Below are positions 1-64,000 of a stretch of 64,000 bases of DNA, piece by piece. Numbering within the stretch: the first letter of the stretch is position 1; the number at the start of each line of letters is the position of its first letter. Both the position numbers and the translations under genes were made by a program. Under the pieces are notes generated by a model. That model worked only from the letters and a program-made list of their open reading frames with translations, was not told where the DNA came from and did no database searches. This DNA comes from a virus (lineage: Duplodnaviria; Caudoviricetes): the IMG/VR virus record IMGVR_UViG_2713896750_000003, positions 39,170 through 103,169 of that record; one strand, written 5' to 3'.

Positions 1-1263
1 TCGGCCAATCAACTGATCTCGATTCTTCCAAAAATCAAAGCGCTGATGCTCCTTGAGACCGGATGAAACTCGGACTTCTACCCCGTTATAGTCAACAACT
101 AGAGCGCCAAGAACATGTTCAAATTTGGTATCTCTTTCACCGTTCTCAAACCCGACAATCTTTAAATCTTCGGTTATTTCACCTTTCAACTTGAGAAAGT
201 TGGCATTGCGTTTTCTTTGGTATCGGCAGTTACGAGGCTTAATGATAATGCCCTCCTCACCACTGTCATAAAAGTAATCAAACAACGCCTGTACCGATTC
301 GTCATTTTCCACCTCATACTGTTCATTAAGACGCACTGAGCGAAATTTCGCGTAGTGACCGTCCTTGACAGAAACGCCTTTGATGTTAGGGTCGTCGGGC
401 AAAATAAGATCACAACCAGCTCGAACAAAAAGAGCCTGAAAGCGCTTACGACGTTTAGGCGAAATATCGGCTTTTTTGCCGTTCTTTTCCCAGAACTCAT
501 CGTGAGTTAAAAAGTCAAACACTCGAAAGACCGCATCCTCAATCTGAACATCTTTTCGGTGAATGTCTCCTGAGGTCTTATTAAACTCTCCAGACATGAT
601 TTCACCATCCATGTAAAACGTCCCCACTGTTTCTGGCAGAGCTAGGCGAACCAGGCTCAAAACATCCTTCTCAATTTTTTTGAACATGGGGAACACATTG
701 CCTTCGCGTGAGCGCATGATCACTCTGTCATGCTTCATATCAATTTCGGCAGCGCATCGAACACCGTCATACTTAACTTCTGCATCAACGGGCCATTGTT
801 TAACATGTTTAGGGGAATAACTTTTGGCTAGCTGAACCTCAAAAAGCCAAATAATGTCTTCCCATACAGCATTAAGTGTTTTTGCAGAAAAAGACCCTCG
901 TAAATCTTTAACCAGAATGCGTTTAAGAAGCTCCCAAGAGTCCTCACAATGACGCTCACGTAACTCTGAGATAGCGCTGAAGGCTGCTTTACCCGTCAGC
1001 TCACGCGATGAGAGCTTATCCAGTAGCGCTTTTGCGTTTTCCCAGATCAAAGCTGAGCTACCAATACCGGAAGATTTTTCAATTTGCGTAATTGTCTTTT
1101 TGCCGATATTAAACGTGATATGAGGATCAAGCGCGTAACACAGCATAGGCTTCCAAGCCGTGTCAGGGTCGGGGAAAGAAGCAAGAACGACTTCTTTCGC
1201 CTTTCCTTTTGCTGAGGCTACTTGGTTAACTTGATCGAGTAACAGAGGAAATGATTGAGGCAT
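1..1263 (-). CDS. lig: ATP-dependent DNA ligase (3' end runs off the window; missing from the ORF track)
   Basis: Manual translation from ATG at 1263: MPQSFPLLLDQVNQVASAKG...LSSRELTGKAA...KRILVKDLRG...EVKYDGVRC (motif I KxDGxR)...GLKEHQRFDFWKNRDQLIGR; frame appears open to position 1. Confidence 0.92.
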   Translation of the reverse strand, partial: MPQSFPLLLDQVNQVASAKGKAKEVVLASFPDPDTAWKPMLCYALDPHITFNIGKKTITQIEKSSGIGSSALIWENAKALLDKLSSRELTGKAAFSAISELRERHCEDSWELLKRILVKDLRGSFSAKTLNAVWEDIIWLFEVQLAKSYSPKHVKQWPVDAEVKYDGVRCAAEIDMKHDRVIMRSREGNVFPMFKKIEKDVLSLVRLALPETVGTFYMDGEIMSGEFNKTSGDIHRKDVQIEDAVFRVFDFLTHDEFWEKNGKKADISPKRRKRFQALFVRAGCDLILPDDPNIKGVSVKDGHYAKFRSVRLNEQYEVENDESVQALFDYFYDSGEEGIIIKPRNCRYQRKRNANFLKLKGEITEDLKIVGFENGERDTKFEHVLGALVVDYNGVEVRVSSGLKEHQRFDFWKNRDQLIGR

Positions 1264-1322
1264 TGTTGTTCTCCATCTAATAATATCATTTAACACTTTG
1301 TGACGCGGTAACTTTGATCACT

Positions 1323-1907
1323 CTATTTGCTAGCCATTAGGCGAGCTCTCTCTAAGATGCTCATTCCTTTCAGTGAAGGAGGCGTTTTGGGTTTGGACTT
1401 CTTGTGACTCTTTACTGCCTCATCAACAGCATCTGACAAGCTAGGCGTCGATACACCAAATACCGCCGACTTCTTTTTGGCTACTGGGGCCGATTTTCTC
1501 GGGGCGACTGGCGACTTCGATTTTGCTCTTTCTCGTTCTTCAACTTGATTCCATCCGCGCATGTAGCTAGGCGACTCTGGTTTGCTAGGAGTGGTGACGA
1601 CGCTCGGCATCTTCTTCTCTGTAGGTGAGTCAAGATTCACCACCTTGATTTCGCGAGCCTTGTAAAACAGCGCTCGACCAGCCTCTTGTTCTTTCTTTTG
1701 ATATTTGAGCGCCTCGCAAAGACCACGCCCTATAAGTGAAAAACAGTCGGATGAATCGTTAAGCTTTTCCTTGTTAAAGGCGTTGATAGTAAACAGACAC
1801 ACACCGTAATTTGTGCGTCGGTTAAGTGACGGGCAGTAAAGGTAGCAAGAATTCTTTCCGCTCATGCTGGTTTCAACGGGAAGAACCTCTGTTGTGACAA
1901 TATCCAT
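1323..1907 (-). CDS. hypothetical protein with Cys-rich N-terminal domain and basic low-complexity C-terminus
   Basis: 194-aa ORF with GAGG RBS, co-oriented in the replication operon; YLYC...YGVC...C...C pattern. Confidence 0.75.
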   Translation of the reverse strand: MDIVTTEVLPVETSMSGKNSCYLYCPSLNRRTNYGVCLFTINAFNKEKLNDSSDCFSLIGRGLCEALKYQKKEQEAGRALFYKAREIKVVNLDSPTEKKMPSVVTTPSKPESPSYMRGWNQVEERERAKSKSPVAPRKSAPVAKKKSAVFGVSTPSLSDAVDEAVKSHKKSKPKTPPSLKGMSILERARLMASK

Positions 1908-1996
1908 ACTCGACCTCTAAAGATATAACAAGTTAGTATTAAGTACTTAGTTAGTTTATACAGCGAACGAAGGCATGAAAATATCAGCCATAGAGA

Positions 1997-2515
1997 TCAA
2001 AACATTCCCCAGCTTGCGCCCGCAAATTCCGCAGTGCTCTTTCCAACCCCTGCTTCTCGCTCTATCTTTGAAAAGTCACTTGCCTCCTCTAATTGACGCT
2101 CCATCTTTTCCTCAAAGCTCATCCCCTCTAGCTCCGAAGCCTCAGCCACGCTCGTCTCGAACCTATTTCTTAGCTTTTTGATGTTAGCGATCGTGAATCG
2201 GTACTCTGAGCCTGACATCCATCGCTCTAGCTTACTTAGATCGCCAAACTCCTCCATGACTTTAAGTGTCTCTACTCGATTACGATTAATCTTCTTGTTC
2301 TGAATTTCCTGCCACGCTCTCATCGCTTCATCATGAGACTCGTAGCGGTCAGCCGTCATACGATGTGCATTTGTTTTACTGTTCATGCGCCAATTTCTGA
2401 CGTGATAGTAAATCTTGCTTGCACCTTTCTGAATGGTAAAAACCAGGTTCACATAGTTTCTGAGGCTGCTGTCGTTCTTATCACGCAATACGCTGCCAGT
2501 AACCAGTACATTCAT
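1997..2515 (-). CDS. hypothetical protein
   Basis: ORF; start at 2515 gives a TGATG overlap with the upstream stop. Confidence 0.7.
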   Translation of the reverse strand: MNVLVTGSVLRDKNDSSLRNYVNLVFTIQKGASKIYYHVRNWRMNSKTNAHRMTADRYESHDEAMRAWQEIQNKKINRNRVETLKVMEEFGDLSKLERWMSGSEYRFTIANIKKLRNRFETSVAEASELEGMSFEEKMERQLEEASDFSKIEREAGVGKSTAEFAGASWGMF

Positions 2516-3264
2516 CAAAATAACCCCCATGACTTTTCATTCATCAATCTGGACTCACATATCAGATCGCCCAATTCTTTGTCGATTTCATTCTCAGATT
2601 CATCTTCTTCAGACTCATCCACTTTAAAAAACTTCCACTCACCTGCGACATGCTCACTGTATCTGGTGTGCTCACCCCCTTTTGAGCTTCCCCACTCACC
2701 TAAACTTTCATCCAAATGAGCAAAATGGTCTGTTTCCGTAAAATGACCCGCGCACATAATTGTGATTGGCTTTACCACTAAGTCGTTAAATTGAGAGCCG
2801 CTCAAACCTAACTTTTCTCTAAGGCGCGCGAGGCTATCTAGCTTCATCATGGTTGAGATGTCCTTAAAGAAGAATTCAGCTATCTCAGATGCCTTTTTTG
2901 TTCGGACATCAACCTCATCTATCTCAAGCTTGGTCGTAGACGACGTTTCGCCCCTCAAACTATCCATTAATGATGGAAGCCCTTTAGGAATAATGAATTT
3001 TGAGCCGATGAGCTTCTTATCCCAGAACCGAGATTGCTCGTCTAGCCAATCAAAAGCTGGAATATCACCAACCTCGACACAAAACGGAATTTCACATCTA
3101 TCTTCCTGAAAAACACTGAGCTTCCCATCAGTAACACTCTGAATAGCAATGAGAGTTGCGCCTGTTAACCCAACTGATTTTTTCTTGCCAATATGAAAAA
3201 CGATGAGATTCCTGTTGGCATCAATTGCGTAACTTTTACCTACCAGTTTGACTAAGTTTTTCAT
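2515..3264 (-). CDS. hypothetical protein with acidic C-terminus
   Basis: 249-aa ORF in operon context. Confidence 0.7.
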   Translation of the reverse strand: MKNLVKLVGKSYAIDANRNLIVFHIGKKKSVGLTGATLIAIQSVTDGKLSVFQEDRCEIPFCVEVGDIPAFDWLDEQSRFWDKKLIGSKFIIPKGLPSLMDSLRGETSSTTKLEIDEVDVRTKKASEIAEFFFKDISTMMKLDSLARLREKLGLSGSQFNDLVVKPITIMCAGHFTETDHFAHLDESLGEWGSSKGGEHTRYSEHVAGEWKFFKVDESEEDESENEIDKELGDLICESRLMNEKSWGLF

Positions 3265-3322
3265 AAAAAATGATCTCTGATCTCAATGTGCAAATTATCT
3301 CTCGATATCGCAGGGGTATCTA

Positions 3323-4423
3323 TCAAGACCTACGGTCTAGTATCGCCTTCATAAGTTTTGAACTGGTTGGGGAAGTGGCTTGGTAGTAAGCCTTTCTAAC
3401 GACACTCGGCTCAACCTCGTTTGGATCTTTGTCTTTTGGCAAAATAGCCACCTTTGCGTCTAATCCAAGAGACAGAATCAACTTTGCAGCCTTAGCTGCG
3501 TCCTTTAACGCTGAAGCTTCACCGTCCCACATTAGCACTACACGTTTTAGCCCTAAGCTTCGCATCTTAGCTAGCGTGCCGAGTTGGTCGTCTCCATTCT
3601 CGCTGCCGTGTGACAGATTTTTACCGAAAGACCCAACTTGACCTATTCTTCTCAACGCCACATCCTCATCGAATGCTATCTTTGTGGCCATAACGTCAAA
3701 CGCACCCTCACAAATTACAATTTCTTCATATCCGGTCACATTAAACGCGTTATAAAGAAATCTCGCCGTTCCGGGCAAACCATTCGGGAACAGATATTTT
3801 CTATCGCTTATCCCGACGATATCGCGACCCTGAAAAGTGACGATGTCACCATTTAAATCAAATACGGGAATGATTATTCTCTTATCGTAGTTCTGCCATC
3901 GTCTCTTACCTTCATGGTCGTAATAGATGTATTGACCTTTATGGCAGTAGCGTAGATGAAAGAACTTGGCTATGTCCGGCGTAATCCCTCGTTCAGTAAG
4001 ATACTTGGGAATGGTGCCCTTGTAAGGAAGTTCAACACTGTCAGGTAGTTCCACTTCATCTGTCACATACTCGACTGACTTTGATGTTCTTCGCTTCGCT
4101 ATCCATCCTTGTTCTTTTGCATACACCTTTAACTTCTCGATAGTTTCAGCCGAATCCGTCTGCCAAAGATGCCGAGAGAAAGAGAACAGATTGTAGCCGG
4201 GCTCTCCAACACAAGAGCCATGAAAGCAGTTTCCAAGCCCCGTTTCTGCGTTAAGATAAACCTTCCAACCAGTACCTCCGCATCTTGGGCACTCTTTTAG
4301 GTTCAACTGAGAGCCGCTAGAGCCAAACGTTCTCTTGTAGGTTATTCCCTCATAATCAAGGAAAGTCTCTGGATCGATGTAGTCTAGAAGCTCCTTGATA
4401 TCTAAATCACCGTGTCTTGCCAT
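3323..4423 (-). CDS. DNA primase (Zn-binding plus TOPRIM, DnaG-like)
   Basis: CPRC...CFHGSC zinc ribbon, RIIIPVFD..G.IVTFQGR, TOPRIM ICEGAFD, MWDGE, KDPNE. Confidence 0.92.
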   Translation of the reverse strand: MARHGDLDIKELLDYIDPETFLDYEGITYKRTFGSSGSQLNLKECPRCGGTGWKVYLNAETGLGNCFHGSCVGEPGYNLFSFSRHLWQTDSAETIEKLKVYAKEQGWIAKRRTSKSVEYVTDEVELPDSVELPYKGTIPKYLTERGITPDIAKFFHLRYCHKGQYIYYDHEGKRRWQNYDKRIIIPVFDLNGDIVTFQGRDIVGISDRKYLFPNGLPGTARFLYNAFNVTGYEEIVICEGAFDVMATKIAFDEDVALRRIGQVGSFGKNLSHGSENGDDQLGTLAKMRSLGLKRVVLMWDGEASALKDAAKAAKLILSLGLDAKVAILPKDKDPNEVEPSVVRKAYYQATSPTSSKLMKAILDRRS

Positions 4424-4516
4424 TCGTCAAATGCTCTATTTGGGATATTCAAAATTTTTCTGATCCGATAACAAAGATGGGTCTTATAAAATGGATACTT
4501 TTCTCGACTCACTCTT

Positions 4517-4807
4517 TTAATAGCCGTATCGATCAAAGTGCCCTGCTTCCCAGGCGTGGAATGCCAGATAAGCTGTGGATTGATATGGGTTCTTTTCTCC
4601 TGCATTTGCGCCGTACCCCTGCAAGTAAAAATGCCTTACCTTGCCATCCAAATCTAAGCTTCGGATGAAATCAGTTTTTTGTTTTTCCTTTGCGCGCTTT
4701 ACTTGAGTTCGAGAGACGGGCTTTGAAGCCCGTCCGCTCTTGATCTTTTTCTTCTTTGCCATACTGGGCTCGATAAAGCGCAGGAATGGGTCAGAATCAA
4801 ACATCAT
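4517..4807 (-). CDS. small protein with C-terminal RMF/CrpP-like motif
   Basis: YLQGYGANAGEKNPYQS...HAWEAGH resembles the ribosome modulation factor pattern (GY.A...CPY...W..GW); ATGA overlap with the helicase stop. Confidence 0.55.
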   Translation of the reverse strand: MMFDSDPFLRFIEPSMAKKKKIKSGRASKPVSRTQVKRAKEKQKTDFIRSLDLDGKVRHFYLQGYGANAGEKNPYQSTAYLAFHAWEAGHFDRYGY

Positions 4808-6162
4808 TCGTAACCAATGACCTCCGTAAGTGCGTGGCCGCGAGAAAGGTCTCGTTTGATTCGCATCGTAAATTCGCCTTTTTGGTTACGCGATGCAGCA
4901 AAGAACAAACGAGCTTCACCTTTAGCCATTTCTTCTTCGGTTGCGTTAATAGAGATGACCAAGTCAGCCGTTCGGATTTTGTTAAAGTCCTCTGCGGCGT
5001 GCTCTGCCTTAGCTGTAACTGACTTGTGCCCCTCACGGTTTGTTTGTGTGGCGGAAAGAATAGCCAACTCCTCACGTTGAGCGATCGCTCGGGTGTCTAC
5101 CCATATTGTCCGTGAGTTTTCGATCTCGTTTGGCGTCCACTTGTTTGGCGCCATAATGTCTAGATAGTCAATAATGACAGCATCGAACTTGATACCCTGC
5201 GCCTTGTAGCTCTCAATCAGATTTTCAAGATCAAGCGGTCTGAAGGTGCCGGATGGATACTCATGAAGTAGATATTTCCCCACCTTGCCACTCTCTGCTT
5301 TTTCAGAGACGGCTCTTCTAACATCAAGAATATGCGAACTAATGGCGTCAATTTCAGTGTCCGCTACAGATGCATCGAGACGCTCAGAAAGCACCTCTTT
5401 TGATACCTCAAGAGTCACCCCGAGCACATTCTTGCCCTGTAAAGAAATAAGCTTACCGAAGTCCCATAGAGAAAAGCTTTTACCTCTTTTCGCGCCAGCA
5501 AGTAGTACCGAAAGCTCTTTGATGCCCCAACCTTTATGAAACAGGACTTTGTCAAGCGCAGGTATACCAGTGCTAATCCCATTCGGCTTGATTTTCCCCG
5601 ACTTAACATCAACTCGATATTTGGTTCGAGAGTCGATTTCAGTCCAGTAATCATAAGGCGCTGAGTCAGCGTGCGGCCCAACCTGAAACGCCTTAGTAAT
5701 CAGCTCTTCCGCCTTGTCCATGTTGTGTCGCTCTATGGCGTCTACAGCATCGAAAATGGCTTTTTGAACTGCCTGATGTCGGGCAAAATCACCAACCTGA
5801 TCGATAACATAATCTCTAGCTGATATGTCGGTTGAAAATATTGCCTTTATCTTGTCCCGACACTCCTCAACCATATCCTTGCGAATTCGACCCTTCTTAA
5901 TTTCGTCTTTGAACAAGGTAACAATCACACTGGATTCGCTTGGAACATGTTTGTACTTTTCGTAGTATCGGATTGCCATATCGACAATGGCCGCATCAGC
6001 CCTGCTGTCAAAGTAATTTGGTTTTAGCAATCCCTCCGTTCGACGAGCGAATACGGAGTCACGAACCTGTAAGGCTACAATCTTCTCTTGGAACTCCGGA
6101 TCAAAGTCGACAAATTTTACCGACTCTTCCTTATCAATCTCTGTCTCTAGTACTGACGACAT
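4804..6162 (-). CDS. dnaB: replicative DNA helicase, DnaB/SF4
   Basis: ISTGIPALD, Walker A AGAKRGKS, TLEVS, IIDYLDIM, ATQTNR, ADLVI, ASRN. Confidence 0.93.
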   Translation of the reverse strand: MSSVLETEIDKEESVKFVDFDPEFQEKIVALQVRDSVFARRTEGLLKPNYFDSRADAAIVDMAIRYYEKYKHVPSESSVIVTLFKDEIKKGRIRKDMVEECRDKIKAIFSTDISARDYVIDQVGDFARHQAVQKAIFDAVDAIERHNMDKAEELITKAFQVGPHADSAPYDYWTEIDSRTKYRVDVKSGKIKPNGISTGIPALDKVLFHKGWGIKELSVLLAGAKRGKSFSLWDFGKLISLQGKNVLGVTLEVSKEVLSERLDASVADTEIDAISSHILDVRRAVSEKAESGKVGKYLLHEYPSGTFRPLDLENLIESYKAQGIKFDAVIIDYLDIMAPNKWTPNEIENSRTIWVDTRAIAQREELAILSATQTNREGHKSVTAKAEHAAEDFNKIRTADLVISINATEEEMAKGEARLFFAASRNQKGEFTMRIKRDLSRGHALTEVIGYE

Positions 6163-6183
6163 GGGATAACCTCTAAATTACAA

Positions 6184-6465
6184 TTACGCTGCCACTCGCG
6201 CATGCTCTGAAACTGTGAAGCTATTAATGCTGTGCTTAAAAAGAACGATATCCTCACCAGAGCTTTTCTCTTTAACGATCACTGAGAACTTATCAAAACC
6301 AACTACAACGCCATAAACGCGACCATCAGTTGTATTGAAGCGCATCTGATGACCTTCTCGCTTGGCTCGAATCAGTCGCATTTCGTGCGCATCAAGCTTG
6401 CGATTCTGCTGCCCTTTTTTCTTGTGTTCGAAAGGTTTGCGATGAGTGTTATTAGAAGTTTGCAT
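6184..6465 (-). CDS. hfq: Hfq-like (Sm/LSm) RNA-binding protein
   Basis: GRVYGVVVGFDKFSVIV (Sm1) and IVLFKHSINSF (Sm2; compare E. coli Hfq FDQFVILL...MVYKHAISTV); CAGGAG RBS before ATG 6465. Confidence 0.75.
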   Translation of the reverse strand: MQTSNNTHRKPFEHKKKGQQNRKLDAHEMRLIRAKREGHQMRFNTTDGRVYGVVVGFDKFSVIVKEKSSGEDIVLFKHSINSFTVSEHARVAA

Positions 6466-6524
6466 CGTTTTCTCCTGTGCGATTAACTTATGAATCAAAT
6501 GATATTTGTTAGTTATAGGTAAGT

Positions 6525-7280
6525 CTATACTAAGTGCTTACTTAACCTTTGGGCCGATAAAATAACCGAATCTCTAAATTTAGAACGCATCATCTGTGAA
6601 GGGATTACAGGGTTTTTAAAGCCGTACTGTGCCAAAGCGAATTCTGGATTTACTCTTGCATTAATTTGCTCGCATACCCAACTGGCGTGATCGAATTGAG
6701 AGGGGTGCCCTGACCAATTTTTCAAGCTATAAAAAGGATTAGTGGCGACAAACATCTTTTGCGTTGCCAAATCCGCCCATCTGTCGATGATGGCATTGAG
6801 GATCTCTTGAGAGTAAAGCTGAGCTGGATTTGGTGTTCTTTGCCAAATGCGGCCAATAGCGGCTTTCATTCCGCTCATACAGAACACATCATATGGGATT
6901 CCGTACTCATCGGCCTTCTGACGTGCCTTCCAAACCATAGTACAGTTGCGATAAGCAGCAATAACGCCAGTTTTCTTTTCGCGATTCAGTACATGTTGAG
7001 GCTTACCGAGAGGGTCTTTCTTTGGAAGAAACGAACGAGGGTTGTCCCCTTCAGCCTGCTCATAATCAACATGGAGGCGAAGCATGTAGCGATAAGCTTC
7101 CTCATAGAAATGAGCAAAGAGATACGTTCGAGTCGTAGGATGAAGAAGTCGATAGTCGAACCACGCAGTGGTTGCCAGATTTGCCTCTTTCTTTAGCAAA
7201 GACGCGCTCACTCTATCTAGCGCAATCTTATCACATTCCGTCTCGCTTAGTTCCGCACCTTTGAAGTTCTCAATCATCAT
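6525..7280 (-). CDS. hypothetical protein, first gene of the replication operon (start uncertain, ORF extends to 7313)
   Basis: ~250-aa ORF; position suggests a replication initiator/loader role (inference only). Confidence 0.7.
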   Translation of the reverse strand: MMIENFKGAELSETECDKIALDRVSASLLKKEANLATTAWFDYRLLHPTTRTYLFAHFYEEAYRYMLRLHVDYEQAEGDNPRSFLPKKDPLGKPQHVLNREKKTGVIAAYRNCTMVWKARQKADEYGIPYDVFCMSGMKAAIGRIWQRTPNPAQLYSQEILNAIIDRWADLATQKMFVATNPFYSLKNWSGHPSQFDHASWVCEQINARVNPEFALAQYGFKNPVIPSQMMRSKFRDSVILSAQRLSKHLV

Positions 7281-7379
7281 CACTTTAGGCTCGCGCTCTA
7301 CATAATATAACAAAACAATAATAAGTATTTACTTAATCTTATATTATATTAGTAGAGAGCGCAAAAAGTGATGACGGAT
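7277..7379. promoter_or_regulatory. bipartite inverted element copy 1 (TCATCACTTT...AT-rich...AAAGTGATGACGG)
   Basis: Arms at 7277-7286 and 7365-7374; same architecture at 41416-41518 and 62123-62211. Confidence 0.6.
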
Positions 7380-7419
7380 GTTTAACGGGATACCTTCGGA
7401 ACTTTTTGCGCTCTTTTTT

Positions 7420-7725
7420 TTACTTAATGCGAGAAGGCTCTCGTCGGACAGTGAGATCGCCGCGGTCCAATCTATCGACCAATAGCGACAGCGTTTTGTC
7501 CAACTTTCCCATCGTGTCGGCCATCTTTGAGTAATTTTCCTTACTTTCAGCCATGTCTCGACGGAGCAAGTTGTACTCGGATTGGCGAGATTTTTCTTCA
7601 TTGGCAATCCGCTGGTCAAGCAGAGCAACTTTAGTATTAGTATCCAGAACCCACCCGCCCATGAAAATGACTAAGGCAGTTAGAATTCCAACGATTACAT
7701 TTTGAATTGTTAATCTTCCAGCCAC
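7420..7725 (-). CDS. single-TM plus coiled-coil membrane protein, holin-like
   Basis: N-terminal TM VIVGILTALVIFMGGWVL followed by heptad coil; AGGAGG RBS, GTG start. Confidence 0.6.
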   Translation of the reverse strand: MAGRLTIQNVIVGILTALVIFMGGWVLDTNTKVALLDQRIANEEKSRQSEYNLLRRDMAESKENYSKMADTMGKLDKTLSLLVDRLDRGDLTVRREPSRIK

Positions 7726-7805
7726 AGCTTTCCTCCTAACGGTTAAGCAATGACAAGAATATCATGTGGGGAGAAGGTTGGACATATAAGGTTAAGTGAT
7801 TACTT

Positions 7806-7835
7806 AAAAACAAAGCCCCAAAAATGGGGCTTTGT
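7806..7835 (-). terminator. intrinsic terminator ending the tail-fibre/GT/radical SAM transcript
   Basis: ACAAAGCCCCA-AAAA-TGGGGCTTTGT hairpin with a T-run on the minus strand. Confidence 0.8.
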
Positions 7836-7847
7836 GATTAATTAGGC

Positions 7848-8006
7848 TTATTTTTCGCATCCTGGTCGATTAAGATCCGCCATACCCGGCTGCTCTATCG
7901 TGTGACAAGGAATGCCATCATAAGTGTTTAACTTATCCCCTTTTACTGCACAGCCTGACATAAACATTGTCGCGGCGATAACAGTGATAGTTAGTAACTT
8001 TTTCAT
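7848..8006 (-). CDS. small lipoprotein (possible Cor-like superinfection exclusion)
   Basis: MKKLLTITVIAATMFMSG-C signal II/lipobox, 52 aa, two further Cys; GAGGAG RBS. Confidence 0.75.
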   Translation of the reverse strand: MKKLLTITVIAATMFMSGCAVKGDKLNTYDGIPCHTIEQPGMADLNRPGCEK

Positions 8007-8097
8007 TGTTTTCTCCTCGTTGTTGTCAATGTGAGATAAATTTAAAATCTGATTACTGGACTTAAAAGCTCGCTCCTTGGCTGCGTTCACTAACTTA

Positions 8098-9024
8098 TTA
8101 AGTCGATAGCGACTTCGCTCTCCTCATGAACAAATCAAACATCTCTTTGTTCTTTTCAGTTTCGATACTGACCCAGCTATCCCCTAATCGCGCTTGAATC
8201 GCATCACAATGCGTCCAAAAGCTTTCAGTGTGCATTTGTGACGCAATAAGAGAGAGGCGGGCTACATCGTTCATCCAGGGCTTGGCTTGTCCGTGAAAGT
8301 GCTGAATAACGGCCTCTCCCATTGCCATGTTTGCCTCAAGTCTCTGATTCAGAGTCATCCATTGGCAATATGACTGATCAACCATGTAATTAAAGGTGTC
8401 GGGCAACAGCGTAATCTGACCGTCAAACACATGATTGATGTAATCTTGATCGGTTAGAACAAAATTCATGCTGTCCGCGAGGGCGTCATGATTCGGTAGC
8501 TCAGAAATCTTGGCCATGTCAAAGACCATCACACCTGAGTTCACATAATTGATAGGGTCGCTGCACAAATCACTTCTGCGTTCGAATTCATCATTGAGAT
8601 GAGGGGGAAGTGGCTTGCCCGGCGGCCACCGTCTAGCAGGTATATCTGGCGCTGCAGCCACGAGTTTACCCTTAAGATCAAAATTAAGTAGCTCGGCAGG
8701 GTCTTTGTTAACGATGGTGTCGACATCAAAATACACCACTCTGTCGTACTTGCCGATAAAGTGATGTAAAGCGAATATTTTCAGACTCATGCCATAGAAA
8801 AAAGAGTCTGGGAAATGCGTGTTGTTTTCTCTTTGAGTTCTGTCTGTTAAAAGAATCTCTGTAATGCTTGGGTACTCTTGCTTCAGTTCGGCGATCAGAC
8901 TTTCATCATCTACAAACCAGTAAAAGTCTACCTCATTAGTGCCTTTAGCTTCCCAAGAACTCATAAAAATATGGCCGAGCGGTACGTGTTGTTCGTTCGT
9001 ACAGATATACACTGCCGTTTTCAT
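8098..9024 (-). CDS. glycosyltransferase family 8
   Basis: RVVYFDVDTIV (DxD), YVNSGVMVFD, DQDYIN, HFHGQAKPW are canonical GT8 motifs. Confidence 0.9.
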   Translation of the reverse strand: MKTAVYICTNEQHVPLGHIFMSSWEAKGTNEVDFYWFVDDESLIAELKQEYPSITEILLTDRTQRENNTHFPDSFFYGMSLKIFALHHFIGKYDRVVYFDVDTIVNKDPAELLNFDLKGKLVAAAPDIPARRWPPGKPLPPHLNDEFERRSDLCSDPINYVNSGVMVFDMAKISELPNHDALADSMNFVLTDQDYINHVFDGQITLLPDTFNYMVDQSYCQWMTLNQRLEANMAMGEAVIQHFHGQAKPWMNDVARLSLIASQMHTESFWTHCDAIQARLGDSWVSIETEKNKEMFDLFMRRAKSLST

Positions 9025-9032
9025 GATATCTC

Positions 9033-10193
9033 CTATTCAGTGTTTCTAGTTGGTATCAAGCTGTCGGTGAAAAGACGAAGTGTGTTTCTGGCCTGTGGAG
9101 TGATGGCATTAAACCTTCTTTCTTTCGCCTGAAAGTCGCCCCAAATCCGACCGTCAAATGGCTTAGAGAACTCATCAGTAATGCGGTCTGTCAACTTCCT
9201 GAAAGATTGGACGAGAACTTCCGACCAGGAGCTAGTGTCCGTATTGAGCATCTTTTTTAGTATCTTTTCGCGATAGACGACCGGCACATTGCACACTTGG
9301 TACTCCACAGGAAAAGAAACGTCGCCATGGTTTAGCCCGTCTAACCTTACCAAGCTGTCATTCAAAAACTGGTAAAACTCGGGCATGCTCGCGATGGTCA
9401 AGTTGGTGAGCGTCTGATTAACTCTAACTTCGGCATGTGGTATTTCAGAAGCAAGACGATTGTAATTTGCCACAATTCGCTTCGTATTACTTAACTCCCT
9501 TTGATGCTCATTCACTTCAGGCGTCCCATCTAAAGACAGCATATATTCCAAATTAGGGAACGCTCTTAGAATCTCAATAACGTCCTTTCCTCGACTCTTG
9601 AGACTCATCCCATTACTCAAGACTGAAATTCTGATCTTGTCTTTATGTGGGTACAACACGTCTAGAATATCCAGAAAAGAGTCGTCGTTCATTGGCTCCC
9701 CACCATGAAACACATAATGAGTCACCGTAGAGACAACGCTCTTGACGTAATCGATGGTAGCCGCTCTATTATCAATTCTCTTTGCTCCATCGCCAAACAT
9801 CTTCCCATAACTGGTGCTGCAGCCGGACGAGCACATCCGGCATGCGAGCTGGCAAGTATTGTGAGGGCTAAGGTGAAGATATTTGGGATTATTCGGCATG
9901 CGCCCATCAGGAAGGCAATCATCGGGCTTAAAGTCAGGAAATTGAGCCATATAGTGGCCGATCAACTCAATTCCATTTTGTTTAAGTTGACCAGATACAC
10001 ACCGAATGCATCGCTTCGGCACCTCACCCTTTAACCATTTTGCTCTAGCTTCCATCCTATCTAGACTGTTCCAACCCTCATCGAGACTCTGACCATCTGT
10101 ACCTTGGTCGTTACAGCACATTTTGACCGAGCCAAAAGCCCATTGAACGTTGGAGACGAACGGAGCTGGGCATATAAAGTCCACTTTCTTCAT
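9033..10193 (-). CDS. radical SAM enzyme with N-terminal twitch/SPASM-like Cys domain
   Basis: CQLACRMC (CxxxCxxC), GGEP, SNG, SLDG; N-terminal CPAPF...CC...C..C; ATGA overlap with the upstream gene. Confidence 0.88.
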   Translation of the reverse strand: MKKVDFICPAPFVSNVQWAFGSVKMCCNDQGTDGQSLDEGWNSLDRMEARAKWLKGEVPKRCIRCVSGQLKQNGIELIGHYMAQFPDFKPDDCLPDGRMPNNPKYLHLSPHNTCQLACRMCSSGCSTSYGKMFGDGAKRIDNRAATIDYVKSVVSTVTHYVFHGGEPMNDDSFLDILDVLYPHKDKIRISVLSNGMSLKSRGKDVIEILRAFPNLEYMLSLDGTPEVNEHQRELSNTKRIVANYNRLASEIPHAEVRVNQTLTNLTIASMPEFYQFLNDSLVRLDGLNHGDVSFPVEYQVCNVPVVYREKILKKMLNTDTSSWSEVLVQSFRKLTDRITDEFSKPFDGRIWGDFQAKERRFNAITPQARNTLRLFTDSLIPTRNTE

Positions 10194-11440
10194 AATGTAT
10201 CCACGCTGCAAGGTATGATGTTGTTAACGTGAGGAGCAAACATAGGGAAGACCTTCAGCATGTCTCTCCCCTCATGCTCATCTATAGTTCGATCAAGATA
10301 CATTGCCTTGTTCCACTCAGAAGGTGAGAACTTGCCCGCGAAGATCGCTCTCATAGCGGTATCTCTTAGCTCCATATAGTGCTCATTATCTATTTTTACG
10401 TTGCGAAGCTTTTTCAAAACCTCCCTCTTTACATCATCTGGCAGCTGAAATGGCTGATAGTACTTGGGGTTATTGACGACGTTTAAGCTAGGCCAAATGC
10501 CTCTTGGGTGTAAATTTTCGTAGGCCCATTCTAAGTACTCGGCGAAATAAACGGCGGAGTAGTTGCTTAGCGTCGTATGAACCCCCACATAATGCCGCTC
10601 AGGAAGCTTACTCAATGCCTCATCAATGATTTTCATCGTTCTCTTTGTTCTACCTCGAAGCCGGATATAGTCATTGGCCTCTGGAATAGAATCGATCGAA
10701 AAAACGGCATGAACATCCTTAAAATCCTTAAGAACGTCCCAAACATTCCTTCCGTCTGTCATGGTTGAAAACGAACCATTGGAAAGAAAGTTGATTTTGC
10801 ATGTGTCTTTGATCGGCATTAGGGCATCTATAATGGCTGGAAAGTTTTTAGCCTGAATCGGGTCACCGCCGTGCAGCACCACTTCTCGCAACGTCTCATA
10901 GTTGCTTGTAATGATGCGCAAGTCTTCTTCGTGATCGGTCTCCGCAACAAACGTCTTTCGATCAAAAGGAGGGAGAATACCAGGATCATTTGTTAGCCCG
11001 ATTCGCTCAGTAATGCTTAATTTGGTCGAGGAGATCTGTGGCGTACACATCCTACATGCCATGTTGCATTTGTTGCTTACACCAAGCGCTAGTTGGGTCA
11101 AAGGCACTCCACTCATTGAGCCATCTTCGTTGTACAGATGCTTGTACTTCAAGAAGTTCTCAACAAAGAAGGGTCTGTCCTCCAACAGGTAAAACTTAGA
11201 GTGCGACGTTGGCGAGTTTAGACATGTCTTACAACCCTCAGGTAACGCATCGTAATTATGCTCCCATAATGCCTTTCTCGTTTGCTTGGCTACATCACCA
11301 TTCCAGTATTCGTCAAACGGCATTTTTCTTGTTTCGCCCCACATCTCACAACATGGCGAAGTTCTCTGCGAGATTTTAAAAAGGCCAATAAATGGAGCAA
11401 GACACATAGGCAATTTCTCTTTAGGCTCAGACAATTTCAT
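10190..11440 (-). CDS. radical SAM enzyme with N-terminal twitch/SPASM-like Cys domain
   Basis: CNMACRMC, GGDP, SNG, SIDS; N-terminal CLAPF...PCC...GCKTC. Confidence 0.88.
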   Translation of the reverse strand: MKLSEPKEKLPMCLAPFIGLFKISQRTSPCCEMWGETRKMPFDEYWNGDVAKQTRKALWEHNYDALPEGCKTCLNSPTSHSKFYLLEDRPFFVENFLKYKHLYNEDGSMSGVPLTQLALGVSNKCNMACRMCTPQISSTKLSITERIGLTNDPGILPPFDRKTFVAETDHEEDLRIITSNYETLREVVLHGGDPIQAKNFPAIIDALMPIKDTCKINFLSNGSFSTMTDGRNVWDVLKDFKDVHAVFSIDSIPEANDYIRLRGRTKRTMKIIDEALSKLPERHYVGVHTTLSNYSAVYFAEYLEWAYENLHPRGIWPSLNVVNNPKYYQPFQLPDDVKREVLKKLRNVKIDNEHYMELRDTAMRAIFAGKFSPSEWNKAMYLDRTIDEHEGRDMLKVFPMFAPHVNNIIPCSVDTL

Positions 11441-12791
11441 TTAACCAAGCCTCCTCGCAGTTTTTAGCGTACTCATCAACGTCCAATCCTCGATATTCAA
11501 AAGTGTCACCATAGGCTTCTGAAAGCGTCTGAACACATTCAAAAATGTCATTTGGATCTACCTTGATATGAGGGCAGGGAAAGTCCTTCGACCAAGGCGC
11601 GTTGCCGTTAACAACACAAGGAATGTGAACACTCGCTTCAAGAATTGCATAGGGCATTATTTCAATATCGCTCAGGTGTAAAAGGACGCGATGTTGACGA
11701 ATAATGCCGGGTAGGAAATCGTTAGGTACGTTTGTGAGCTGACGATAACCCTGAACGCCAGCCTCATGAGCCATTTCTTTTAGCGTTCGCCCGTCTCGCC
11801 CCAAATCTTGTCCGCAAACTACGGTCACAGGAAGACCGGTTATCGCCAAAATCTCAAACATTAGATCGAAATTTTTTCGCTCGTAGTTTGAGCCAATAAT
11901 AAGTACCCCTTTTGTCCCATTTGTCGTCCTATAGACCACTCTCGGCTCATAAAAGGGTTCGGGCAGAAGCTTGACATTTGCCTCTGGAATTAGAGATTCC
12001 AGTTGCGACTTTACGCCGATGGTTTGGGTTCCGATTTCGAACTTTATATCTTTGAGTAGTCGCAAATAATCGATGACCAAGTCACTTGAGAAATCAGTGA
12101 AGTTAGAGTCAGGGCTCATGATGTCACCAATATGCGTGTATGCGATTCTGGGGATGCCAAGAGCGTCAAACTCATCATTCATCGAATCAAGAGCTAAAGT
12201 CGATGCGTAGCTGTGCGAGACGACTAGAGAAGGGGTGAAATCTCTTAGATATTGCGCAAGACCCTGCTCAAATGTTCTAGATCGAACTTCCTTCTCAAAC
12301 TCAAAAGAATGAACAGGAAGTTCTTTGCTGTTCTCGGCAAACATTGGCATAGAGAAAAGGCTGACATGGCTAAGATCGATTCCATTAGGGAATGCCACAT
12401 CTTCCCCGTCAATATCGGTTACATCGACAATAACATCTAACATTAAGGCGTTTTCCGCGCACATCTGTGCAAAATGCTTTATGAATGTGTAAATGCCGGA
12501 CGCATTGCCAATAAAAAAGCTATCGAGGAGAAAAGCAACACGCTTATCCCCCTTCTTAATTGGTACATCTTTAAGAAGAGTATTCACTTTTTTATACCCC
12601 TTTAACGCTTCGCTTTCAGAAATCTGCCAGCTAATATCGTTTAACGTGAAGTGGTACTGACCAACATCATCCACCCCTTCAAAACAAGATTCATCGATTA
12701 CCTGCTTGCTTGATGTATCAAACAAGGAAAGTTTTCTCCTTGCGCAGTAAAGCGCTAGTTCCTGATTGCCAGTTAAGCTCTGTTTTTGCAT
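11427..12791 (-). CDS. glycosyltransferase, GT-B fold (GT4-like)
   Basis: ASGIYTF, VVSHS, IGSNYERKNF, and LSDIEIMPYAILEA (E-x7-E signature). Confidence 0.78.
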   Translation of the reverse strand: MQKQSLTGNQELALYCARRKLSLFDTSSKQVIDESCFEGVDDVGQYHFTLNDISWQISESEALKGYKKVNTLLKDVPIKKGDKRVAFLLDSFFIGNASGIYTFIKHFAQMCAENALMLDVIVDVTDIDGEDVAFPNGIDLSHVSLFSMPMFAENSKELPVHSFEFEKEVRSRTFEQGLAQYLRDFTPSLVVSHSYASTLALDSMNDEFDALGIPRIAYTHIGDIMSPDSNFTDFSSDLVIDYLRLLKDIKFEIGTQTIGVKSQLESLIPEANVKLLPEPFYEPRVVYRTTNGTKGVLIIGSNYERKNFDLMFEILAITGLPVTVVCGQDLGRDGRTLKEMAHEAGVQGYRQLTNVPNDFLPGIIRQHRVLLHLSDIEIMPYAILEASVHIPCVVNGNAPWSKDFPCPHIKVDPNDIFECVQTLSEAYGDTFEYRGLDVDEYAKNCEEAWLNEIV

Positions 12792-13354
12792 ACAATTGTC
12801 ACCGAACTGCTGTAGACGTTTGTTGTGGACGTAATGCCGTTTGAGTTGGAGAACCCTAAACTGGTGTAGTCATACCTTCCCAAAATGGTGTAACAGGTAT
12901 GAGCGTGAGAGATCCTCACCTGAAAATATTGAAATGAGGCGTTTCTGATGATGTTCCCATACTCATCTTTTGCACCGCCCGACCAGTATCCGCTGATTTT
13001 TACTTCATAACCGTTCCATCGAAATACGGCCCAGTCACCTTCAACTGTCCCCGTACCTCCCCAGCCTCCAAATGCTCGTGTGTTTGGTGCTCGCCATCCA
13101 GACACAATGGCGATTGATGTCCGCGTCTCTTTAAAGGCAATGGCATACTGATCGAACTTTGGATTGTTGAAATGAGAGAGCGACAGATTGCCGCTCGTAG
13201 GGATATCGCTGCCATTGGATTGCTTGGCGTATCGAGGCACCCCCTGATGTGGGTCAATGACACTGGTTTTTGGTCTCAGCTCGGAAAGGGACAGACTACT
13301 GCTGTCCCCAGAGCCGAAAAACAAAGATCGAATTGACGAGAAAGATAGAGCCAT
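12773..13354 (-). CDS. putative tail-fibre tip adhesin/accessory protein
   Basis: TAATG coupling to the tail fibre; N-terminal LSFSSIR..FFG...LSLSE...IPTSGNLSLSHF motif of fibre-docking adhesins; Gly/aromatic-rich C-terminus. Confidence 0.55.
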   Translation of the reverse strand: MALSFSSIRSLFFGSGDSSSLSLSELRPKTSVIDPHQGVPRYAKQSNGSDIPTSGNLSLSHFNNPKFDQYAIAFKETRTSIAIVSGWRAPNTRAFGGWGGTGTVEGDWAVFRWNGYEVKISGYWSGGAKDEYGNIIRNASFQYFQVRISHAHTCYTILGRYDYTSLGFSNSNGITSTTNVYSSSVTIVCKNRA

Positions 13355-16300
13355 TACATTCTACCTCCTTCCAAAGCATCAACTCGATCCGACAACTCCT
13401 TAATAGCCTCTACTAAAAGACCAACGGTGTTACCGTAAGCCACGGAAAGTAGACCATCGTCGCCATGTCTCTTAACCGCCTCAGGGAGAACTCTCTCAAG
13501 CTCTTGAGCGATTAGGCCAGTTTCAACAAACTCTCTGTAATCCGAGGCGCTCTTATCAAGCTTGTTAGCTTTTATATACGTGTAGCCGCTCAACGACTTC
13601 ACCTTATTAAGAGCATCTGAGATGACCTTGATCTCTCTTTTAAGACGGCGGTCAGAAAGACCAGAGATGTCACCACTTGCCGAGATGTTACCGCCCGCTG
13701 TTATGTTGTAACTAGATACAATTGAGCCTGTCGATTGCAGGGTATTCACATGCACATCGGACAGACGCTTGTCTTGAGTCCAACCGCTTGGGCTAGCCTG
13801 AGCCGGAATGATTCTCCAGTCCGTGTACATGTTGCTCTGATTGATTCTTTCTATGGTGTAGTAGAGACCGGTGCCGGACACCGCATACACCTCAAATGAA
13901 TGGCCGCCATACACACGATCAGATGAGTTGTACATTGTTCTCACATGGTAAAAGCCTGGTCCGCCATAAGAGTTCCCCACTAACTGAGTTATCTCGCTCT
14001 GCCCATGACTGTTTGTGATCAAGAACTTAGCGTATGTATGTTTACCACCGGTATAGTCGCCGATCGTGATGATGCAAGCACCATGATCTCCACCATTGGT
14101 GTCAGCGATCTTGTACCAGCCAGTAGAAGGAACATTAAAGTAACGTCTAGGCTCTACCTGAGTGAAGTTAGAACTGTCCTTACCATCAAGCTTGTCAGAG
14201 TTGCTCACAGAAACAGAAAGTGTTCTGTTTGATGAGCCATCGATGGATACCGAGCCGCTCGCGTCGCCGCTTAACGATATCGTTCTTGCCGACGCCCACT
14301 TACTTGCACTAGATGCGTTACCGGATAGACTTCCAGAAAACGCCGGAGCGGTAACCGTGTGAGCAAACACAGCCGTACCGTTCTCTCGAATAGTGAAGTC
14401 CGCAGCACTAGAGCCGTTATAACGGAATGCGAGATCGCCGTTCTGGTGATCAAGCTGCCAATAGTTGTCATTGTAAGTACTGTCCATCAGATTCAATTGA
14501 ACATTGGTGTGTCTGATGGTTAACTGGCCGTTAATTGTCGATGAGGAATCCGAGCGGACAAACTGGCTCGCTTGTAGACCATCAAGTTTATCAGCATCAA
14601 GACCACTTCCTGAACCATCGTTTCCAGCATGCCAAATATTGTGGCCGCGATAGGTAATTGAGTTGGAATTAAAGCCTAACAACGTGGTAGCGTTGCCGCC
14701 GGTCATATAACGGAAGTAATAACCTGAGGCATCCCCGTCCGCGTCGTTGTTATGAGTGAAATAGATGCTACTGTCATCAACATGAACCGAAACATTATCG
14801 TCTTGACCCGTCTGCGATGAAGAGTTTCGTTGCAGTCGGAAAGGCGTACTTCCTTCATTGGTGTTGACGTTCAACTCAGACGTGTTTAGGGCTCCAGTCA
14901 CAGTACCGCCAGAAGATCGCACAAATCGAGCGTCCGCTTCAGATTCGGTATAGTAACGACCGTCATGAGTGTGTGAGTCATTAGCTACACTGACGCTCAT
15001 AGAGACGTTCTCAGAGCCATCCCACGATACAGAGCCGCTCGCGTCTCCTGTCAGAGTTAATGTGCGAGCATTTGTCCATTTATCAGCTATTGGATGGTAG
15101 TTATCCGTAAACAGTCTCTCCCAAGCAAGCGTCCCCACTCGGTGATGAATTGAGCCATGAGAGTTAAAGGACAGTTGATGCGTGTACGTAGAGCCAGAGT
15201 GCGCATTAAAGGTGAAAAGTGCATTCGCATTATTCACCCCGCCTTCAGGCTTGTTGCTTGTTTCCGAATTGTACGTTGTGTAACTGAAACCTCCCTCTTC
15301 CGAGAACAGGCGACTGTTTAGATCTATAGTGCTACGAACGCCCTTCATCATCACGGAGGTTTCGTCGGTAAACACAAGCTTGTTGCCACCCAGAGACAGA
15401 TCTCCTGACAAAGCATCTCCAGATTTTTTCAGGTATCTGTCGTCATGTGTGTGACTGTCGTTGTTTACCGATGCGCTTAGAACAACATCAGACGATCCGT
15501 CAATCGAAACAGAGCCCGTTAGATCACCCGATAGAGTTATCGTTCTCGCTACAGTCCACTTGTCGGCGTTTGGATGGTAGACGTCATTAAATAACTTATG
15601 TGAGGTGCTGTCATTAACAACCCAAACAGGGTTCGATGAAGATGCGAGAGAAAGTCCATCTCGACCAATCGAACCAAAGTAAGCATGCCCATTGTGCAGT
15701 TGAACAAGCGGCTTACTGTCTGTCGCACCAATTGCCCCAGATAGAACGTTGTCAGTGTGAGAGCTGGTTTTACTTAGTGCTCCAACATCACTCGCAGTTG
15801 GCTTGTTATTTGTACTGTAAAGATATTCCCAATCGCTCCATTCATCCGAGTATCTAGTTCGGAACGCAAATCGGCCGGAGCTCGATGACGTGCCATAGGG
15901 AATGACGAACTGCGTTAGGTTGCCTCTGTTATAGGAGAAGTTCTGAATGTAGCCATATCCAGTCTTATTGTCTGGACGATTGGCTGAATCCCCTCTAAAC
16001 AATCTCGCATAAATGCCGGGCTCGTCGATTGCATCAAAGTCAACCGTCAAAGAGCTGCCTGCGTTACCTACAGCAATGTAAGGAATCGACTTGATTAGAC
16101 CAGTATTGTCAAAAGTTACCCTGTCATCAATTTGACTCTGTAAGGATGTCTCCATAGAGTCAACGTCAGATTTTTTGTAGTAGCGACTATCGGCAAACGA
16201 TGCATAATTGCCGCTGTGCATGACCGAGTGCTTGGATGTGCCATCAAAGTACTCAAAAGCCCCTTGGTGATCGAACTGCCAATACTTTCCGCTGTTTGTT

Positions 16301-18984
16301 GACTCAAAGCGCAACTCATTACCAGCAGAGCTAGATGTCGAGCCAACATACTTCAGAAGCCAAGCGTATGTTTGGTTACCAAAGTAGATATAGGAATCTT
16401 GGCCGCCTAATCTATCGCTTAGGCCATCTTCTAGGCCACCATCAATTCTTAAAACTTCGCCGATAGCGTTGAGCTTCAGCTTTTCACTCAATGAACCGCC
16501 TTCCAGAGACAAATACTGGCTGTCGTGAGTGTGAGAATCGTTATTTACAGATACAGAAATTGAGGCATTGGCTGAGCCATCCCACGAAACGGAGCCAGTG
16601 ACATCCCCCGTCAGTGTCAATGTTCTCGCTGTTGTCCACTTGTCTGCATTAGGGTGATAACCATCATGGAAGACCTTTTGTCCCATGAAGTTAAACTCAC
16701 CATTAGTTCTAAGAGTAAGAACCTCTTTTCGAACGCCATCAGACGGCGTGTAGCCTTCAAAGACGATTCCCCCATCAACCTGACCATTCGCGCCGTTAGC
16801 ATCAATCATTCGGAAAATGCGAGCGTCATAGTAGTTAGAACCAGGGAAGTAATCTCCTTGACTGATAATGTCTAATCCCTCTCCCACCTTAAAGCCAGCA
16901 GAGCCTGATGTGATCTTGCCACTTACGGTCAGGTTGCCGCTCATTGTGTCAGAGACGTCAGATCGCAAGAACTGAGTTGAATCTAGACCGTCCAACTTGT
17001 CTGAATCCGCCGCTTTCTCTGTCTTGCCCAGTTTTGACGCGTCAAGAGCAGAGTACGCGCCATTAACCGCGTTGCGCGTTGCTAGATTGGTGCCAGATGA
17101 GGTATAGATGTCAGATGCAGACCAGTTGGGAACATTGTTAAGGCCAATGTCGCTTTTACTAAGGACAACGTTGCCAATCTTGCCGTTTACGCTTGCTACC
17201 TTGTCGGTGTTGTCAACCTTGTACCAAACATCGCTATCCATGTCCCAATAGAGATCGTCACCAGCATCAACAGTAAGCGTCCCCTGAGGTCCGCTCATAG
17301 TCCCGCCTACCGTAACGCGATAGTAGTCGGGCATTTCAGGATCGCTAGGTACAGGGAAGTTACCAGAAGACGCATCCCACTTGCCTTTAAATTGAACCGA
17401 TCTAGTTGCAATTGAACTGGCTTGAGTTGCAGCCTGCTCTGCTCGCTCGGCAGCGCTTTCAGCTATAGATGCAGATGAGGCAGAGCTATCTCGATATGAC
17501 TTAGCTGTATTCTCAGATGCCTTGGATGCAGTTTCTGATGCCTTTGCTGCAATCTCTGAGTTCTTGGCTGCTGTTTCTGATGCCTTAGCTGCAACCTCCG
17601 ATGCCTTAGCCGCAACTTGAGAGGCTTCGGCGGCATCTTCCGATGCCTTAGCTGCAACTTTTGACGCTTCACTGGATGCAGCAGAGCTTGCCGATGACTC
17701 AGCAGAAGCCGCAGCCTCATCTTTTGAATCAGAAGCAGATGAAGCAAAAGATGCCGCTTCATCACGGCTAACCCCGGCATTGGTTTCTGAGGTTTTAGCG
17801 GCAGAGGCTGATGCGTCTGAAGCCTGACGAGAGTTTTCGCTGGCCATTGCAGAGTTTGCAGCCGCGTTTTTACTAGAAATAGCCGAAGCTGCACTATCAG
17901 AAGCAGATGAGGCGTGTGCTGCGGACGCCGTCTCGGAGTCATTTGCGGCTGCCGCACTATTCGCAGCATCCAGCTTGCTCTGATTTGCCGAGTTAGCAGC
18001 GTTTTCAGCCGCTACCTTATTGGCGTTAGACGCAGCTTCAGACGCAGCTGCCGCAATAGCGGATGAATCGGACGCCTGACGAGAAGTCTCGCTCTCAGAA
18101 GCGGAATCCGCCGCCGACCCTGCGGCTGCAGCGGCATTTAGTTCATGTGTTTTAGCATTGTCTTCTGATTGCTTGGCGGCGACCTGACTTGCAGATGCGG
18201 AGTTTCTACTTTCAAGAGCAAACGCTGCATCGTTCGCCGCCTTTATTGCGTGATGTTTCGCAGAGAACTTTCCGCTCTCGACCTCTACATTCTCGCCCTG
18301 CTCGGCCCACTGTTTAGCCTTATGCTCGCTCGCTAGACTCGCATTTTCTGAGGACTTTGCATTAGTTTCGGAGGTTTTCGCTTTGTTTTCTGAGCTCTTA
18401 GCGGCAACGGCGCTAGCTTCAGAAGCTTGGCGAGACAATTCAGAATCATTTGCGGCATCTAAAGCGCTTAGTTCAGAGGCCTTGGCATTCTGCTCTGAAT
18501 CTCTTGCAGCAGATGCAGCTGCCTGTGACTCTTGGTTAGAGACTTCACTTTCATTCGCACTAGCTGCCGAGCTGTTCTTGTTCGCCAGCGACTGCGCTTC
18601 GTGATTAGATGCATTTATTTCTGCCTGTTTTGCAGCGCCTTCCGAAGCACTAGCCGCAGAAACTTTTTCATCTAAAGTAGCCTCGATTGAATTTGAGTAA
18701 TCCAATGCCGCAGACGCCTTGCTAAGCGCCTCGTTAGCTGTAGGAAGGGCATTCTCTACAGCGGCCACTGCTTGATCCATTCGATATTGAATCTGGGAGG
18801 GTGAATCAACGAGAACCTGATTGCCAGTACTGTCTGACAGGTATCGTTTGCCCTTGTTGTCTGTCGCATCGTCTAATGTTTCGTTAGGTGCGGCCAACCA
18901 CTCTCGTTGCTGGTCAACAAAGGCTTGCCAATTATTGATCACATCGCCAAGCCTTTGATACAAATCAGTCGCAGTATTCGACAT
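13354..18984 (-). CDS. long side tail fibre with Ala/Ser-rich coiled repeats and C-terminal intramolecular chaperone (peptidase S74)
   Basis: (A/S)-rich ASETNAK-type repeats as in lambda Stf; VASVNGKIGNVVL; repeated HPNADKWTTART and DKLDG modules; SDRRLKREI...GLIAQELERVLPEAV...LVEAIKEL. Confidence 0.92.
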   Translation of the reverse strand: MSNTATDLYQRLGDVINNWQAFVDQQREWLAAPNETLDDATDNKGKRYLSDSTGNQVLVDSPSQIQYRMDQAVAAVENALPTANEALSKASAALDYSNSIEATLDEKVSAASASEGAAKQAEINASNHEAQSLANKNSSAASANESEVSNQESQAAASAARDSEQNAKASELSALDAANDSELSRQASEASAVAAKSSENKAKTSETNAKSSENASLASEHKAKQWAEQGENVEVESGKFSAKHHAIKAANDAAFALESRNSASASQVAAKQSEDNAKTHELNAAAAAGSAADSASESETSRQASDSSAIAAAASEAASNANKVAAENAANSANQSKLDAANSAAAANDSETASAAHASSASDSAASAISSKNAAANSAMASENSRQASDASASAAKTSETNAGVSRDEAASFASSASDSKDEAAASAESSASSAASSEASKVAAKASEDAAEASQVAAKASEVAAKASETAAKNSEIAAKASETASKASENTAKSYRDSSASSASIAESAAERAEQAATQASSIATRSVQFKGKWDASSGNFPVPSDPEMPDYYRVTVGGTMSGPQGTLTVDAGDDLYWDMDSDVWYKVDNTDKVASVNGKIGNVVLSKSDIGLNNVPNWSASDIYTSSGTNLATRNAVNGAYSALDASKLGKTEKAADSDKLDGLDSTQFLRSDVSDTMSGNLTVSGKITSGSAGFKVGEGLDIISQGDYFPGSNYYDARIFRMIDANGANGQVDGGIVFEGYTPSDGVRKEVLTLRTNGEFNFMGQKVFHDGYHPNADKWTTARTLTLTGDVTGSVSWDGSANASISVSVNNDSHTHDSQYLSLEGGSLSEKLKLNAIGEVLRIDGGLEDGLSDRLGGQDSYIYFGNQTYAWLLKYVGSTSSSAGNELRFESTNSGKYWQFDHQGAFEYFDGTSKHSVMHSGNYASFADSRYYKKSDVDSMETSLQSQIDDRVTFDNTGLIKSIPYIAVGNAGSSLTVDFDAIDEPGIYARLFRGDSANRPDNKTGYGYIQNFSYNRGNLTQFVIPYGTSSSSGRFAFRTRYSDEWSDWEYLYSTNNKPTASDVGALSKTSSHTDNVLSGAIGATDSKPLVQLHNGHAYFGSIGRDGLSLASSSNPVWVVNDSTSHKLFNDVYHPNADKWTVARTITLSGDLTGSVSIDGSSDVVLSASVNNDSHTHDDRYLKKSGDALSGDLSLGGNKLVFTDETSVMMKGVRSTIDLNSRLFSEEGGFSYTTYNSETSNKPEGGVNNANALFTFNAHSGSTYTHQLSFNSHGSIHHRVGTLAWERLFTDNYHPIADKWTNARTLTLTGDASGSVSWDGSENVSMSVSVANDSHTHDGRYYTESEADARFVRSSGGTVTGALNTSELNVNTNEGSTPFRLQRNSSSQTGQDDNVSVHVDDSSIYFTHNNDADGDASGYYFRYMTGGNATTLLGFNSNSITYRGHNIWHAGNDGSGSGLDADKLDGLQASQFVRSDSSSTINGQLTIRHTNVQLNLMDSTYNDNYWQLDHQNGDLAFRYNGSSAADFTIRENGTAVFAHTVTAPAFSGSLSGNASSASKWASARTISLSGDASGSVSIDGSSNRTLSVSVSNSDKLDGKDSSNFTQVEPRRYFNVPSTGWYKIADTNGGDHGACIITIGDYTGGKHTYAKFLITNSHGQSEITQLVGNSYGGPGFYHVRTMYNSSDRVYGGHSFEVYAVSGTGLYYTIERINQSNMYTDWRIIPAQASPSGWTQDKRLSDVHVNTLQSTGSIVSSYNITAGGNISASGDISGLSDRRLKREIKVISDALNKVKSLSGYTYIKANKLDKSASDYREFVETGLIAQELERVLPEAVKRHGDDGLLSVAYGNTVGLLVEAIKELSDRVDALEGGRM

Positions 18985-19036
18985 ATTTCAGTACCTCTTA
19001 ACGTTAAGTGAGCTCCATTATAGGAAATAAAATAAC

Positions 19037-19058
19037 ATTAAGTAAGTACTTACTTAAT
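19037..19058. promoter_or_regulatory. perfect 22-bp palindrome ATTAAGTAAGTACTTACTTAAT, with a minus-strand TATAAT at 19017-19022 upstream of the tail fibre gene
   Basis: Direct reading; member of a dispersed family of about 13 copies. Confidence 0.75.
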
Positions 19059-19063
19059 TTAAG

Positions 19064-19477
19064 CTAATCAGAAAACCTTGTTCTGATCTCGTCTCGTTTG
19101 GCTCTAATCAGCGACTCTTCCGGAAGGAGCTTTTCCAACTCTAAAAGAAGCTCGTGGTTTGTTTTCATTAACTCCCAATCCAAATCACTGTAAATCAGGC
19201 TGTTATAGTTGACATGTATCACCGGCTTGATCTCTGCCAACTGATTCACCCAATCCGGGGCCTCAACTTCATCTTTATGAACATAAAGGAATTGAACCTC
19301 TATATCGCTAACACTATTGCAGAGGCCCTCAGGGTCAGCGACTACGCCAATATCCTGAACAATATTGCCATCAGTCTGCGCCAGAGACGCCACTGTGGAC
19401 GCCCCTGATTTTCTCTTGGATGAGATAACGTATACTAATCCGCTTGGGAATGGGTTATTAAATATCAATGCGCTCAT
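19064..19477 (-). CDS. hypothetical protein (possible tail fibre assembly factor)
   Basis: TAATG coupling to the J-like gene; C-terminal IRAKRDEIRTR. Confidence 0.65.
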   Translation of the reverse strand: MSALIFNNPFPSGLVYVISSKRKSGASTVASLAQTDGNIVQDIGVVADPEGLCNSVSDIEVQFLYVHKDEVEAPDWVNQLAEIKPVIHVNYNSLIYSDLDWELMKTNHELLLELEKLLPEESLIRAKRDEIRTRFSD

Positions 19478-22400
19478 TAGTTCGGACCTCCGTTAGTCGG
19501 TGTGGTTGCGTTGTTTGCTGTGTCGCTAACCGAGCCGCCCACCTCAACATTGTCAATAAAATATCGAACACGGAACTCAGACTTATTGCCTCTGAAGTCC
19601 ACTGTACTTCCGTCCAAATCGAACCAGTGTCTAACCTCAACTGTCGCGTAGCCGGCACTTCCGTACAGTTCGGCAGCGGAGCTTCTTTTTGACACGGTCA
19701 TGCTGACGTTGAATTTGATCCCACCTACTGTTGCCGACTGACCATCGTACAGTCTTGGCGATGTTACTGTGGTATCAGTGCCCGCGTGAGAAATAATCAC
19801 TTTACACACGGCTCCATTATCCTTAACTGGAGGATAAGGTGGAGTGGTACCAGCAGAGTACGTTGTGTTCGTCTTTTCGTAGGTTAACTTTTTGTTTGAT
19901 ACACATTCAGGCTGAATGTACCGACGAGAGTAACGAACATATTCGCCTTTATTGGAATAGTCATATGAGGCAATGTTCAGAGTCGCCCACTGTCCCGCTT
20001 GAGCCGAATCACTGTCAGATACGCCAATATTGAAAGCCATGTAAGGGGTAATCCCCTGATTTTCCAATGTCTCCACAGACATAGTTCCATACTGCTCTTG
20101 GTTTCTCCATGTAAGAACTAGCATTTGAACATCGGCAGCAATGTATGACGCCTGAATTGCAGAGCCGGTTATGACAGACCCTCGAATGTTCGTCCCTTCC
20201 ACCTCGCCAGCCTCAAACTTGGCACTTTTTACTATCCCGCCCTCGATGGTAGAGCCATAAATGTCCAAAGCATCAAGTCGAGTGACACTGATGTAGTTAG
20301 CCATTAAGTTTTCAATATAGGCATCATCAATGAAGGCGCTGTTGATGTAAGACACCCCATCAACAACCGAGAACATCGACTTGACGATATCCGTTTTCCC
20401 GTCTGTATGCTTGTTCGTTACGGCAAACGTATCAGCATTGACAAGAAACTGGGTTTTGGAGCCGTTATTGTAGAAGCCAACCCCTCCCTGCAAGCCGTTA
20501 ACGGAAGTCTTAATGCCCCACTGAGCACTATAAACCCCCTCAGCATTAACCGCGGTCTGCATTGCTTCTTGAATAGAGGCGTAGCTTGAGCCGGCGCTTG
20601 CATTTAACTTATTAACGATATTAGCGACCGAGCTATTCGTGTTCGCAATTGCGTTTTTGTTTGTCGTGATTTGAGATTGCAGGCTGCTCTTAGCGCTGTT
20701 TATAGACGCTGTTAACGTGTCCTCTAAGCTAGCAATTGAACTGTTAGCAGATGAAATTGCGGACGCGTTAGAGTTGATTTGAGACTGCAATAGCGACTTT
20801 GCCTCATCCAGATCGTCTGAAATCGTCTGGTCTGCCGCACTAAACTCCGATCTCAACTCCGTTTTAGCAGATGCAATCGCACTGTTTGCATTGGTGATTG
20901 CCGTTTCATTGCTGTCAATTTGAGCCTGAAGACTGTTCTTGGTCGTTTCCAGCTCAGACAGCAATGATGTCTCCAAACTAGCCATCGAAGCATTAGTATT
21001 TGAAATTGCGGTCTTATTCGTGTTGATCTGAGACTGAAGTGCCGAGTCTGCGGAGTTCATTGCGGCATTTAACGTCGTCTCAAGCTCGGACAATGCAGTA
21101 TTGGTGTTAGTAAGAGATGTTTTGTTCTCACTAACCTGCGCCTGAATAGTTGAATCCGCCATTTGCATCTCAGAACGAAGTCTCCCCTCCACCTCTGAAA
21201 TAGAGTTATTTGCGTCAACGATGGCGGTTTTGTTCGTGTCAATCAGAGCCTGCAAATCGCCAGCAGTGCTTTCCATCTCGGCTCTCAAAGTAGTCTCAAG
21301 TGCCGCGACTGTTCCGTTAGTGTTGGCAATAGCCGTCTTGTTCGTATCAATCTGAGACTGTAGCGAGGCCTCGGCGGACTCAATTGCTGAACTCAGTGTC
21401 TCCTCAAGATTTGCAACGGTAGAGTCCGTGTTAGCTATAGCGGTTTTATTCTCATTAATTAACGCAGCTAGCTCACCCTCGGCAGTATCAATGGCGGCTC
21501 TCAATGTAGTATCAAGAGTTGAGATAGCACTGTTAGCATTCGCTACAGCTTGGCTGTTGGTGTTCACCTTTGCCAATAAGCTACTGTCGCCGCTTTCGAT
21601 CATTGCTCTTAACGTTGTATCAAGAGTTGCCAAAGACTCATCAGTTGATGCTATTGCGCTCTTATTTGTTTCTATCTGAGCCTGCAAATCAGACTTGGCC
21701 GTTTGAATAGAGGCTGTCAGAGTCTGCTCAATTTCAGCTATCGATTGATTGGCATCGGTAATCTCTCTTCGCGCTTCTTCAATTCGAGCATACGTTCCTC
21801 TTGGGCCAAATGTCTCCTTACGAGTCACGTCTCTCTCAATGATGGTATCAAGCAAAGCTGCAAGGCCCGCCTCCGCCATCGCTTCCTCAGCCTCAATTCG
21901 CTCAAGATTGATGTCCGCTACAGCTTCGTTAACAACGGCCCCAGCCGCGCCCGTCGCTATCTCAACAATAGGCTGCTCATCATGAAGAATTAAGTCCCAC
22001 TCGTAATCTTGATAGTTAGTGCTAGGTTTAGGATCGATCTTATTGTAAGCGTGACCAATGAATCTTGAGCTATCTAGCTTGCTTAACGAAAAACCAGAGC
22101 CATCAGGCTTGTCCGCATAGGCTACCCAAGTGTACTGATAACTGTCATTTGAGCTGGCTGCTGGTACGCTCCACTCTGCGTCCTGATACATCTCCATGTT
22201 GCAGAAGGTTCTAACCGAACTCCACAACTTGATATTTTCTGGCGCGTCAGAGGCAAGGTTTTCTGGCGCTTTCGTCCACTCACTTTGCTCTGGGATCGGA
22301 TTGTCGTATGAGCCGCCCGTTGGTCTCGACGGAGCTTCAATGCTCCACTGGTACACTGTAACTGTATTAAATGCCCGAGACGTCGTTGGGGCGCTTGAGC

Positions 22401-25400
22401 CGCCATAGACAAATGACGAAGGCTTACCTGACTTGTCTAACGTTCTTAGCCAGTAAAAATGAGGCTTGGCAATAGTCGAGTCTGTTTCGGTAATGTGCTC
22501 AAAATGATGAGTCAGCGTCGTGCTAACCAAGCTTGCATGCTTAATGATCTGCTCGCCATTCCAAGACTCAGGATTACCCATTTCAACAGGAGAGCCATTC
22601 ACAATCGTACCCGCCTCTATCGCGTAAATCTCGGTTGCGAACAAGTTGGAAGACATAACATTCCAAGACAACTTAGCCCCGCCCAGAATAGACTCAAGCG
22701 TCACATCCGACACCGTGAATGGGTTGCCGTCCATTCCTTTTGGAACATGTTGTACAGTCGTAGATAGACCTGGTTTATCCGCTACATCCCGTGGGACGAT
22801 AATAAACTCTATAGCTCTGTCTCGCTCACAAACCAACTCTGCGGAAGAATGAAACTCGCCAAGGTACTTGACGCCTTCACCGCTAACCTTTGCACTGACA
22901 CTTGATGTTCTATAACGGTGATCTGCGTGCGACCAAGCAATAACCACTTTGATTTTTTGAGACGAGGTGCCAAACACGTCCGATTCCGCGATCTCAATGT
23001 CGGATACTGGCCCAAGTGGTCTATCGACAGGGACATCCGAAATCACAAAATCCATAGTGTCGTCGCGAAGAGCCCGCGGATCGTACTCAAGAGCCGTGAT
23101 TGTTCGAGTTAATGTGTCTCCGGTCAGCCCTATGCTGCGAATAGTAAATAATCGACTTTCGTAATTAACATGACCAACAACAAAGCCCTGAAGCGCTTCA
23201 GGTTTAGCCCCACTCAAATTGAAGGTAACCAAATTTGTAGGAGAGTCGTACTGCTCTGGAATAATATCAATATTGGAAATGACATCGAGATCGTGAAGAG
23301 ACACAGTATCTCCAACCACAATCGAGGAAGAATCATTTACAACAATGCCGCACTCCCCATTCGACGACTTGAATGTGTCTAGAACTGCCAAGTCGACATC
23401 TCGAACCAATGCTCGCTTGATTCTATCGGACGTGTCAGGGTCGAACCCTCTCAATGTTAAGTAGTCGCCGTAAATGTTATCAACGACAAAGCTGCCCCTT
23501 TCCAGCTGACTTAGAGACAGTACCATTTTCCACTCCTGATCGGAGTTAAAGACAATATCTTGGTCTAGCCTTGCTCTGTACTCGTTATCTCCAAGATCGG
23601 TAACGGCTTCTAGTTTACCCGCAGCTCCCCACTCCATCATGTCATGCTGCACCGTCACAACGTCACCGATAGTACAAGCTAGTGCCTCGATCGGAGCCTC
23701 AAACGACACAGTCTGGACCAACTTGTTCATGTTAAGAGCATAAATGCCTTCACGAGTTGCTTGATCTAGAGTGACAACGCCGCGCATCGTTGTTGAAGTT
23801 GTATTTGGCTTAGCTCCTGCTTGAATCGCGTCAGAGTCACTAATCTTTATGGTTCGTTGCGCATAGTTGTTCTCTTCATCGTAGAAGGTCAACTCAATCT
23901 CGTTAGCTCTGTCATCAATAGGCAGCCAATCTGTAGAGAAAGTATCTTTGATGATATTGTCTTGCCCAAATCGCATGACTGGGGTTTTCTCTTTCTCAAT
24001 CGACACTGAGTATCTGGTGCCCATTCTAAGAGGGGTCGCTCTACCGACACGGAAAATTTGCGACACGCAATCCCATACGTTCGCCTTGGATGAGATGACG
24101 CCACGGTAATATAGCTTTTTCTCTTCACAGAACTTGGCCCATGCCTTGAACGCATAGAAGTCTAGGCGTGATGGGTGAATGCCCGCACCATAACGTCTAG
24201 ATGTCATAATGTCCCAGACAATCCATGCCGGGTTCGCATGCTGATAGAATCCGCCTTCATAGATCTCTGGCGTCTCAACCGCAAGCGTATGCGCAGGCTT
24301 ATCAAATGCGACCGCACAAGGTACAGAGTTGCCGCTAACCTGTTTTAGAGACTGTTTCTTTTCATCATCAGTAAAAGGGCGAATCTGGCCGTATTTCTCC
24401 ACCTCGCGAACCGTGATATCAAAGCCGCTCTCAATCTCGTCTTTGTTGGCGCTAGGAACCCAAGCCTTGGCCTTTTCATCCCAAACTCTAATTACCTGCC
24501 CATAATGCTCAAATGTTACCTTTGGTATGTTGGAGATCTGATCGGTAACTTTGATTTTTAGAGCAAGTAGCGCAGTGTAGTTGTAGGCGATACTGACATT
24601 CTGGATCTCATTAATTTCGTTCCAAATGATTTCATCCTGAATAGTGCTTTTGTCAGACTTCGCAGTTAATCGCCGCGCCCTGATTTCATATCGACCTTGT
24701 GGTAGCTTGTAAGACTCAAACGTAAATCGAGTGTTAGCAGAGGTAGACTCGCCGCTAAGGGTAATTTTCTGACCAGACTTAGACCCTCCCTCTAGGCCAG
24801 AGTCGTTATACCCATTCACGATTTTGTTTGATGCGTGAAAGTCATGATAGTAACCAACATGTCGCCCCTCACACCAAAGTTCACCGTACTCATACGAAGG
24901 GGGAGCGCTAGTTCTGGTAGGCTCTGCGCCAGTATAGTATCGAACATCAGATGTGTTGCCGTATCGGTTATAGTAGTAAACCGGTTTGGAGGTTTTGCCG
25001 TCCTCCGTTACGAGATCGCCCTTAGCTACCCACTCGTGACCAATTTTCACGTAGTAGTTTTGATACATGCCGTTAGGTAGATATTTGTTTGGGTATTTAG
25101 GGTCAATATACTGACGACCTACCGCTTTCTTAGTGATGGTCTTGCCCGTGGAGTCAAACTTTACTCTGTCACCGTTCTCATCCGTAACATCTTTTAAGAT
25201 GTAGCCTCTACTTGCATCAACCGCTCGAATACCAGTTGTAAGTGGCAGCCACTCTGACGAGCCGTGCTTTCTGATTTGAAGCTCAATAGGCACACTATGG
25301 GAAAGCTCATTACCCTGATTGTCTAGCTTTGCAATGCGAGTATTTAGGTTTACCTGAACTGCATTTACTTCAACTCCTACAGATGTCGTAAATGACGTCC

Positions 25401-26211
25401 AAGTTTCTGGATCAACAAGTTCAGGGTTGTTTTCGACCTGAATAGGCGTGATTTGTCTGTTAAAGCCCTCAGGGACGCTCTGACCATCGTTACCGTGATA
25501 GAAGTTGATTTCAGGCCTGTCTGCCAGTGAACTCATTGGCTGATCGTTGATTAGAATCGAATCAACGTCGATACCGGCGGCCACGCCCTCACCGGCATTA
25601 ATCAGCATATGTAGGTACTGTGTTTGACCCTGCAACTCTGTGTAGTTGCCGATAATGTTCCCTGCAACCCTGTGCTTGCCGTAAACAAGAGGGACAGGAA
25701 TATTATCCTGAGACGTGTTTTTTGCTCCGTCTATACCATAAGTGTAATCAGGCGCTTTAGAATCCGAAGACACACCCAAATCATCAACGGTAGGTGGCAA
25801 AACGGCATTGATAAGCATCGTACCGCCTATCGCCACTGCTGCGGTAAAAACGCCCATGCCTACCGACCCCGTTGTTAGACCCATCGACGACCCAAGAGCC
25901 GCTGCCCCGCCACCATATGTAAACGCCGTCAACGCGACAACAGCGACAAGACGCATGATATTCTTACCGCCACTGCCGCCGTGCAGGATTGGACAAATAA
26001 CGACAACGTCGCCAGCCATAGGATAATCTTGATGAAGCTCATCCTGATCAACAGTTAGACCATTTCTTGAGATAGCATATCTGCCATTCAGCTCACCAAT
26101 ATAGTCATGCAGATTAGCTCCATCGATATAGTCTCTTTCCAGAATTAACCTGTCATCTGGCATGACAGGGTTTCTAATTACGATGAACTTAAGGCTGCGG
26201 TGTGCCTGCAT
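19477..26211 (-). CDS. tail tip/central fibre protein (lambda gpI/gpJ-like host specificity protein)
   Basis: N-terminal ubiquitin-like I domain (VVICPILHGG), PVPLVYGKHRVAG, NPAWIVWD, TLEIT-like ITALEYD, 36-aa coil repeats, SQFLVNADTFAV-like motif; GAGGGG RBS before ATG 26211. Confidence 0.9.
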   Translation of the reverse strand: MQAHRSLKFIVIRNPVMPDDRLILERDYIDGANLHDYIGELNGRYAISRNGLTVDQDELHQDYPMAGDVVVICPILHGGSGGKNIMRLVAVVALTAFTYGGGAAALGSSMGLTTGSVGMGVFTAAVAIGGTMLINAVLPPTVDDLGVSSDSKAPDYTYGIDGAKNTSQDNIPVPLVYGKHRVAGNIIGNYTELQGQTQYLHMLINAGEGVAAGIDVDSILINDQPMSSLADRPEINFYHGNDGQSVPEGFNRQITPIQVENNPELVDPETWTSFTTSVGVEVNAVQVNLNTRIAKLDNQGNELSHSVPIELQIRKHGSSEWLPLTTGIRAVDASRGYILKDVTDENGDRVKFDSTGKTITKKAVGRQYIDPKYPNKYLPNGMYQNYYVKIGHEWVAKGDLVTEDGKTSKPVYYYNRYGNTSDVRYYTGAEPTRTSAPPSYEYGELWCEGRHVGYYHDFHASNKIVNGYNDSGLEGGSKSGQKITLSGESTSANTRFTFESYKLPQGRYEIRARRLTAKSDKSTIQDEIIWNEINEIQNVSIAYNYTALLALKIKVTDQISNIPKVTFEHYGQVIRVWDEKAKAWVPSANKDEIESGFDITVREVEKYGQIRPFTDDEKKQSLKQVSGNSVPCAVAFDKPAHTLAVETPEIYEGGFYQHANPAWIVWDIMTSRRYGAGIHPSRLDFYAFKAWAKFCEEKKLYYRGVISSKANVWDCVSQIFRVGRATPLRMGTRYSVSIEKEKTPVMRFGQDNIIKDTFSTDWLPIDDRANEIELTFYDEENNYAQRTIKISDSDAIQAGAKPNTTSTTMRGVVTLDQATREGIYALNMNKLVQTVSFEAPIEALACTIGDVVTVQHDMMEWGAAGKLEAVTDLGDNEYRARLDQDIVFNSDQEWKMVLSLSQLERGSFVVDNIYGDYLTLRGFDPDTSDRIKRALVRDVDLAVLDTFKSSNGECGIVVNDSSSIVVGDTVSLHDLDVISNIDIIPEQYDSPTNLVTFNLSGAKPEALQGFVVGHVNYESRLFTIRSIGLTGDTLTRTITALEYDPRALRDDTMDFVISDVPVDRPLGPVSDIEIAESDVFGTSSQKIKVVIAWSHADHRYRTSSVSAKVSGEGVKYLGEFHSSAELVCERDRAIEFIIVPRDVADKPGLSTTVQHVPKGMDGNPFTVSDVTLESILGGAKLSWNVMSSNLFATEIYAIEAGTIVNGSPVEMGNPESWNGEQIIKHASLVSTTLTHHFEHITETDSTIAKPHFYWLRTLDKSGKPSSFVYGGSSAPTTSRAFNTVTVYQWSIEAPSRPTGGSYDNPIPEQSEWTKAPENLASDAPENIKLWSSVRTFCNMEMYQDAEWSVPAASSNDSYQYTWVAYADKPDGSGFSLSKLDSSRFIGHAYNKIDPKPSTNYQDYEWDLILHDEQPIVEIATGAAGAVVNEAVADINLERIEAEEAMAEAGLAALLDTIIERDVTRKETFGPRGTYARIEEARREITDANQSIAEIEQTLTASIQTAKSDLQAQIETNKSAIASTDESLATLDTTLRAMIESGDSSLLAKVNTNSQAVANANSAISTLDTTLRAAIDTAEGELAALINENKTAIANTDSTVANLEETLSSAIESAEASLQSQIDTNKTAIANTNGTVAALETTLRAEMESTAGDLQALIDTNKTAIVDANNSISEVEGRLRSEMQMADSTIQAQVSENKTSLTNTNTALSELETTLNAAMNSADSALQSQINTNKTAISNTNASMASLETSLLSELETTKNSLQAQIDSNETAITNANSAIASAKTELRSEFSAADQTISDDLDEAKSLLQSQINSNASAISSANSSIASLEDTLTASINSAKSSLQSQITTNKNAIANTNSSVANIVNKLNASAGSSYASIQEAMQTAVNAEGVYSAQWGIKTSVNGLQGGVGFYNNGSKTQFLVNADTFAVTNKHTDGKTDIVKSMFSVVDGVSYINSAFIDDAYIENLMANYISVTRLDALDIYGSTIEGGIVKSAKFEAGEVEGTNIRGSVITGSAIQASYIAADVQMLVLTWRNQEQYGTMSVETLENQGITPYMAFNIGVSDSDSAQAGQWATLNIASYDYSNKGEYVRYSRRYIQPECVSNKKLTYEKTNTTYSAGTTPPYPPVKDNGAVCKVIISHAGTDTTVTSPRLYDGQSATVGGIKFNVSMTVSKRSSAAELYGSAGYATVEVRHWFDLDGSTVDFRGNKSEFRVRYFIDNVEVGGSVSDTANNATTPTNGGPN
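20600..21780 (-). repeat. about ten 36-aa coiled-coil repeats in the central fibre
   Basis: LQ(A/S)QIxTNKxAIxN(T/A)Nxx(I/V)AxLExTLxxxxxxAxxx repeated; one unit has an 11-aa insertion; boundaries approximate. Confidence 0.8.
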
Positions 26212-26581
26212 ACTCGTAGTACCCCTCAATTCGATTAATCCAAGTGTGTAGGCGCTCAACACAAACGCCGCCCGTCATTTCTGATGTGTGAATGAATTCG
26301 TCGTCGCCCAAATAAGTGGCAACATGCCAGTAGTACTGCCCTAAACGCATAAGCATCACCGAGCCCGGTTGTAACTCTGTTGGTCGCCACAAAACTTTGC
26401 CAGCCGCCATGATCGCTGCGATTGTCGGAGCGTCACCCTTTGGAGTGTGATAGTCCGGCAACTCAATCCCCCTTCTTCTGTGAAGCTCTTTGACAAGCCC
26501 ATAGCAGTCGAGGGCGGAGCTGGCGTCGCGCCCGTTATAGACGAACGGAACGCCAATTAGATCGGCATAATCAATCGTCAT
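26189..26581 (-). CDS. NlpC/P60 tail assembly protein (gpK-like)
   Basis: DLIGVPFVYNGRD...LDCYGLV...WHVATYLGDDEFIH. Confidence 0.88.
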   Translation of the reverse strand: MTIDYADLIGVPFVYNGRDASSALDCYGLVKELHRRRGIELPDYHTPKGDAPTIAAIMAAGKVLWRPTELQPGSVMLMRLGQYYWHVATYLGDDEFIHTSEMTGGVCVERLHTWINRIEGYYEYAGTPQP

Positions 26582-27207
26582 AAATTCCTCACTGTGATAG
26601 ATGGAGAGCCGCCATATCGACGTGTATTTCCGTGCGCCTTGCACCCGTTATCACCTAGCAGTGTTAAGTCACAAGAAGGCATGTCTCCCGTGTATCCACA
26701 CTCTTCAGATTTGTATTGAAATGAACAGCGGTCTCTTAGCTGTGTTCTGCGTGGACAGGACTTTGTTAGAGGGTTTTCAGCGCCCAATTCGAAAGAAATA
26801 ACGTAATTGGATGCGCTACTTGAAGTGACGTTATAAAGCTCAGAGAAATCAACCCTAGCAGCCTCCTCTGATTCAGGCGAAACCGTCACAATTGAAAGTT
26901 TCACTTCTGAGTCAACCATTCCTCGATACTTGCGCAGGTAAGGGACAACCATTCCCGCCTGATCTTCGACAGTGAGCGTGACGTTCTTTATCTCTCCTGC
27001 CTCATCAGATAGGTCAACATTGAATGGAATTCTGATGTAATTGACACCGTCGATCTTCAGGTCATATGTGTGATTACACAAATAGACCGTCTCGACATGG
27101 TTGTAGGTGAAAGGGTCAACCACACGAAACTCTAAGGCAAAAACCATTGCGTTTTCTGAGCTGACCCGATTTTTTTCTAAAACCGTTGCTATGCTTAGAT
27201 TGTTCAT
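26578..27207 (-). CDS. minor tail protein L-like
   Basis: C-terminal CSFQYKSEECGY...CDLTL...GC...RYGG Fe-S Cys cluster; position between M and K. Confidence 0.85.
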   Translation of the reverse strand: MNNLSIATVLEKNRVSSENAMVFALEFRVVDPFTYNHVETVYLCNHTYDLKIDGVNYIRIPFNVDLSDEAGEIKNVTLTVEDQAGMVVPYLRKYRGMVDSEVKLSIVTVSPESEEAARVDFSELYNVTSSSASNYVISFELGAENPLTKSCPRRTQLRDRCSFQYKSEECGYTGDMPSCDLTLLGDNGCKAHGNTRRYGGSPSITVRNL

Positions 27208-27216
27208 TGCTCAAAC

Positions 27217-27238
27217 CTTAAGTAAGTACTTACTTAAG
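27217..27238. promoter_or_regulatory. perfect 22-bp palindrome CTTAAGTAAGTACTTACTTAAG
   Basis: Fills most of the M-L intergenic gap. Confidence 0.75.
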
Positions 27239-27241
27239 ATT

Positions 27242-27598
27242 TTACACCTCGGTTAGTTCAATGTCAGTAACGTTGTACCTGTGATTACCCCCTACTCCAG
27301 AATAAGGAAATTCAGGAAGATTCGTGAATCGAGCGGCTATCGTCTCCCCTGTATCTGGAATTGTATAAGAGAAAATCAAATACGTGCCGTGCTCGTTCAC
27401 AAACTGCTCAAGCTTGACCTTGTCATTCTGATTTATATCCGTAAACCCTGTGGATACAATACGTCTAGGTCTTCTTCCGTGTCTTGGTCGACTATACACA
27501 TACGCAGATTCCGTCTCGGACGACAAACCCTTATCCTCCAACTTTAGCGAAAATTTACTGGAGTCCTCCTTGACTCCAGAAGGTGGGAATATCTTCAT
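27242..27598 (-). CDS. distal tail protein (gpM-like)
   Basis: 118 aa immediately after the tape measure; FSYTIP and terminal LTEV motif. Confidence 0.78.
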   Translation of the reverse strand: MKIFPPSGVKEDSSKFSLKLEDKGLSSETESAYVYSRPRHGRRPRRIVSTGFTDINQNDKVKLEQFVNEHGTYLIFSYTIPDTGETIAARFTNLPEFPYSGVGGNHRYNVTDIELTEV

Positions 27599-27606
27599 TA
27601 GGCCTC

Positions 27607-30600
27607 CTATCTATTTAGCGCATCTCGGAACTTACCTGGTCTTGAAGCTGCCTTCATAACTACATCTGTAATGTACTTTTCACCGTCAAAGCGACTTGTT
27701 GACTGAACATCGGCCTGAACCCCAGTCTGATTAATGACGTTGACGACCGGGGGATTGCCATTTCCTCTCATGGTGACCGGTATGCTTCTTCCGTCAGGAA
27801 GAGGGACATAAGCCTCGTTCATATCTCCCTCACCAAACACCGCCACTTGAGGGGACTTTGCAACACCGCCGTTGGCGTACTTCTTCAAAGGCAAAGAGCC
27901 GAATTCAGTCATGATCCCACCATTAGCAAAGTTGCTGGTAGGAACTTGAAAGCCGCCGTATGACGAGGCATCTCCTACAGGTGAAGGTGACTCGCTACCT
28001 CCGAACATACCTGTTATGCCAAATACGGCCTTCTGAACCGACTGAGCGATCAACATTTTGGTGATGTACTTGCCAATATCTTTAACCATATTGTCGATAA
28101 CATCGCTAAAGCTAGCCTCGGCATCCCACATAGACTCAACGAAGCCGTCCATAATCCCGTCAAATGAAGTCGCCAACTGATTGTCGATCTGAAATGACAT
28201 CTCTGTGATTTTGTCACTTAGGTCATACCATCCATCAGTTCTTGGGTTCAATCTTTTAGCCTTTTCCTCTGCCGCATCTAGGCTGTGGTTGATTGATTCA
28301 ATTGCTTGCTTTGTTAACCGCCATTCCTCGGTATTTTTCTCCAAGCTGACTAGCTGCTGCTGCAATTCCCCCTTAACCTCAAGAAGATTTCTTCGAGTCT
28401 CTTTCGTCTCTCTATTGTACTTCTCAATGCTGTTCTCAAAGGTGCGCTCAATATCTCTTCTGTACTCGCTCTGCTGCAAGATAATGTTATTCAAATCAAT
28501 CTGCTCAGCCATCAGTTCGAGCGTCTTTAATGCGCTCTTTTGACTATCAGACAGACTCATATTTGTAACTTCTTCCAGTTGCTTGCGCATTTGAGCAATG
28601 GCTTGAGCATTCTGCTCGCTAGCAGATTTCCAGCGCATAAACTGATTAAGAGACTTACCTTGAGAAGTACCCAGCTTCTTGGCCATAGAAAGAGTCATGT
28701 CGTCTAGGTTCTTGTTTACCTGCGCAATCTCTTTCTTCAGACGCTTCTGTTCGGCAATGGCCTCTTTTTCATCGTTATAAGCTTGAATAGCTCGATCGGC
28801 GGCGTCCGCCGCAAGTCTCGCGGCAGCAAAGTCAATTGTGGCGTTTTGATATTTACCAGCGGCAATGTCCTCCTCAAGCTGTAATCTCTTCTCTCCGTAC
28901 TTCACCTCTCCTTTTAATCTAGAAAGACGATGAGAATAAAGAGCCTCTGTCTTTTCCAATTTGGAAATCAGCTTCTCCTCGACGGACATTTGCTGCTGAC
29001 TCATAGAGAGTGTGCCGACTGTGCCTACTTCGATATTCTTTCGATACTTCTCTACCAACTTGATCAGGCCGTTTAGCTGCCCTTTGTAGATCTCCATCTG
29101 CTCGGCATCTTTGTCGCTCAGAATCCCGCCCTTAGACTTAGATTCAAGAGCGCTCATAAGCTCTCTGATGTGCTCGGATTCTTTGTTTGCCACTTCCTCA
29201 AGCGACTCTACGGCCTCCTCGCGCAACTCTTGCAGCGCAGGTTTAAAGGCGTTAGTGAACGCCTCGCCTTTTAACCCCTTACCCTCTAGAGTTTCACGCA
29301 ACTCTTTCTCTTGGCGTTCATACTCTCTGGTGATGTCCTGCATCTGCCCGTAAATGAGTCTACTTGCTTGGCTTTCGCCAATATCCAGTGCTGCAGCCAA
29401 TAGTCTCTCGCGAGCTGACTTGACAGACTCAATCAGAAGCTTTCTCTCTTCCTCAAGTCGTCGAATTTGCGAGTCGATCATCGACGTTGCTGCGCCAGAG
29501 TTAGCGCTTTCAGCCCATTGCGCGTTGCCGCTATTCTTGACAAACTCGATCTGCTCACGTCTTTGTTTTTGAAGATCTGCGAGCTTTTTATCCACTCTCT
29601 CCAGATGAGCTCTTGCGTTCTCTATTTCTTCCGCAGTCGTATCTAGGCCATTGTTTCTAACAATATTTTCGGCGGCTCTACTTTGCTTTCCAATGAGTTC
29701 ATCATAAAGATAAATTAGGCTAGTGATTCCAACCGTCGCAACGGTCGCCCAACCACCTATTGCACTGAACATATTCTTGGCCGTCGCTATAATACGAGAA
29801 CTTGAGCTAATGTAGGCCTTTTGAGCACTTCTTATCTTTTCGATGGCGGCATTATGAGTGGCATTAATGTGTTGCTCGTACTTTCTATAGTTATCCGCAA
29901 GTCTCTCACTGATTGCCCCGCCTGACTGTGCATAATACCTCTCCGAGAGCGCTCTCTGATTGGCGGCAATAGCCTCAGTGTGACGCTCAATCAACGCATT
30001 CGTTCTGCGCATATATCGGTCAACATTGCCACTATATTTTTTGCCAGCTTTATCAGCCTGCTCCCAAACGGAGGTCAGAGTGTTTCCTACTCTGTTTACC
30101 GCTTTTAGAGCTAAGATAGATGTGACTATTGCGCCTATCTCTTTAGCGTTTTGCGCAATGGCTACACTCATATCGAACAGGGTTCGAGTAATGTAAGCTA
30201 AGCTTTCGCCTATATCTCGGGCGGCAGAGGCTGCCTCACCGCTGCTCAGCATGTCATCAAGTTCGTTGCCGATCTCTTTTATCGTGTCATTGAAGTCGGA
30301 GTCCCCAACCTCTTTTGCAAGCATGATTAGGTCGTTTCCGATTCGGTTTTTAAGCCCTTCTAGAGTGTTAGCCATTGCCTCTGCTGCACCCATCGATGAG
30401 AAAGCCATCTCTTTAAACAGTTCGTCCAGAGCTGACTTTGACTCCATTGCGCCAGTCGAAATGAGCTTAACCATCTCACCCATTCGCATACCTGATGCAT
30501 CGGCCATTAACTGCATTGCTGTTGGAATAGCTTCGCCCAATTGTTGACGTAATTCCTCCATCGAAATTACGCCCTTACCCGACATTTGTTGAATAGCGAT

Positions 30601-31116
30601 GGATGCTCGCTTAAGACCTTCAGAGTTAGCGCCTGATTTTGACGACGCGTTTATCAAAGCATCTAGAGCTTCGGCTGAGTCCTGAATTCCAGACGCTTCT
30701 ATCTTCGCAAAACTGTCAGCAATAGCTTGAACTGAAAATGGTGAGGACGAGGACATTTCAACGAGATCATTGACCGTACTCGCGGCTCTTTCCATCGCAT
30801 CGGCGTAACTGACCGCAGAGTCGTCCATACCAGCGATCAGCACTTGCGAGCGTTCGAGTTGCGCATTTTGAGCTAAGATTGCGCGAGGAAGACCAGTGAA
30901 AAGAAGAGATAAGTTCTCAACGGCGCTTCTTGCCAGCCCCAGAACAATTGCCGCGTCACGAGTTTTGTGAAGCCAAGTCTCTGTACGACTCTCTACCGAT
31001 TTTACAGAGTCTCCATATTTATCTAGAGACTTGGCCGACTTGCTCACACGACCAATAAATGCGTCGGCCCCGTTCAATACGAGGCCGACTGAGATATTTC
31101 CTGCATTATTACTCAT
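27607..31116 (-). CDS. tail tape measure protein
   Basis: 1169 aa helical; AIQQMSGKGVISMEELRQQLGEAIP tape-measure domain; C-terminal FANGG...GEGDMNEAYVPL. Confidence 0.93.
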   Translation of the reverse strand: MSNNAGNISVGLVLNGADAFIGRVSKSAKSLDKYGDSVKSVESRTETWLHKTRDAAIVLGLARSAVENLSLLFTGLPRAILAQNAQLERSQVLIAGMDDSAVSYADAMERAASTVNDLVEMSSSSPFSVQAIADSFAKIEASGIQDSAEALDALINASSKSGANSEGLKRASIAIQQMSGKGVISMEELRQQLGEAIPTAMQLMADASGMRMGEMVKLISTGAMESKSALDELFKEMAFSSMGAAEAMANTLEGLKNRIGNDLIMLAKEVGDSDFNDTIKEIGNELDDMLSSGEAASAARDIGESLAYITRTLFDMSVAIAQNAKEIGAIVTSILALKAVNRVGNTLTSVWEQADKAGKKYSGNVDRYMRRTNALIERHTEAIAANQRALSERYYAQSGGAISERLADNYRKYEQHINATHNAAIEKIRSAQKAYISSSSRIIATAKNMFSAIGGWATVATVGITSLIYLYDELIGKQSRAAENIVRNNGLDTTAEEIENARAHLERVDKKLADLQKQRREQIEFVKNSGNAQWAESANSGAATSMIDSQIRRLEEERKLLIESVKSARERLLAAALDIGESQASRLIYGQMQDITREYERQEKELRETLEGKGLKGEAFTNAFKPALQELREEAVESLEEVANKESEHIRELMSALESKSKGGILSDKDAEQMEIYKGQLNGLIKLVEKYRKNIEVGTVGTLSMSQQQMSVEEKLISKLEKTEALYSHRLSRLKGEVKYGEKRLQLEEDIAAGKYQNATIDFAAARLAADAADRAIQAYNDEKEAIAEQKRLKKEIAQVNKNLDDMTLSMAKKLGTSQGKSLNQFMRWKSASEQNAQAIAQMRKQLEEVTNMSLSDSQKSALKTLELMAEQIDLNNIILQQSEYRRDIERTFENSIEKYNRETKETRRNLLEVKGELQQQLVSLEKNTEEWRLTKQAIESINHSLDAAEEKAKRLNPRTDGWYDLSDKITEMSFQIDNQLATSFDGIMDGFVESMWDAEASFSDVIDNMVKDIGKYITKMLIAQSVQKAVFGITGMFGGSESPSPVGDASSYGGFQVPTSNFANGGIMTEFGSLPLKKYANGGVAKSPQVAVFGEGDMNEAYVPLPDGRSIPVTMRGNGNPPVVNVINQTGVQADVQSTSRFDGEKYITDVVMKAASRPGKFRDALNR

Positions 31117-31124
31117 TCAGTCTC

Positions 31125-31457
31125 CTAAGCCATTAGCGCTTTCAGTTTGTCAATTGCCCCTTTTTCTGCGTAAACCAACTGCTTACGCTCGATTTGGAAC
31201 ACTTCACCCTGCTCGACAACCAATGCCTTTCGGACTTCCTGAATTTTATCTCCGCTCATTACGGAGCTGATAACGGCTAGACCTCTCAAATCAGTCTCAG
31301 CGCGTATTCGAGGGATTTGCTTTTCCATAGCAAAGAACAGCCTCGCAGACATGTTGAGCGTCTCCTCCGGACTGCTGCTATAGAAATGACAAAATCGAGA
31401 AAATAAGAATAGAAAATCAACCGACTCTATCCTTGACTCGACAGTGCCTACTTTCCC
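31125..31457 (-). CDS. tail assembly chaperone GT C-terminal part, reached by -1 frameshift
   Basis: -1 frame from GGGAAAG is open (VGTVESRIESVDFLFLFSRFCHFY...) and continues into MSARLFFAMEK... Confidence 0.82.
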   Translation of the reverse strand, partial: GKVGTVESRIESVDFLFLFSRFCHFYSSSPEETLNMSARLFFAMEKQIPRIRAETDLRGLAVISSVMSGDKIQEVRKALVVEQGEVFQIERKQLVYAEKGAIDKLKALMA

Positions 31458-31762
31458 TCTTCTTCCTCTTCAACTGCCTGCTCCAGAGCCTCATCAGACT
31501 CCGAAGCGAACTTGATCAGAGCTTGCAATTGCGTAACGTTGAGATTTCGAATCTCTTTTTCTGGCGCGTCCGGCAGTACAGCTTTTGCTGACGCAACTAA
31601 AGCTTCAAACATGGCTTCTGAGTCGTCTGCGTTAAGCTTTTTGCGTGCTCGAACGGACTCAATGAGCTGCTGAACCGTCTGCTCTCGAATTTGATATTCG
31701 ACACCGTTCAAAACTACTGGACGAGAATTACCGGCTAGTTCATCAAGATTAAGAAGTTTCAT
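31448..31762 (-). CDS. tail assembly chaperone G
   Basis: 104 aa between major tail and tape measure, ends GAG GGA AAG TAG. Confidence 0.85.
   Translation of the reverse strand: MKLLNLDELAGNSRPVVLNGVEYQIREQTVQQLIESVRARKKLNADDSEAMFEALVASAKAVLPDAPEKEIRNLNVTQLQALIKFASESDEALEQAVEEEEEGK
31451..31457 (-). other. programmed -1 ribosomal frameshift slippery site GGGAAAG
   Basis: Same heptamer as lambda G/GT, directly before the G stop codon. Confidence 0.85.
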
Positions 31763-31776
31763 TGGTTGTCTCCTTG

Positions 31777-31804
31777 AAAAATGCCCCTATCAAGATAGGA
31801 GCAT
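31777..31804 (-). terminator. probable terminator after the major tail gene
   Basis: ATGCTCCTATC-TT-GATAGGGGCAT-TTTT on the minus strand. Confidence 0.6.
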
Positions 31805-31822
31805 AATACCAGTTACAAACAC

Positions 31823-31844
31823 TTTAAGTAAGTACATACTTAAA
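31823..31844. promoter_or_regulatory. dispersed palindrome copy TTTAAGTAAGTACATACTTAAA
   Basis: One mismatch to the 20-bp consensus. Confidence 0.7.
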
Positions 31845-31846
31845 TA

Positions 31847-32371
31847 TTAAGCCGACGCTGTCTTGTCACCAAAGTGCATAATCACGCCAGTTGATGGATC
31901 AGGGTAGCCTTTGAACTGAGAGTTAAACACTCGCTCCTGATCTAATTGATAAGCGAAGTTCATAGCGCCCGCAGTCGCCGCTTTAGGTATAACCACGTCC
32001 TCTGATACATCGCTATCAGGCAAGGCAATCGGATGGAGTACCAGCTCCTGCGCGACGTCCAGAAGACTCTCGCCAACACCTGTCTTCACTTCAACTCGCT
32101 TCTTGCTTGAATCAGTTGAATCGGTAATCAAGGTTGCGCCCGGCATCACTTTGACTAAGTTTTCCAATGTTGTTTCTGCCAAAGGTGCGGTGACTGTTAC
32201 ATTTCGACCAGTAATAATTTCGTTTACAGTTGTTTCGCCGAACTGATCGACCTTGGTTTCGTGCGTAGTAGTTTCAACAGAAAGCTCAACACCGCCTAGC
32301 GTCAAACCTAAGTCCTCACCGGCGAAGGTGATTTTACAAGTACCCAGCTTGATGTTTTTGGTATCACCCAT
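31847..32371 (-). CDS. major tail tube protein
   Basis: NIKLGTCKITFAGEDLGLTLGGVEL...VDQFGET; position before the chaperones. Confidence 0.85.
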   Translation of the reverse strand: MGDTKNIKLGTCKITFAGEDLGLTLGGVELSVETTTHETKVDQFGETTVNEIITGRNVTVTAPLAETTLENLVKVMPGATLITDSTDSSKKRVEVKTGVGESLLDVAQELVLHPIALPDSDVSEDVVIPKAATAGAMNFAYQLDQERVFNSQFKGYPDPSTGVIMHFGDKTASA

Positions 32372-32373
32372 TT

Positions 32374-32757
32374 TCATTCTCCAACAGTGAAAGATATTTC
32401 AAAAGCGAGTAGCCACTCTACATAGCCACCCTCGTTTCGGCCAAAGCTGTGAGGCAGCATCTCAGGCTTTGCGACCAATACATGATACTCACCAAACGTT
32501 TTTCCCTGACCCCTGATGAGTTTGAAGATCTTATTGCTTAGGCTCTCTCCCTCGACAGAGCTTTTAAATCTCACCGTAATGTTAAAAGACCCTCTGTAAT
32601 AGTCATCAGCATTTGTGTGTTGCATGAACCCTTCCGGATCTTCGAAAAGAAGAACTCCCGGCGTGTCATCGGACATTTGATTGACAAAAATTGTCTCACC
32701 TTGAACACCTATACCTTCAGATTCAAGGTAACTTGCTATTCTTGCTAGAATGCTCAC
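32374..32757 (-). CDS. tail terminator/minor capsid-type protein
   Basis: IASYLESEGIG..GETIFVNQM; position before the major tail gene. Confidence 0.65.
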   Translation of the reverse strand: MSILARIASYLESEGIGVQGETIFVNQMSDDTPGVLLFEDPEGFMQHTNADDYYRGSFNITVRFKSSVEGESLSNKIFKLIRGQGKTFGEYHVLVAKPEMLPHSFGRNEGGYVEWLLAFEISFTVGE

Positions 32758-33299
32758 TTCAACTCCTTAGCGACTGCCTCTCTCAACTTCTCAAGAATTG
32801 GAAGTCGGTACTGATTTATCGCTCTGGTGAGAAAAAGACGCCCAACGTAATTTCCCGATCGATTCGGGTATTTACTCAGTCTTTTCTGACCTCTTGGCGG
32901 CGTTCTGTTAGCTTTGGCTCTGGAATTGATCTCTTTGCCAAATTTGTCCCGCCCTCTGATCTTGTAGGAAGTGTCATCGTGCATGTATTTGGCATATCTA
33001 GTAACAGGGACCGCTCTTCCCTTTAAGATGCGCATCGCGCTTGGCTTTATTTGAACGGTAAACGTAAGTCGTCGATTGATACCGTTTTTTCTCTCTATCA
33101 CTTCCCAGTTTTTCAGGTCGCCAAGAGCTCCGGTTTCCTCAGGTGCAAACCATGCAGCGCGTCGTCTTACCTTGTCCGCATAGTCTCGCATTACAGCAAC
33201 ACAGGCTCGGCTACTTCTCTGAGCAAGGTTCATCATTTTTACCTGAACCTTGTCGATCTGCCTCTCTATGCCAAATTCTGACGAGTTACGCCGAGCCAC
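32754..33299 (-). CDS. neck protein, HK97 gp10-like
   Basis: APEETGAL...YAKYMHD...FLTRA basic protein. Confidence 0.68.
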   Translation of the reverse strand: MARRNSSEFGIERQIDKVQVKMMNLAQRSSRACVAVMRDYADKVRRRAAWFAPEETGALGDLKNWEVIERKNGINRRLTFTVQIKPSAMRILKGRAVPVTRYAKYMHDDTSYKIRGRDKFGKEINSRAKANRTPPRGQKRLSKYPNRSGNYVGRLFLTRAINQYRLPILEKLREAVAKELK

Positions 33300-33633
33300 A
33301 GTCTACTTCCCAGTGATGAAGTCTTCCGACTATATCCATTCTTTCTTGAACACGAACAATGGACATCGGCTCTCCGTTATCCAAAGTTATCTTGTCGCCC
33401 TTTTTGGGCTTGCAAAACTTGTCCATAATGATTCTAAATTCAGCAACCCTTTCGTCAGCTCGACCTCGTGATGCAGAGCTATCCGCTCGAACCGCGCTGT
33501 CCTTCAGGTTATCTCTGAGATGTATCGGGGCCCAGCCAAACTTAATAGGCTCAAGGCTATACTCTCTGTCGCCGTATACATTCTTTTTAAGAGCTGGATA
33601 CAGTCGTCCAGTCTTTCTCAAAGGAATGAACAT
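33286..33633 (-). CDS. head closure/head-tail joining protein
   Basis: 115 aa in the head-tail block; NVYG, RADSSASRG. Confidence 0.62.
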   Translation of the reverse strand: MFIPLRKTGRLYPALKKNVYGDREYSLEPIKFGWAPIHLRDNLKDSAVRADSSASRGRADERVAEFRIIMDKFCKPKKGDKITLDNGEPMSIVRVQERMDIVGRLHHWEVDCGSA

Positions 33634-34340
33634 TACCCCTCCCGTACCAGTCGAACCGATGCCAAACTTTGAGGATGAAGCTCACCTTCAGGGGCCTCAC
33701 CTAGCGAAAATCTGATGCCGTTTCTAGCATGACCTGGTTGAACCAATTCAAACTCTTTAAACCCAAGTTTCGCCGCTTGCAACATGTACTCGGTGTGACG
33801 AAGTTGGTTTAAAAAAGCAGCCAACTTAATATATACCGCCCAGTTAGGTCTTATCTTTCTTCCAGCTCTGTCTATTGAGTAAACCTGTAGAATTTCACCT
33901 CTATTCCTTTCACGAACTCGAATTCTTGCAGAGGCCGGCGACAGTCCGGACGAAACCAACATTGAGTGTTGACTCATGAGTTTTTTGGCTAGAATGACGC
34001 CATTCAGAGTAGCATTGAGAAAATCCTGTCTAATTGAGGCCTCGATGTCTGACAGATCAACATTTACTTTCTCAACTTCGCCAGATGCAAGATTCGCATC
34101 TGTAAGCGCTCTCAAGCGCTCCTCATACGCAATGTGATGAGATACAGACTTGAGCTTCAAAATCGTGTCTGAGAAGCCCTGATTTGCGATTTCAGTAGCT
34201 GTTTTCTTGAACTTGCGCAACTCTTTTGCAGTCATTGCGTTTGAGCTGTCGAGATACGAGTGAAGCGCCCCGTTAAGGGCGCTTAAACAGGTCTCATAAA
34301 TTTTGGTAACGCTCAAAGCGGAGTCGACATGACTAAACAC
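33633..34340 (-). CDS. hypothetical virion morphogenesis protein
   Basis: Coupled ORF within the head-tail block; DRAGRK and HP motifs reminiscent of minor head proteins. Confidence 0.6.
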   Translation of the reverse strand: MFSHVDSALSVTKIYETCLSALNGALHSYLDSSNAMTAKELRKFKKTATEIANQGFSDTILKLKSVSHHIAYEERLRALTDANLASGEVEKVNVDLSDIEASIRQDFLNATLNGVILAKKLMSQHSMLVSSGLSPASARIRVRERNRGEILQVYSIDRAGRKIRPNWAVYIKLAAFLNQLRHTEYMLQAAKLGFKEFELVQPGHARNGIRFSLGEAPEGELHPQSLASVRLVREG

Positions 34341-35124
34341 GAGTCAATCTCCTGTCGTACTGAACATATCGACCAATATATTTAAGGGCGTGCTTAGAAA
34401 CTGACAGCTCAAGAGGCTTACTGGTTCGGAAGAACTGCTTGACCTCCCCTACCGAGTAGGACAGTACGCCCTTCGATCGCAGGTCCTCTGTCCCATCTCC
34501 TCCCAATATATATTCAGCCTCTACCATTTGAGCGAACTCAAGATTCTGCTTAACGGACTTATCAAGAACATCATAAAGTTCTGGGGTTATCTGTAATGTC
34601 GTCCAGAAACTATCCCCACTATCCGTAAGCATTGGGCTGCCCTCGTTGTCTATCAGTGCGCCCTTAGCGAACTCGATATTGCCGATATTTCGATAGGCTG
34701 CAATCAGAGCGGCCTTTCTCTCCTGCTCTGTTGCCGTATTGAAAGCAACAAAGTGAGGAAATTCAGGCATGAGTCGTAAAGCTTCGAGATAAGTGACGAA
34801 CGAGTTCTCCGCCGGAGTTACCGTTTGTTCGTTTTCGAGAGTGAAATACTCTCGGATAGACACTTCACTTTCTTGCGCAACCAAGGTGACCTTGAGCAGA
34901 CGTACCTCAGTATTTTGACCGTTGCTAATGGTGCAAATCTCGCTGCCAAGCTCAATAACCACTTGAGTATCGTCAACCGCAGGGGTAATCTCTCCTGCTG
35001 CGATCGAGGACTCTTTTTCATCAAGAACCTCCCACAATACTTTTGCAACAGAAATTGACTCCCCTTGTTCATCGAGAAAAGGTATAGCGAAGTCAATAGC
35101 TTTCTTACTTAGGTACTTACGCAT
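34333..35124 (-). CDS. head-tail adaptor protein
   Basis: ENSFVTYLEA...KAALIAA...AQMVEA...SYSVGE pattern of adaptors. Confidence 0.65.
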   Translation of the reverse strand: MRKYLSKKAIDFAIPFLDEQGESISVAKVLWEVLDEKESSIAAGEITPAVDDTQVVIELGSEICTISNGQNTEVRLLKVTLVAQESEVSIREYFTLENEQTVTPAENSFVTYLEALRLMPEFPHFVAFNTATEQERKAALIAAYRNIGNIEFAKGALIDNEGSPMLTDSGDSFWTTLQITPELYDVLDKSVKQNLEFAQMVEAEYILGGDGTEDLRSKGVLSYSVGEVKQFFRTSKPLELSVSKHALKYIGRYVQYDRRLTRV

Positions 35125-35127
35125 CTA

Positions 35128-35625
35128 TTAGCCCTGATTTTTCAGAATTCGATCGATAAGCTCAGGGATTGATTTGCCCTTTACTCCAATTGCATCACCA
35201 ATTTCACGAAGGCCTCTTAGCCCGCTCTCATCTGCCACCTTTTCAAGCTGCTCGCGAGTGTACTTAGTCGCGATATTATCCGCCTTATGCTCGGGCTTAT
35301 GATCGGGCTCTTTCTTTTGCTCAGGCTCATGACGAATAAACGGTTCTGTCTCTTGGTTTACTCGTCGACTGGCGATGAATGATTTTCGCACCTCTTCAAG
35401 TGCCGAATCGGGCATTGGGATCTTGCCCGGAATCACCTCAAAGACATCTTCGCCATTGTCATCGATGGCCACGCAATGAAGACCGATTCCCGGCAGCATT
35501 TCGGCCTCATTTCGGTTGAGCTTACGAACAGAAACGCCATCCTTAAACTCGAACATACCCATTGTTCCGGTCATGCCTTCGTTCTTTCCGGTTAGACGAA
35601 CGAAAAAATCGATAAAACTAAACAT
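35128..35625 (-). CDS. hypothetical protein with C-terminal Rho-N/HeH-like helical motif
   Basis: LREIGDAIGVKGKSIPELIDRIL; follows the major capsid gene. Confidence 0.65.
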   Translation of the reverse strand: MFSFIDFFVRLTGKNEGMTGTMGMFEFKDGVSVRKLNRNEAEMLPGIGLHCVAIDDNGEDVFEVIPGKIPMPDSALEEVRKSFIASRRVNQETEPFIRHEPEQKKEPDHKPEHKADNIATKYTREQLEKVADESGLRGLREIGDAIGVKGKSIPELIDRILKNQG

Positions 35626-35644
35626 TGATATTCCTCTTCGTAAA

Positions 35645-35670
35645 CTTTAAAGGGAGGGCTAGCCCTCCCT
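35645..35670 (-). terminator. terminator after the major capsid gene
   Basis: AGGGAGGGCTAGCCCTCCCT palindrome plus T-run. Confidence 0.75.
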
Positions 35671-35682
35671 AGTTGACAAGAC

Positions 35683-36576
35683 TTAGCCGATCTTGACGTC
35701 TTTGATCTTCGCCAATGAAAGCGTTGATTTAAGAGCGAGACCGGTATACATCTTGATTCGTGTACGAGTAGCGTCTTTGTTCTGAACCGTACCGATATCT
35801 TCGATATCGAAACCAGCTGCATGCTGCTTAGCAAACAGACCGTGAACGCCATTAGCTTCATCTAGGTGAATCGCAAAGATGTCAGATTTGTAATCTTCGC
35901 TAGCGTCAATTTGGGTTTTCTTGATGTACTCGTTCACGATAATTGGGCAGCCATCGTGAGCCAGAACAGGTCGGCCAAAGTTCTCAAGCTGAATCATGCC
36001 GCCAGTGTTGCCACCGAATGTACGCATGATCTGCTTGTACTTACGATAGTGCTCTGGACGCATCATGATCACATCAGCCCCAGTCTTAACCGCAGCCGTA
36101 AGTTCATCCAGCATTCCCAAATCCATAGCAAGATTGCCGGCATCTAAGACCTGATCTGCATGAACAAGCGCCTGTAGACCATCGAACTGCTTATTGGCCT
36201 GCTGACCATTAATTAGCGCATCTTTGTACTGATTGCGCATACCTTTGACCTTAGACTGGATCTGAATGGCTTTTTGGCTGTTCACGTCCGACATGGTGCC
36301 ATCGATGAACTTATCCACGTCAACGTCGCCGATCAGAATGCGCAGGCGAGTTGACACTTCATCGAACTCTGACGCGCTTTCGTTCACGTTCTCGTTCGGA
36401 TTCAGCCAGTCACCAGTTGCTAGAGTCTTTTCGCGGTTGTAATCGTAAGATTTACCAGAAGTACCAACGAACGATAGAAGGGCAAACAGCTCCTCTTGAT
36501 CGATGAACTCCTCGATAACGCCGCGAATCATATCTTCTTGTGAAAGCTTTTCAGCTTCGGCTTTTAACAGTGGCAT
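35683..36576 (-). CDS. major capsid protein (HK97 fold)
   Basis: MPLLKAEAEKLS...ILIGDVDVDKFI...INGQ...FDGL; CAGGAG RBS; follows the scaffold gene. Confidence 0.9.
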   Translation of the reverse strand: MPLLKAEAEKLSQEDMIRGVIEEFIDQEELFALLSFVGTSGKSYDYNREKTLATGDWLNPNENVNESASEFDEVSTRLRILIGDVDVDKFIDGTMSDVNSQKAIQIQSKVKGMRNQYKDALINGQQANKQFDGLQALVHADQVLDAGNLAMDLGMLDELTAAVKTGADVIMMRPEHYRKYKQIMRTFGGNTGGMIQLENFGRPVLAHDGCPIIVNEYIKKTQIDASEDYKSDIFAIHLDEANGVHGLFAKQHAAGFDIEDIGTVQNKDATRTRIKMYTGLALKSTLSLAKIKDVKIG

Positions 36577-36663
36577 ATTTACTCCTGAGTTAGCTACCGT
36601 GAGTAAGCGCAAGTTAAAACTAAGCGCTTACTTAAGATTACTGCCCAAAAGAAGATAGCTTGA

Positions 36664-37539
36664 TTAACCAGACTTATTTAAAGCATGAGCGATACGATTT
36701 ACGCCCGTGCCGATATCTCGGCCGCCATCACTCTTACCGTTACCCGGTGTCGTGCTTGAACCTGAACCCGTTACTTTGTTTCGCAACATGGATTCGATAT
36801 CGCCTTGCTTCTCAAGAATGGTCTTCAAAGCTTCATCAAATGAAACAGCTTTACCTTGTGAGTCAACGATTGGTGCTCGACCTTCAGCGCCTTTTGGCTT
36901 GTCGTAACCAATTACCTCACCATTTTCATTTGGCTCAAAGTGGTCACCATACAGGGCACGCACACGAGCCGGTGTCATCGCGGAGATCAAGTCTTCGCGA
37001 ATAAATTGAGAGTTTCCGAATGCAGCGCCAACCGTAAGCTCTTCGATTTGACCAAGCAGTGTCTTGTTGGTCTCCTCAAGATCTGACGTCTTTTTGTTAG
37101 CCGCTTCCAATTCAGTTGTGTGCTGGTTTCGCATCTGCTCCAAGATGCTTTCGTGCTCTTGAGCTTTTTGCTCAAGAAGCTTTTCGAATTCGCCGTCTTT
37201 ACGCAGTTGCTCCTCTTCGGCCTTTTTACGGGCCTGCTCCGCCTCTGCACGCTCCTGAAGCATTGTCTGATAAAGCTCAAGATCAACGCCTTCGAACTTG
37301 CTCAACGAGTCCTCTAGATCTTGGATCTTGCTTTTGCGCTTCATCGACTCTTTTAACAACTTGGCGTTTTCTGCCTTTAATGCTTCTGGATCGAAATCAG
37401 ATTCGCCAGCACTCTGCTCCTTTTTAGGCTGCTGAGTTTGCTCCTGACCGCCTTCACTAGGCGCGCCAGAGCCTGAACCTCCCTCAGTGCCATCTGAAGC
37501 TGGAGTCATGTACTTAAAGAATTGATTACGGAATTTCAT
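36664..37539 (-). CDS. capsid scaffolding protein
   Basis: Coiled-coil, GEFEKL, GSGS tail; between portal and capsid. Confidence 0.8.
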   Translation of the reverse strand: MKFRNQFFKYMTPASDGTEGGSGSGAPSEGGQEQTQQPKKEQSAGESDFDPEALKAENAKLLKESMKRKSKIQDLEDSLSKFEGVDLELYQTMLQERAEAEQARKKAEEEQLRKDGEFEKLLEQKAQEHESILEQMRNQHTTELEAANKKTSDLEETNKTLLGQIEELTVGAAFGNSQFIREDLISAMTPARVRALYGDHFEPNENGEVIGYDKPKGAEGRAPIVDSQGKAVSFDEALKTILEKQGDIESMLRNKVTGSGSSTTPGNGKSDGGRDIGTGVNRIAHALNKSG

Positions 37540-37559
37540 TATTTTGCCTCTCTCTTGGC

Positions 37560-39179
37560 TTATTCTTGGTCAGTATCTCGACCGTTCTCTTTGTCCTCAG
37601 ATTCAGCCTGTTCGATTTTCGCATTCGAAACAGATTCTTCAGACGCCTTGTTGATGCCGAATGTCTTACCGATCTGATCGGTAAGGTCGTCGGTCATCTG
37701 TTCAATCGAATCAGTAAGCTCTTTTCTGTCTTTATCTGAGATAAATGGGTATAGCTTGTCTAACACCTGCTTAAGCTGATAACGCTTAATCTCGATAGGC
37801 GTAGTAAGAGCTTCTAATCTCGATGAAATATCTAACTCGTCATGCAAGCCGCGTGTATCAAAGTCCGTAGGCCAAGCAATTAGCGTCTTTCGACCACTCT
37901 CGTTTTTTGGCGGCTCATAGTCTTTGACTCCGTGATACCGCATGACCAAATCGACCAGGTTATACTCGACCTGTTCTAATCCTTTAGATTTGTTAACTAG
38001 AAGGGAGTTGACTCGCTCAAAGTCATAGGCTTTTGCTACGCCTGATGAGTTATCAATACCCTGAGCATTGTCCTGCTTAGTTCGCTCGCCATTCACACCA
38101 ACGACTACGTATATTTCGTTAATGATCTGTCGGATTGAGGTGATAATCAGCTCGGCTTGCTTTGGGTCAGGCGATAAAAAGAATGGCTGACCGCCCTCAC
38201 CATCAAAGGTGAAGATTCGCTTGGTGCCCGCCTCGATAACCTTTCTATGGCCGTCCTCACCGGGCATTAACCCCTGAGCTGGAATTGCTAACTGACTAAA
38301 TGTCTGATCTTGAATTATTGCGTCCAAGTTAGAAAGATAGTTGGCGCAAGTTCGATCCAAGTAGGCGACATCTCCAATCATGGACGGAGAGTGATATAGC
38401 TCCTCAGACTCCATATGATCTACAGGAAACACTGGAACCACTCCAAGGCCGTGCTCTCCCTCTTCCACAAAAGCAAAGCGAATCTTCTCGTTTTTCTTGC
38501 GTTCAGGGTTATCTTCCTTGAATAAATGCCAAGTGTTACGCGTCCACAGTCGATAGCGATAAAACTGTCTGTTACTTGAGTTACTTAAAGGATTTTCATC
38601 ATCTCTAAACACTTCCCGAATCAGAATCCAGTTCAGGTTCTCATCTTCATCGAATGACATATCCAGAACATTTTGAGGGATCACGGAGTATGCGTAGATT
38701 TGAGGTTTAGCCTCGGCTTTACTTTCTCCAGAGCCACGGTTGATAGCGTCGACAACCACCCACACTCGTCCAAGAATTGAGCTTTGCTTTGACAAAAATC
38801 GCATGAATGACTCAATATTCTTGCCCCCTCTCGTGGCACAGTCCCAGAAGTCAACAATCTCCGTCGGGGCGTCTTTTTCGTTTCTGCGAATCTTCCCTTT
38901 GAAAACATACTTATTAACCAAGTCAACAACTTCTCGTGAATGGTTAAACCGGTAAGCTCTCTTAACTCGATCCTTGAACTCTTTGTCGCCCTCTTTGAGA
39001 TATTTGAAGATGTGCTTGTCAAACCAAGCTCGGCCGCCTGTATAGGTTTCAAGCAGAAACTCCCAATGATCCACCATTAGATCATAGGTAGGATGTCTTC
39101 GACCTAGAAGAAGGCCGATCTGCTCTGCTGTGGCCGTTTTATAACTCAAGAATTCACTCCCAATATTTTTTATGAGCAT
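37560..39179 (-). CDS. portal protein
   Basis: 539 aa after the terminase; HP.Y...W...Y.GG, HGLGVVP, SGVAKAYDF. Confidence 0.87.
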   Translation of the reverse strand: MLIKNIGSEFLSYKTATAEQIGLLLGRRHPTYDLMVDHWEFLLETYTGGRAWFDKHIFKYLKEGDKEFKDRVKRAYRFNHSREVVDLVNKYVFKGKIRRNEKDAPTEIVDFWDCATRGGKNIESFMRFLSKQSSILGRVWVVVDAINRGSGESKAEAKPQIYAYSVIPQNVLDMSFDEDENLNWILIREVFRDDENPLSNSSNRQFYRYRLWTRNTWHLFKEDNPERKKNEKIRFAFVEEGEHGLGVVPVFPVDHMESEELYHSPSMIGDVAYLDRTCANYLSNLDAIIQDQTFSQLAIPAQGLMPGEDGHRKVIEAGTKRIFTFDGEGGQPFFLSPDPKQAELIITSIRQIINEIYVVVGVNGERTKQDNAQGIDNSSGVAKAYDFERVNSLLVNKSKGLEQVEYNLVDLVMRYHGVKDYEPPKNESGRKTLIAWPTDFDTRGLHDELDISSRLEALTTPIEIKRYQLKQVLDKLYPFISDKDRKELTDSIEQMTDDLTDQIGKTFGINKASEESVSNAKIEQAESEDKENGRDTDQE

Positions 39180-39209
39180 ATAATAGTAAGTACTTACTTA
39201 AGATGCAAC

Positions 39210-40454
39210 CTAAATAGAGTAACCTGCAATAGAGATCTTTCTAATTGGAAACTCTCTTTCTATGTAGTAGCCAAGAGCGTCGGTTACGTGCTCAACACTC
39301 ATCTTCTTGTTAATATCCCTAGAACCCTCTTTGTACATGGTCTGCTCAAATGATCGAATTACATGTTTGCAATGTGCGGCCACCTCGATGCCTATTGTTC
39401 CGTCTGCGGCCTGTAGCTTCCTGTTAACCGCATTTACACGATCATCAATTGCCGGATGCTTCCTGCGATACTTTATTCTCTTGAATCCGTGTTCCCTAAG
39501 AACATCAAGCGATGTCTCACCACGAGCATGCTGACGAGCTTTACCAGCGGGGTCAGGATAAATTGTCGTTTGTTCTAAATGTCTCCAATATCGCCGAGCT
39601 AGTTCTTCGGCTGCATCATCTACGTTTGAGTTAAACTGCACAATTTCATCAACGATCCAAATTTTGCCGTCCTCTTGCTCCTGCATGACAACCATACTCA
39701 TTGGGTCGATGTTAAAGTCCATACCAACGCAAATAGGTAACTTAGGATTGAACTTCACATAATCTCTTACGTGAGTCGAACGATCGAAAGGATAATAAAC
39801 TCGACCTGATACGTTTAAGAATGAAGCCTCAAACTCTTGTTGAAAAGTTCGTGGGTCCATGTCTCGACGCGCCTGCTCAATCTCGTGTTTAGGGATAAAT
39901 GGGGAGACGATCGTCGGGAATTGCCAAGACATCCATTGAGGCTTGTTAGGGTCTTGCCCCGCTATATAGGCATCGTACAAAAGGTTGTAACTTTTCGGAG
40001 TGCCTATGAACAGAGCGTGCCCTCCCGTTGTTGCCAAGGTTGGTCGAATACACTCCTCCCAAACCTCCTTACGCATGTCCTGGTATTCGTCTAGAACCAC
40101 ATAATCCAAGCCAACACCTCGAAGGCTGTCCGGGTTGTCCGCGCCTTTACACGAAATCTCCGTTCCGTTGCGCAGCTCAAGTGTCAACTCTGTTTCGTTT
40201 GGTTTTTTAGCAAGCCAACTCTTTGGTATGTTGTTTTTAAGCTCGCGCCACATGATCTGCTTTGCCATTCTAAATGACGGCGCGATATACCAAATTCTTC
40301 TGTTTTTCCCCTTAGATGCCTCAGTGATCATTCGAACGAGACATAAGTGACTTTTACCGAAACGTCGGCCCGCAACCACACACTTAAATCGAGCAGGGTG
40401 TCGAGCAATCTGAGCTTGTGCAGGGTGGAGCCTTAATGGTACTACCTTGCTCAT
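39210..40454 (-). CDS. terL: terminase large subunit
   Basis: AGRRFGKS Walker A, LRGVGLDYVVLDE, GTPK, GMDFN, YPDPAG, HVTDALGY. Confidence 0.95.
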   Translation of the reverse strand: MSKVVPLRLHPAQAQIARHPARFKCVVAGRRFGKSHLCLVRMITEASKGKNRRIWYIAPSFRMAKQIMWRELKNNIPKSWLAKKPNETELTLELRNGTEISCKGADNPDSLRGVGLDYVVLDEYQDMRKEVWEECIRPTLATTGGHALFIGTPKSYNLLYDAYIAGQDPNKPQWMSWQFPTIVSPFIPKHEIEQARRDMDPRTFQQEFEASFLNVSGRVYYPFDRSTHVRDYVKFNPKLPICVGMDFNIDPMSMVVMQEQEDGKIWIVDEIVQFNSNVDDAAEELARRYWRHLEQTTIYPDPAGKARQHARGETSLDVLREHGFKRIKYRRKHPAIDDRVNAVNRKLQAADGTIGIEVAAHCKHVIRSFEQTMYKEGSRDINKKMSVEHVTDALGYYIEREFPIRKISIAGYSI

Positions 40455-41050
40455 TCGTCCTCGAATTCCTCTTCATCGCTGACGCCTTCAGACTCATCAG
40501 TGAGGACAATGCCCATGTCTTCGGCTTGTTTTGCTTGACCGTCTCGGATTTCTGCAATCTCATCCTCAAGCATTTCCCTAACTTCAAGTGTTGGCAGATC
40601 GTCATCACCCGGCTCATCTGTAACGCCAAGAATGTCATATTCGTTACCTCTGGTGATTCTCAGAGTTTCCGCGGCCAACTTAAGCGTTTTGATGTTGGCG
40701 TGAGCTGTAGATATCGGTCGACCATCTTTTTCTGCCTCGATGATCTCGCGAGTGATCTTTTTGTCGATGGTTGTGTTCAGCGTGTAATGACGCTCCTTGA
40801 CTTCTTGGATGCGCTGCGTTGTCACATCTATTTCAGCCTCGGCCGCTTCTTCTAAACGCTTCTCAACCTTTTCTTTGATGCGTTTTGCCGCTGCACCCTT
40901 CTCGATGCCTTTGGACTTCATGTGACGCTGCACAGTGATTTTGTGAACGCCAAACTGCTCAGCGATCTGCTCCAATGAGTAGTCCCCAGACTCATACATC
41001 GCTTCGGCTTTAATCCAGTCCTTGGCAGACATTCTTTTCTTCTCGGACAT
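40451..41050 (-). CDS. terS: terminase small subunit
   Basis: N-terminal HTH (SLEQIAEQFGVHKITVQRH), ATGA overlap with terL. Confidence 0.82.
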   Translation of the reverse strand: MSEKKRMSAKDWIKAEAMYESGDYSLEQIAEQFGVHKITVQRHMKSKGIEKGAAAKRIKEKVEKRLEEAAEAEIDVTTQRIQEVKERHYTLNTTIDKKITREIIEAEKDGRPISTAHANIKTLKLAAETLRITRGNEYDILGVTDEPGDDDLPTLEVREMLEDEIAEIRDGQAKQAEDMGIVLTDESEGVSDEEEFEDE

Positions 41051-41064
41051 AAAACCCCTTTTTG

Positions 41065-41097
41065 AAAAAAAGGGCGGGATCGGATAGGGCTCCCGCC
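41065..41097 (-). terminator. terminator-like hairpin just upstream of terS
   Basis: GGCGGGA...TCCCGCC followed by C-T8 on the minus strand. Confidence 0.6.
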
Positions 41098-41161
41098 GAT
41101 GAACTAAGCCTCAACGTAAGTGAAGCCATGGAACGGATTCATGATACATGAACATTTTAGA

Positions 41162-41180
41162 TTAAGTAAGTACTTACTTA
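41162..41180. promoter_or_regulatory. dispersed palindrome copy TTAAGTAAGTACTTACTTA with minus-strand TATCAT at 41141-41146
   Basis: Direct reading. Confidence 0.72.
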
Positions 41181-41415
41181 GTTCGCGGAATCTTTAATTA
41201 CCCGCAGGGGATGAGCTCCATCATCATCACTTTTAAAAAAAAGGTGTTTTATTTCCGAGCAGCTACAATTCTCTCTGAGTTCGGAATGAAATTTTAATAG
41301 GAGAAACGAGCCGAAGGCTCGTTTCAGAAGCGAGCGAAGCGAGCGCATTCCGAGCGAAGCGAGGAACAAAGGATAATCACTACATTTCCGCGCATAATCA
41401 GTACCTTACCGCTCA

Positions 41416-41518
41416 TCATCACTTTTTTCGCTTTCTACTATATATAGAACTTCTTAGATTATTATTTTAAATATTCTAAGTATTACTTTTTGCAAAAATC
41501 GTGCCAAAGTGATGACGG
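41416..41518. promoter_or_regulatory. bipartite inverted element copy 2
   Basis: TCATCACTTT (41416-41425), AT-rich 80 bp, AAAGTGATGACGG (41506-41518); extra half-site at 41224-41233. Confidence 0.6.
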
Positions 41519-41525
41519 TTCGGAC

Positions 41526-41783
41526 TTATCGGTGAACTTTTAGAGCCTGATAACCTAACTCCGTTCCTCGATATATCACCCGAGATTTACCTCTGCGTTT
41601 TTCCATTCCGAATTTCTCAATCACTCCATGCTCAACCATTCTACGCAGAGTGAATTGAATGGCCGGCTTTGTCACTTCGTAATCCACTCGCTCAATAATC
41701 TGATCTAAATCGACGAGCGAGCCATCTGTGTTTCGTTTAAGGACTACCTCCAGAATCATTATCATTCGATACGTTAAATCCAT
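41526..41783 (-). CDS. winged-helix DNA-binding protein
   Basis: VDLDQIIERV...TKPAIQFTLRRMVEHGVIEK...YRGTELG. Confidence 0.78.
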   Translation of the reverse strand: MDLTYRMIMILEVVLKRNTDGSLVDLDQIIERVDYEVTKPAIQFTLRRMVEHGVIEKFGMEKRRGKSRVIYRGTELGYQALKVHR

Positions 41784-41785
41784 CG

Positions 41786-42649
41786 CTAAAGCTCCAATGG
41801 TTTGTTCGTTGCCTGATTATCAAATGCCAACAGCGGGATTGAGTCAGGCAGTTTTCGTTTGTGATCAGGGTTGCTATACAACGCGTAAACCGTGTAACCA
41901 AATACAAGTTGATTAAGTTCTCTCATCAGCTCACGCATTGGCATGTCTTCCAAAACGTCCTGAAGAGTTCGGCCAAGATTGGAGCCGGTTTTCTCTTTCG
42001 AACTGTGTTTGTAGTAAAACTCGGCACAAGACTTGCGAATCATCTTCTGAACGGCTGCAGGTTGCTTTGAGTACTCATCTAAGAGCGCCATTTGGTCTGC
42101 GGGGTGCGATTCAAACTGTGAGCGCAAAAACTTCAAACCAGACTCATACGCGGAAGCTCTGCGAAGTGGCGCTCGTTTAAATCCAGCCTTCTTATCGAAT
42201 GGGTTGTATTTCGCCATCGATGAGACAATTTCGAGATATCGCATTCCAGACATTCGGCAGACCAGATTCATAAACCGATAGCTAACACCTGTGCCTCGAT
42301 ACATTGTACTTGTCACAATTCGACCGACGCGTCGCATGTTGTCGTTTAACCATCGAGGTCTGTGCTTATTGGTTAGAGTTGTATCTCCGCCCGGCTTCAA
42401 TTGCGGCAAAACGTCATGACGAGGCGCCAGAAGCAAGGCGACAGTACTAAGTACGCAAACAGCAACCAATTCATTATTAGACTCTCGGCGACACCGGTAG
42501 AAGTGCGGTGCAGGAGGTAGAGACTCAGCCTTGTAGTGTAAGTGGTGAAGCCGCTCCCAATCTTCTTTGGTTCCGCGCTCTACCACCATATCTTCTAACA
42601 AAGAGAAAATTGGCTGACCGCTGTCTTCAATTCGCTCAATTTTAATCAT
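41786..42649 (-). CDS. GNAT-fold acetyltransferase-like protein
   Basis: LHHLHYK, RRVGRIVTSTMYRGTGVS (acetyl-CoA motif A R..G.G), MAKYNPF..KAG. Confidence 0.72.
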   Translation of the reverse strand: MIKIERIEDSGQPIFSLLEDMVVERGTKEDWERLHHLHYKAESLPPAPHFYRCRRESNNELVAVCVLSTVALLLAPRHDVLPQLKPGGDTTLTNKHRPRWLNDNMRRVGRIVTSTMYRGTGVSYRFMNLVCRMSGMRYLEIVSSMAKYNPFDKKAGFKRAPLRRASAYESGLKFLRSQFESHPADQMALLDEYSKQPAAVQKMIRKSCAEFYYKHSSKEKTGSNLGRTLQDVLEDMPMRELMRELNQLVFGYTVYALYSNPDHKRKLPDSIPLLAFDNQATNKPLEL

Positions 42650-43146
42650 TCGTCATCTCCTACAGGTTTAGAGGCTCCATAGAAGAACGCAACGATTGCG
42701 CCAAGAACAGTACCAAGCAGAAATCCAAGAATGGTATCAGCGTATCGTTGAGAGCCGTCTGGGATTGGGAAGAAGGTAATAGCGGCAAAATACAAAAACG
42801 ACGCGATAGACATGAACCATGCGTAGTTATAAATAAACTCTTTCGCCTTTTTTGATTTGGCGCTTTTAACTATCTCTACTTGCATGTTTCGTGCATTCTG
42901 CTTGTCAGCCAGAAACATTTGATCAAAGTCGTTACGCCTACTCTCCATTGCCAGAATGAATTCCTTCTGAGCTTTAGGGTCAGCATGGATCTGAGCTGCT
43001 GCTCTGGCGGGGTCAGAGACTCCTGTCACCTTTTGAGCGACCTCTGCGATGGCTTCGGCGGCTTGCTCCGCTTTGTCTCCTCCAATCCATTTCGCGATAG
43101 CAGGAACAATCGAGCTCAACGCTGCTATTGTTGTCAGTATGGCCAT
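42646..43146 (-). CDS. holin-like membrane protein (3TM holin-like)
   Basis: Amphipathic N-terminus, D..NAR motif, two C-terminal TMs ending AFFYGAS. Confidence 0.7.
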   Translation of the reverse strand: MAILTTIAALSSIVPAIAKWIGGDKAEQAAEAIAEVAQKVTGVSDPARAAAQIHADPKAQKEFILAMESRRNDFDQMFLADKQNARNMQVEIVKSAKSKKAKEFIYNYAWFMSIASFLYFAAITFFPIPDGSQRYADTILGFLLGTVLGAIVAFFYGASKPVGDDE

Positions 43147-43155
43147 GATTCCTCC

Positions 43156-43692
43156 CTATTTTCTAAAAGACGCTCTGTAACGCTCTGTAACGCTCTTTGC
43201 TTCTTCAGATGAGCTATCTATCATCTCATCTTGATTTTCGCTCTTGTCGAGCTTCTGAGAGCTAATTTGAGAGCTTTTTCGATTGTCTTTTTGCTCATCT
43301 CTAATTTTTTGCAAAATCTGAGTCGCGATATGCCCTTGCAGATACGCAATTGGCTCTTGCTCTCGAATGTTTACATTGCCACCTATGCCGCAAAGGATGT
43401 TGATAGCCGCATGTAACGATTCATGCCAAACGACCATCTCTATCTTGTCCGGGCTAATATCAGTATTGATAAACACCAACTCGAACTTGCCTCGACCACC
43501 CGTCATCCCTATACAAAAACCGCCGCAATCCTCAATACCTCTACAAGTGTCAATCCACTCCGTAGGGTCCGAGAACATATCCTGGCACTCTGAACGAAAT
43601 GACTTTGGATCTCCGATGAAGGCAACGACGTGTCGGTCGTAGATGTCTACCGGAACTTCGACGAAAAAGTTTTTATTTTTCAATTTCTTCAT
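43156..43692 (-). CDS. hypothetical protein with HExxH zincin-like motif
   Basis: VVWHESLHAA...EQEPIAYL. Confidence 0.62.
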   Translation of the reverse strand: MKKLKNKNFFVEVPVDIYDRHVVAFIGDPKSFRSECQDMFSDPTEWIDTCRGIEDCGGFCIGMTGGRGKFELVFINTDISPDKIEMVVWHESLHAAINILCGIGGNVNIREQEPIAYLQGHIATQILQKIRDEQKDNRKSSQISSQKLDKSENQDEMIDSSSEEAKSVTERYRASFRK

Positions 43693-44363
43693 CAGTACTC
43701 CTCAAGCATCTCTCTTTCCGTTTTGGAAATGCGAATTTGATCCGCATACCTCTTGTCGATCATCAGAGTCGGACTTAAGTCCCAAAAAAGATCTTTGTGA
43801 GTGGTCGCAACTGCCAACGTGACGTTATTGGCGCGACAAAGCTTGCGAATTGCAAAAGCAACGACCTTAGCGGTAGTTCTGTCTAGAACAGCGCCAAATT
43901 CATCAGCAATAAGCACCTGAGCGCCCTTCGCGATTAGTTTTGCGATTTTGAATCGATACTTTTGCCCGTCGGAAAGTTCAGAAGGTTTTCGAATGAAAAG
44001 ATAGGCATCGTTGAGTCCAGCCTGAGAAAGCAATTTACAAGCCTCCTCTGTATTTTTTCCTATCTGGTCGATGAGCGGCTTGTCTTCTAGAGTGACTTCA
44101 TCGAGAACTCCAACGTTTAATTTGTATTTGTCTCGATACTGTCTAGCCAATTCTCGAAGCAATACCGACTTGCCTGATCCCGATTGGCCGGTTATGTAGA
44201 TGCAATCACCCTGCTTAGTCTGAAATTTCAGGTTGTCGTATACGACAAACTCTTTTTCATCCAGCCCAAGGCCAAATGCCTCACTGACATCCAAAACGCG
44301 TTTGCTTCGATCAACTGATGTGCTGAAACGAACATCTACAATGTGATCAAAAGTATTAGTCAT
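43692..44363 (-). CDS. soluble ABC-type ATPase
   Basis: GQSGSGKS, LSDGQKYR signature, LIADEF Walker B, ATTH H-loop; no permease nearby. Confidence 0.88.
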   Translation of the reverse strand: MTNTFDHIVDVRFSTSVDRSKRVLDVSEAFGLGLDEKEFVVYDNLKFQTKQGDCIYITGQSGSGKSVLLRELARQYRDKYKLNVGVLDEVTLEDKPLIDQIGKNTEEACKLLSQAGLNDAYLFIRKPSELSDGQKYRFKIAKLIAKGAQVLIADEFGAVLDRTTAKVVAFAIRKLCRANNVTLAVATTHKDLFWDLSPTLMIDKRYADQIRISKTEREMLEEY

Positions 44364-44826
44364 CGCTCCCTCCATTTGCGATCGCTTGTAAACCTTGCAA
44401 GAGGTACATTTCGTGACGAATTAAGGTGTTAAATGCATCGTGGTAGGCCAGCTCTCGACGCTCATCTTCATCACCGTAAATTGCGTTGTCATAGCCTGTA
44501 ACCTTTCGACCATCCTTAAGAGTTAAAACGCACAGAGTAAGAGGGTCCGCTTCTACAAAATCCGTTTCTTTAATCAAACTTTCTACATAAAGTGGATTAA
44601 GATCTTCTGGCACTTCAAAAACGGACAACTCAAACTGCTCGGCGGTCATGACTGAAGTTGGTGCGCCGTTTTCGTGGATAAGGTAATCGCCTACATCAAC
44701 TTGAGCTTTTAGCTCCTTACAATTAACTACGGAACCGTCCTCAAGCTGAAAATAGCCCTGACTCGCACCAACTCTAATGATCTTCCTAGCATCAACAGGT
44801 AGATTTTTGGTTAAATATTTAGCCAT
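44356..44826 (-). CDS. two-domain protein with C-terminal N4 gp49/Sf6 gp66-like domain
   Basis: LTLCVLTLKDGRKVTG...RELAYHDAFNTLIRHEMYLL; N-terminal GDYLI...FE domain. Confidence 0.55.
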   Translation of the reverse strand: MAKYLTKNLPVDARKIIRVGASQGYFQLEDGSVVNCKELKAQVDVGDYLIHENGAPTSVMTAEQFELSVFEVPEDLNPLYVESLIKETDFVEADPLTLCVLTLKDGRKVTGYDNAIYGDEDERRELAYHDAFNTLIRHEMYLLQGLQAIANGGSDD

Positions 44827-45502
44827 GCATCATGACCTCATCAATGTGCTCCATTAGTGCCCGTTTAGAGTCATCGCTCTCAGAGCGATCTTCAATCAAG
44901 GCCATGAATCGCTTGATTTTTCTAGCTTCCGAGTCGGTCAGTAACTTGAAACCAATAACCTTATCAATCGGATTTGATGCTTTATCGATGACCTCAGTTT
45001 CAACTTCTTCGTCAACGACAGAATGTCCCGATTCTTCAATAGGCGCGTCGAACTCCTCCAGATCATCAAGGAAATCATCACCTAGCTCTCCTAGATCTGC
45101 CGTAAGGAATGCAAGCTCCTTATCGTCAAAGCCAAGAATGCTCAAATCATCATCCAGCTCTTTTTCAAGCCATCTCAATTCCTCGTGAAGAACGTTAGTA
45201 TCGATCTCACCCTCGGCTACCTTGTTGTCCGCGATACGGAGTGCAGCAGCCTCTGCTTTGGTCAGATCGTAACGAACGATCACCGGTACTGTTTTCCATC
45301 CGAGCTTTTTAAGAGCAAGGTGTCTACCGTGTCCTGTTATGATTGAGCCGTCAGGTTCAACATGCGGAGGGTTAACAAGGCCATGCTTAAGAATTGATCG
45401 AGCTATTTTTTCAACTTGCTCGTCGGTATGAACTTTGGCGTTTTTTTCGTAGTGCTTGAGTCGCTCTACACTCCATTCCTCAGCGGCTTTCGTCTTGCTC
45501 AT
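44819..45502 (-). CDS. ParB/Srx-like N-terminal domain protein
   Basis: YEKNAKVH...IARSI...IITGHGRHLA...LRIADNK. Confidence 0.88.
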   Translation of the reverse strand: MSKTKAAEEWSVERLKHYEKNAKVHTDEQVEKIARSILKHGLVNPPHVEPDGSIITGHGRHLALKKLGWKTVPVIVRYDLTKAEAAALRIADNKVAEGEIDTNVLHEELRWLEKELDDDLSILGFDDKELAFLTADLGELGDDFLDDLEEFDAPIEESGHSVVDEEVETEVIDKASNPIDKVIGFKLLTDSEARKIKRFMALIEDRSESDDSKRALMEHIDEVMMHG

Positions 45503-45761
45503 CGCTCACCTCTTCATTCTTCATGATCTCTTGATCGTCAATCCCTTCAATAACTTGCTCTAACGCTTGTTTTGCAGATGACGCGATTTCAATTCTGCGC
45601 TCTGCCGCATTTCGCTCCTCGATCAGCTTGTCTATTTTGCTGTTTAGCTTTTTCTTGGATTCAGTAGCTACCTTGATTTCGTTTTCGTAACGCTCAATAT
45701 CGCACCCAATTTCAGTAATAAGCGCTGACTTTCGACTGTGCTCGTTATGAATGAACGCCAT
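45480..45761 (-). CDS. small coiled-coil protein
   Basis: 93-aa heptad-rich ORF in operon. Confidence 0.65.
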   Translation of the reverse strand: MAFIHNEHSRKSALITEIGCDIERYENEIKVATESKKKLNSKIDKLIEERNAAERRIEIASSAKQALEQVIEGIDDQEIMKNEEVSDEQDESR

Positions 45762-45771
45762 AAAATTTCTC

Positions 45772-46542
45772 CTATAAGTCGTCTAGTAAATCCAGTTGCT
45801 CATCAAGGCTGAGCATTTCATCCACGCTTTTTGCGAGCTCCTCATCTTCGCTGTCCTCGAACTCGCCTATCGTTTTGTCTCGATAATCCCGAACTAGCCA
45901 CATGAGGGCTTCTCCGGCTCGAACTGTGGCGTCAGAGTCGTCGATACCTTGCTCTTGGATGATTTTTTCAATGGTGTCGCTAACAACGTCTGCATTCTCA
46001 ACATCCACTTTGAACTTCATGGTTTGATGAGTTTTTAGCTCTTTGACGGGAGCCGGCTTATCATCGTCTTCGTCGACGTAATCCAATTCATCAAGCTCAT
46101 CAAGAGCATCAAGATCTACTTCAATGTCACTGCTCATTAGCGAGGCGAGATCCTCTTCGGTGTAGGTCATGTATGACGCAAGTTCTTCTGGCGAACCTAA
46201 GTCCTCCAATAGCGCAGAAAGCTTGCCAATCTCGTCTTCACCGTATCTGGAGTTATCTAGAAGCAGTGCCTTTTTAGCCTGTTCGTCACTGATAACTCCA
46301 AGATTGAGCACCGGAACCGTTTTATGGCCCAGCTCAATAGACAGATCGTTTCGATGCTCGCCGCCCACGATCTCCTTGGTTCCGTCCTCAAGCTCTCGAA
46401 CCAAGATGGGGCGAATGTGACCGTTCTCCTCCAAGCTCTTGCGCAACTTCATCATCGCCTCTGCACTGAGCTCGTTTGGGTTCCAAGTGTTTTTCTTTAA
46501 CGACCTAGGGTCTTCATAGGAAAAATGTAAATTCTCGCTCAT
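45772..46542 (-). CDS. ParB/Srx-like domain protein
   Basis: NTWNPN...LRKSL...PILVR...IVGGEHR; acidic linker. Confidence 0.88.
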   Translation of the reverse strand: MSENLHFSYEDPRSLKKNTWNPNELSAEAMMKLRKSLEENGHIRPILVRELEDGTKEIVGGEHRNDLSIELGHKTVPVLNLGVISDEQAKKALLLDNSRYGEDEIGKLSALLEDLGSPEELASYMTYTEEDLASLMSSDIEVDLDALDELDELDYVDEDDDKPAPVKELKTHQTMKFKVDVENADVVSDTIEKIIQEQGIDDSDATVRAGEALMWLVRDYRDKTIGEFEDSEDEELAKSVDEMLSLDEQLDLLDDL

Positions 46543-46574
46543 AGTGTGATATCTTAAGTTAATTAAATTAAGAA

Positions 46575-46620
46575 CTAACTAAGGACTTACTTAGTAATAA
46601 GTAAGTACTAACTTATTACT
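46575..46620. promoter_or_regulatory. two tandem copies of the dispersed palindrome in the divergent parB/helicase promoter region
   Basis: CTAACTAAGGACTTACTTAG (46575-46594) and ATAAGTAAGTACTAACTTAT (46597-46616). Confidence 0.68.
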
Positions 46621-46651
46621 TAGGATAACTCATTGTATAAGGTTTCGGCAA

Positions 46652-48337
46652 ATGACAATTATCAAGATCGCTGCTAATGCTGTTCACGCAAGACTGATCG
46701 ACGCCCCTCGCGAGGCAAAGTTGATTGTTAGCGACCTACTATCTTATGCGGTTGAGGGTCATGAGTTCATGACAAAGCGAGCTGGGTGGGACGGGCGTTC
46801 ATCGTTCTTCTCATTCAAGACAAACAGCTTCCCTGCCGGATTTGTGCCTCGCGTTCAATCCGCTCTTAAGAAAAAGGGGTACCGGGTTCAAATCATTAGA
46901 AAGCCAAGACCTGAACCTTTAGGGCCAGAATTGCCGACGGTTGACGAGTTTGGTCACGATGATGAGCGTTACAGCTACCAAATGGAAACGGTCAGAAAAT
47001 TACTAACTTTTGGCTCTGGAATCGCACAGATCTCGACAGGTGGAGGCAAAAGCAGACTGGCGAGATTGGCATACGCCCGCATCAAGCGCAAAACGCTTTT
47101 TCTCACCACACGCGGCTCGTTAATGTATCAGTTTCGCGATGCCTGTATTGAGTCTTTCGGACACAAAGAGGTAGGCATTGTTGGAGATAGTGAGTGGGAC
47201 GCAAATAAACCCCTAGTCTGCGGCATGGTTCAAACGCTTGCGCAGCGTTTGGCAGTGTACACCGCTGATGAACTGATAGAGCAGCACTTGACTCGTCAGC
47301 AAGATCGAGAAGAAAAGGAGTTGAATGCGCTCAAAGCTAGACAAGCCAAAAAAAGAGTTAAACCGTCAGAACGTCGAAAGCAGATAGAGGAACTAAAACA
47401 AGATCAGCTCGCCAGACGCACGCCTGATGACGAACTTCTTGCTCAGATAGAAAAGAAACTCAAGAAGCAGCGCAGACAGCGCAGAGAAACGATAGAACTG
47501 CTCCGAAGCTTTGAGTTTGTTATCGCTGAAGAAGCTCATGAAGCCGGAGGCAACAGCTATTTTGACGTTATGAATGCCTGCGTTAACGCGCACTATCGAC
47601 TAGCGCTTACCGCAACTCCATTTATGCGCAGTGATGCCGAGTCCAATATGCGCCTGATGGGATGCACAGGCGGAATCATGATCAAGGTGACAGAAAAGCA
47701 GCTTATAGATTTAGGCATTCTAGCCACTCCAAAATTCATGATTTTACCAACAGAGCGACCAAAGAATCTCTTTAAAACTAGCAGTTATGACAAGGCTTAT
47801 AGAGTGGGCATTGTTGAGAACGAATGGCGAAACAAGCGAATAGTTGCGGAGTGTGTTCGTATGTCTCGTTTTGGCCTTACCAGCATGGTTCTTGTACAGC
47901 GCGTCAATCACGGAAACGCTATCAAGAGCTACTTGACAAAGTTAGGCATGAAGGTCGCGTTTATATACGGAGACAACGACCAAGATGAGAGAAAAAGAGC
48001 GCTCAAAAAGCTGGGAACTGGCGAAATAAACGTCCTGATCGGCACAAACATTCTAGATGTAGGTGTAGACGTGCCGTCCGTTGGCTTTATCGCCCTTGCA
48101 GGAGGCGGAAAAGCAGAAGTAGCCAACAGACAGCGAATAGGTCGAGGTCTTCGAGCTAAAAAATCTGGTCCAAACATATGTTTTGTTCTGGATTTCATGG
48201 ATGAGCATAACACTCATCTACAAAAGCACGCTTTTCAACGTAGAGCCATTATCACGCAGACACCCGGCTTTGCCGAGAACTTGCTGCCGTCTGGAGAGGT
48301 TTGGAATCCATCAGAGTATGGATTTGAGAGAATTTAA
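46652..48337 (+). CDS. SF2 DExH-type helicase
   Basis: YQ Q-motif, STGGGKS, EEAH, LTATP, ILDVGVDVP, QRIGRGLR. Confidence 0.92.
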   Translation: MTIIKIAANAVHARLIDAPREAKLIVSDLLSYAVEGHEFMTKRAGWDGRSSFFSFKTNSFPAGFVPRVQSALKKKGYRVQIIRKPRPEPLGPELPTVDEFGHDDERYSYQMETVRKLLTFGSGIAQISTGGGKSRLARLAYARIKRKTLFLTTRGSLMYQFRDACIESFGHKEVGIVGDSEWDANKPLVCGMVQTLAQRLAVYTADELIEQHLTRQQDREEKELNALKARQAKKRVKPSERRKQIEELKQDQLARRTPDDELLAQIEKKLKKQRRQRRETIELLRSFEFVIAEEAHEAGGNSYFDVMNACVNAHYRLALTATPFMRSDAESNMRLMGCTGGIMIKVTEKQLIDLGILATPKFMILPTERPKNLFKTSSYDKAYRVGIVENEWRNKRIVAECVRMSRFGLTSMVLVQRVNHGNAIKSYLTKLGMKVAFIYGDNDQDERKRALKKLGTGEINVLIGTNILDVGVDVPSVGFIALAGGGKAEVANRQRIGRGLRAKKSGPNICFVLDFMDEHNTHLQKHAFQRRAIITQTPGFAENLLPSGEVWNPSEYGFERI

Positions 48338-48341
48338 CTCT

Positions 48342-48863
48342 ATGAAATACGCCGTACTGTCATTTACAAACCCAAACGAGAAAATGAAGAAGGTGATAAG
48401 AAAAGCCGGTTCAACTCTCGGAGAAAAGTTTACCGTCTCTACCACTCCAGACAGTGAAATGAATATGCTGTTCTATGAAGCAAATAAAGGCGGAAAAGAG
48501 CTATATAGCGAACAACCAACCCCAGAAGTAGGGTTTCCTATTTTTGTTAACCCTACATTTGGCAATCTTAGAAAGCTTGCCATGAAAGAAGTAAAGGGCT
48601 TTATGAACATGAAGCCTCATCATAGATCTCTCGTGTACTCGACTCTAGCCTGCCTTTACGGTCTAGAGGGGAAAGAGGGCAACAATCCACACCTGACTAC
48701 GAAATTTGTCATTACCGAAATGAACCCAGAGCACCCTCGCCATGAAGATCACAAATACTGTGCTCTTTTAGCGAAACAGCTTGGGTTCCGAGTCATCAAT
48801 TTGGCCAATAGCGAAGGTAGAAGAAGCCTCATGTCGATTCTGAGAAAGCTATCGGCCAAATAG
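48342..48863 (+). CDS. hypothetical protein (weak DprA/SLOG-like resemblance)
   Basis: ATG 5 nt after the helicase stop; TKFVITE...LAKQLGFRVINL. Confidence 0.6.
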   Translation: MKYAVLSFTNPNEKMKKVIRKAGSTLGEKFTVSTTPDSEMNMLFYEANKGGKELYSEQPTPEVGFPIFVNPTFGNLRKLAMKEVKGFMNMKPHHRSLVYSTLACLYGLEGKEGNNPHLTTKFVITEMNPEHPRHEDHKYCALLAKQLGFRVINLANSEGRRSLMSILRKLSAK

Positions 48864-48883
48864 CCAGATAACGGAGTTCGAAT

Positions 48884-49291
48884 ATGACAGAACCACGCGA
48901 AACTAGCTTTTCACATAGAGAGTTACGCTGTAAATGCAGTCGATGTCAGAGAAAATCGCCAAACAGATGCAAGCCCGAATCTTTGGCTCGCCTTCAGCGC
49001 GTTCGTGATCGATTTTATGATGAGTTTGGTAAAGGGTTGGTACTGACATCGGCCTATCGATGTTTAAACCACCCTTCAGAGCAAGCAAAAGTCGCAAAGT
49101 ATGGCCCAAACTACAGAGGCGGCTATCACGTAAAAGGGACCGCATTTGATATAGCGATCGGATGGGGTCGAGAGCGCCAGCGATTAATTCAGATTGCTAT
49201 GGAGGAGGGATTTACTGGGTTTGGGTACGCGAACTCATTCCTCCATATAGATGACGGTCATCCCGTTCTTACCTCTTGGGGCTACAGCTAA
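48884..49291 (+). CDS. endolysin, peptidase M15 family
   Basis: F..RELRCKC, TSAYRC..H, YHVKGTAFDI, FLHID. Confidence 0.88.
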   Translation: MTEPRETSFSHRELRCKCSRCQRKSPNRCKPESLARLQRVRDRFYDEFGKGLVLTSAYRCLNHPSEQAKVAKYGPNYRGGYHVKGTAFDIAIGWGRERQRLIQIAMEEGFTGFGYANSFLHIDDGHPVLTSWGYS

Positions 49292-49292
49292 T

Positions 49293-49317
49293 AAAAAAGG
49301 CAGAGAAATCTGCCTTT
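49293..49317. terminator. bidirectional terminator between convergent genes
   Basis: AAAGGCAGA-GAAA-TCTGCCTTT. Confidence 0.75.
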
Positions 49318-49343
49318 ACTCTGTCGCCAAGACGCGTATGACG

Positions 49344-50042
49344 TTAGGCCAAAGATGATAGTTTTTTCTGTGCGCTTGGGAAAAAGAATCTTTTGATCTG
49401 AATGATTTCAGAAAAATGATTAAAATAGTCTTCACTTATCCCTTCATACTTTTGCTGAATGATACCAGCAAGCATGTCAGCAAATTGAATTCCAAAACTA
49501 GAGCTACTGTCTAATTGTCTAAACCCCACTGTCGTGACGTTGTTACCGGTTCTAGCCGCGTGCTCATAAGCCAAGTGTTGGATGTAAATATGTAATGGTG
49601 CGCCTGTGTTAGGTGCTATCCCCTGTGGATCGGGAATAAGTGTTACGCAGGGGTGTTTTACAATCTCGTCAAAGAGAGACATTCTTATAAGGTAGTTGTA
49701 GAGAAGATTTTTATCATTTCTAAGATGATGACTAACACCGCGTTTAGCCACAACTATTGCGTGGCATTGGAGTCCGTCATTCATTCTGACCAACTGAGCT
49801 GCCTGCTCTGCAAATTCTAGTCTCTGCTGATCATTCAAATCTATCCACTTCATTTCTTGCTTTGAAGAAAATCCATACTTCTTTTTGGCCTTTTTCATAA
49901 AACGGCCAATGTATTTTTGACTTTCTACGTCTGAGGAAATCGTTGCTATTGTAAGATGCTGACTAGACCCACCCTGCCCAAAAGGCTTATCGAGAGTCCA
50001 ACCAAGATCACCACTTTCATCTAGAAAAAAACAGACTGACAC
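49344..50042 (-). CDS. DUF3800-like RNase H-fold protein
   Basis: FLDESGDLG N-terminus, EMKW, and DS..SFGIQFADMLAG C-terminus. Confidence 0.8.
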   Translation of the reverse strand: MSVCFFLDESGDLGWTLDKPFGQGGSSQHLTIATISSDVESQKYIGRFMKKAKKKYGFSSKQEMKWIDLNDQQRLEFAEQAAQLVRMNDGLQCHAIVVAKRGVSHHLRNDKNLLYNYLIRMSLFDEIVKHPCVTLIPDPQGIAPNTGAPLHIYIQHLAYEHAARTGNNVTTVGFRQLDSSSSFGIQFADMLAGIIQQKYEGISEDYFNHFSEIIQIKRFFFPSAQKKLSSLA

Positions 50043-50099
50043 AAATCTTCCCTCAGCTTTACATAGAAGGGAAGTATATCATTATACGAGGAAAAAAGA

Positions 50100-50250
50100 G
50101 AACAAGGAGAACGCCCCCTCCTATACAGGAGGGAGCGCAATGCACGTTAAATATTGGCTAGTGACCCCTAGGACCGGCGAACTTACAGTACGCTTACGAT
50201 GCTAAAAGCTGTCGCGGCACCCTAGGCCTTACTCACAAGGCAATATTACT
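50100..50250 (-). ncRNA. candidate structured RNA upstream of the DUF3800 gene
   Basis: Nested stems AATATTG/CAATATT, CCTT/AAGG, CCTAGG/CCTAGG, CCGCGA/TCGCCGG, then a GC-rich terminator-like hairpin at 50112-50138. Confidence 0.5.
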
Positions 50251-50266
50251 ATTTGAGTATACGACT

Positions 50267-50288
50267 TAATGTGACGCAGATCACATTT
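50267..50288. promoter_or_regulatory. CRP-like binding site
   Basis: TAATGTGACGCAGATCACATTT, 18/22 match to AAATGTGATCTAGATCACATTT. Confidence 0.65.
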
Positions 50289-50300
50289 TAAGGGACGCAG

Positions 50301-50329
50301 ATAGTACTCCTCTTACGAAAAAAGGTCAA
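50301..50329 (-). promoter_or_regulatory. sigma70 promoter
   Basis: TTGACC-17 bp-TACTAT on the minus strand. Confidence 0.6.
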
Positions 50330-50408
50330 GTGCGCTCGGAACACTCATTTATTCTCTTCAATTTACCCTTCTGTATCAGGGGAAAAGAAGTAAAGCTCAG
50401 AACAAAGA

Positions 50409-50750
50409 TCATTGAGTAAATCTAACCTGATCGACTCCGCCCTTTTCGAACATGTCCTCAACCAAAGCAAACCCGTTCGCTCTCAATTCAACTTGATTTA
50501 ATTTATTAGAGTCTATGTCGAATTGTCTCAAAACCTCACCAAGTGACTGAAAGACCAAAGACTCTAACGACTTTTTGGTGACCGGATAAGAAATAACGAT
50601 TTCATCGTCAATGTGAAGGTCTTGTTTGATATTTTTCACGCTATCAGCAAGACCAGAGATAACAAGATTTCTTGTGATGAACATGACGTTCTCTTTATTT
50701 TGCGACCACGCCTTTTTGTGTTTATTGCCAAAAATCATTCTTCTATCCAC
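50409..50750 (-). CDS. hypothetical protein
   Basis: 113-aa ORF. Confidence 0.55.
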   Translation of the reverse strand: MDRRMIFGNKHKKAWSQNKENVMFITRNLVISGLADSVKNIKQDLHIDDEIVISYPVTKKSLESLVFQSLGEVLRQFDIDSNKLNQVELRANGFALVEDMFEKGGVDQVRFTQ

Positions 50751-50849
50751 TAAAATTGCAACTCAACAATCCACAATAATATTATCGCACCTTTGATTCA
50801 ATCTCATTAACAGGGTGTACATGACGCACACCCTTGACATAACGCATAC

Positions 50850-51668
50850 CTAAGCAGCAATACCTAACTTGTTTCGCGTCTTGATATACTGCTTAACAAA
50901 CTCATCTCGAACAATATCGTTTTCACCAAATTTAACAATGCCAGCAAATCCAAGGCGCTGCATCTCCTCTATGATCTCAAGCCACTCGGATAGACCAGAC
51001 TTTTCCTTTCGACTGGTTACGTAATCCTGCACAAAGTCGCCAACAGCTACCATTTTGCAGTTTTTTCCGCGCCTTGTTGTCATCATATCCAACTCTTTAA
51101 AGTTGTAGTTTTGGATTTCATCGCAAACAATTACCGCATTTTTATACGTAAGCCCCTGCTCATGGCTTGTAGAGTTAAACTCTATGATGCCTTTAGCCTT
51201 AAGAAGTGCGTAGGCATCATCGCGACCGCAAATCTCATTCACAATGCTAACGAACGGCTTTTCGTAAGGCGCAGCTTTTTCATCCTGCGTACCTGGCAGG
51301 TGTCCGTTATCTCGAACGGGCACGGTTGTTCTAACAAAAATAGCTTTTTCTTGCGGCTGCAGCGGGTCAAATACGTCTTTTAAAGCAAGATAAACCGCTC
51401 TAAAGGTCTTTCCTGTGCCCGCGCAGCCCACACCAACGACTAAATCATTACAAAAATATGCCTCATCAAAATCACGATGAATTTCACGAAGTGGTGAAAA
51501 ATCACCAATAGAAATGTGAGTTTTTTCTACACTTCTTTGGTCTTTTTCTGAGTAATTTCGATGCTTTTTGTTTGAAACATTGACACATTTATCTGCTTTC
51601 AAACGACGCTTATCCTTTCGCTTTTGCTTACGATTCACCCTTCTTAGTTTGCGTAGATTGGCTGACAT
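50850..51668 (-). CDS. phoH: PhoH-like ATPase
   Basis: GCAGTGKT, GHLPGT..EK, G.TY.NAVIVCDEIQN, TRRG, GDFVQ, DIVR. Confidence 0.9.
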   Translation of the reverse strand: MSANLRKLRRVNRKQKRKDKRRLKADKCVNVSNKKHRNYSEKDQRSVEKTHISIGDFSPLREIHRDFDEAYFCNDLVVGVGCAGTGKTFRAVYLALKDVFDPLQPQEKAIFVRTTVPVRDNGHLPGTQDEKAAPYEKPFVSIVNEICGRDDAYALLKAKGIIEFNSTSHEQGLTYKNAVIVCDEIQNYNFKELDMMTTRRGKNCKMVAVGDFVQDYVTSRKEKSGLSEWLEIIEEMQRLGFAGIVKFGENDIVRDEFVKQYIKTRNKLGIAA

Positions 51669-51687
51669 TTTTCCACTCCTTATATAA

Positions 51688-51815
51688 AGAAAAGCCCCGA
51701 GACAAAGGCCGTCTCGGGGCTTGATTCATTGTGAGCAAAGAAGGCAAACAGTAGGACAGAGCGCTAAAAGACAAGATACCTATAGTGTCTCCCATGCTGC
51801 CAACCTCGCTCACAA
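51688..51815 (-). ncRNA. candidate structured leader/sRNA plus terminator upstream of phoH
   Basis: GUGAGCGAGG/CUUUGCUCAC, GGCAGCA/UGUUUGCC, UGGGA/UCCUA stems followed by AAGCCCCGAGAC/GTCTCGGGGCTT hairpin and U-run. Confidence 0.5.
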
Positions 51816-52169
51816 AATACTTTAAGTAAGTACTTACATTCTACCAAATGTGCATTCACATTGACATATAAGAAACCACACACAATAAGATAAAGATGAA
51901 AGGATAAACAAAAGTACTTTTATACTTTTATATTGTTAGCAAGTTATACATCCATACTTAAGGACATACAGACGAAAATAAACAATGACAATTGTCAGAA
52001 AAAACAAAATTATAAAATGACACATAGACGACCATAATGTTTAATGATTATGGAGGCATATTGAGAGGTATGGGCTATTCATAGGGCGCTCTGTGCGGCT
52101 TTAAGCCCTGCCTTTTGCTCCAGATTAAGCTTGTAAAATAAATGGTTACAGCGTCACGTAGAGAAGTAA

Positions 52170-52201
52170 TTTCATGTAAGAATACCTATTCTTACATGAA
52201 A
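52170..52201. repeat. 32-bp near-perfect palindrome (lox-like site or operator)
   Basis: TTTCATGTAAGAATA-CC-TATTCTTACATGAAA upstream of the recombinase operon. Confidence 0.7.
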
Positions 52202-52289
52202 ACGTGTTAGCCTATGATCCATAGGGATTTTTTGATCACCCATATCTCGTAGAATAAAGTGATAGAGAGTCAATAAAACGGATGACAGC

Positions 52290-53621
52290 ATGGAAAAGAT
52301 AAACATTCGGGTAATTGCCCTGATAGCTAACGAGATGACCCGTCTCATAGAGGTGGACAACGCAACTTTTATGAAGGAGGCGGAGTACGTCAATCGTCAC
52401 CTAAATAAGTACAACGAAGAAGCAGTCAGGAAAATCATCGAGGCCGACCACGCCATTCATAACACGCCAAAATCAGAGTACGAGGTTATGAGTACCCCGT
52501 CTCGATACCGTCGTGCCAACCATTACGATGGGCTGAAAACAATGCTAGGCCCTAACTTTTGTGCGTCACTTAAGCTGGCTGCGAAACATGGCATGCCTCT
52601 TGGTCTGTTCATGGAGGCAGTAGCTGCGGTCGGAGACGACCATTCAAAAAGTGTGGCTAAGAGATTTTTAATGAGCGACGAGTACGGAGCCGTAAACAAC
52701 GGCAATATGTTCGCTTCTATCTTCCCTCTCTATCAGCAATACGGCGAATTCTCGACAATGTTTATGGATGCGGACTTGATGAAGGAGCTTCAGATGACAG
52801 ATCTTTCAAGCTCCGTACCTGTTCACATGCTGGAAATGCCATATCGTCACATCTACATTCAGTTTGGCCCTGTGGGGCCAAACAGCGTGCTCTCAGATGA
52901 GTACATTGTGAGAAACCAAGAGACCGGAGATCATCGCCTTGAGGGGTGCTTGCTTAGTTTTCACAATGAAAACTACATCACACACACAGAGGATGCTCAC
53001 AAAGCGCTTGGCATGCCTGCCAATGCTGATGTTCGCAGTTTCGACGTCATGTTCATTGGCTCTCCAAAAGACAATATGATGGACGACTCAACGCATCACA
53101 TGACGGTGATCTATGATCACAATAGCGATCAAACACTTGAAGAGGTGCTTAGACGCTCGATTGACTATCACATCAATCACCAAAGTTTCGCTCAGAGACC
53201 AGAGTACCGTCGCATGAAGGCGCGAGACGGGGAAAACATGAGAAGGAACATTGACCTTCTGGCGAGATGCCTGGTTTACATGAACTGTGCGGATTGCAGA
53301 AGAATTGATGTAGACGAAGTGACCCCTATTCGCAGACAGTTAGACAATGTAAAGAACCCCAAGAAGCGAAGACGTTTCGAGAAGCAGTTGCAGCAGGCAG
53401 ATAAATACGTACTCATCAAGCCGGTCACCAAAAATGAAAACTTTTCTTCTGGCGAAGCGTCAGGTCGTCACGTAAGAGCGCATTGGAGACGAGGACACAT
53501 GAGAATGCAGAGATACGGAGAGAATCGAGCCAAGACAAAGCTTATTCACATTCGCCCGCAACTAATTGGCGCAAATAAAATCGGTTCGGAGCCAGCTAAG
53601 CCGACTTACAAGGTGAAATAA
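52290..53621 (+). CDS. hypothetical protein with C-terminal HWRRGH motif
   Basis: 443 aa; RHVRAHWRRGHMRMQRYG...IHIRP; TAATG coupling to the recombinase. Confidence 0.78.
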   Translation: MEKINIRVIALIANEMTRLIEVDNATFMKEAEYVNRHLNKYNEEAVRKIIEADHAIHNTPKSEYEVMSTPSRYRRANHYDGLKTMLGPNFCASLKLAAKHGMPLGLFMEAVAAVGDDHSKSVAKRFLMSDEYGAVNNGNMFASIFPLYQQYGEFSTMFMDADLMKELQMTDLSSSVPVHMLEMPYRHIYIQFGPVGPNSVLSDEYIVRNQETGDHRLEGCLLSFHNENYITHTEDAHKALGMPANADVRSFDVMFIGSPKDNMMDDSTHHMTVIYDHNSDQTLEEVLRRSIDYHINHQSFAQRPEYRRMKARDGENMRRNIDLLARCLVYMNCADCRRIDVDEVTPIRRQLDNVKNPKKRRRFEKQLQQADKYVLIKPVTKNENFSSGEASGRHVRAHWRRGHMRMQRYGENRAKTKLIHIRPQLIGANKIGSEPAKPTYKVK

Positions 53622-54250
53622 TGGCAAGCAAGAAAGAGTGCAAACGTAAAGGCGGTAAGCAAGGGGCGGCTCCTATCCCGTCAAGGGAGCAGATTATCAG
53701 CTTTCTCGACATGTGCGGGGATCACCGCCACTCACTGAGAAATCGCGCGATTATGGTTACATTCTTTGTTCTTGGTCTGAGGCCAATGGAGTGCGCTAGC
53801 CTTAAATTGTCTGACGTTTACGACTTTGACAGAGATAAGCTCATGGATGAGCTATTTCTCAAGAAAGAGTACACAAAGCGAGGAAAGCCGAGAGTGCTCG
53901 AACTGTCTAATGATTTACTCATAGAGTGCTGGACGGACTACATTGGTGAGCGAAAAAGTAAAAACTTGAGATTTCGCCCAGATCAGCCATTTTTTATGTC
54001 GCAGGTGGGAGGACACTTCTCTGCAAACAGCATCGGAAATCTAATGAATGACTTTCTTGAAAAGAGATTTGGGTTCAACAGGGGTTGCTCATATTCAGGC
54101 AGAAGATACTTTGCAACGTCAATGCATGAGAATGGAGTCAGCATAAAGACTATTCAGGAACTTATGGGACACACAAACCCAAGTACGACGCACCGATATA
54201 TAGTCGCCACTAAAAAACAGAAAATTAGCGCAATTAAAGGGGTTCTATAA
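53621..54250 (+). CDS. tyrosine recombinase, catalytic domain only
   Basis: RNRA...GLRPME, TKRGKPR, SYSGRR, IQELMGH, THRY. Confidence 0.9.
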   Translation: MASKKECKRKGGKQGAAPIPSREQIISFLDMCGDHRHSLRNRAIMVTFFVLGLRPMECASLKLSDVYDFDRDKLMDELFLKKEYTKRGKPRVLELSNDLLIECWTDYIGERKSKNLRFRPDQPFFMSQVGGHFSANSIGNLMNDFLEKRFGFNRGCSYSGRRYFATSMHENGVSIKTIQELMGHTNPSTTHRYIVATKKQKISAIKGVL

Positions 54251-54367
54251 GTGAACTTGGGATATTTAAGTTTTCACTTAATACATATTGACCATAAATA
54301 ACCAATATCTTAATATCAACGTTAAGGGAAGACAGTTTGTAGTCATCCTTGTTGACCTCATAAATCA

Positions 54368-54403
54368 CGAGAAGCTCGGTAGGGGTACCGGGCTCTTTTT
54401 TTT
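54368..54403. terminator. terminator between convergent genes
   Basis: GAGAAGCTCGGTA-GGGG-TACCGGGCTC-T-run. Confidence 0.7.
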
Positions 54404-54411
54404 ATCTATAT

Positions 54412-55029
54412 TTACCCACCATTCATTGCTTTTTTAAGCATCTTTCCCTCTCTAAAGACAGTTCGAATGCACTTCTCCCCTTCCGGCAGTTTAATTGTCT
54501 CATTGGTTTTTGGGTTTCGAACTTCACGACGCTCTGATGATGTGGTCTTGAACACACCAAAGCCACGAAGCTCCACAACGCCGCACTGTTCGCGAGACTC
54601 TTGCACAATCTCACTGAAAACACGAACCGTTGTCTCTGACACCTTAATTAGATTCTTATGAAGTCCAAACTTAGCCTTGATCATAGATGGGTGGTCGGCA
54701 ACGGCATGAATTAAGTCCCACAAAGATAACGTATGTTTGTCATTCTTCTCAGCGAGACTTCGATTGGTGCGAGTAATAAAGGAGACAACAAAACGATCCT
54801 CCATCGGCATCGTTTCTCCGGTCTTAGGGTTTCGGACGAGACGCCCTCCCTTTTTGAAGTATGGGAATAACTTACCAACCCCCTGTAATCTAATTGGATA
54901 GCCAAGAACCAACTTGTCAGTCATGACATCAAGCAATGAATCTACCGCGATTGCACATTGAGCATCTGTCACCTCAATATCTAAGTTCTGATTTACTCGC
55001 TCTGCAATATCCTTTTTGATGATTTTCAT
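54412..55029 (-). CDS. tandem two-domain IHF/HU-like DNA-bending protein
   Basis: Two copies: IRLQGVGKL...RNPKTGE and VELRGFGVF...RNPKTNE...FREGK.LK. Confidence 0.85.
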   Translation of the reverse strand: MKIIKKDIAERVNQNLDIEVTDAQCAIAVDSLLDVMTDKLVLGYPIRLQGVGKLFPYFKKGGRLVRNPKTGETMPMEDRFVVSFITRTNRSLAEKNDKHTLSLWDLIHAVADHPSMIKAKFGLHKNLIKVSETTVRVFSEIVQESREQCGVVELRGFGVFKTTSSERREVRNPKTNETIKLPEGEKCIRTVFREGKMLKKAMNGG

Positions 55030-55802
55030 TTTTTATCACCTTTCTTTTTGTTGAGTTTACGAAAATAAGTCAGCATGGTCTTTTCGGCCATAGCGGTTGG
55101 TTTTCTTATCTGACCTGACTCGTCGGTTGGGTCGCACATAAATAGCTCGTCACTCTCAGCGTCATAGCCAAAAAGAATCTTCACGCCACACTCGTGGTGC
55201 CACCACGCAGCGATCTTCATGTTGGTGTTGTTAACTAGGTCTTTTCTCTGAATCACGTCACCATTCAGATAAGGAATGATTCGCTCCTGACCATGTTGCC
55301 AAAAGCCAATTTTCTGCTCTTCCAAGCGATTCTTAAGCGTCTGATTGTTTCGTCGCTCGTTACGAAGCTCACCTTGAGTCTTCTCCAGCTCCTTTGTTTT
55401 TGAGGCAAGCTTGGCTTTCTGTTCACGCACGGTCTTTTCAAGCTTTTTAGGATTCATGCGCTTGTACTCTCGAACCTCCGCTCGCAAGCTCTCCACTTCA
55501 GCCTGTAAGGAGGCAATAGTCCCATTTGACACATCAATAACAGCCTGATGTTTGCCAACAATGTCCTTTAGCTTGTTTCCCTGTTTTTCGATGATGTCGT
55601 TCTGCTTTTGTAGCGTTTCCCACATTTCGTCACGGTTCATCACGAGCTCAAGGTTACGAGCGCACAGATTGTCTATTTCTTGGTGAAGCGACTCGATGTA
55701 AGCGGTGTCATCGTTGTAAGCCCCAACCATTTTTTCAATTAGGTTTTGGTTAACCTCGATTAGCTGTCGAATCTCTAAATCCATTGTTCTTAGCCTTGTC
55801 AA
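55026..55802 (-). CDS. coiled-coil hypothetical protein
   Basis: 258-aa ORF, ATGA overlap with the IHF-like gene; start uncertain. Confidence 0.72.
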   Translation of the reverse strand: MTRLRTMDLEIRQLIEVNQNLIEKMVGAYNDDTAYIESLHQEIDNLCARNLELVMNRDEMWETLQKQNDIIEKQGNKLKDIVGKHQAVIDVSNGTIASLQAEVESLRAEVREYKRMNPKKLEKTVREQKAKLASKTKELEKTQGELRNERRNNQTLKNRLEEQKIGFWQHGQERIIPYLNGDVIQRKDLVNNTNMKIAAWWHHECGVKILFGYDAESDELFMCDPTDESGQIRKPTAMAEKTMLTYFRKLNKKKGDKK

Positions 55803-56253
55803 TCATTCGTGAGCAGTGCGAAGCACTGCGAGCTTGTCTATGGCGTTGAACTATATAACTAAACAAAAATTATATCAACACCACACTAAGCGCTTACTTA
55901 TTTACATCATAGGGCGTTAAGGTCAATAGGTCGGCAGGTCTCAAGGTCACATGCGCCAAGTATAAGGGTCTAAATCATAGGCATGGCGGCGGCGTAGTAT
56001 AAGGGTATCAAACTCCGGACGGCACTCGATGACGCTTACCTCCATACACACGCTTTTTTTCTAGGACTATTCACATTTGAGGGGAATTATCAATAAATGA
56101 CAAGATGAAAAAACGCGCTGTAAAGCGTTCTAAGCGTAAAAAATCGATGAGTAATGCAATCTATTATCTAACTCAAAATAACGCTGTCAGAGATGCGCAG
56201 GTTTGCAATTTAACAGTATCTAGTGAATAGATTTGATGAGAATCAACAGACAC

Positions 56254-56282
56254 AAAAAAGCGCTCATTGTGAGCGCTTTTTG
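56254..56282. terminator. intrinsic terminator
   Basis: AAAAAAGCGCTCA-TTG-TGAGCGCTTTTT. Confidence 0.8.
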
Positions 56283-56288
56283 ATTGGG

Positions 56289-56495
56289 TTAAGCAATGGA
56301 ATATCGTTCGACAAATTCCGCAATCTGACTTCTAACTTGATTCATTGGGATAGTTTCAAAGAACCACTCTTTTAAATCGTTTTGAAAGAATCGATTGACG
56401 GTTGGGTCGCAGATGTTCAAAGCCACATAATCCATAACATCGCTATCAGACTGGAAAAGGTAATTTTGTGATTCAACAATGGTTAGCTTAGCCAT
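56289..56495 (-). CDS. small hypothetical protein
   Basis: ORF ending just before the terminator. Confidence 0.6.
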   Translation of the reverse strand: MAKLTIVESQNYLFQSDSDVMDYVALNICDPTVNRFFQNDLKEWFFETIPMNQVRSQIAEFVERYSIA

Positions 56496-56574
56496 GATCA
56501 AAACTCTTATTCAATTAAACAGTGAGGGTGGAGATAAGAGGGCGCAGAGTTTGCGCCCTGTTGGTTTGTGTGAC

Positions 56575-57243
56575 TTAAAATCCAGTCGCCACTTTCTTGC
56601 TGTTCACTAGCTCGCGCATCTTTTGCACTAGCGGATGATCATTGTTGATGGTTACGACTTTACGTGAGCCATCTTTCACAACTTCGCCAAGTCCATATTT
56701 CTTGAAAAAGCTGCACACGTAGCCAGCTTGTGTGAGTGTGTCGTGATTCATTAACTCTTTGATGTATGTATCGCTGAATTGCGTGTCGTTATCAGCGACG
56801 GCCTCCATCATTGCAAATACTGTCTTATGCACTTTTTTAACTTCGCTGAATTTTGGATTGATGCTTTTCGCAGCTTGGTTAAGCGCTTGCAGTGACGGAG
56901 CGCTTGTCTCGTTTGCTACGACCGCACATAAACCCATCACGTATTTTTTATGTTCACGACTTGCAGAGTTGATCACGTTAGCAGGGTCCAGTGTTGGGTT
57001 GATCATTTTCATGATTCGCATCTCGCTTGCATTCAGACCAGATAAGTAGCTGTTCATTCGAGCGTGCGTTTCAGCTCTCATACCCGCTTCACCCAAACGT
57101 TCACGACGTGAACTGGTTTCAGTGATTTTTTCGTTTTCCTCGCTACGTTTTGCGAACATTTCTTGTGCGAATGTTAGACCGTCGATTGCGCTTGCAGTCG
57201 CAGCAGATAGGAATGATTTGTTAGTGTTTTTTGCGTTAGTCAT
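56575..57243 (-). CDS. hypothetical protein, possible C-terminal winged helix
   Basis: GAAGGAA RBS, own promoter, hairpin at 56539-56559 downstream. Confidence 0.75.
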   Translation of the reverse strand: MTNAKNTNKSFLSAATASAIDGLTFAQEMFAKRSEENEKITETSSRRERLGEAGMRAETHARMNSYLSGLNASEMRIMKMINPTLDPANVINSASREHKKYVMGLCAVVANETSAPSLQALNQAAKSINPKFSEVKKVHKTVFAMMEAVADNDTQFSDTYIKELMNHDTLTQAGYVCSFFKKYGLGEVVKDGSRKVVTINNDHPLVQKMRELVNSKKVATGF

Positions 57244-57303
57244 AATAATTTTCCTTCTATGTAGATTTATGTTTTTTATTTCGTGTCTCTCGAACACGCT
57301 TTT

Positions 57304-57332
57304 AATTTAAGTGATCACTTATTCGTTTTCAA
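57304..57332 (-). promoter_or_regulatory. sigma70 promoter with palindromic operator in the spacer
   Basis: TTGAAA-17 bp-TAAATT; TAAGTGATCACTTA at 57308-57321; CRP-like GGTGA-N6-TCACA at 57370-57385. Confidence 0.55.
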
Positions 57333-57674
57333 GATTATAAATCACTTTTTTTAGTGAATTATAAGAAAAGGTGACAGGTCTCACACATAGGCTATTTTGC
57401 GTCTAATCCCTTTTATTTCAGCAGCTTGGAAGCTTGACATATGAGGCAGGCATGCTATTCGCGCAGGCGATTTATATATATGCGATTGACGAGTGAGAGA
57501 TAGAGAAATTTACCGCAGTCTCCCAACAGGCTACTTGTCGCCTCATATATAAAAATTGGGCTATATAAAGCCGCGGCTAACCACGGCTTGCCTATAAAAG
57601 GGGAACGGTTGAAAAAGAAAGATTCGAACACTCACCATGGAGCCCCACGGCTAGCCACGGCAAGAAATCAGATA

Positions 57675-57709
57675 GAAAAAAAGGGCGCATCAAGAAGAGT
57701 GCGCCCTTT
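57675..57709 (-). terminator. orphan terminator in a non-coding region
   Basis: AAAGGGCGCA...TGCGCCC-T7 on the minus strand. Confidence 0.65.
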
Positions 57710-58152
57710 CAGAACAGAGAATTCTGAAATGTCATTCGGTGTCGGGAGCTGAAGCCCTCACCTAAGACTAATCTACATAGAACAACGTCAAGGCATTTAA
57801 TCTTGCGTTGTATTTATAATGTAACACAAAAGCAGGGGTAAAAAGAAAGTCTGCAAAACTGCCTATCGGCTATTGCTTTGTTTTTCGTCGATTTGTTTTG
57901 TCAGTTTGGCATTTAAGCTCATGCTTTCCTTTCTGTCATGGTTGTTTAATCTTCACTTAAACAGCCGCCCTACTCCATTCCTTTTAAAGCTGGACACAAC
58001 CTAAAATTCGAAAGGATGAATGGAGTGCCAAATCAGGAATTCGAGAACGACGGTATTGTGCCGATTGCGACCAGTCGGTATCTAAATCCCTAACACATAC
58101 GTAGCCGGAATTAGGAAGACCCTTAACGGAACACCACGGCTAGCCACGGGTA

Positions 58153-58207
58153 AATTTAGAAGAAACCACTATCCCCATCGAATAGAGACAGTGGTTTCTT
58201 CTAAATT
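58153..58207 (-). repeat. long hairpin (18-bp perfect arms, 26 bp with G-U on the minus strand)
   Basis: AATTTAGAAGAAACCACT...AGTGGTTTCTTCTAAATT. Confidence 0.75.
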
Positions 58208-58478
58208 ATTGTCCGTAGTGAACCTGCGGCCACATTTCATCCAAATCGAGACTCTGAATCATGGTTAATTCAGCCTCCCTTATCACCTGATCGTATTCCT
58301 CTTTAGCTTCCTCCAAGTCCGTGTAAGTCTGCCCACGCTCATAAAACAGATGACCGTTCTGTCCGGTTCTGTAAATCTGAATGCGGAATGTGGTTATCTC
58401 TTTCTCCACGCACTGCAAGAAGAAATACGCTTTATCACCAATTTCGTGATTTCTTACTATCATTGGCACAGACAACAT
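58206..58478 (-). CDS. hypothetical protein
   Basis: 90-aa ORF with GGGGTG RBS. Confidence 0.65.
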   Translation of the reverse strand: MLSVPMIVRNHEIGDKAYFFLQCVEKEITTFRIQIYRTGQNGHLFYERGQTYTDLEEAKEEYDQVIREAELTMIQSLDLDEMWPQVHYGQ

Positions 58479-58489
58479 AAAAGCACCCC

Positions 58490-58777
58490 CTAAGCTTTTC
58501 TACGGTTGTATTTTGCTCGCTCGCGACGAAGCGCTACTTCAAAGTCGGAGGCGGTCTTAGAATCGCTCACAGCTTCTTCTCGCTGCATCCCAAACGTAAC
58601 TGCTGCATCATAAGCGTTCATTTTCATTGCTTGACTCAGGGATTGACTTAATCGACGCTCCGAACGCTCTTTCATGGTGACATAGGCACCCTTTCTTTTT
58701 CGTTTAGGCCCAGAAGAGGGATAAACCTTAACCTCAAAGTTCAAATCTTTATCAAAATAACTGGTAATAGGCTGCAT
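58490..58777 (-). CDS. small basic hypothetical protein
   Basis: GGAG RBS before ATG 58777. Confidence 0.6.
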   Translation of the reverse strand: MQPITSYFDKDLNFEVKVYPSSGPKRKRKGAYVTMKERSERRLSQSLSQAMKMNAYDAAVTFGMQREEAVSDSKTASDFEVALRRERAKYNRRKA

Positions 58778-59036
58778 TGCGTACACTCCAATATTCAAAT
58801 AATCAACTGTCGTCTTTGCGACATGCATATGATCAGCGATGAGAGTCGGGAGCTTAAGTAACGCCAGAGGCATCAGAGGAAAACCGCGGTTAGCAGTAGA
58901 GTATTAGTACCAAGGAAGCCCACGGCAAGGCATGGGAAGAGCGGAAGGGAAGAGAGTGAAGAAAGCCTATATCTCTCGGAGGTGAAGTGGCAGCCTTATA
59001 TATAAATTTTACCCCTTATAAGGCCGCCTTTGTTCG

Positions 59037-59534
59037 CTACTGCAACGTGTATACGGGGCGCATGCAAGGTTTACTCAGCTTGAGAGGCTCAATGAGCTCA
59101 CCAAAGTCATTGCCGAGCACAGTCCAGCCTGAACGAAAGGACGGAGAAAGGTTGGCGCTAATAGAGAGCTCCTCAGCCGCTCTCAGACCCAACAAAATGT
59201 CCTCAATACTCATCTTTAACTGAAAATTGGACTCCTCGATTAGCCAATCAATTGGCCCTCTTACATCCCATATCGCCTCGTCTCTATCCTGAATCATGCT
59301 TCTTAGCATGGTGGCAAAGAGATGAAAGACGCGGTCAATGTCGCCGAACTGACCAAGAAGAGTCATGACACTTTCCTCATCCCTCTCCTTTTTGAATAAA
59401 TTTTTGCACCTGACAACCTTGTCGTTCTCAAACAAAAAATTGTCAATTCGAACCGTGTCTCTGGTGCTATCGTTAATAGTCACAAGGCTCATTTGTTGAT
59501 ACTCATAGTCGTAGTCAATTTTTACTACCAGCAT
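59037..59534 (-). CDS. hypothetical protein
   Basis: GAGGA RBS before ATG 59534. Confidence 0.65.
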   Translation of the reverse strand: MLVVKIDYDYEYQQMSLVTINDSTRDTVRIDNFLFENDKVVRCKNLFKKERDEESVMTLLGQFGDIDRVFHLFATMLRSMIQDRDEAIWDVRGPIDWLIEESNFQLKMSIEDILLGLRAAEELSISANLSPSFRSGWTVLGNDFGELIEPLKLSKPCMRPVYTLQ

Positions 59535-60222
59535 AGGTTCCTCTTCACTGTACATTGTGACGTAGCCGGAGTTAGAAAGACTCCTTGCTACTTTTAGTGT
59601 TATGCGTACAAACCCGCTCAGATTCAAAGCGGAACCCATAAGAAAACAAAAACGAAGACTCAAAATGTGTGAGGATTATGCACCCCTTACACTAAGCCGA
59701 AGAAACTAGCCAAAGAAACTAACTCAAAGACACAGGCTAAAAAGCTCGATAACTGACAATCTTCATAGTGTGAAATAGCGAGTGGCGACTCTGTTGCATC
59801 ACAACCAAGAGTTGCTCGTATCATTGTCAACCTTGATTACTTTGCGTCTTTGCCTTTGCCTGATGTTTCGTGCCATAGGGAGCTTGATAAGAGATAGGGT
59901 TCAATACTGGCCTCATAACATTAGCCACCGACGACGAAGGAGGAGATTGACCATTACTCTCTGATGTCCCTATTATGCTTTGCTCTCTAGTGGTTCGCTT
60001 ATATACCTAGTGTATTAAGCGCTTACTAAGTCAGTTAAACGCTCAAATCAACATTGCAACGATTTACTTAAAGATGGTTTTCTTGCCTCCTTTGTGACTT
60101 TATAAATTGAAGAAAAGGGTGAGAATTATGGATACAAGATCACAAAATTAACGTGACAGGTATCAAATTATGAATAGCTTTTGACTGAGTTATCATTAAC
60201 AGTAATGTCATTCATATCACCC

Positions 60223-60567
60223 CTACCCATAGTAGAAAACGTCCATTTCTGAGTAGCCGGATTCGCTCTCACACGCTTCAGGTTCATCAATTTCACACTC
60301 TCTAAGGGGAAGTGAGCCTGAAAGCTTTTGGAGCTCTTCTGAAGCTTTTGAGAGCGATTCTGAGCTTCCGTCATCATGATTATCTTCTGCTAACACAGAT
60401 AACATCGCCGCTAACAGTTCGCTATTGCGTTTCTTCCAATTTGCTAACGATTCTTCACCAACAGGTTGATGATCTTTTATCTCCTCGTAATAGGCCGCGA
60501 CCATCTCCTCATCATCAAGACTTTTAATGTAGTCGGTCTTGTCGACACCTCGAATAACTATCAACAT
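60223..60567 (-). CDS. acidic hypothetical protein
   Basis: Overlapping operon ORF with GGAG RBS. Confidence 0.62.
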   Translation of the reverse strand: MLIVIRGVDKTDYIKSLDDEEMVAAYYEEIKDHQPVGEESLANWKKRNSELLAAMLSVLAEDNHDDGSSESLSKASEELQKLSGSLPLRECEIDEPEACESESGYSEMDVFYYG

Positions 60568-60911
60568 GGTTCAGACTCCAAATTGAAATGCTCCTCATAA
60601 GCGGAAACAATCTGACGATGACCTACCTCCGCTTGTTCGTAAGTTTGATACTTCCAGGTCGACTCGCTGAACTCCCCTCCCATGACCATGGTGTGAAAGA
60701 AACAACCGTTGTCGTCGATGCCGGTAAATACCGTGGATATGACAATCTTAGTGCCATCAATAAAAAGCTGATCAGCGGCAACAACTCGACGCTCCGGGCT
60801 GTTCTTCATGAAGTCCTCAAAGAACTCCTTTGTAGTGCGAACAGGGCGGTTGCGACTATCCAGCACATAGAGAGAACTGAGACGCTCTTTGTCCATTTGC
60901 CCGCACATCAC
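60561..60911 (-). CDS. phage-type hypothetical protein
   Basis: ISTVFTGID...FHTMVMGG...YQTYEQAEVGH motif. Confidence 0.68.
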   Translation of the reverse strand: MMCGQMDKERLSSLYVLDSRNRPVRTTKEFFEDFMKNSPERRVVAADQLFIDGTKIVISTVFTGIDDNGCFFHTMVMGGEFSESTWKYQTYEQAEVGHRQIVSAYEEHFNLESEPC

Positions 60912-60913
60912 AA

Positions 60914-61813
60914 CTACTCCTCCTTGATGCTGTCTAGCCAGTTACTTAACGTACTCTCGAAAAGATCTTTGTATCTTTGGCCACGTATTTCACGACGACC
61001 CTTTCTGAGATAAGACTTTTCTGTAATTCCGCTCTTACCAAGGGACACGGAGTCGATAAATACGTTGTATTTGGAGAACTCTTTTCTTAGTACAACCAGA
61101 AGTTCTGAGGAGCGCTCAGACACGATGCCTCGTAAATCGCCAAGTTCATCAGGACTTAAAACAGCATCTACGGCAGAGTTGGACTTTCTTAGGAAGCCCC
61201 CTACCGTCCAGCTCAAATCAATCTGAGAGGCGGTTTCTATAGTGGTGGCGTAATAAACCTCCCTATTACGAACAGCTCCACCTGGTGTGCGATAACGAAC
61301 GGTACGAGTGTACACCGCGATAGAGCTATCTAATTCCTTGAATAGCTTTAAGGCGAGTGTTCGGTTAATACGAAAAACGCGATCAGGATTGTTCTTAAGG
61401 GCCTCAAACAGGTTGTCATCATCAATGGCATCAGAGAGTTCGATGATCTCATCGTTTTCCGGGTCTAGCTGTTTAAATATTTCCTCTTTGTCAGACATGG
61501 AGGAAATGTCCAAAGCTTTTGATGGTTTAGGTTTAGAAGGCTTAACTCGCTCTTTTAAGGAGTCGTCATCGCCTTTGATCAATTCAATTACGTCATCATA
61601 AACACCGAGATGCTGAAGAACGGCCAGAGCGGATGCTAAGGTAGAGCCGTTACCTGTCTCAAGATTAGTGAGTATGTTTTGAGATAATCCAATAGCTTCA
61701 TTGACGTCAGATTGCCGCTCACCTTTAGCAACACGAGCAGACTTTACAGCCTTACCAAATCTTTTAAGTAAGGTAGGGACTTCTAGTTTGGTTTTTCTTG
61801 TCATGTTATGCAC
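60914..61813 (-). CDS. XRE-family HTH protein with large C-terminal extension
   Basis: FGKAVKSARVAKGERQSDVNEAIGLSQNILTNLETG. Confidence 0.78.
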   Translation of the reverse strand: MHNMTRKTKLEVPTLLKRFGKAVKSARVAKGERQSDVNEAIGLSQNILTNLETGNGSTLASALAVLQHLGVYDDVIELIKGDDDSLKERVKPSKPKPSKALDISSMSDKEEIFKQLDPENDEIIELSDAIDDDNLFEALKNNPDRVFRINRTLALKLFKELDSSIAVYTRTVRYRTPGGAVRNREVYYATTIETASQIDLSWTVGGFLRKSNSAVDAVLSPDELGDLRGIVSERSSELLVVLRKEFSKYNVFIDSVSLGKSGITEKSYLRKGRREIRGQRYKDLFESTLSNWLDSIKEE

Positions 61814-62122
61814 TTAATGGTTTGTTTATTGGCTGTGCTTGGAGATTAACTCACTGATATTAGTGGGTCAATCGAGATAGGCTAAGTTCCAGCTTATTAC
61901 CTACCAAGCTCCCTGAAAGCTCCCTGACGCGCTTTAAGCATCTAAGACGTGTATTTGCTCAACTTTTGTTGTTTCTCGTCTGTATGAAGCGCAGAGAGAG
62001 AATGAGTGACGATTTAATGCTAACTTTTAACTGATAAACTCTAATTTACTGTTAGCATTAAGATATCGTCAGGTTAACAATCTAATTCCGCATGTACTTG
62101 TTATGCAAGAAGGTTCCTTACA

Positions 62123-62211
62123 TCATCACTTAGGCGAATCCCCTACTAAATAAGTAATAATTAAAAATAAGAGTTTTTATATATAGTAGAACGCTCGGAA
62201 AGTGATGACGG
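62123..62211. promoter_or_regulatory. bipartite inverted element copy 3
   Basis: TCATCACTTA (62123-62132), AT-rich 66 bp, AAAGTGATGACGG (62199-62211). Confidence 0.6.
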
Positions 62212-62359
62212 ATGCGGAACGAAAGAAATGAGTGCTCGGAATTATAACTTACGCCTCCGGACGGGAAGGCAAAGATCAGCCTGCGGTACGAGTTCAAACG
62301 TAGCATCGCGGAGTTTTAATTCGTATCGTAGGCCACGGGGTCTGGGGTGTAGCCCCAGC

Positions 62360-62763
62360 TTGATCATGAAAAGTTATCCACAGATGAGAGACTAAAGATC
62401 TAAAAATGATCTTTTTACTTTATTTTACTTTTAAAGCGATCTCTATATTTAAGTATTACTTATATACTTTACTTAGGGGAATCTAAGTTCTTTTATTTCA
62501 ATGATTTATCCTCTAGAAAATGAAAAACACATACCGCAATAAGCGAGAAAATGAAAAATACATACCGCAATAACTGGGGAATATGAAAAATACATACCGC
62601 AATAAGTGAGAATATGAAAATCACATACCGTATTTTTTTGCAGATTGTTCAATGTTTAACCAGCAAAGTGGCGATCAATGTATCGATTTGAAGATCATTT
62701 GTTGAATATGAAAAACACCTACCGTACTATCTCCTCCAAATACAATATGAAAAGTACCTACCG
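62360..62763 (+). other. iteron-type plasmid replication origin
   Basis: DnaA box TTATCCACA at 62374-62382, clustered GATC and 13-mer-like AT-rich tract, then iterons. Confidence 0.88.
62516..62763 (+). repeat. iterons, core ATGAAAA(A)(C/T)AC(A/C)TACCG
   Basis: Copies at 62520, 62551, 62583, 62614 (31-32 bp period), 62708 and 62747. Confidence 0.9.
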
Positions 62764-62769
62764 CATTAA

Positions 62770-63984
62770 ATGACAAGCCGAAGCTTAAGCGAAAATGAAA
62801 ACGTCGAAGAGCCTAAAGGTGAACTCGTTGTCGCCGAACAAAGCGGACAGCTTGTAGAGGTTGATTTTAGACGTCTAAATCAATACTCGTATCACTCGAA
62901 AAAGGATGCAGAGAAAAACATCTTTCGCGTTGGCAATGAAATGATGCAGCAGATGGCTGCGGTCCATCCAAAAAGCTGGAGATTGCTAGAGTTAGCCATT
63001 AAAAAGCTGGATCTTTATTCCGCCAAAATCCCCACTCACAAAGACTTTATCGCTGGACTGGAAAGCGGGGAAAAGTACATTCCTCAAGAGTTCAGAACCA
63101 TTAAGATAGAGGCGGAAGAATTTGCAGATGCCTACAACATAACGGATAAAGCGGCAAAGGCGCAGTTTACTCAAGACGCACTGAAGCTAATGGATGAGCG
63201 GCTTATCTCCATCGCAGAAGACGATGAAGAAGGCGCAAGCATAAAGATTCAGCAAGTAGTTAGTGGAATGACGTTTCGCGTCAGAAAAGGTAGAAGTCGA
63301 AACTATATCGAGTACCAACCCAATGATATGTTCGACAAGGGAGAGTCAAAGATCAAACTTAAGCACCACTGCTCGGAGGTGGAGATTGAGCTGTCAATGC
63401 ACACAGCCAAAGGTTTGTTCTTGATCATGGACCGATTTACCAGAATCAACTCCAACATCACAAGAAGGTTAAGTCCAGCGGCACACAAGCTTTACACCTT
63501 GATGTGCATGGAGCGAGCGGCCATGAGCATGAAAGATTCATGGGAGTTTTCTTGGAGCTTGGACACTTGGAATTCAAGACTTGGAACCAATCATAAGCTG
63601 ATGTCTACGCTGATCAGAACGTTTAAAGCGCACGAGGAGATCACGAGAGAGACGGATATTATCGCCGAGGCGTTTCCTGAAGAGTCTTCAAAGTCTGGTA
63701 AGTCATATAAGCTTTTTACTGTCCGGTTTCGTACCAATACAAACTTTAAGATTGCCGCCCCTAAAAAGAAAGACAGCATCACAAGACCAAGATTGCCTCG
63801 TCAAACGAGAGCTGCGAAGGTTAAGGGTTCTAGTGAGCAAGGTCTGTGGGCGAGAAAGTGTCTTAAGGTGCTAATGAGGTTCCGAGACGAGTGTAAGCGA
63901 GAAGGAAAGGTGTTTCCAAAGCGAGACAGAGAGCGAATGGAGAAGTGCTTGAGTATCACGGGCGGCCTGTTCGATGAGTACTAA
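62770..63984 (+). CDS. repA: plasmid replication initiator protein (Rep_3-like)
   Basis: Flanked by iterons; AEEFADAYNI...LKLM, LSPAAHKLYTLM, WSLDTW..RLG winged-helix pattern. Confidence 0.82.
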   Translation: MTSRSLSENENVEEPKGELVVAEQSGQLVEVDFRRLNQYSYHSKKDAEKNIFRVGNEMMQQMAAVHPKSWRLLELAIKKLDLYSAKIPTHKDFIAGLESGEKYIPQEFRTIKIEAEEFADAYNITDKAAKAQFTQDALKLMDERLISIAEDDEEGASIKIQQVVSGMTFRVRKGRSRNYIEYQPNDMFDKGESKIKLKHHCSEVEIELSMHTAKGLFLIMDRFTRINSNITRRLSPAAHKLYTLMCMERAAMSMKDSWEFSWSLDTWNSRLGTNHKLMSTLIRTFKAHEEITRETDIIAEAFPEESSKSGKSYKLFTVRFRTNTNFKIAAPKKKDSITRPRLPRQTRAAKVKGSSEQGLWARKCLKVLMRFRDECKREGKVFPKRDRERMEKCLSITGGLFDEY

Positions 63985-64000
63985 ATGAAAAACACATACC
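63985..64000 (+). repeat. downstream iteron (possible start of an incA-like copy-control array)
   Basis: ATGAAAAACACATACC directly after the rep stop, cut by the window end. Confidence 0.8.

Follow-up and report, generated by a model that had tools for sequence, protein, structure and literature searches.

The locus lies in a 64,000-nucleotide window (the whole stretch of DNA analysed) from a marine, 103-kb SSU5-like phage-plasmid, the host of which is probably a Vibrio. A minus-strand run leads from a long tail fibre gene through the small gene orf192, a GT-B glycosyltransferase gene (orf453), two radical SAM (rSAM) genes and a GT8 gene to a gene for a small lipoprotein (Table 1). The original prediction had named the enzymes as a GT4-like transferase, two twitch rSAM proteins and a GT8, with a lipoprotein at the end, and these identities are borne out by Pfam, NCBIfam and AF2 fold comparisons. 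The ORF coordinates also agree, as do the overlapping or abutting junctions: the fibre stop and the orf192 start overlap by 1 nt, orf192 and orf453 by 19 nt, orf453 and rSAM-A by 14 nt, and rSAM-A and rSAM-B by 4 nt if the latter begins at ATG 10193, while rSAM-B and GT8 are 8 nt apart, with no gap between enzyme genes exceeding 8 nt. The fibre gene and the cassette are predicted to form one tightly coupled transcription unit. The cassette is 95-99% identical in contigs from two further runs belonging to two studies.

Table 1. Features of the fibre-cassette unit, in order of transcription (window coordinates)
Feature	Position	Strand	Description
Palindrome TTAAGTAAGTACTTACTTAA	19038-19057	-	Perfect, 20 bp; unit start
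TATAAT	19022-19017	-	15 nt past the palindrome; fibre ATG 32 nt further
Long tail fibre	13354-18984	-	1876 aa, gp37-like; PF03903, PF13884 (Pfam)
orf192	12773-13354	-	193 aa, orphan family
orf453	11427-12791	-	454 aa; modelled GT-B fold, GT4-like
rSAM-A	10190-11440	-	416 aa; NF033640, 177.7 bits; PF04055
rSAM-B	9033-10211 (TTG) or 9033-10193 (ATG)	-	392 or 386 aa; NF033640, 174.4 bits; PF04055
GT8	8098-9024	-	308 aa; PF01501, E 1.7e-23
Small lipoprotein	7848-8006 (ORF 7848-8090)	-	52-aa precursor, 34-aa mature form
Intrinsic terminator	7810-7835	-	11-pair stem, 6 GC pairs, 4-nt loop, T run

The palindrome and TATAAT expected upstream and the terminator expected downstream are present in the sequence, and the terminator, single and strong, closes the unit. 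With up to one mismatch allowed, the 12-mer core of the palindrome has 18 matches, compared with 0.58 in shuffled sequence. Full copies elsewhere are found only ahead of structural (tail and head) operons, at window positions 27218, 31824 and 41162, while one further copy, at 39182, is weaker but likewise placed. That the fibre unit has this palindrome in common with the head and tail operons suggests that it is regulated jointly with the virion genes, which makes the predicted late expression of the cassette together with those genes plausible; as far as motifs can indicate timing, this would be in the lytic cycle. In the only run labelled 'RNA' that contains this stretch, the entire 103-kb genome is present as one flat contig, and that run is therefore uninformative on transcription.

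The fibre protein (phrog_11011, E 3e-183) has T4 gp36/gp37-like repeats with three DSHTHD motifs, followed by a globular tip and, from about residue 1777, an S74 intramolecular chaperone. Its best phage relatives are the distal subunits of the long tail fibres of KVP40-like Vibrio phages, at 36-50% identity. An Ala/Ser-rich region of about 400 residues had been reported in this protein; the composition is as described (29% Ala and 21% Ser over residues about 91-560), but the repeats are not of the serine-rich repeat (SRR) type. The region, near the N-terminus, is clearly periodic at 7/14/21/28/35 residues and contains only four prolines in 470 residues, which indicates a heptad coiled-coil shaft and not a disordered SRR of the streptococcal type, and also speaks against an SRR-type acceptor. 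The analogy once drawn to streptococcal SRR adhesins is weakened to that extent. The two systems do share cytoplasmic GT4 (GtfA/B) and GT8 extender enzymes associated with a fibre-like surface protein, but the unit described here has a coiled coil and two rSAM enzymes, and lacks both a GtfB-like partner and an accessory Sec system.

The protein encoded by orf192 belongs to a family with nine credible relatives among 1.84 billion representatives, and none of ten family members has a Pfam assignment. Its N-terminal 65 or so residues are mostly coil, with conserved GVPRY (38) and IPTSG (51) motifs, and its C-terminal part is modelled as a beta-sandwich ending in IVCKNRA (AF2, pLDDT 74.5); a fold search with this model returned no significant match. 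The label 'adhesin-like', proposed earlier for this gene, is without support. Judged by matching lengths of their longest contigs, proteins resembling orf192 appear to occur together with GT-B and rSAM-A-like proteins on contigs of 73298 and 7280 bp, and with GT-B proteins on contigs of 10234 and 4958 bp. That a non-enzyme partner of this kind is conserved suggests that this protein serves as a dedicated substrate or scaffold.

Although orf453 has no Pfam or NCBIfam match, a relative (P0016) carries PF00534, and the GT4-like GT-B fold is confirmed at the level of the AF2 model (pLDDT 78.7). The top Foldseek match is MshA (3c4q, E 2e-13), and MshA, BshA, LPS and other GT4 enzymes are matched with E values of 1e-13 to 1e-9. 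An additional domain of approximately 80 residues is located at the N-terminus. The catalytic motifs are intact in all of the enzymes, namely the EX7E of the GT-B protein (E377-E385), the DVD (100-102) and HxxGxxKPW (HFHGQAKPW, 242-250) of GT8, and the CX3CX2C and GGD/EP of the rSAM proteins. GT8 matches WbbM, 3tzt and LgtC in the PDB by sequence, with a weak match to another GT8, 5gvv (E 0.015), and its best NCBIfam match, a model for LPS 3-alpha-galactosyltransferase, is far under the cut-off.

Both rSAM proteins exceed the NCBIfam cut-off of 170 bits for the 'twitch domain-containing radical SAM' family NF033640, and they are paralogues with 25% identity. In rSAM-A, cysteines C13, C30, C70 and C73 precede the CX3CX2C motif at 125-132 and the GGDP at 191; rSAM-B has the same N-terminal cysteine pattern, with CX3CX2C at 120-127 and GGEP at 170. 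These four N-terminal cysteines are invariant in an alignment of 11 rSAM sequences, and the auxiliary Fe-S (twitch) domain is assigned on this sequence evidence to the N-terminus of both proteins. BtrN and NeoN are twitch-type rSAM enzymes acting on aminoglycoside intermediates, and they resemble rSAM-A and rSAM-B in combining a radical SAM core with a twitch domain that carries a single auxiliary 4Fe-4S cluster, and in their carbohydrate context; however, their twitch domain is C-terminal, and a search of the PDB at E<=0.1 matched neither of them. Among solved sequences, 8vpo comes nearest (E 1.4e-4).

As predicted, no obvious transmembrane segment was found in the four enzymes, and they also lack signal peptides. 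Maximum Kyte-Doolittle values over 19 residues are 0.74-0.92 except in orf453, where the stretch reaching 1.81 corresponds to a helix and strand within the Rossmann domain of the AF2 model. The cassette enzymes are predicted to be soluble. The lipoprotein, in contrast to the enzymes, has a signal peptide, which ends in the lipobox MSGC and leaves two further cysteines in the mature form. Its likely start is ATG 8006, with GAGGAG as the ribosome site. It matches lipoprotein models of NCBIfam at sub-threshold level only, and no phage relatives were found at E<0.6.

The same families recur in KVP40-like Vibrio myophages (K566 0302-0311; KVP40.0260, 0261, 0272 and 0274), where the proteins are annotated solely as 'radical SAM domain' or 'hypothetical'. 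In K566/K567, an orf192-like protein (0311), a GT-B protein (0307), counterparts of rSAM-A (0303) and rSAM-B (0306), and GT8 proteins (0304/0309) occur together. Sequence identities are 43.5% between rSAM-A and K566_0303, 33.7% between rSAM-B and K566_0306, 26.8% and 24.9% between orf453 and K566_0307 and KVP40.0274, respectively, and 25% between GT8 and both K566_0309 and K566_0304. For orf192 and K566_0311, hhalign gives a probability of 85.7% (E 5e-6; three controls 0.06-0.6%), BLASTP an E value of 0.45 and a shuffle test a z of 2.9, with 5 of 300 shuffles scoring as high, and an orf192 HMMER profile has no match in the K566 record; by hhalign, K566_0311 is a probable orf192 homologue. Over 28 kb of K566 sequence, both strands included, TATAAATA occurs once, roughly 45 nt ahead of 0311, and we take this motif to be the T4 late-promoter consensus.

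The KVP40-like cassettes are organized differently, in two divergent operons that include four rSAMs, two GT8s, a 475-aa lipoprotein (the first gene of the plus-strand cassette operon in K566) and a 359-aa extra protein, whereas the present cassette is pared down to five genes and fused to a fibre gene in a siphovirus-type phage-plasmid. The predicted linkage to structural genes is seen in the fibre operon here, but in the KVP40-like phages the cassette is surrounded by non-structural genes and separated from those for the fibres by about 15-20 kb. Homologous cassettes unlinked to structural genes had been named beforehand as evidence against the proposal, and these phages supply such evidence in part.

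More distant relatives were found in bacteria and in other viruses. In two of 401 Vibrionaceae genomes (the family of the genome that holds L045), an N-twitch rSAM gene is adjacent to a GT8 gene, between genes for TPR proteins and inside an accessory flagellar cluster. These rSAMs score 121 and 116 bits against NF033640, under the family cut-off, and are 32% identical to KVP40_0272; no flagellin was found on the two contigs. O-glycosylation of proteins in the cytoplasm is classically associated with flagellar loci that include TPR partners. Of 33 ORFs scanned in distant viral rSAM arrays from IMG/VR, 18 have rSAM/SPASM matches and none is a GT8. Identity of these arrays to rSAM-A is just 23-27%, and they are accompanied by aminotransferase, dioxygenase, methyltransferase and reductase genes. 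A literature search found no published description of a fibre gene with a GT4-rSAM-rSAM-GT8 cassette, in line with the earlier statement that no such system had been described.

The best explanation, to which a probability of only about 0.4 is given, is that the cassette works in the cytoplasm during the lytic cycle, where it would glycosylate a phage protein, be it the fibre or the orf192 product, and tailor it by radical chemistry. The GT4-like GT-B enzyme and GT8, both from families of retaining transferases, would add hexose-type sugars from host nucleotide sugars onto the phage-encoded protein, and the two rSAM paralogues would then tailor the glycan or the acceptor residue by oxidation, epimerisation, dehydration or formation of a C-C/C-X link. 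As acceptor, the fibre or the small protein of the orf192 family, a constant companion of the enzymes, would be likeliest, and the lipoprotein may act independently in receptor blocking or exclusion, as Cor and Llp do. We infer all three of these elements, namely a protein as acceptor, the chemistry of the cassette and the role of the lipoprotein. A parallel is found in mycobacteriophages, where phage-encoded cytoplasmic glycosyltransferases reportedly modify virion proteins; the acceptors there are said to be the C-termini of capsid and tail-tube proteins, with Actinobacteria as hosts and, unlike here, no radical SAM enzymes.

The main rival, considered unlikely on balance, is that the cassette remodels the receptor or envelope to match the fibre, so that the phage's own receptor is masked. 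The transferases would act at the inner membrane face on lipid-linked intermediates of the LPS core, O-unit or capsule, the rSAMs would tailor the sugar and, together with the lipoprotein, the result would be that superinfection is excluded or that progeny are shielded from cell debris. The corresponding slot of SSU5 (SSU5_022 to SSU5_025) has the same backbone, with J, a fibre, a small protein and small envelope proteins, and a helicase and primase further on. It lacks the enzymes, its 'tail fiber adhesin' is unrelated to orf192 (hhalign probability 0.6%) and its Cor is not similar to the lipoprotein described here, but the genes that follow its fibre and adhesin encode an outer-membrane protein, a membrane protein and the Cor exclusion lipoprotein, and judged by its position the cassette could be an exclusion moron. 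The K566 cassette adjoins PagP-, LpxC- and NadV-like genes; the PagP- and LpxC-like neighbors, which are lipid A genes, together with a lipoprotein gene that leads the operon there and ends it here, point to the envelope. The nearest sequence and fold relatives of GT8 (WbbM and LgtC among them) and of the GT-B protein include LPS enzymes, and in P22-like phages O-antigen modification genes adjoin the tailspike gene. For the GT8 genes in the host-recognition cluster of pelagimyophages, O-chain modification is proposed by the authors of PMC7029224. The pelagimyophage and cyanomyophage clusters covered there are regions of about 35-45 kb in T4-like lytic phages. Against envelope remodelling, the present cassette is translationally coupled to the fibre gene behind a palindrome common to head and tail operons, with no promoter-like site upstream of orf192 or orf453, and the unit contains no flippase, polymerase, nucleotide-sugar synthesis gene, Gtr-type membrane partner or transmembrane protein. 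Remodelling also fails to account for orf192, the conserved soluble partner; the bacterial relatives that were identified belong to a flagellar cluster and not to an LPS or capsule locus, and no radical SAM step is known to us from the assembly of the LPS core or O-antigen.

It is quite unlikely that the cassette instead constitutes a small-molecule or nucleotide-sugar pathway, in which the GT4-like enzyme would glycosylate a small acceptor and the rSAMs would act as BtrN and NeoN do, yielding a metabolite useful in infection. MshA and BshA, the top fold matches of orf453, have small-molecule acceptors, and the gene content of the distant viral rSAM arrays would fit such a pathway, as would the aminocyclitol-type genes that PMC12801897 lists next to a radical SAM gene in a cyanophage. 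However, neither the unit nor the rest of the 103-kb genome contains a scaffold-forming or aminotransferase gene, and the coupling to the fibre gene and the conservation of orf192 would be left unexplained. Maturation of a RiPP-like product is very unlikely; here the rSAMs would crosslink or epimerise the mature lipoprotein or the N-terminal motifs of orf192, with glycosylation to follow. After NF033640, both rSAMs next match NCBIfam peptide maturases (E 1e-7 to 1e-3), 8vpo is cited in a paper on RiPP cyclopropyl synthases of the radical SAM type, the enzyme genes are followed by a small ORF with cysteines, and the orf192 N-terminus is unstructured and motif-rich; yet the maturase matches are generic to the SPASM/twitch group and far under cut-offs, the cassettes of K566 and KVP40 have no small peptide gene in common with this one, and a RiPP recognition element was not found. 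DNA hypermodification, in which a modified base would be glycosylated and then radically tailored, had been listed among the alternatives and phage glycosyltransferases do often act on DNA, but this is hardly credible because ThyA is bona fide (348 bits versus the thymidylate synthase equivalog cut-off of 327, and paired with DHFR) and no hydroxymethylase, nor any base kinase or aminotransferase, is present among the 106 ORFs scanned (18 + 37 + 51), and the T4 DNA glucosyltransferases belong to families other than GT8 and GT4.

The new elements of this analysis are the NF033640 membership of the two rSAMs with their N-terminal twitch domain, the GT-B fold of orf453, the recurrence of the cassette in K566, the rSAM-GT8 pairs in flagellar clusters and the recurring palindrome. 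For a tentative reading in which a phage protein is glycosylated and radical-tailored in the cytoplasm, the fibre and the orf192 product are the candidates. For the distal part of the fibre and for the cassette alike, the nearest relatives come from KVP40-like Vibrio phages, and these two elements, which are separate in those phages, appear from their sequences to have been brought into one operon here.

Re-reading of the ORFs confirmed every coordinate and gene junction of the original prediction for the fibre-cassette unit, which runs on the minus strand from the fibre gene through orf192, the glycosyltransferase gene orf453, two radical SAM genes (rSAM-A and rSAM-B) and a GT8 gene to a small lipoprotein gene. 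On the same strand, a consensus scan returned 12 promoter-like or terminator-like matches, each located within genes or past the terminator, and the total number of sites was lower than in shuffled sequence. The palindrome at the start of the unit belongs to a family of sites. Genome-wide, its 12-mer core gave 18 matches with at most one mismatch at about 13 sites, all of them intergenic, as against 0.58 in shuffles. Full or near-full palindromes precede the fibre unit, two tail operons (27218 and 31824) and the packaging/head operon (41162), with a weaker copy at 39182; half sites adjoining AT-rich boxes precede the replication-side operons, and two of these half sites, at window positions 7325 and 6534, come shortly after the cassette terminator. 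The motif is probably an operator or promoter element of the main regulator of the phage, and from this shared element the fibre-cassette unit may be read as falling into one regulatory class with the virion genes.

Coordinates of the fibre-cassette unit, its regulatory sites, related loci and other ORFs of the genome
Feature	Position	Strand	Remark
Palindrome TTAAGTAAGTACTTACTTAA	window 19038-19057		perfect, 20 bp; starts the unit
TATAAT	window 19022-19017	minus	32 nt ahead of the fibre ATG
Fibre	window 13354-18984	minus	
orf192	window 12773-13354	minus	
orf453	window 11427-12791	minus	
rSAM-A	window 10190-11440	minus	
rSAM-B	window 9033-10211	minus	
GT8	window 8098-9024	minus	
Lipoprotein	window 7848-8006	minus	
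Terminator	window 7835-7810	minus	11-pair stem; closes the unit
TTAAGTAAGTACTTACTTAA-family sites	window 19038, 27218, 31824, 39182, 41162, 46575/46597, 51822, 6534, 7325		
TTAAGTAAGTACTTACTTAA-family sites	genome C1 7398, 14427, 16187, 34216, 36229		
K566 operon		plus	lipoprotein 0302, rSAM 0303 (43.5% to rSAM-A), GT8 0304, rSAM 0305, rSAM 0306 (33.7% to rSAM-B), GT-B 0307
K566 operon		minus	0311 (orf192-like), 0310, GT8 0309, rSAM 0308
Flagellar loci L112 and L114	G183:C69:1-39800		both scanned
Flagellar loci L113 and L115	G357:C2		L113 scanned
orf136	window 19064-19477		between the J-like tip protein and the fibre unit; start overlaps the J stop
Hfq-like small ORF	window 6184-6498		match barely under the Pfam threshold (25.9 bits against 27)
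Fic/DOC protein	L020:1073-2428		
Tad3-like protein	L020:6723-7292		Thoeris inhibitor family
Gp49/HTH pair	L019:17518-18170		HigB/HigA toxin-antitoxin type

The fibre is a protein of 1876 amino acids with T4 gp36-type repeats, three DSHTHD motifs and a C-terminal S74 intramolecular chaperone, and its distal two thirds share, piecewise, 36-50% identity with the long-tail-fibre distal subunits of KVP40-like phages. Residues 91 to 560 (approximately) consist of 29% alanine and 21% serine. The autocorrelation of this region peaks at 7, 14, 21, 28 and 35 residues, the DNA carries a 21-nt repeat, and there are four prolines in 470 residues; because of this heptad periodicity, DNA repeat and scarcity of proline, the region is a coiled-coil shaft. 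The likeness to streptococcal serine-rich repeats drawn in the original prediction fails on the same heptad periodicity and proline count. Streptococcal SRRP systems are defined by an acceptor with serine-rich, dipeptide-type repeats, a GtfA/GtfB pair and an accessory Sec apparatus, and no GtfB-like or SecA2/Y2 genes were detected in the ORF scans of the genome, so the locus does not qualify as an SRRP glycosylation system.

The GT8 protein is a member of its family by profile (PF01501, E 1.7e-23, 83.9 bits against a gathering threshold of 24.3, profile positions 43-251 of 253). The hallmarks of GT8 enzymes are a DxD motif, which binds the metal and the nucleotide sugar, and a C-terminal HxxGxxKPW motif; here they take the form of DVD at residues 100-102 and HFHGQAKPW at residues 242-250. 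The second glycosyltransferase, orf453, has no Pfam match at E<=0.01 and no NCBIfam match at E<=0.1. Its AF2 model, built on ten relatives (pLDDT 78.7, pTM 0.77), has the two Rossmann domains of a GT-B fold, and Foldseek returned at least 500 matches at E<=0.001, headed by MshA (E 2e-13), a mannosyltransferase, BshA and LPS GT4 enzymes, with TM scores of 0.5-0.66. An EX7E motif in the C-terminal domain is typical of retaining GT4 enzymes. The orf453 motif (EIMPYAILE, residues 377-385) has both of its glutamates, E377 and E385, nearly invariant in the alignment of its relatives, the shorter of which lack the N-terminal domain of about 80 residues. Since profile matches are confined to relatives (PF00534 in P0016, and a sub-threshold PF13439 match in K566_0307), orf453 is filed as GT4-like on the fold of its model, and not as a profile member.

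Both radical SAM enzymes score above the curated cut-off of family NF033640 (170 bits), with 177.7 bits for rSAM-A and 174.4 bits for rSAM-B (177.5 and 174.1 bits when re-scored in the genome search). The CX3CX2C and GG motifs (CNMACRMC at 125 and GGDP at 191 in rSAM-A; CQLACRMC at 120 and GGEP at 170 in rSAM-B) are invariant across an alignment of 11 sequences, as are four N-terminal cysteines, C13, C30, C70 and C73 (11 of 11), and relatives have PF13186 SPASM matches at residues 5-86 (approximately). On the strength of NF033640 membership and these four cysteines, the auxiliary twitch domain of both enzymes is assigned to the N-terminus, which is unusual, and is predicted to bind a cluster. 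The identification of two twitch radical SAM enzymes holds, with the twitch domain now placed N-terminally. PADLOC gave only weak matches to viperin models, of a kind typical of any radical SAM enzyme, and a reading of the cassette as a defence system was dropped.

The remaining cassette proteins are small. The lipoprotein is a precursor of 52 amino acids, most likely starting at ATG 8006. It has no phage relatives at E<0.6 and does not align to the Cor protein of SSU5; it resembles Cor/Llp proteins in position and lipobox and not in sequence, and by this analogy it may have a role in exclusion. orf192 belongs to no family in Pfam, PHROGs or NCBIfam. A HMMER pass over 1.84 billion representatives gave 11 matches, made up of its own cluster, nine credible relatives of 180-211 amino acids and one spurious low-complexity match to a 1166-aa repeat protein (P0038), which was left out of the alignment. 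In its model, a coil that carries conserved motifs at the N-terminus leads into a beta-sandwich, and for this structure no significant fold neighbour was found (best Foldseek E 0.048 in the PDB and 0.077 in BFVD; best Z 6.2 in the VIA wide comparison, to a de novo Ig protein). With no informative fold match, the label "adhesin-like" that it had been given is unsupported, though not disproved.

The closest counterparts of the cassette are found in the KVP40-like Vibrio myophages K566 and K567, each with two divergent operons. A profile of the orf192 family matched K566_0311 over its full length (hhalign probability 85.7%, E 5e-6), as against 0.06-0.6% for three controls. Pairwise comparison gave a BLASTP E of 0.45 and a shuffle-test z of 2.9, with 5 of 300 shuffles scoring as high, and the HMMER profile search missed K566_0311. 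From the profile comparison, K566_0311 is a probable homologue of orf192; the neighboring K566_0310 shows no relation to either orf192 or the GT-B enzyme. The K566/K567 cassette lies among non-structural genes and is bordered by PagP-, LpxC- and NadV-like genes. The original prediction had named homologous cassettes unlinked to structural genes as evidence against coupling to the virion. In part such cassettes exist, as those of the related KVP40-like phages are about 15-20 kb from the fibre genes; counted against this is the motif TATAAATA, which we take to be the T4 late-promoter consensus and whose single occurrence in the 28-kb K566 locus, counting both strands, is about 45 nt upstream of 0311.

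Among phage records, rSAM-A matched 40, all from Vibrio phages, and orf453 matched 41, from 40 Vibrio phages and one Synechococcus phage. Beyond the named phages relatives are rare: a word-indexed search returned five more for rSAM-A and nine more for orf453. Identical longest-contig sizes hint at shared contigs, of 73298 and 7280 bp for orf192-like, GT-B and rSAM-A-like genes together, and of 10234 and 4958 bp for orf192-like and GT-B genes. The cassette DNA has no near match in phages or plasmids, and the rSAM-A protein has no match in plasmids. No orf453 relatives from the alignment-based search were confirmed in viral, metagenome or genome contigs, and the search for loci of orf453 and orf192 relatives returned none in viral contigs for A3 and P0034 and none in metagenome contigs for P0034. 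For rSAM-A, genome contigs gave a single MAG contig (L018), which resembles viral radical SAM arrays. Such arrays are present in marine viral contigs of 28-177 kb in IMG/VR (L002, L004, L005, L007, L008, L011 and L016), where 18 of 33 scanned ORFs match PF04055 and/or PF13186, some with an N-terminal SPASM-type domain, alongside PhyH and TauD dioxygenases, an FkbM methyltransferase, an aldo-keto reductase, a nitroreductase, an aminotransferase and a B12-binding protein.

Bacterial relatives were sought in 401 genomes from the probable host family, that of a genome titled Vibrio coralliilyticus. NF033640-type enzymes were matched at E<=1e-20 in six of the 401; none passes the cut-off there, nor does any in 14 control genomes. 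Two of these six, the Vibrionaceae genomes G183 and G357, contain a conserved triplet of an unknown gene, a radical SAM gene (24% identity to rSAM-A, 32% to KVP40_0272) and a GT8 gene; the unknown gene is not a member of the orf453 family. The triplet is flanked by TPR proteins and located directly beside a complete accessory flagellar gene set (FliR, FlhB, FlhA, FlgF, FlgG, FlgA, FlgH, FlgI, FliE, FliF, FliH, FliI, FlgD, FlgE, FliM/N, FliP and a sigma factor), which also includes a GT2/alpha-amylase fusion and further TPR proteins. An EptA-like transferase is encoded in the same cluster, and an RHS toxin locus adjoins it. Cytoplasmic protein O-glycosylation is usually recognised by glycosyltransferases that accompany TPR partners in flagellar loci, and by guilt by association in two genomes the triplet may be linked to that process. 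No flagellin was found on the triplet-bearing contigs, and no link between radical SAM enzymes and flagellin glycosylation was found in the literature. Elsewhere, an N-twitch-type radical SAM gene is directly beside a NAPRTase-family gene in both KVP40 (134159-136044, L017) and a Vibrionaceae chromosome (G357:C1, L111:7719-10305), which may be a coincidence or a second functional context.

The virus record is a single sequence of 103,169 bp, estimated by CheckV to be 94% complete. Its portal shares 55% identity with the portals of Salmonella phage SSU5 and of Klebsiella and Escherichia phage-plasmids, and ORF scans detected two ParB-family proteins, ParA, a Rep3 initiator, an integrase-family protein, PhoH, a DnaB helicase and a primase, together with DNA polymerase III alpha, AAA_5/CbbQ, CobT_C, NrdD and its activase, ThyA, DHFR, RecA and gp32. 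The SSU5-like class is defined by an SSU5-type virion, partition and replication genes and a DnaE/CobS-CobT-like/NrdDG set in about 100 kb. Because of the portal identity and the partition and replication gene content, the genome is assigned to this class of phage-plasmids; plasmid maintenance is predicted, and the element is probably inducible. The G+C content is about 45%, and the closest relatives of the fibre and cassette are exclusively Vibrio phages; we infer a Vibrio-like, marine host. A seawater run labelled as RNA-Seq (X1) yielded a complete, near-identical genome of 103,249 bp in a single contig at a flat depth of 36 (98.5% identity over 20 kb), which is probably virion or plasmid DNA carried over into the RNA-labelled library. 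DNA polymerase III alpha is apparently split within L020:9370-13462 (genome C1 28370-32462), with the PHP, NTPase and finger domains in one ORF, an HHH_6 and UDG-like part in a second, and an HNH/NUMOD4 homing-endonuclease gene between them. An 855-aa ORF (L019:11841-14405, genome C1) matches nothing but an intein splicing domain, at 31.6 bits, below the cut-off of 35.8. No family was found for orf136 in Pfam, PHROGs, NCBIfam or PADLOC.

In SSU5, J is followed by the fibre, a "tail fiber adhesin", an outer-membrane protein, a membrane protein, the Cor exclusion lipoprotein, lysis genes and, later, helicase and primase. In this phage, the four enzymes occupy the stretch between the small post-fibre protein and the small lipoprotein. 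If judged solely by where it lies, the cassette could be a moron that masks the receptor. The tight coupling to the fibre gene and the shared structural-class regulatory site argue for a phage protein as the acceptor, as do the soluble enzymes with no lipid-carrier or export partner, the conserved non-enzyme partner, the K566 late-promoter motif, and the location of the bacterial relatives in a flagellar (protein-export) setting. The probability that the cassette modifies a phage protein is put at roughly 0.4.

The main rival, remodelling of the host envelope, is unlikely but draws on several observations: the SSU5 slot after the fibre, the lipoproteins, the lipid A genes adjoining the K566 cassette, and the LPS flavour of the GT8 and GT4 relatives. 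A suggestion published for pelagimyophages was also counted in favor of an envelope acceptor (PMC7029224). A small-molecule pathway, for which the cassette would need scaffold genes that it does not contain, is improbable, and RiPP-like maturation is more improbable still. Modification of DNA is very unlikely indeed; the remaining probability was assigned to none of these five readings.

Modification of a phage protein can be drawn more specifically, at the price of becoming a doubtful proposition as a whole. The tail fibre, or else a dedicated, fibre-associated protein of the orf192 family, would receive a non-standard glycan or a glycan-linked crosslink, made jointly by the two glycosyltransferases and the two radical SAM enzymes with their N-terminal twitch domains. 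The module would pass between unrelated types of phage (SSU5-like phage-plasmids and KVP40-like myophages), and some Vibrionaceae would use the enzyme pair in an accessory flagellar system as well. If true, this would be a post-translational modification of a phage virion that depends on radical SAM chemistry, the first of its kind, and it would define a function for the uncharacterised family NF033640.

Phage glycosyltransferases are known for the modification of DNA and O-antigen and, in mycobacteriophages, for virion glycosylation. To our knowledge, the radical SAM enzymes that accompany such modules in the genomes of marine phages have been noticed before and never explained. Already on record are phage glycosyltransferase modules and, in marine T4-like phages, cassettes of GT8 and radical SAM genes with fibre genes; a literature search, supplementary files aside, gave no description of the module or family. 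As far as these searches reach, four points are new: a compact module of five families, in which radical SAM paralogues with N-terminal twitch domains are joined by a dedicated orphan protein; the fusion of this module to the fibre gene of a phage-plasmid; its presence in KVP40-like phages as well; and the tie to an accessory flagellar cluster. The locus represents a minimal version of the module, with five genes fused to the fibre gene, and makes testable both the role of NF033640 and the occurrence of radical-tailored glycans on phage receptor-binding proteins, along with the further question of whether host range, stability or immune recognition is tuned by such decoration. Should the cassette act on the host envelope instead, it would constitute a new enzymatic route to superinfection exclusion.
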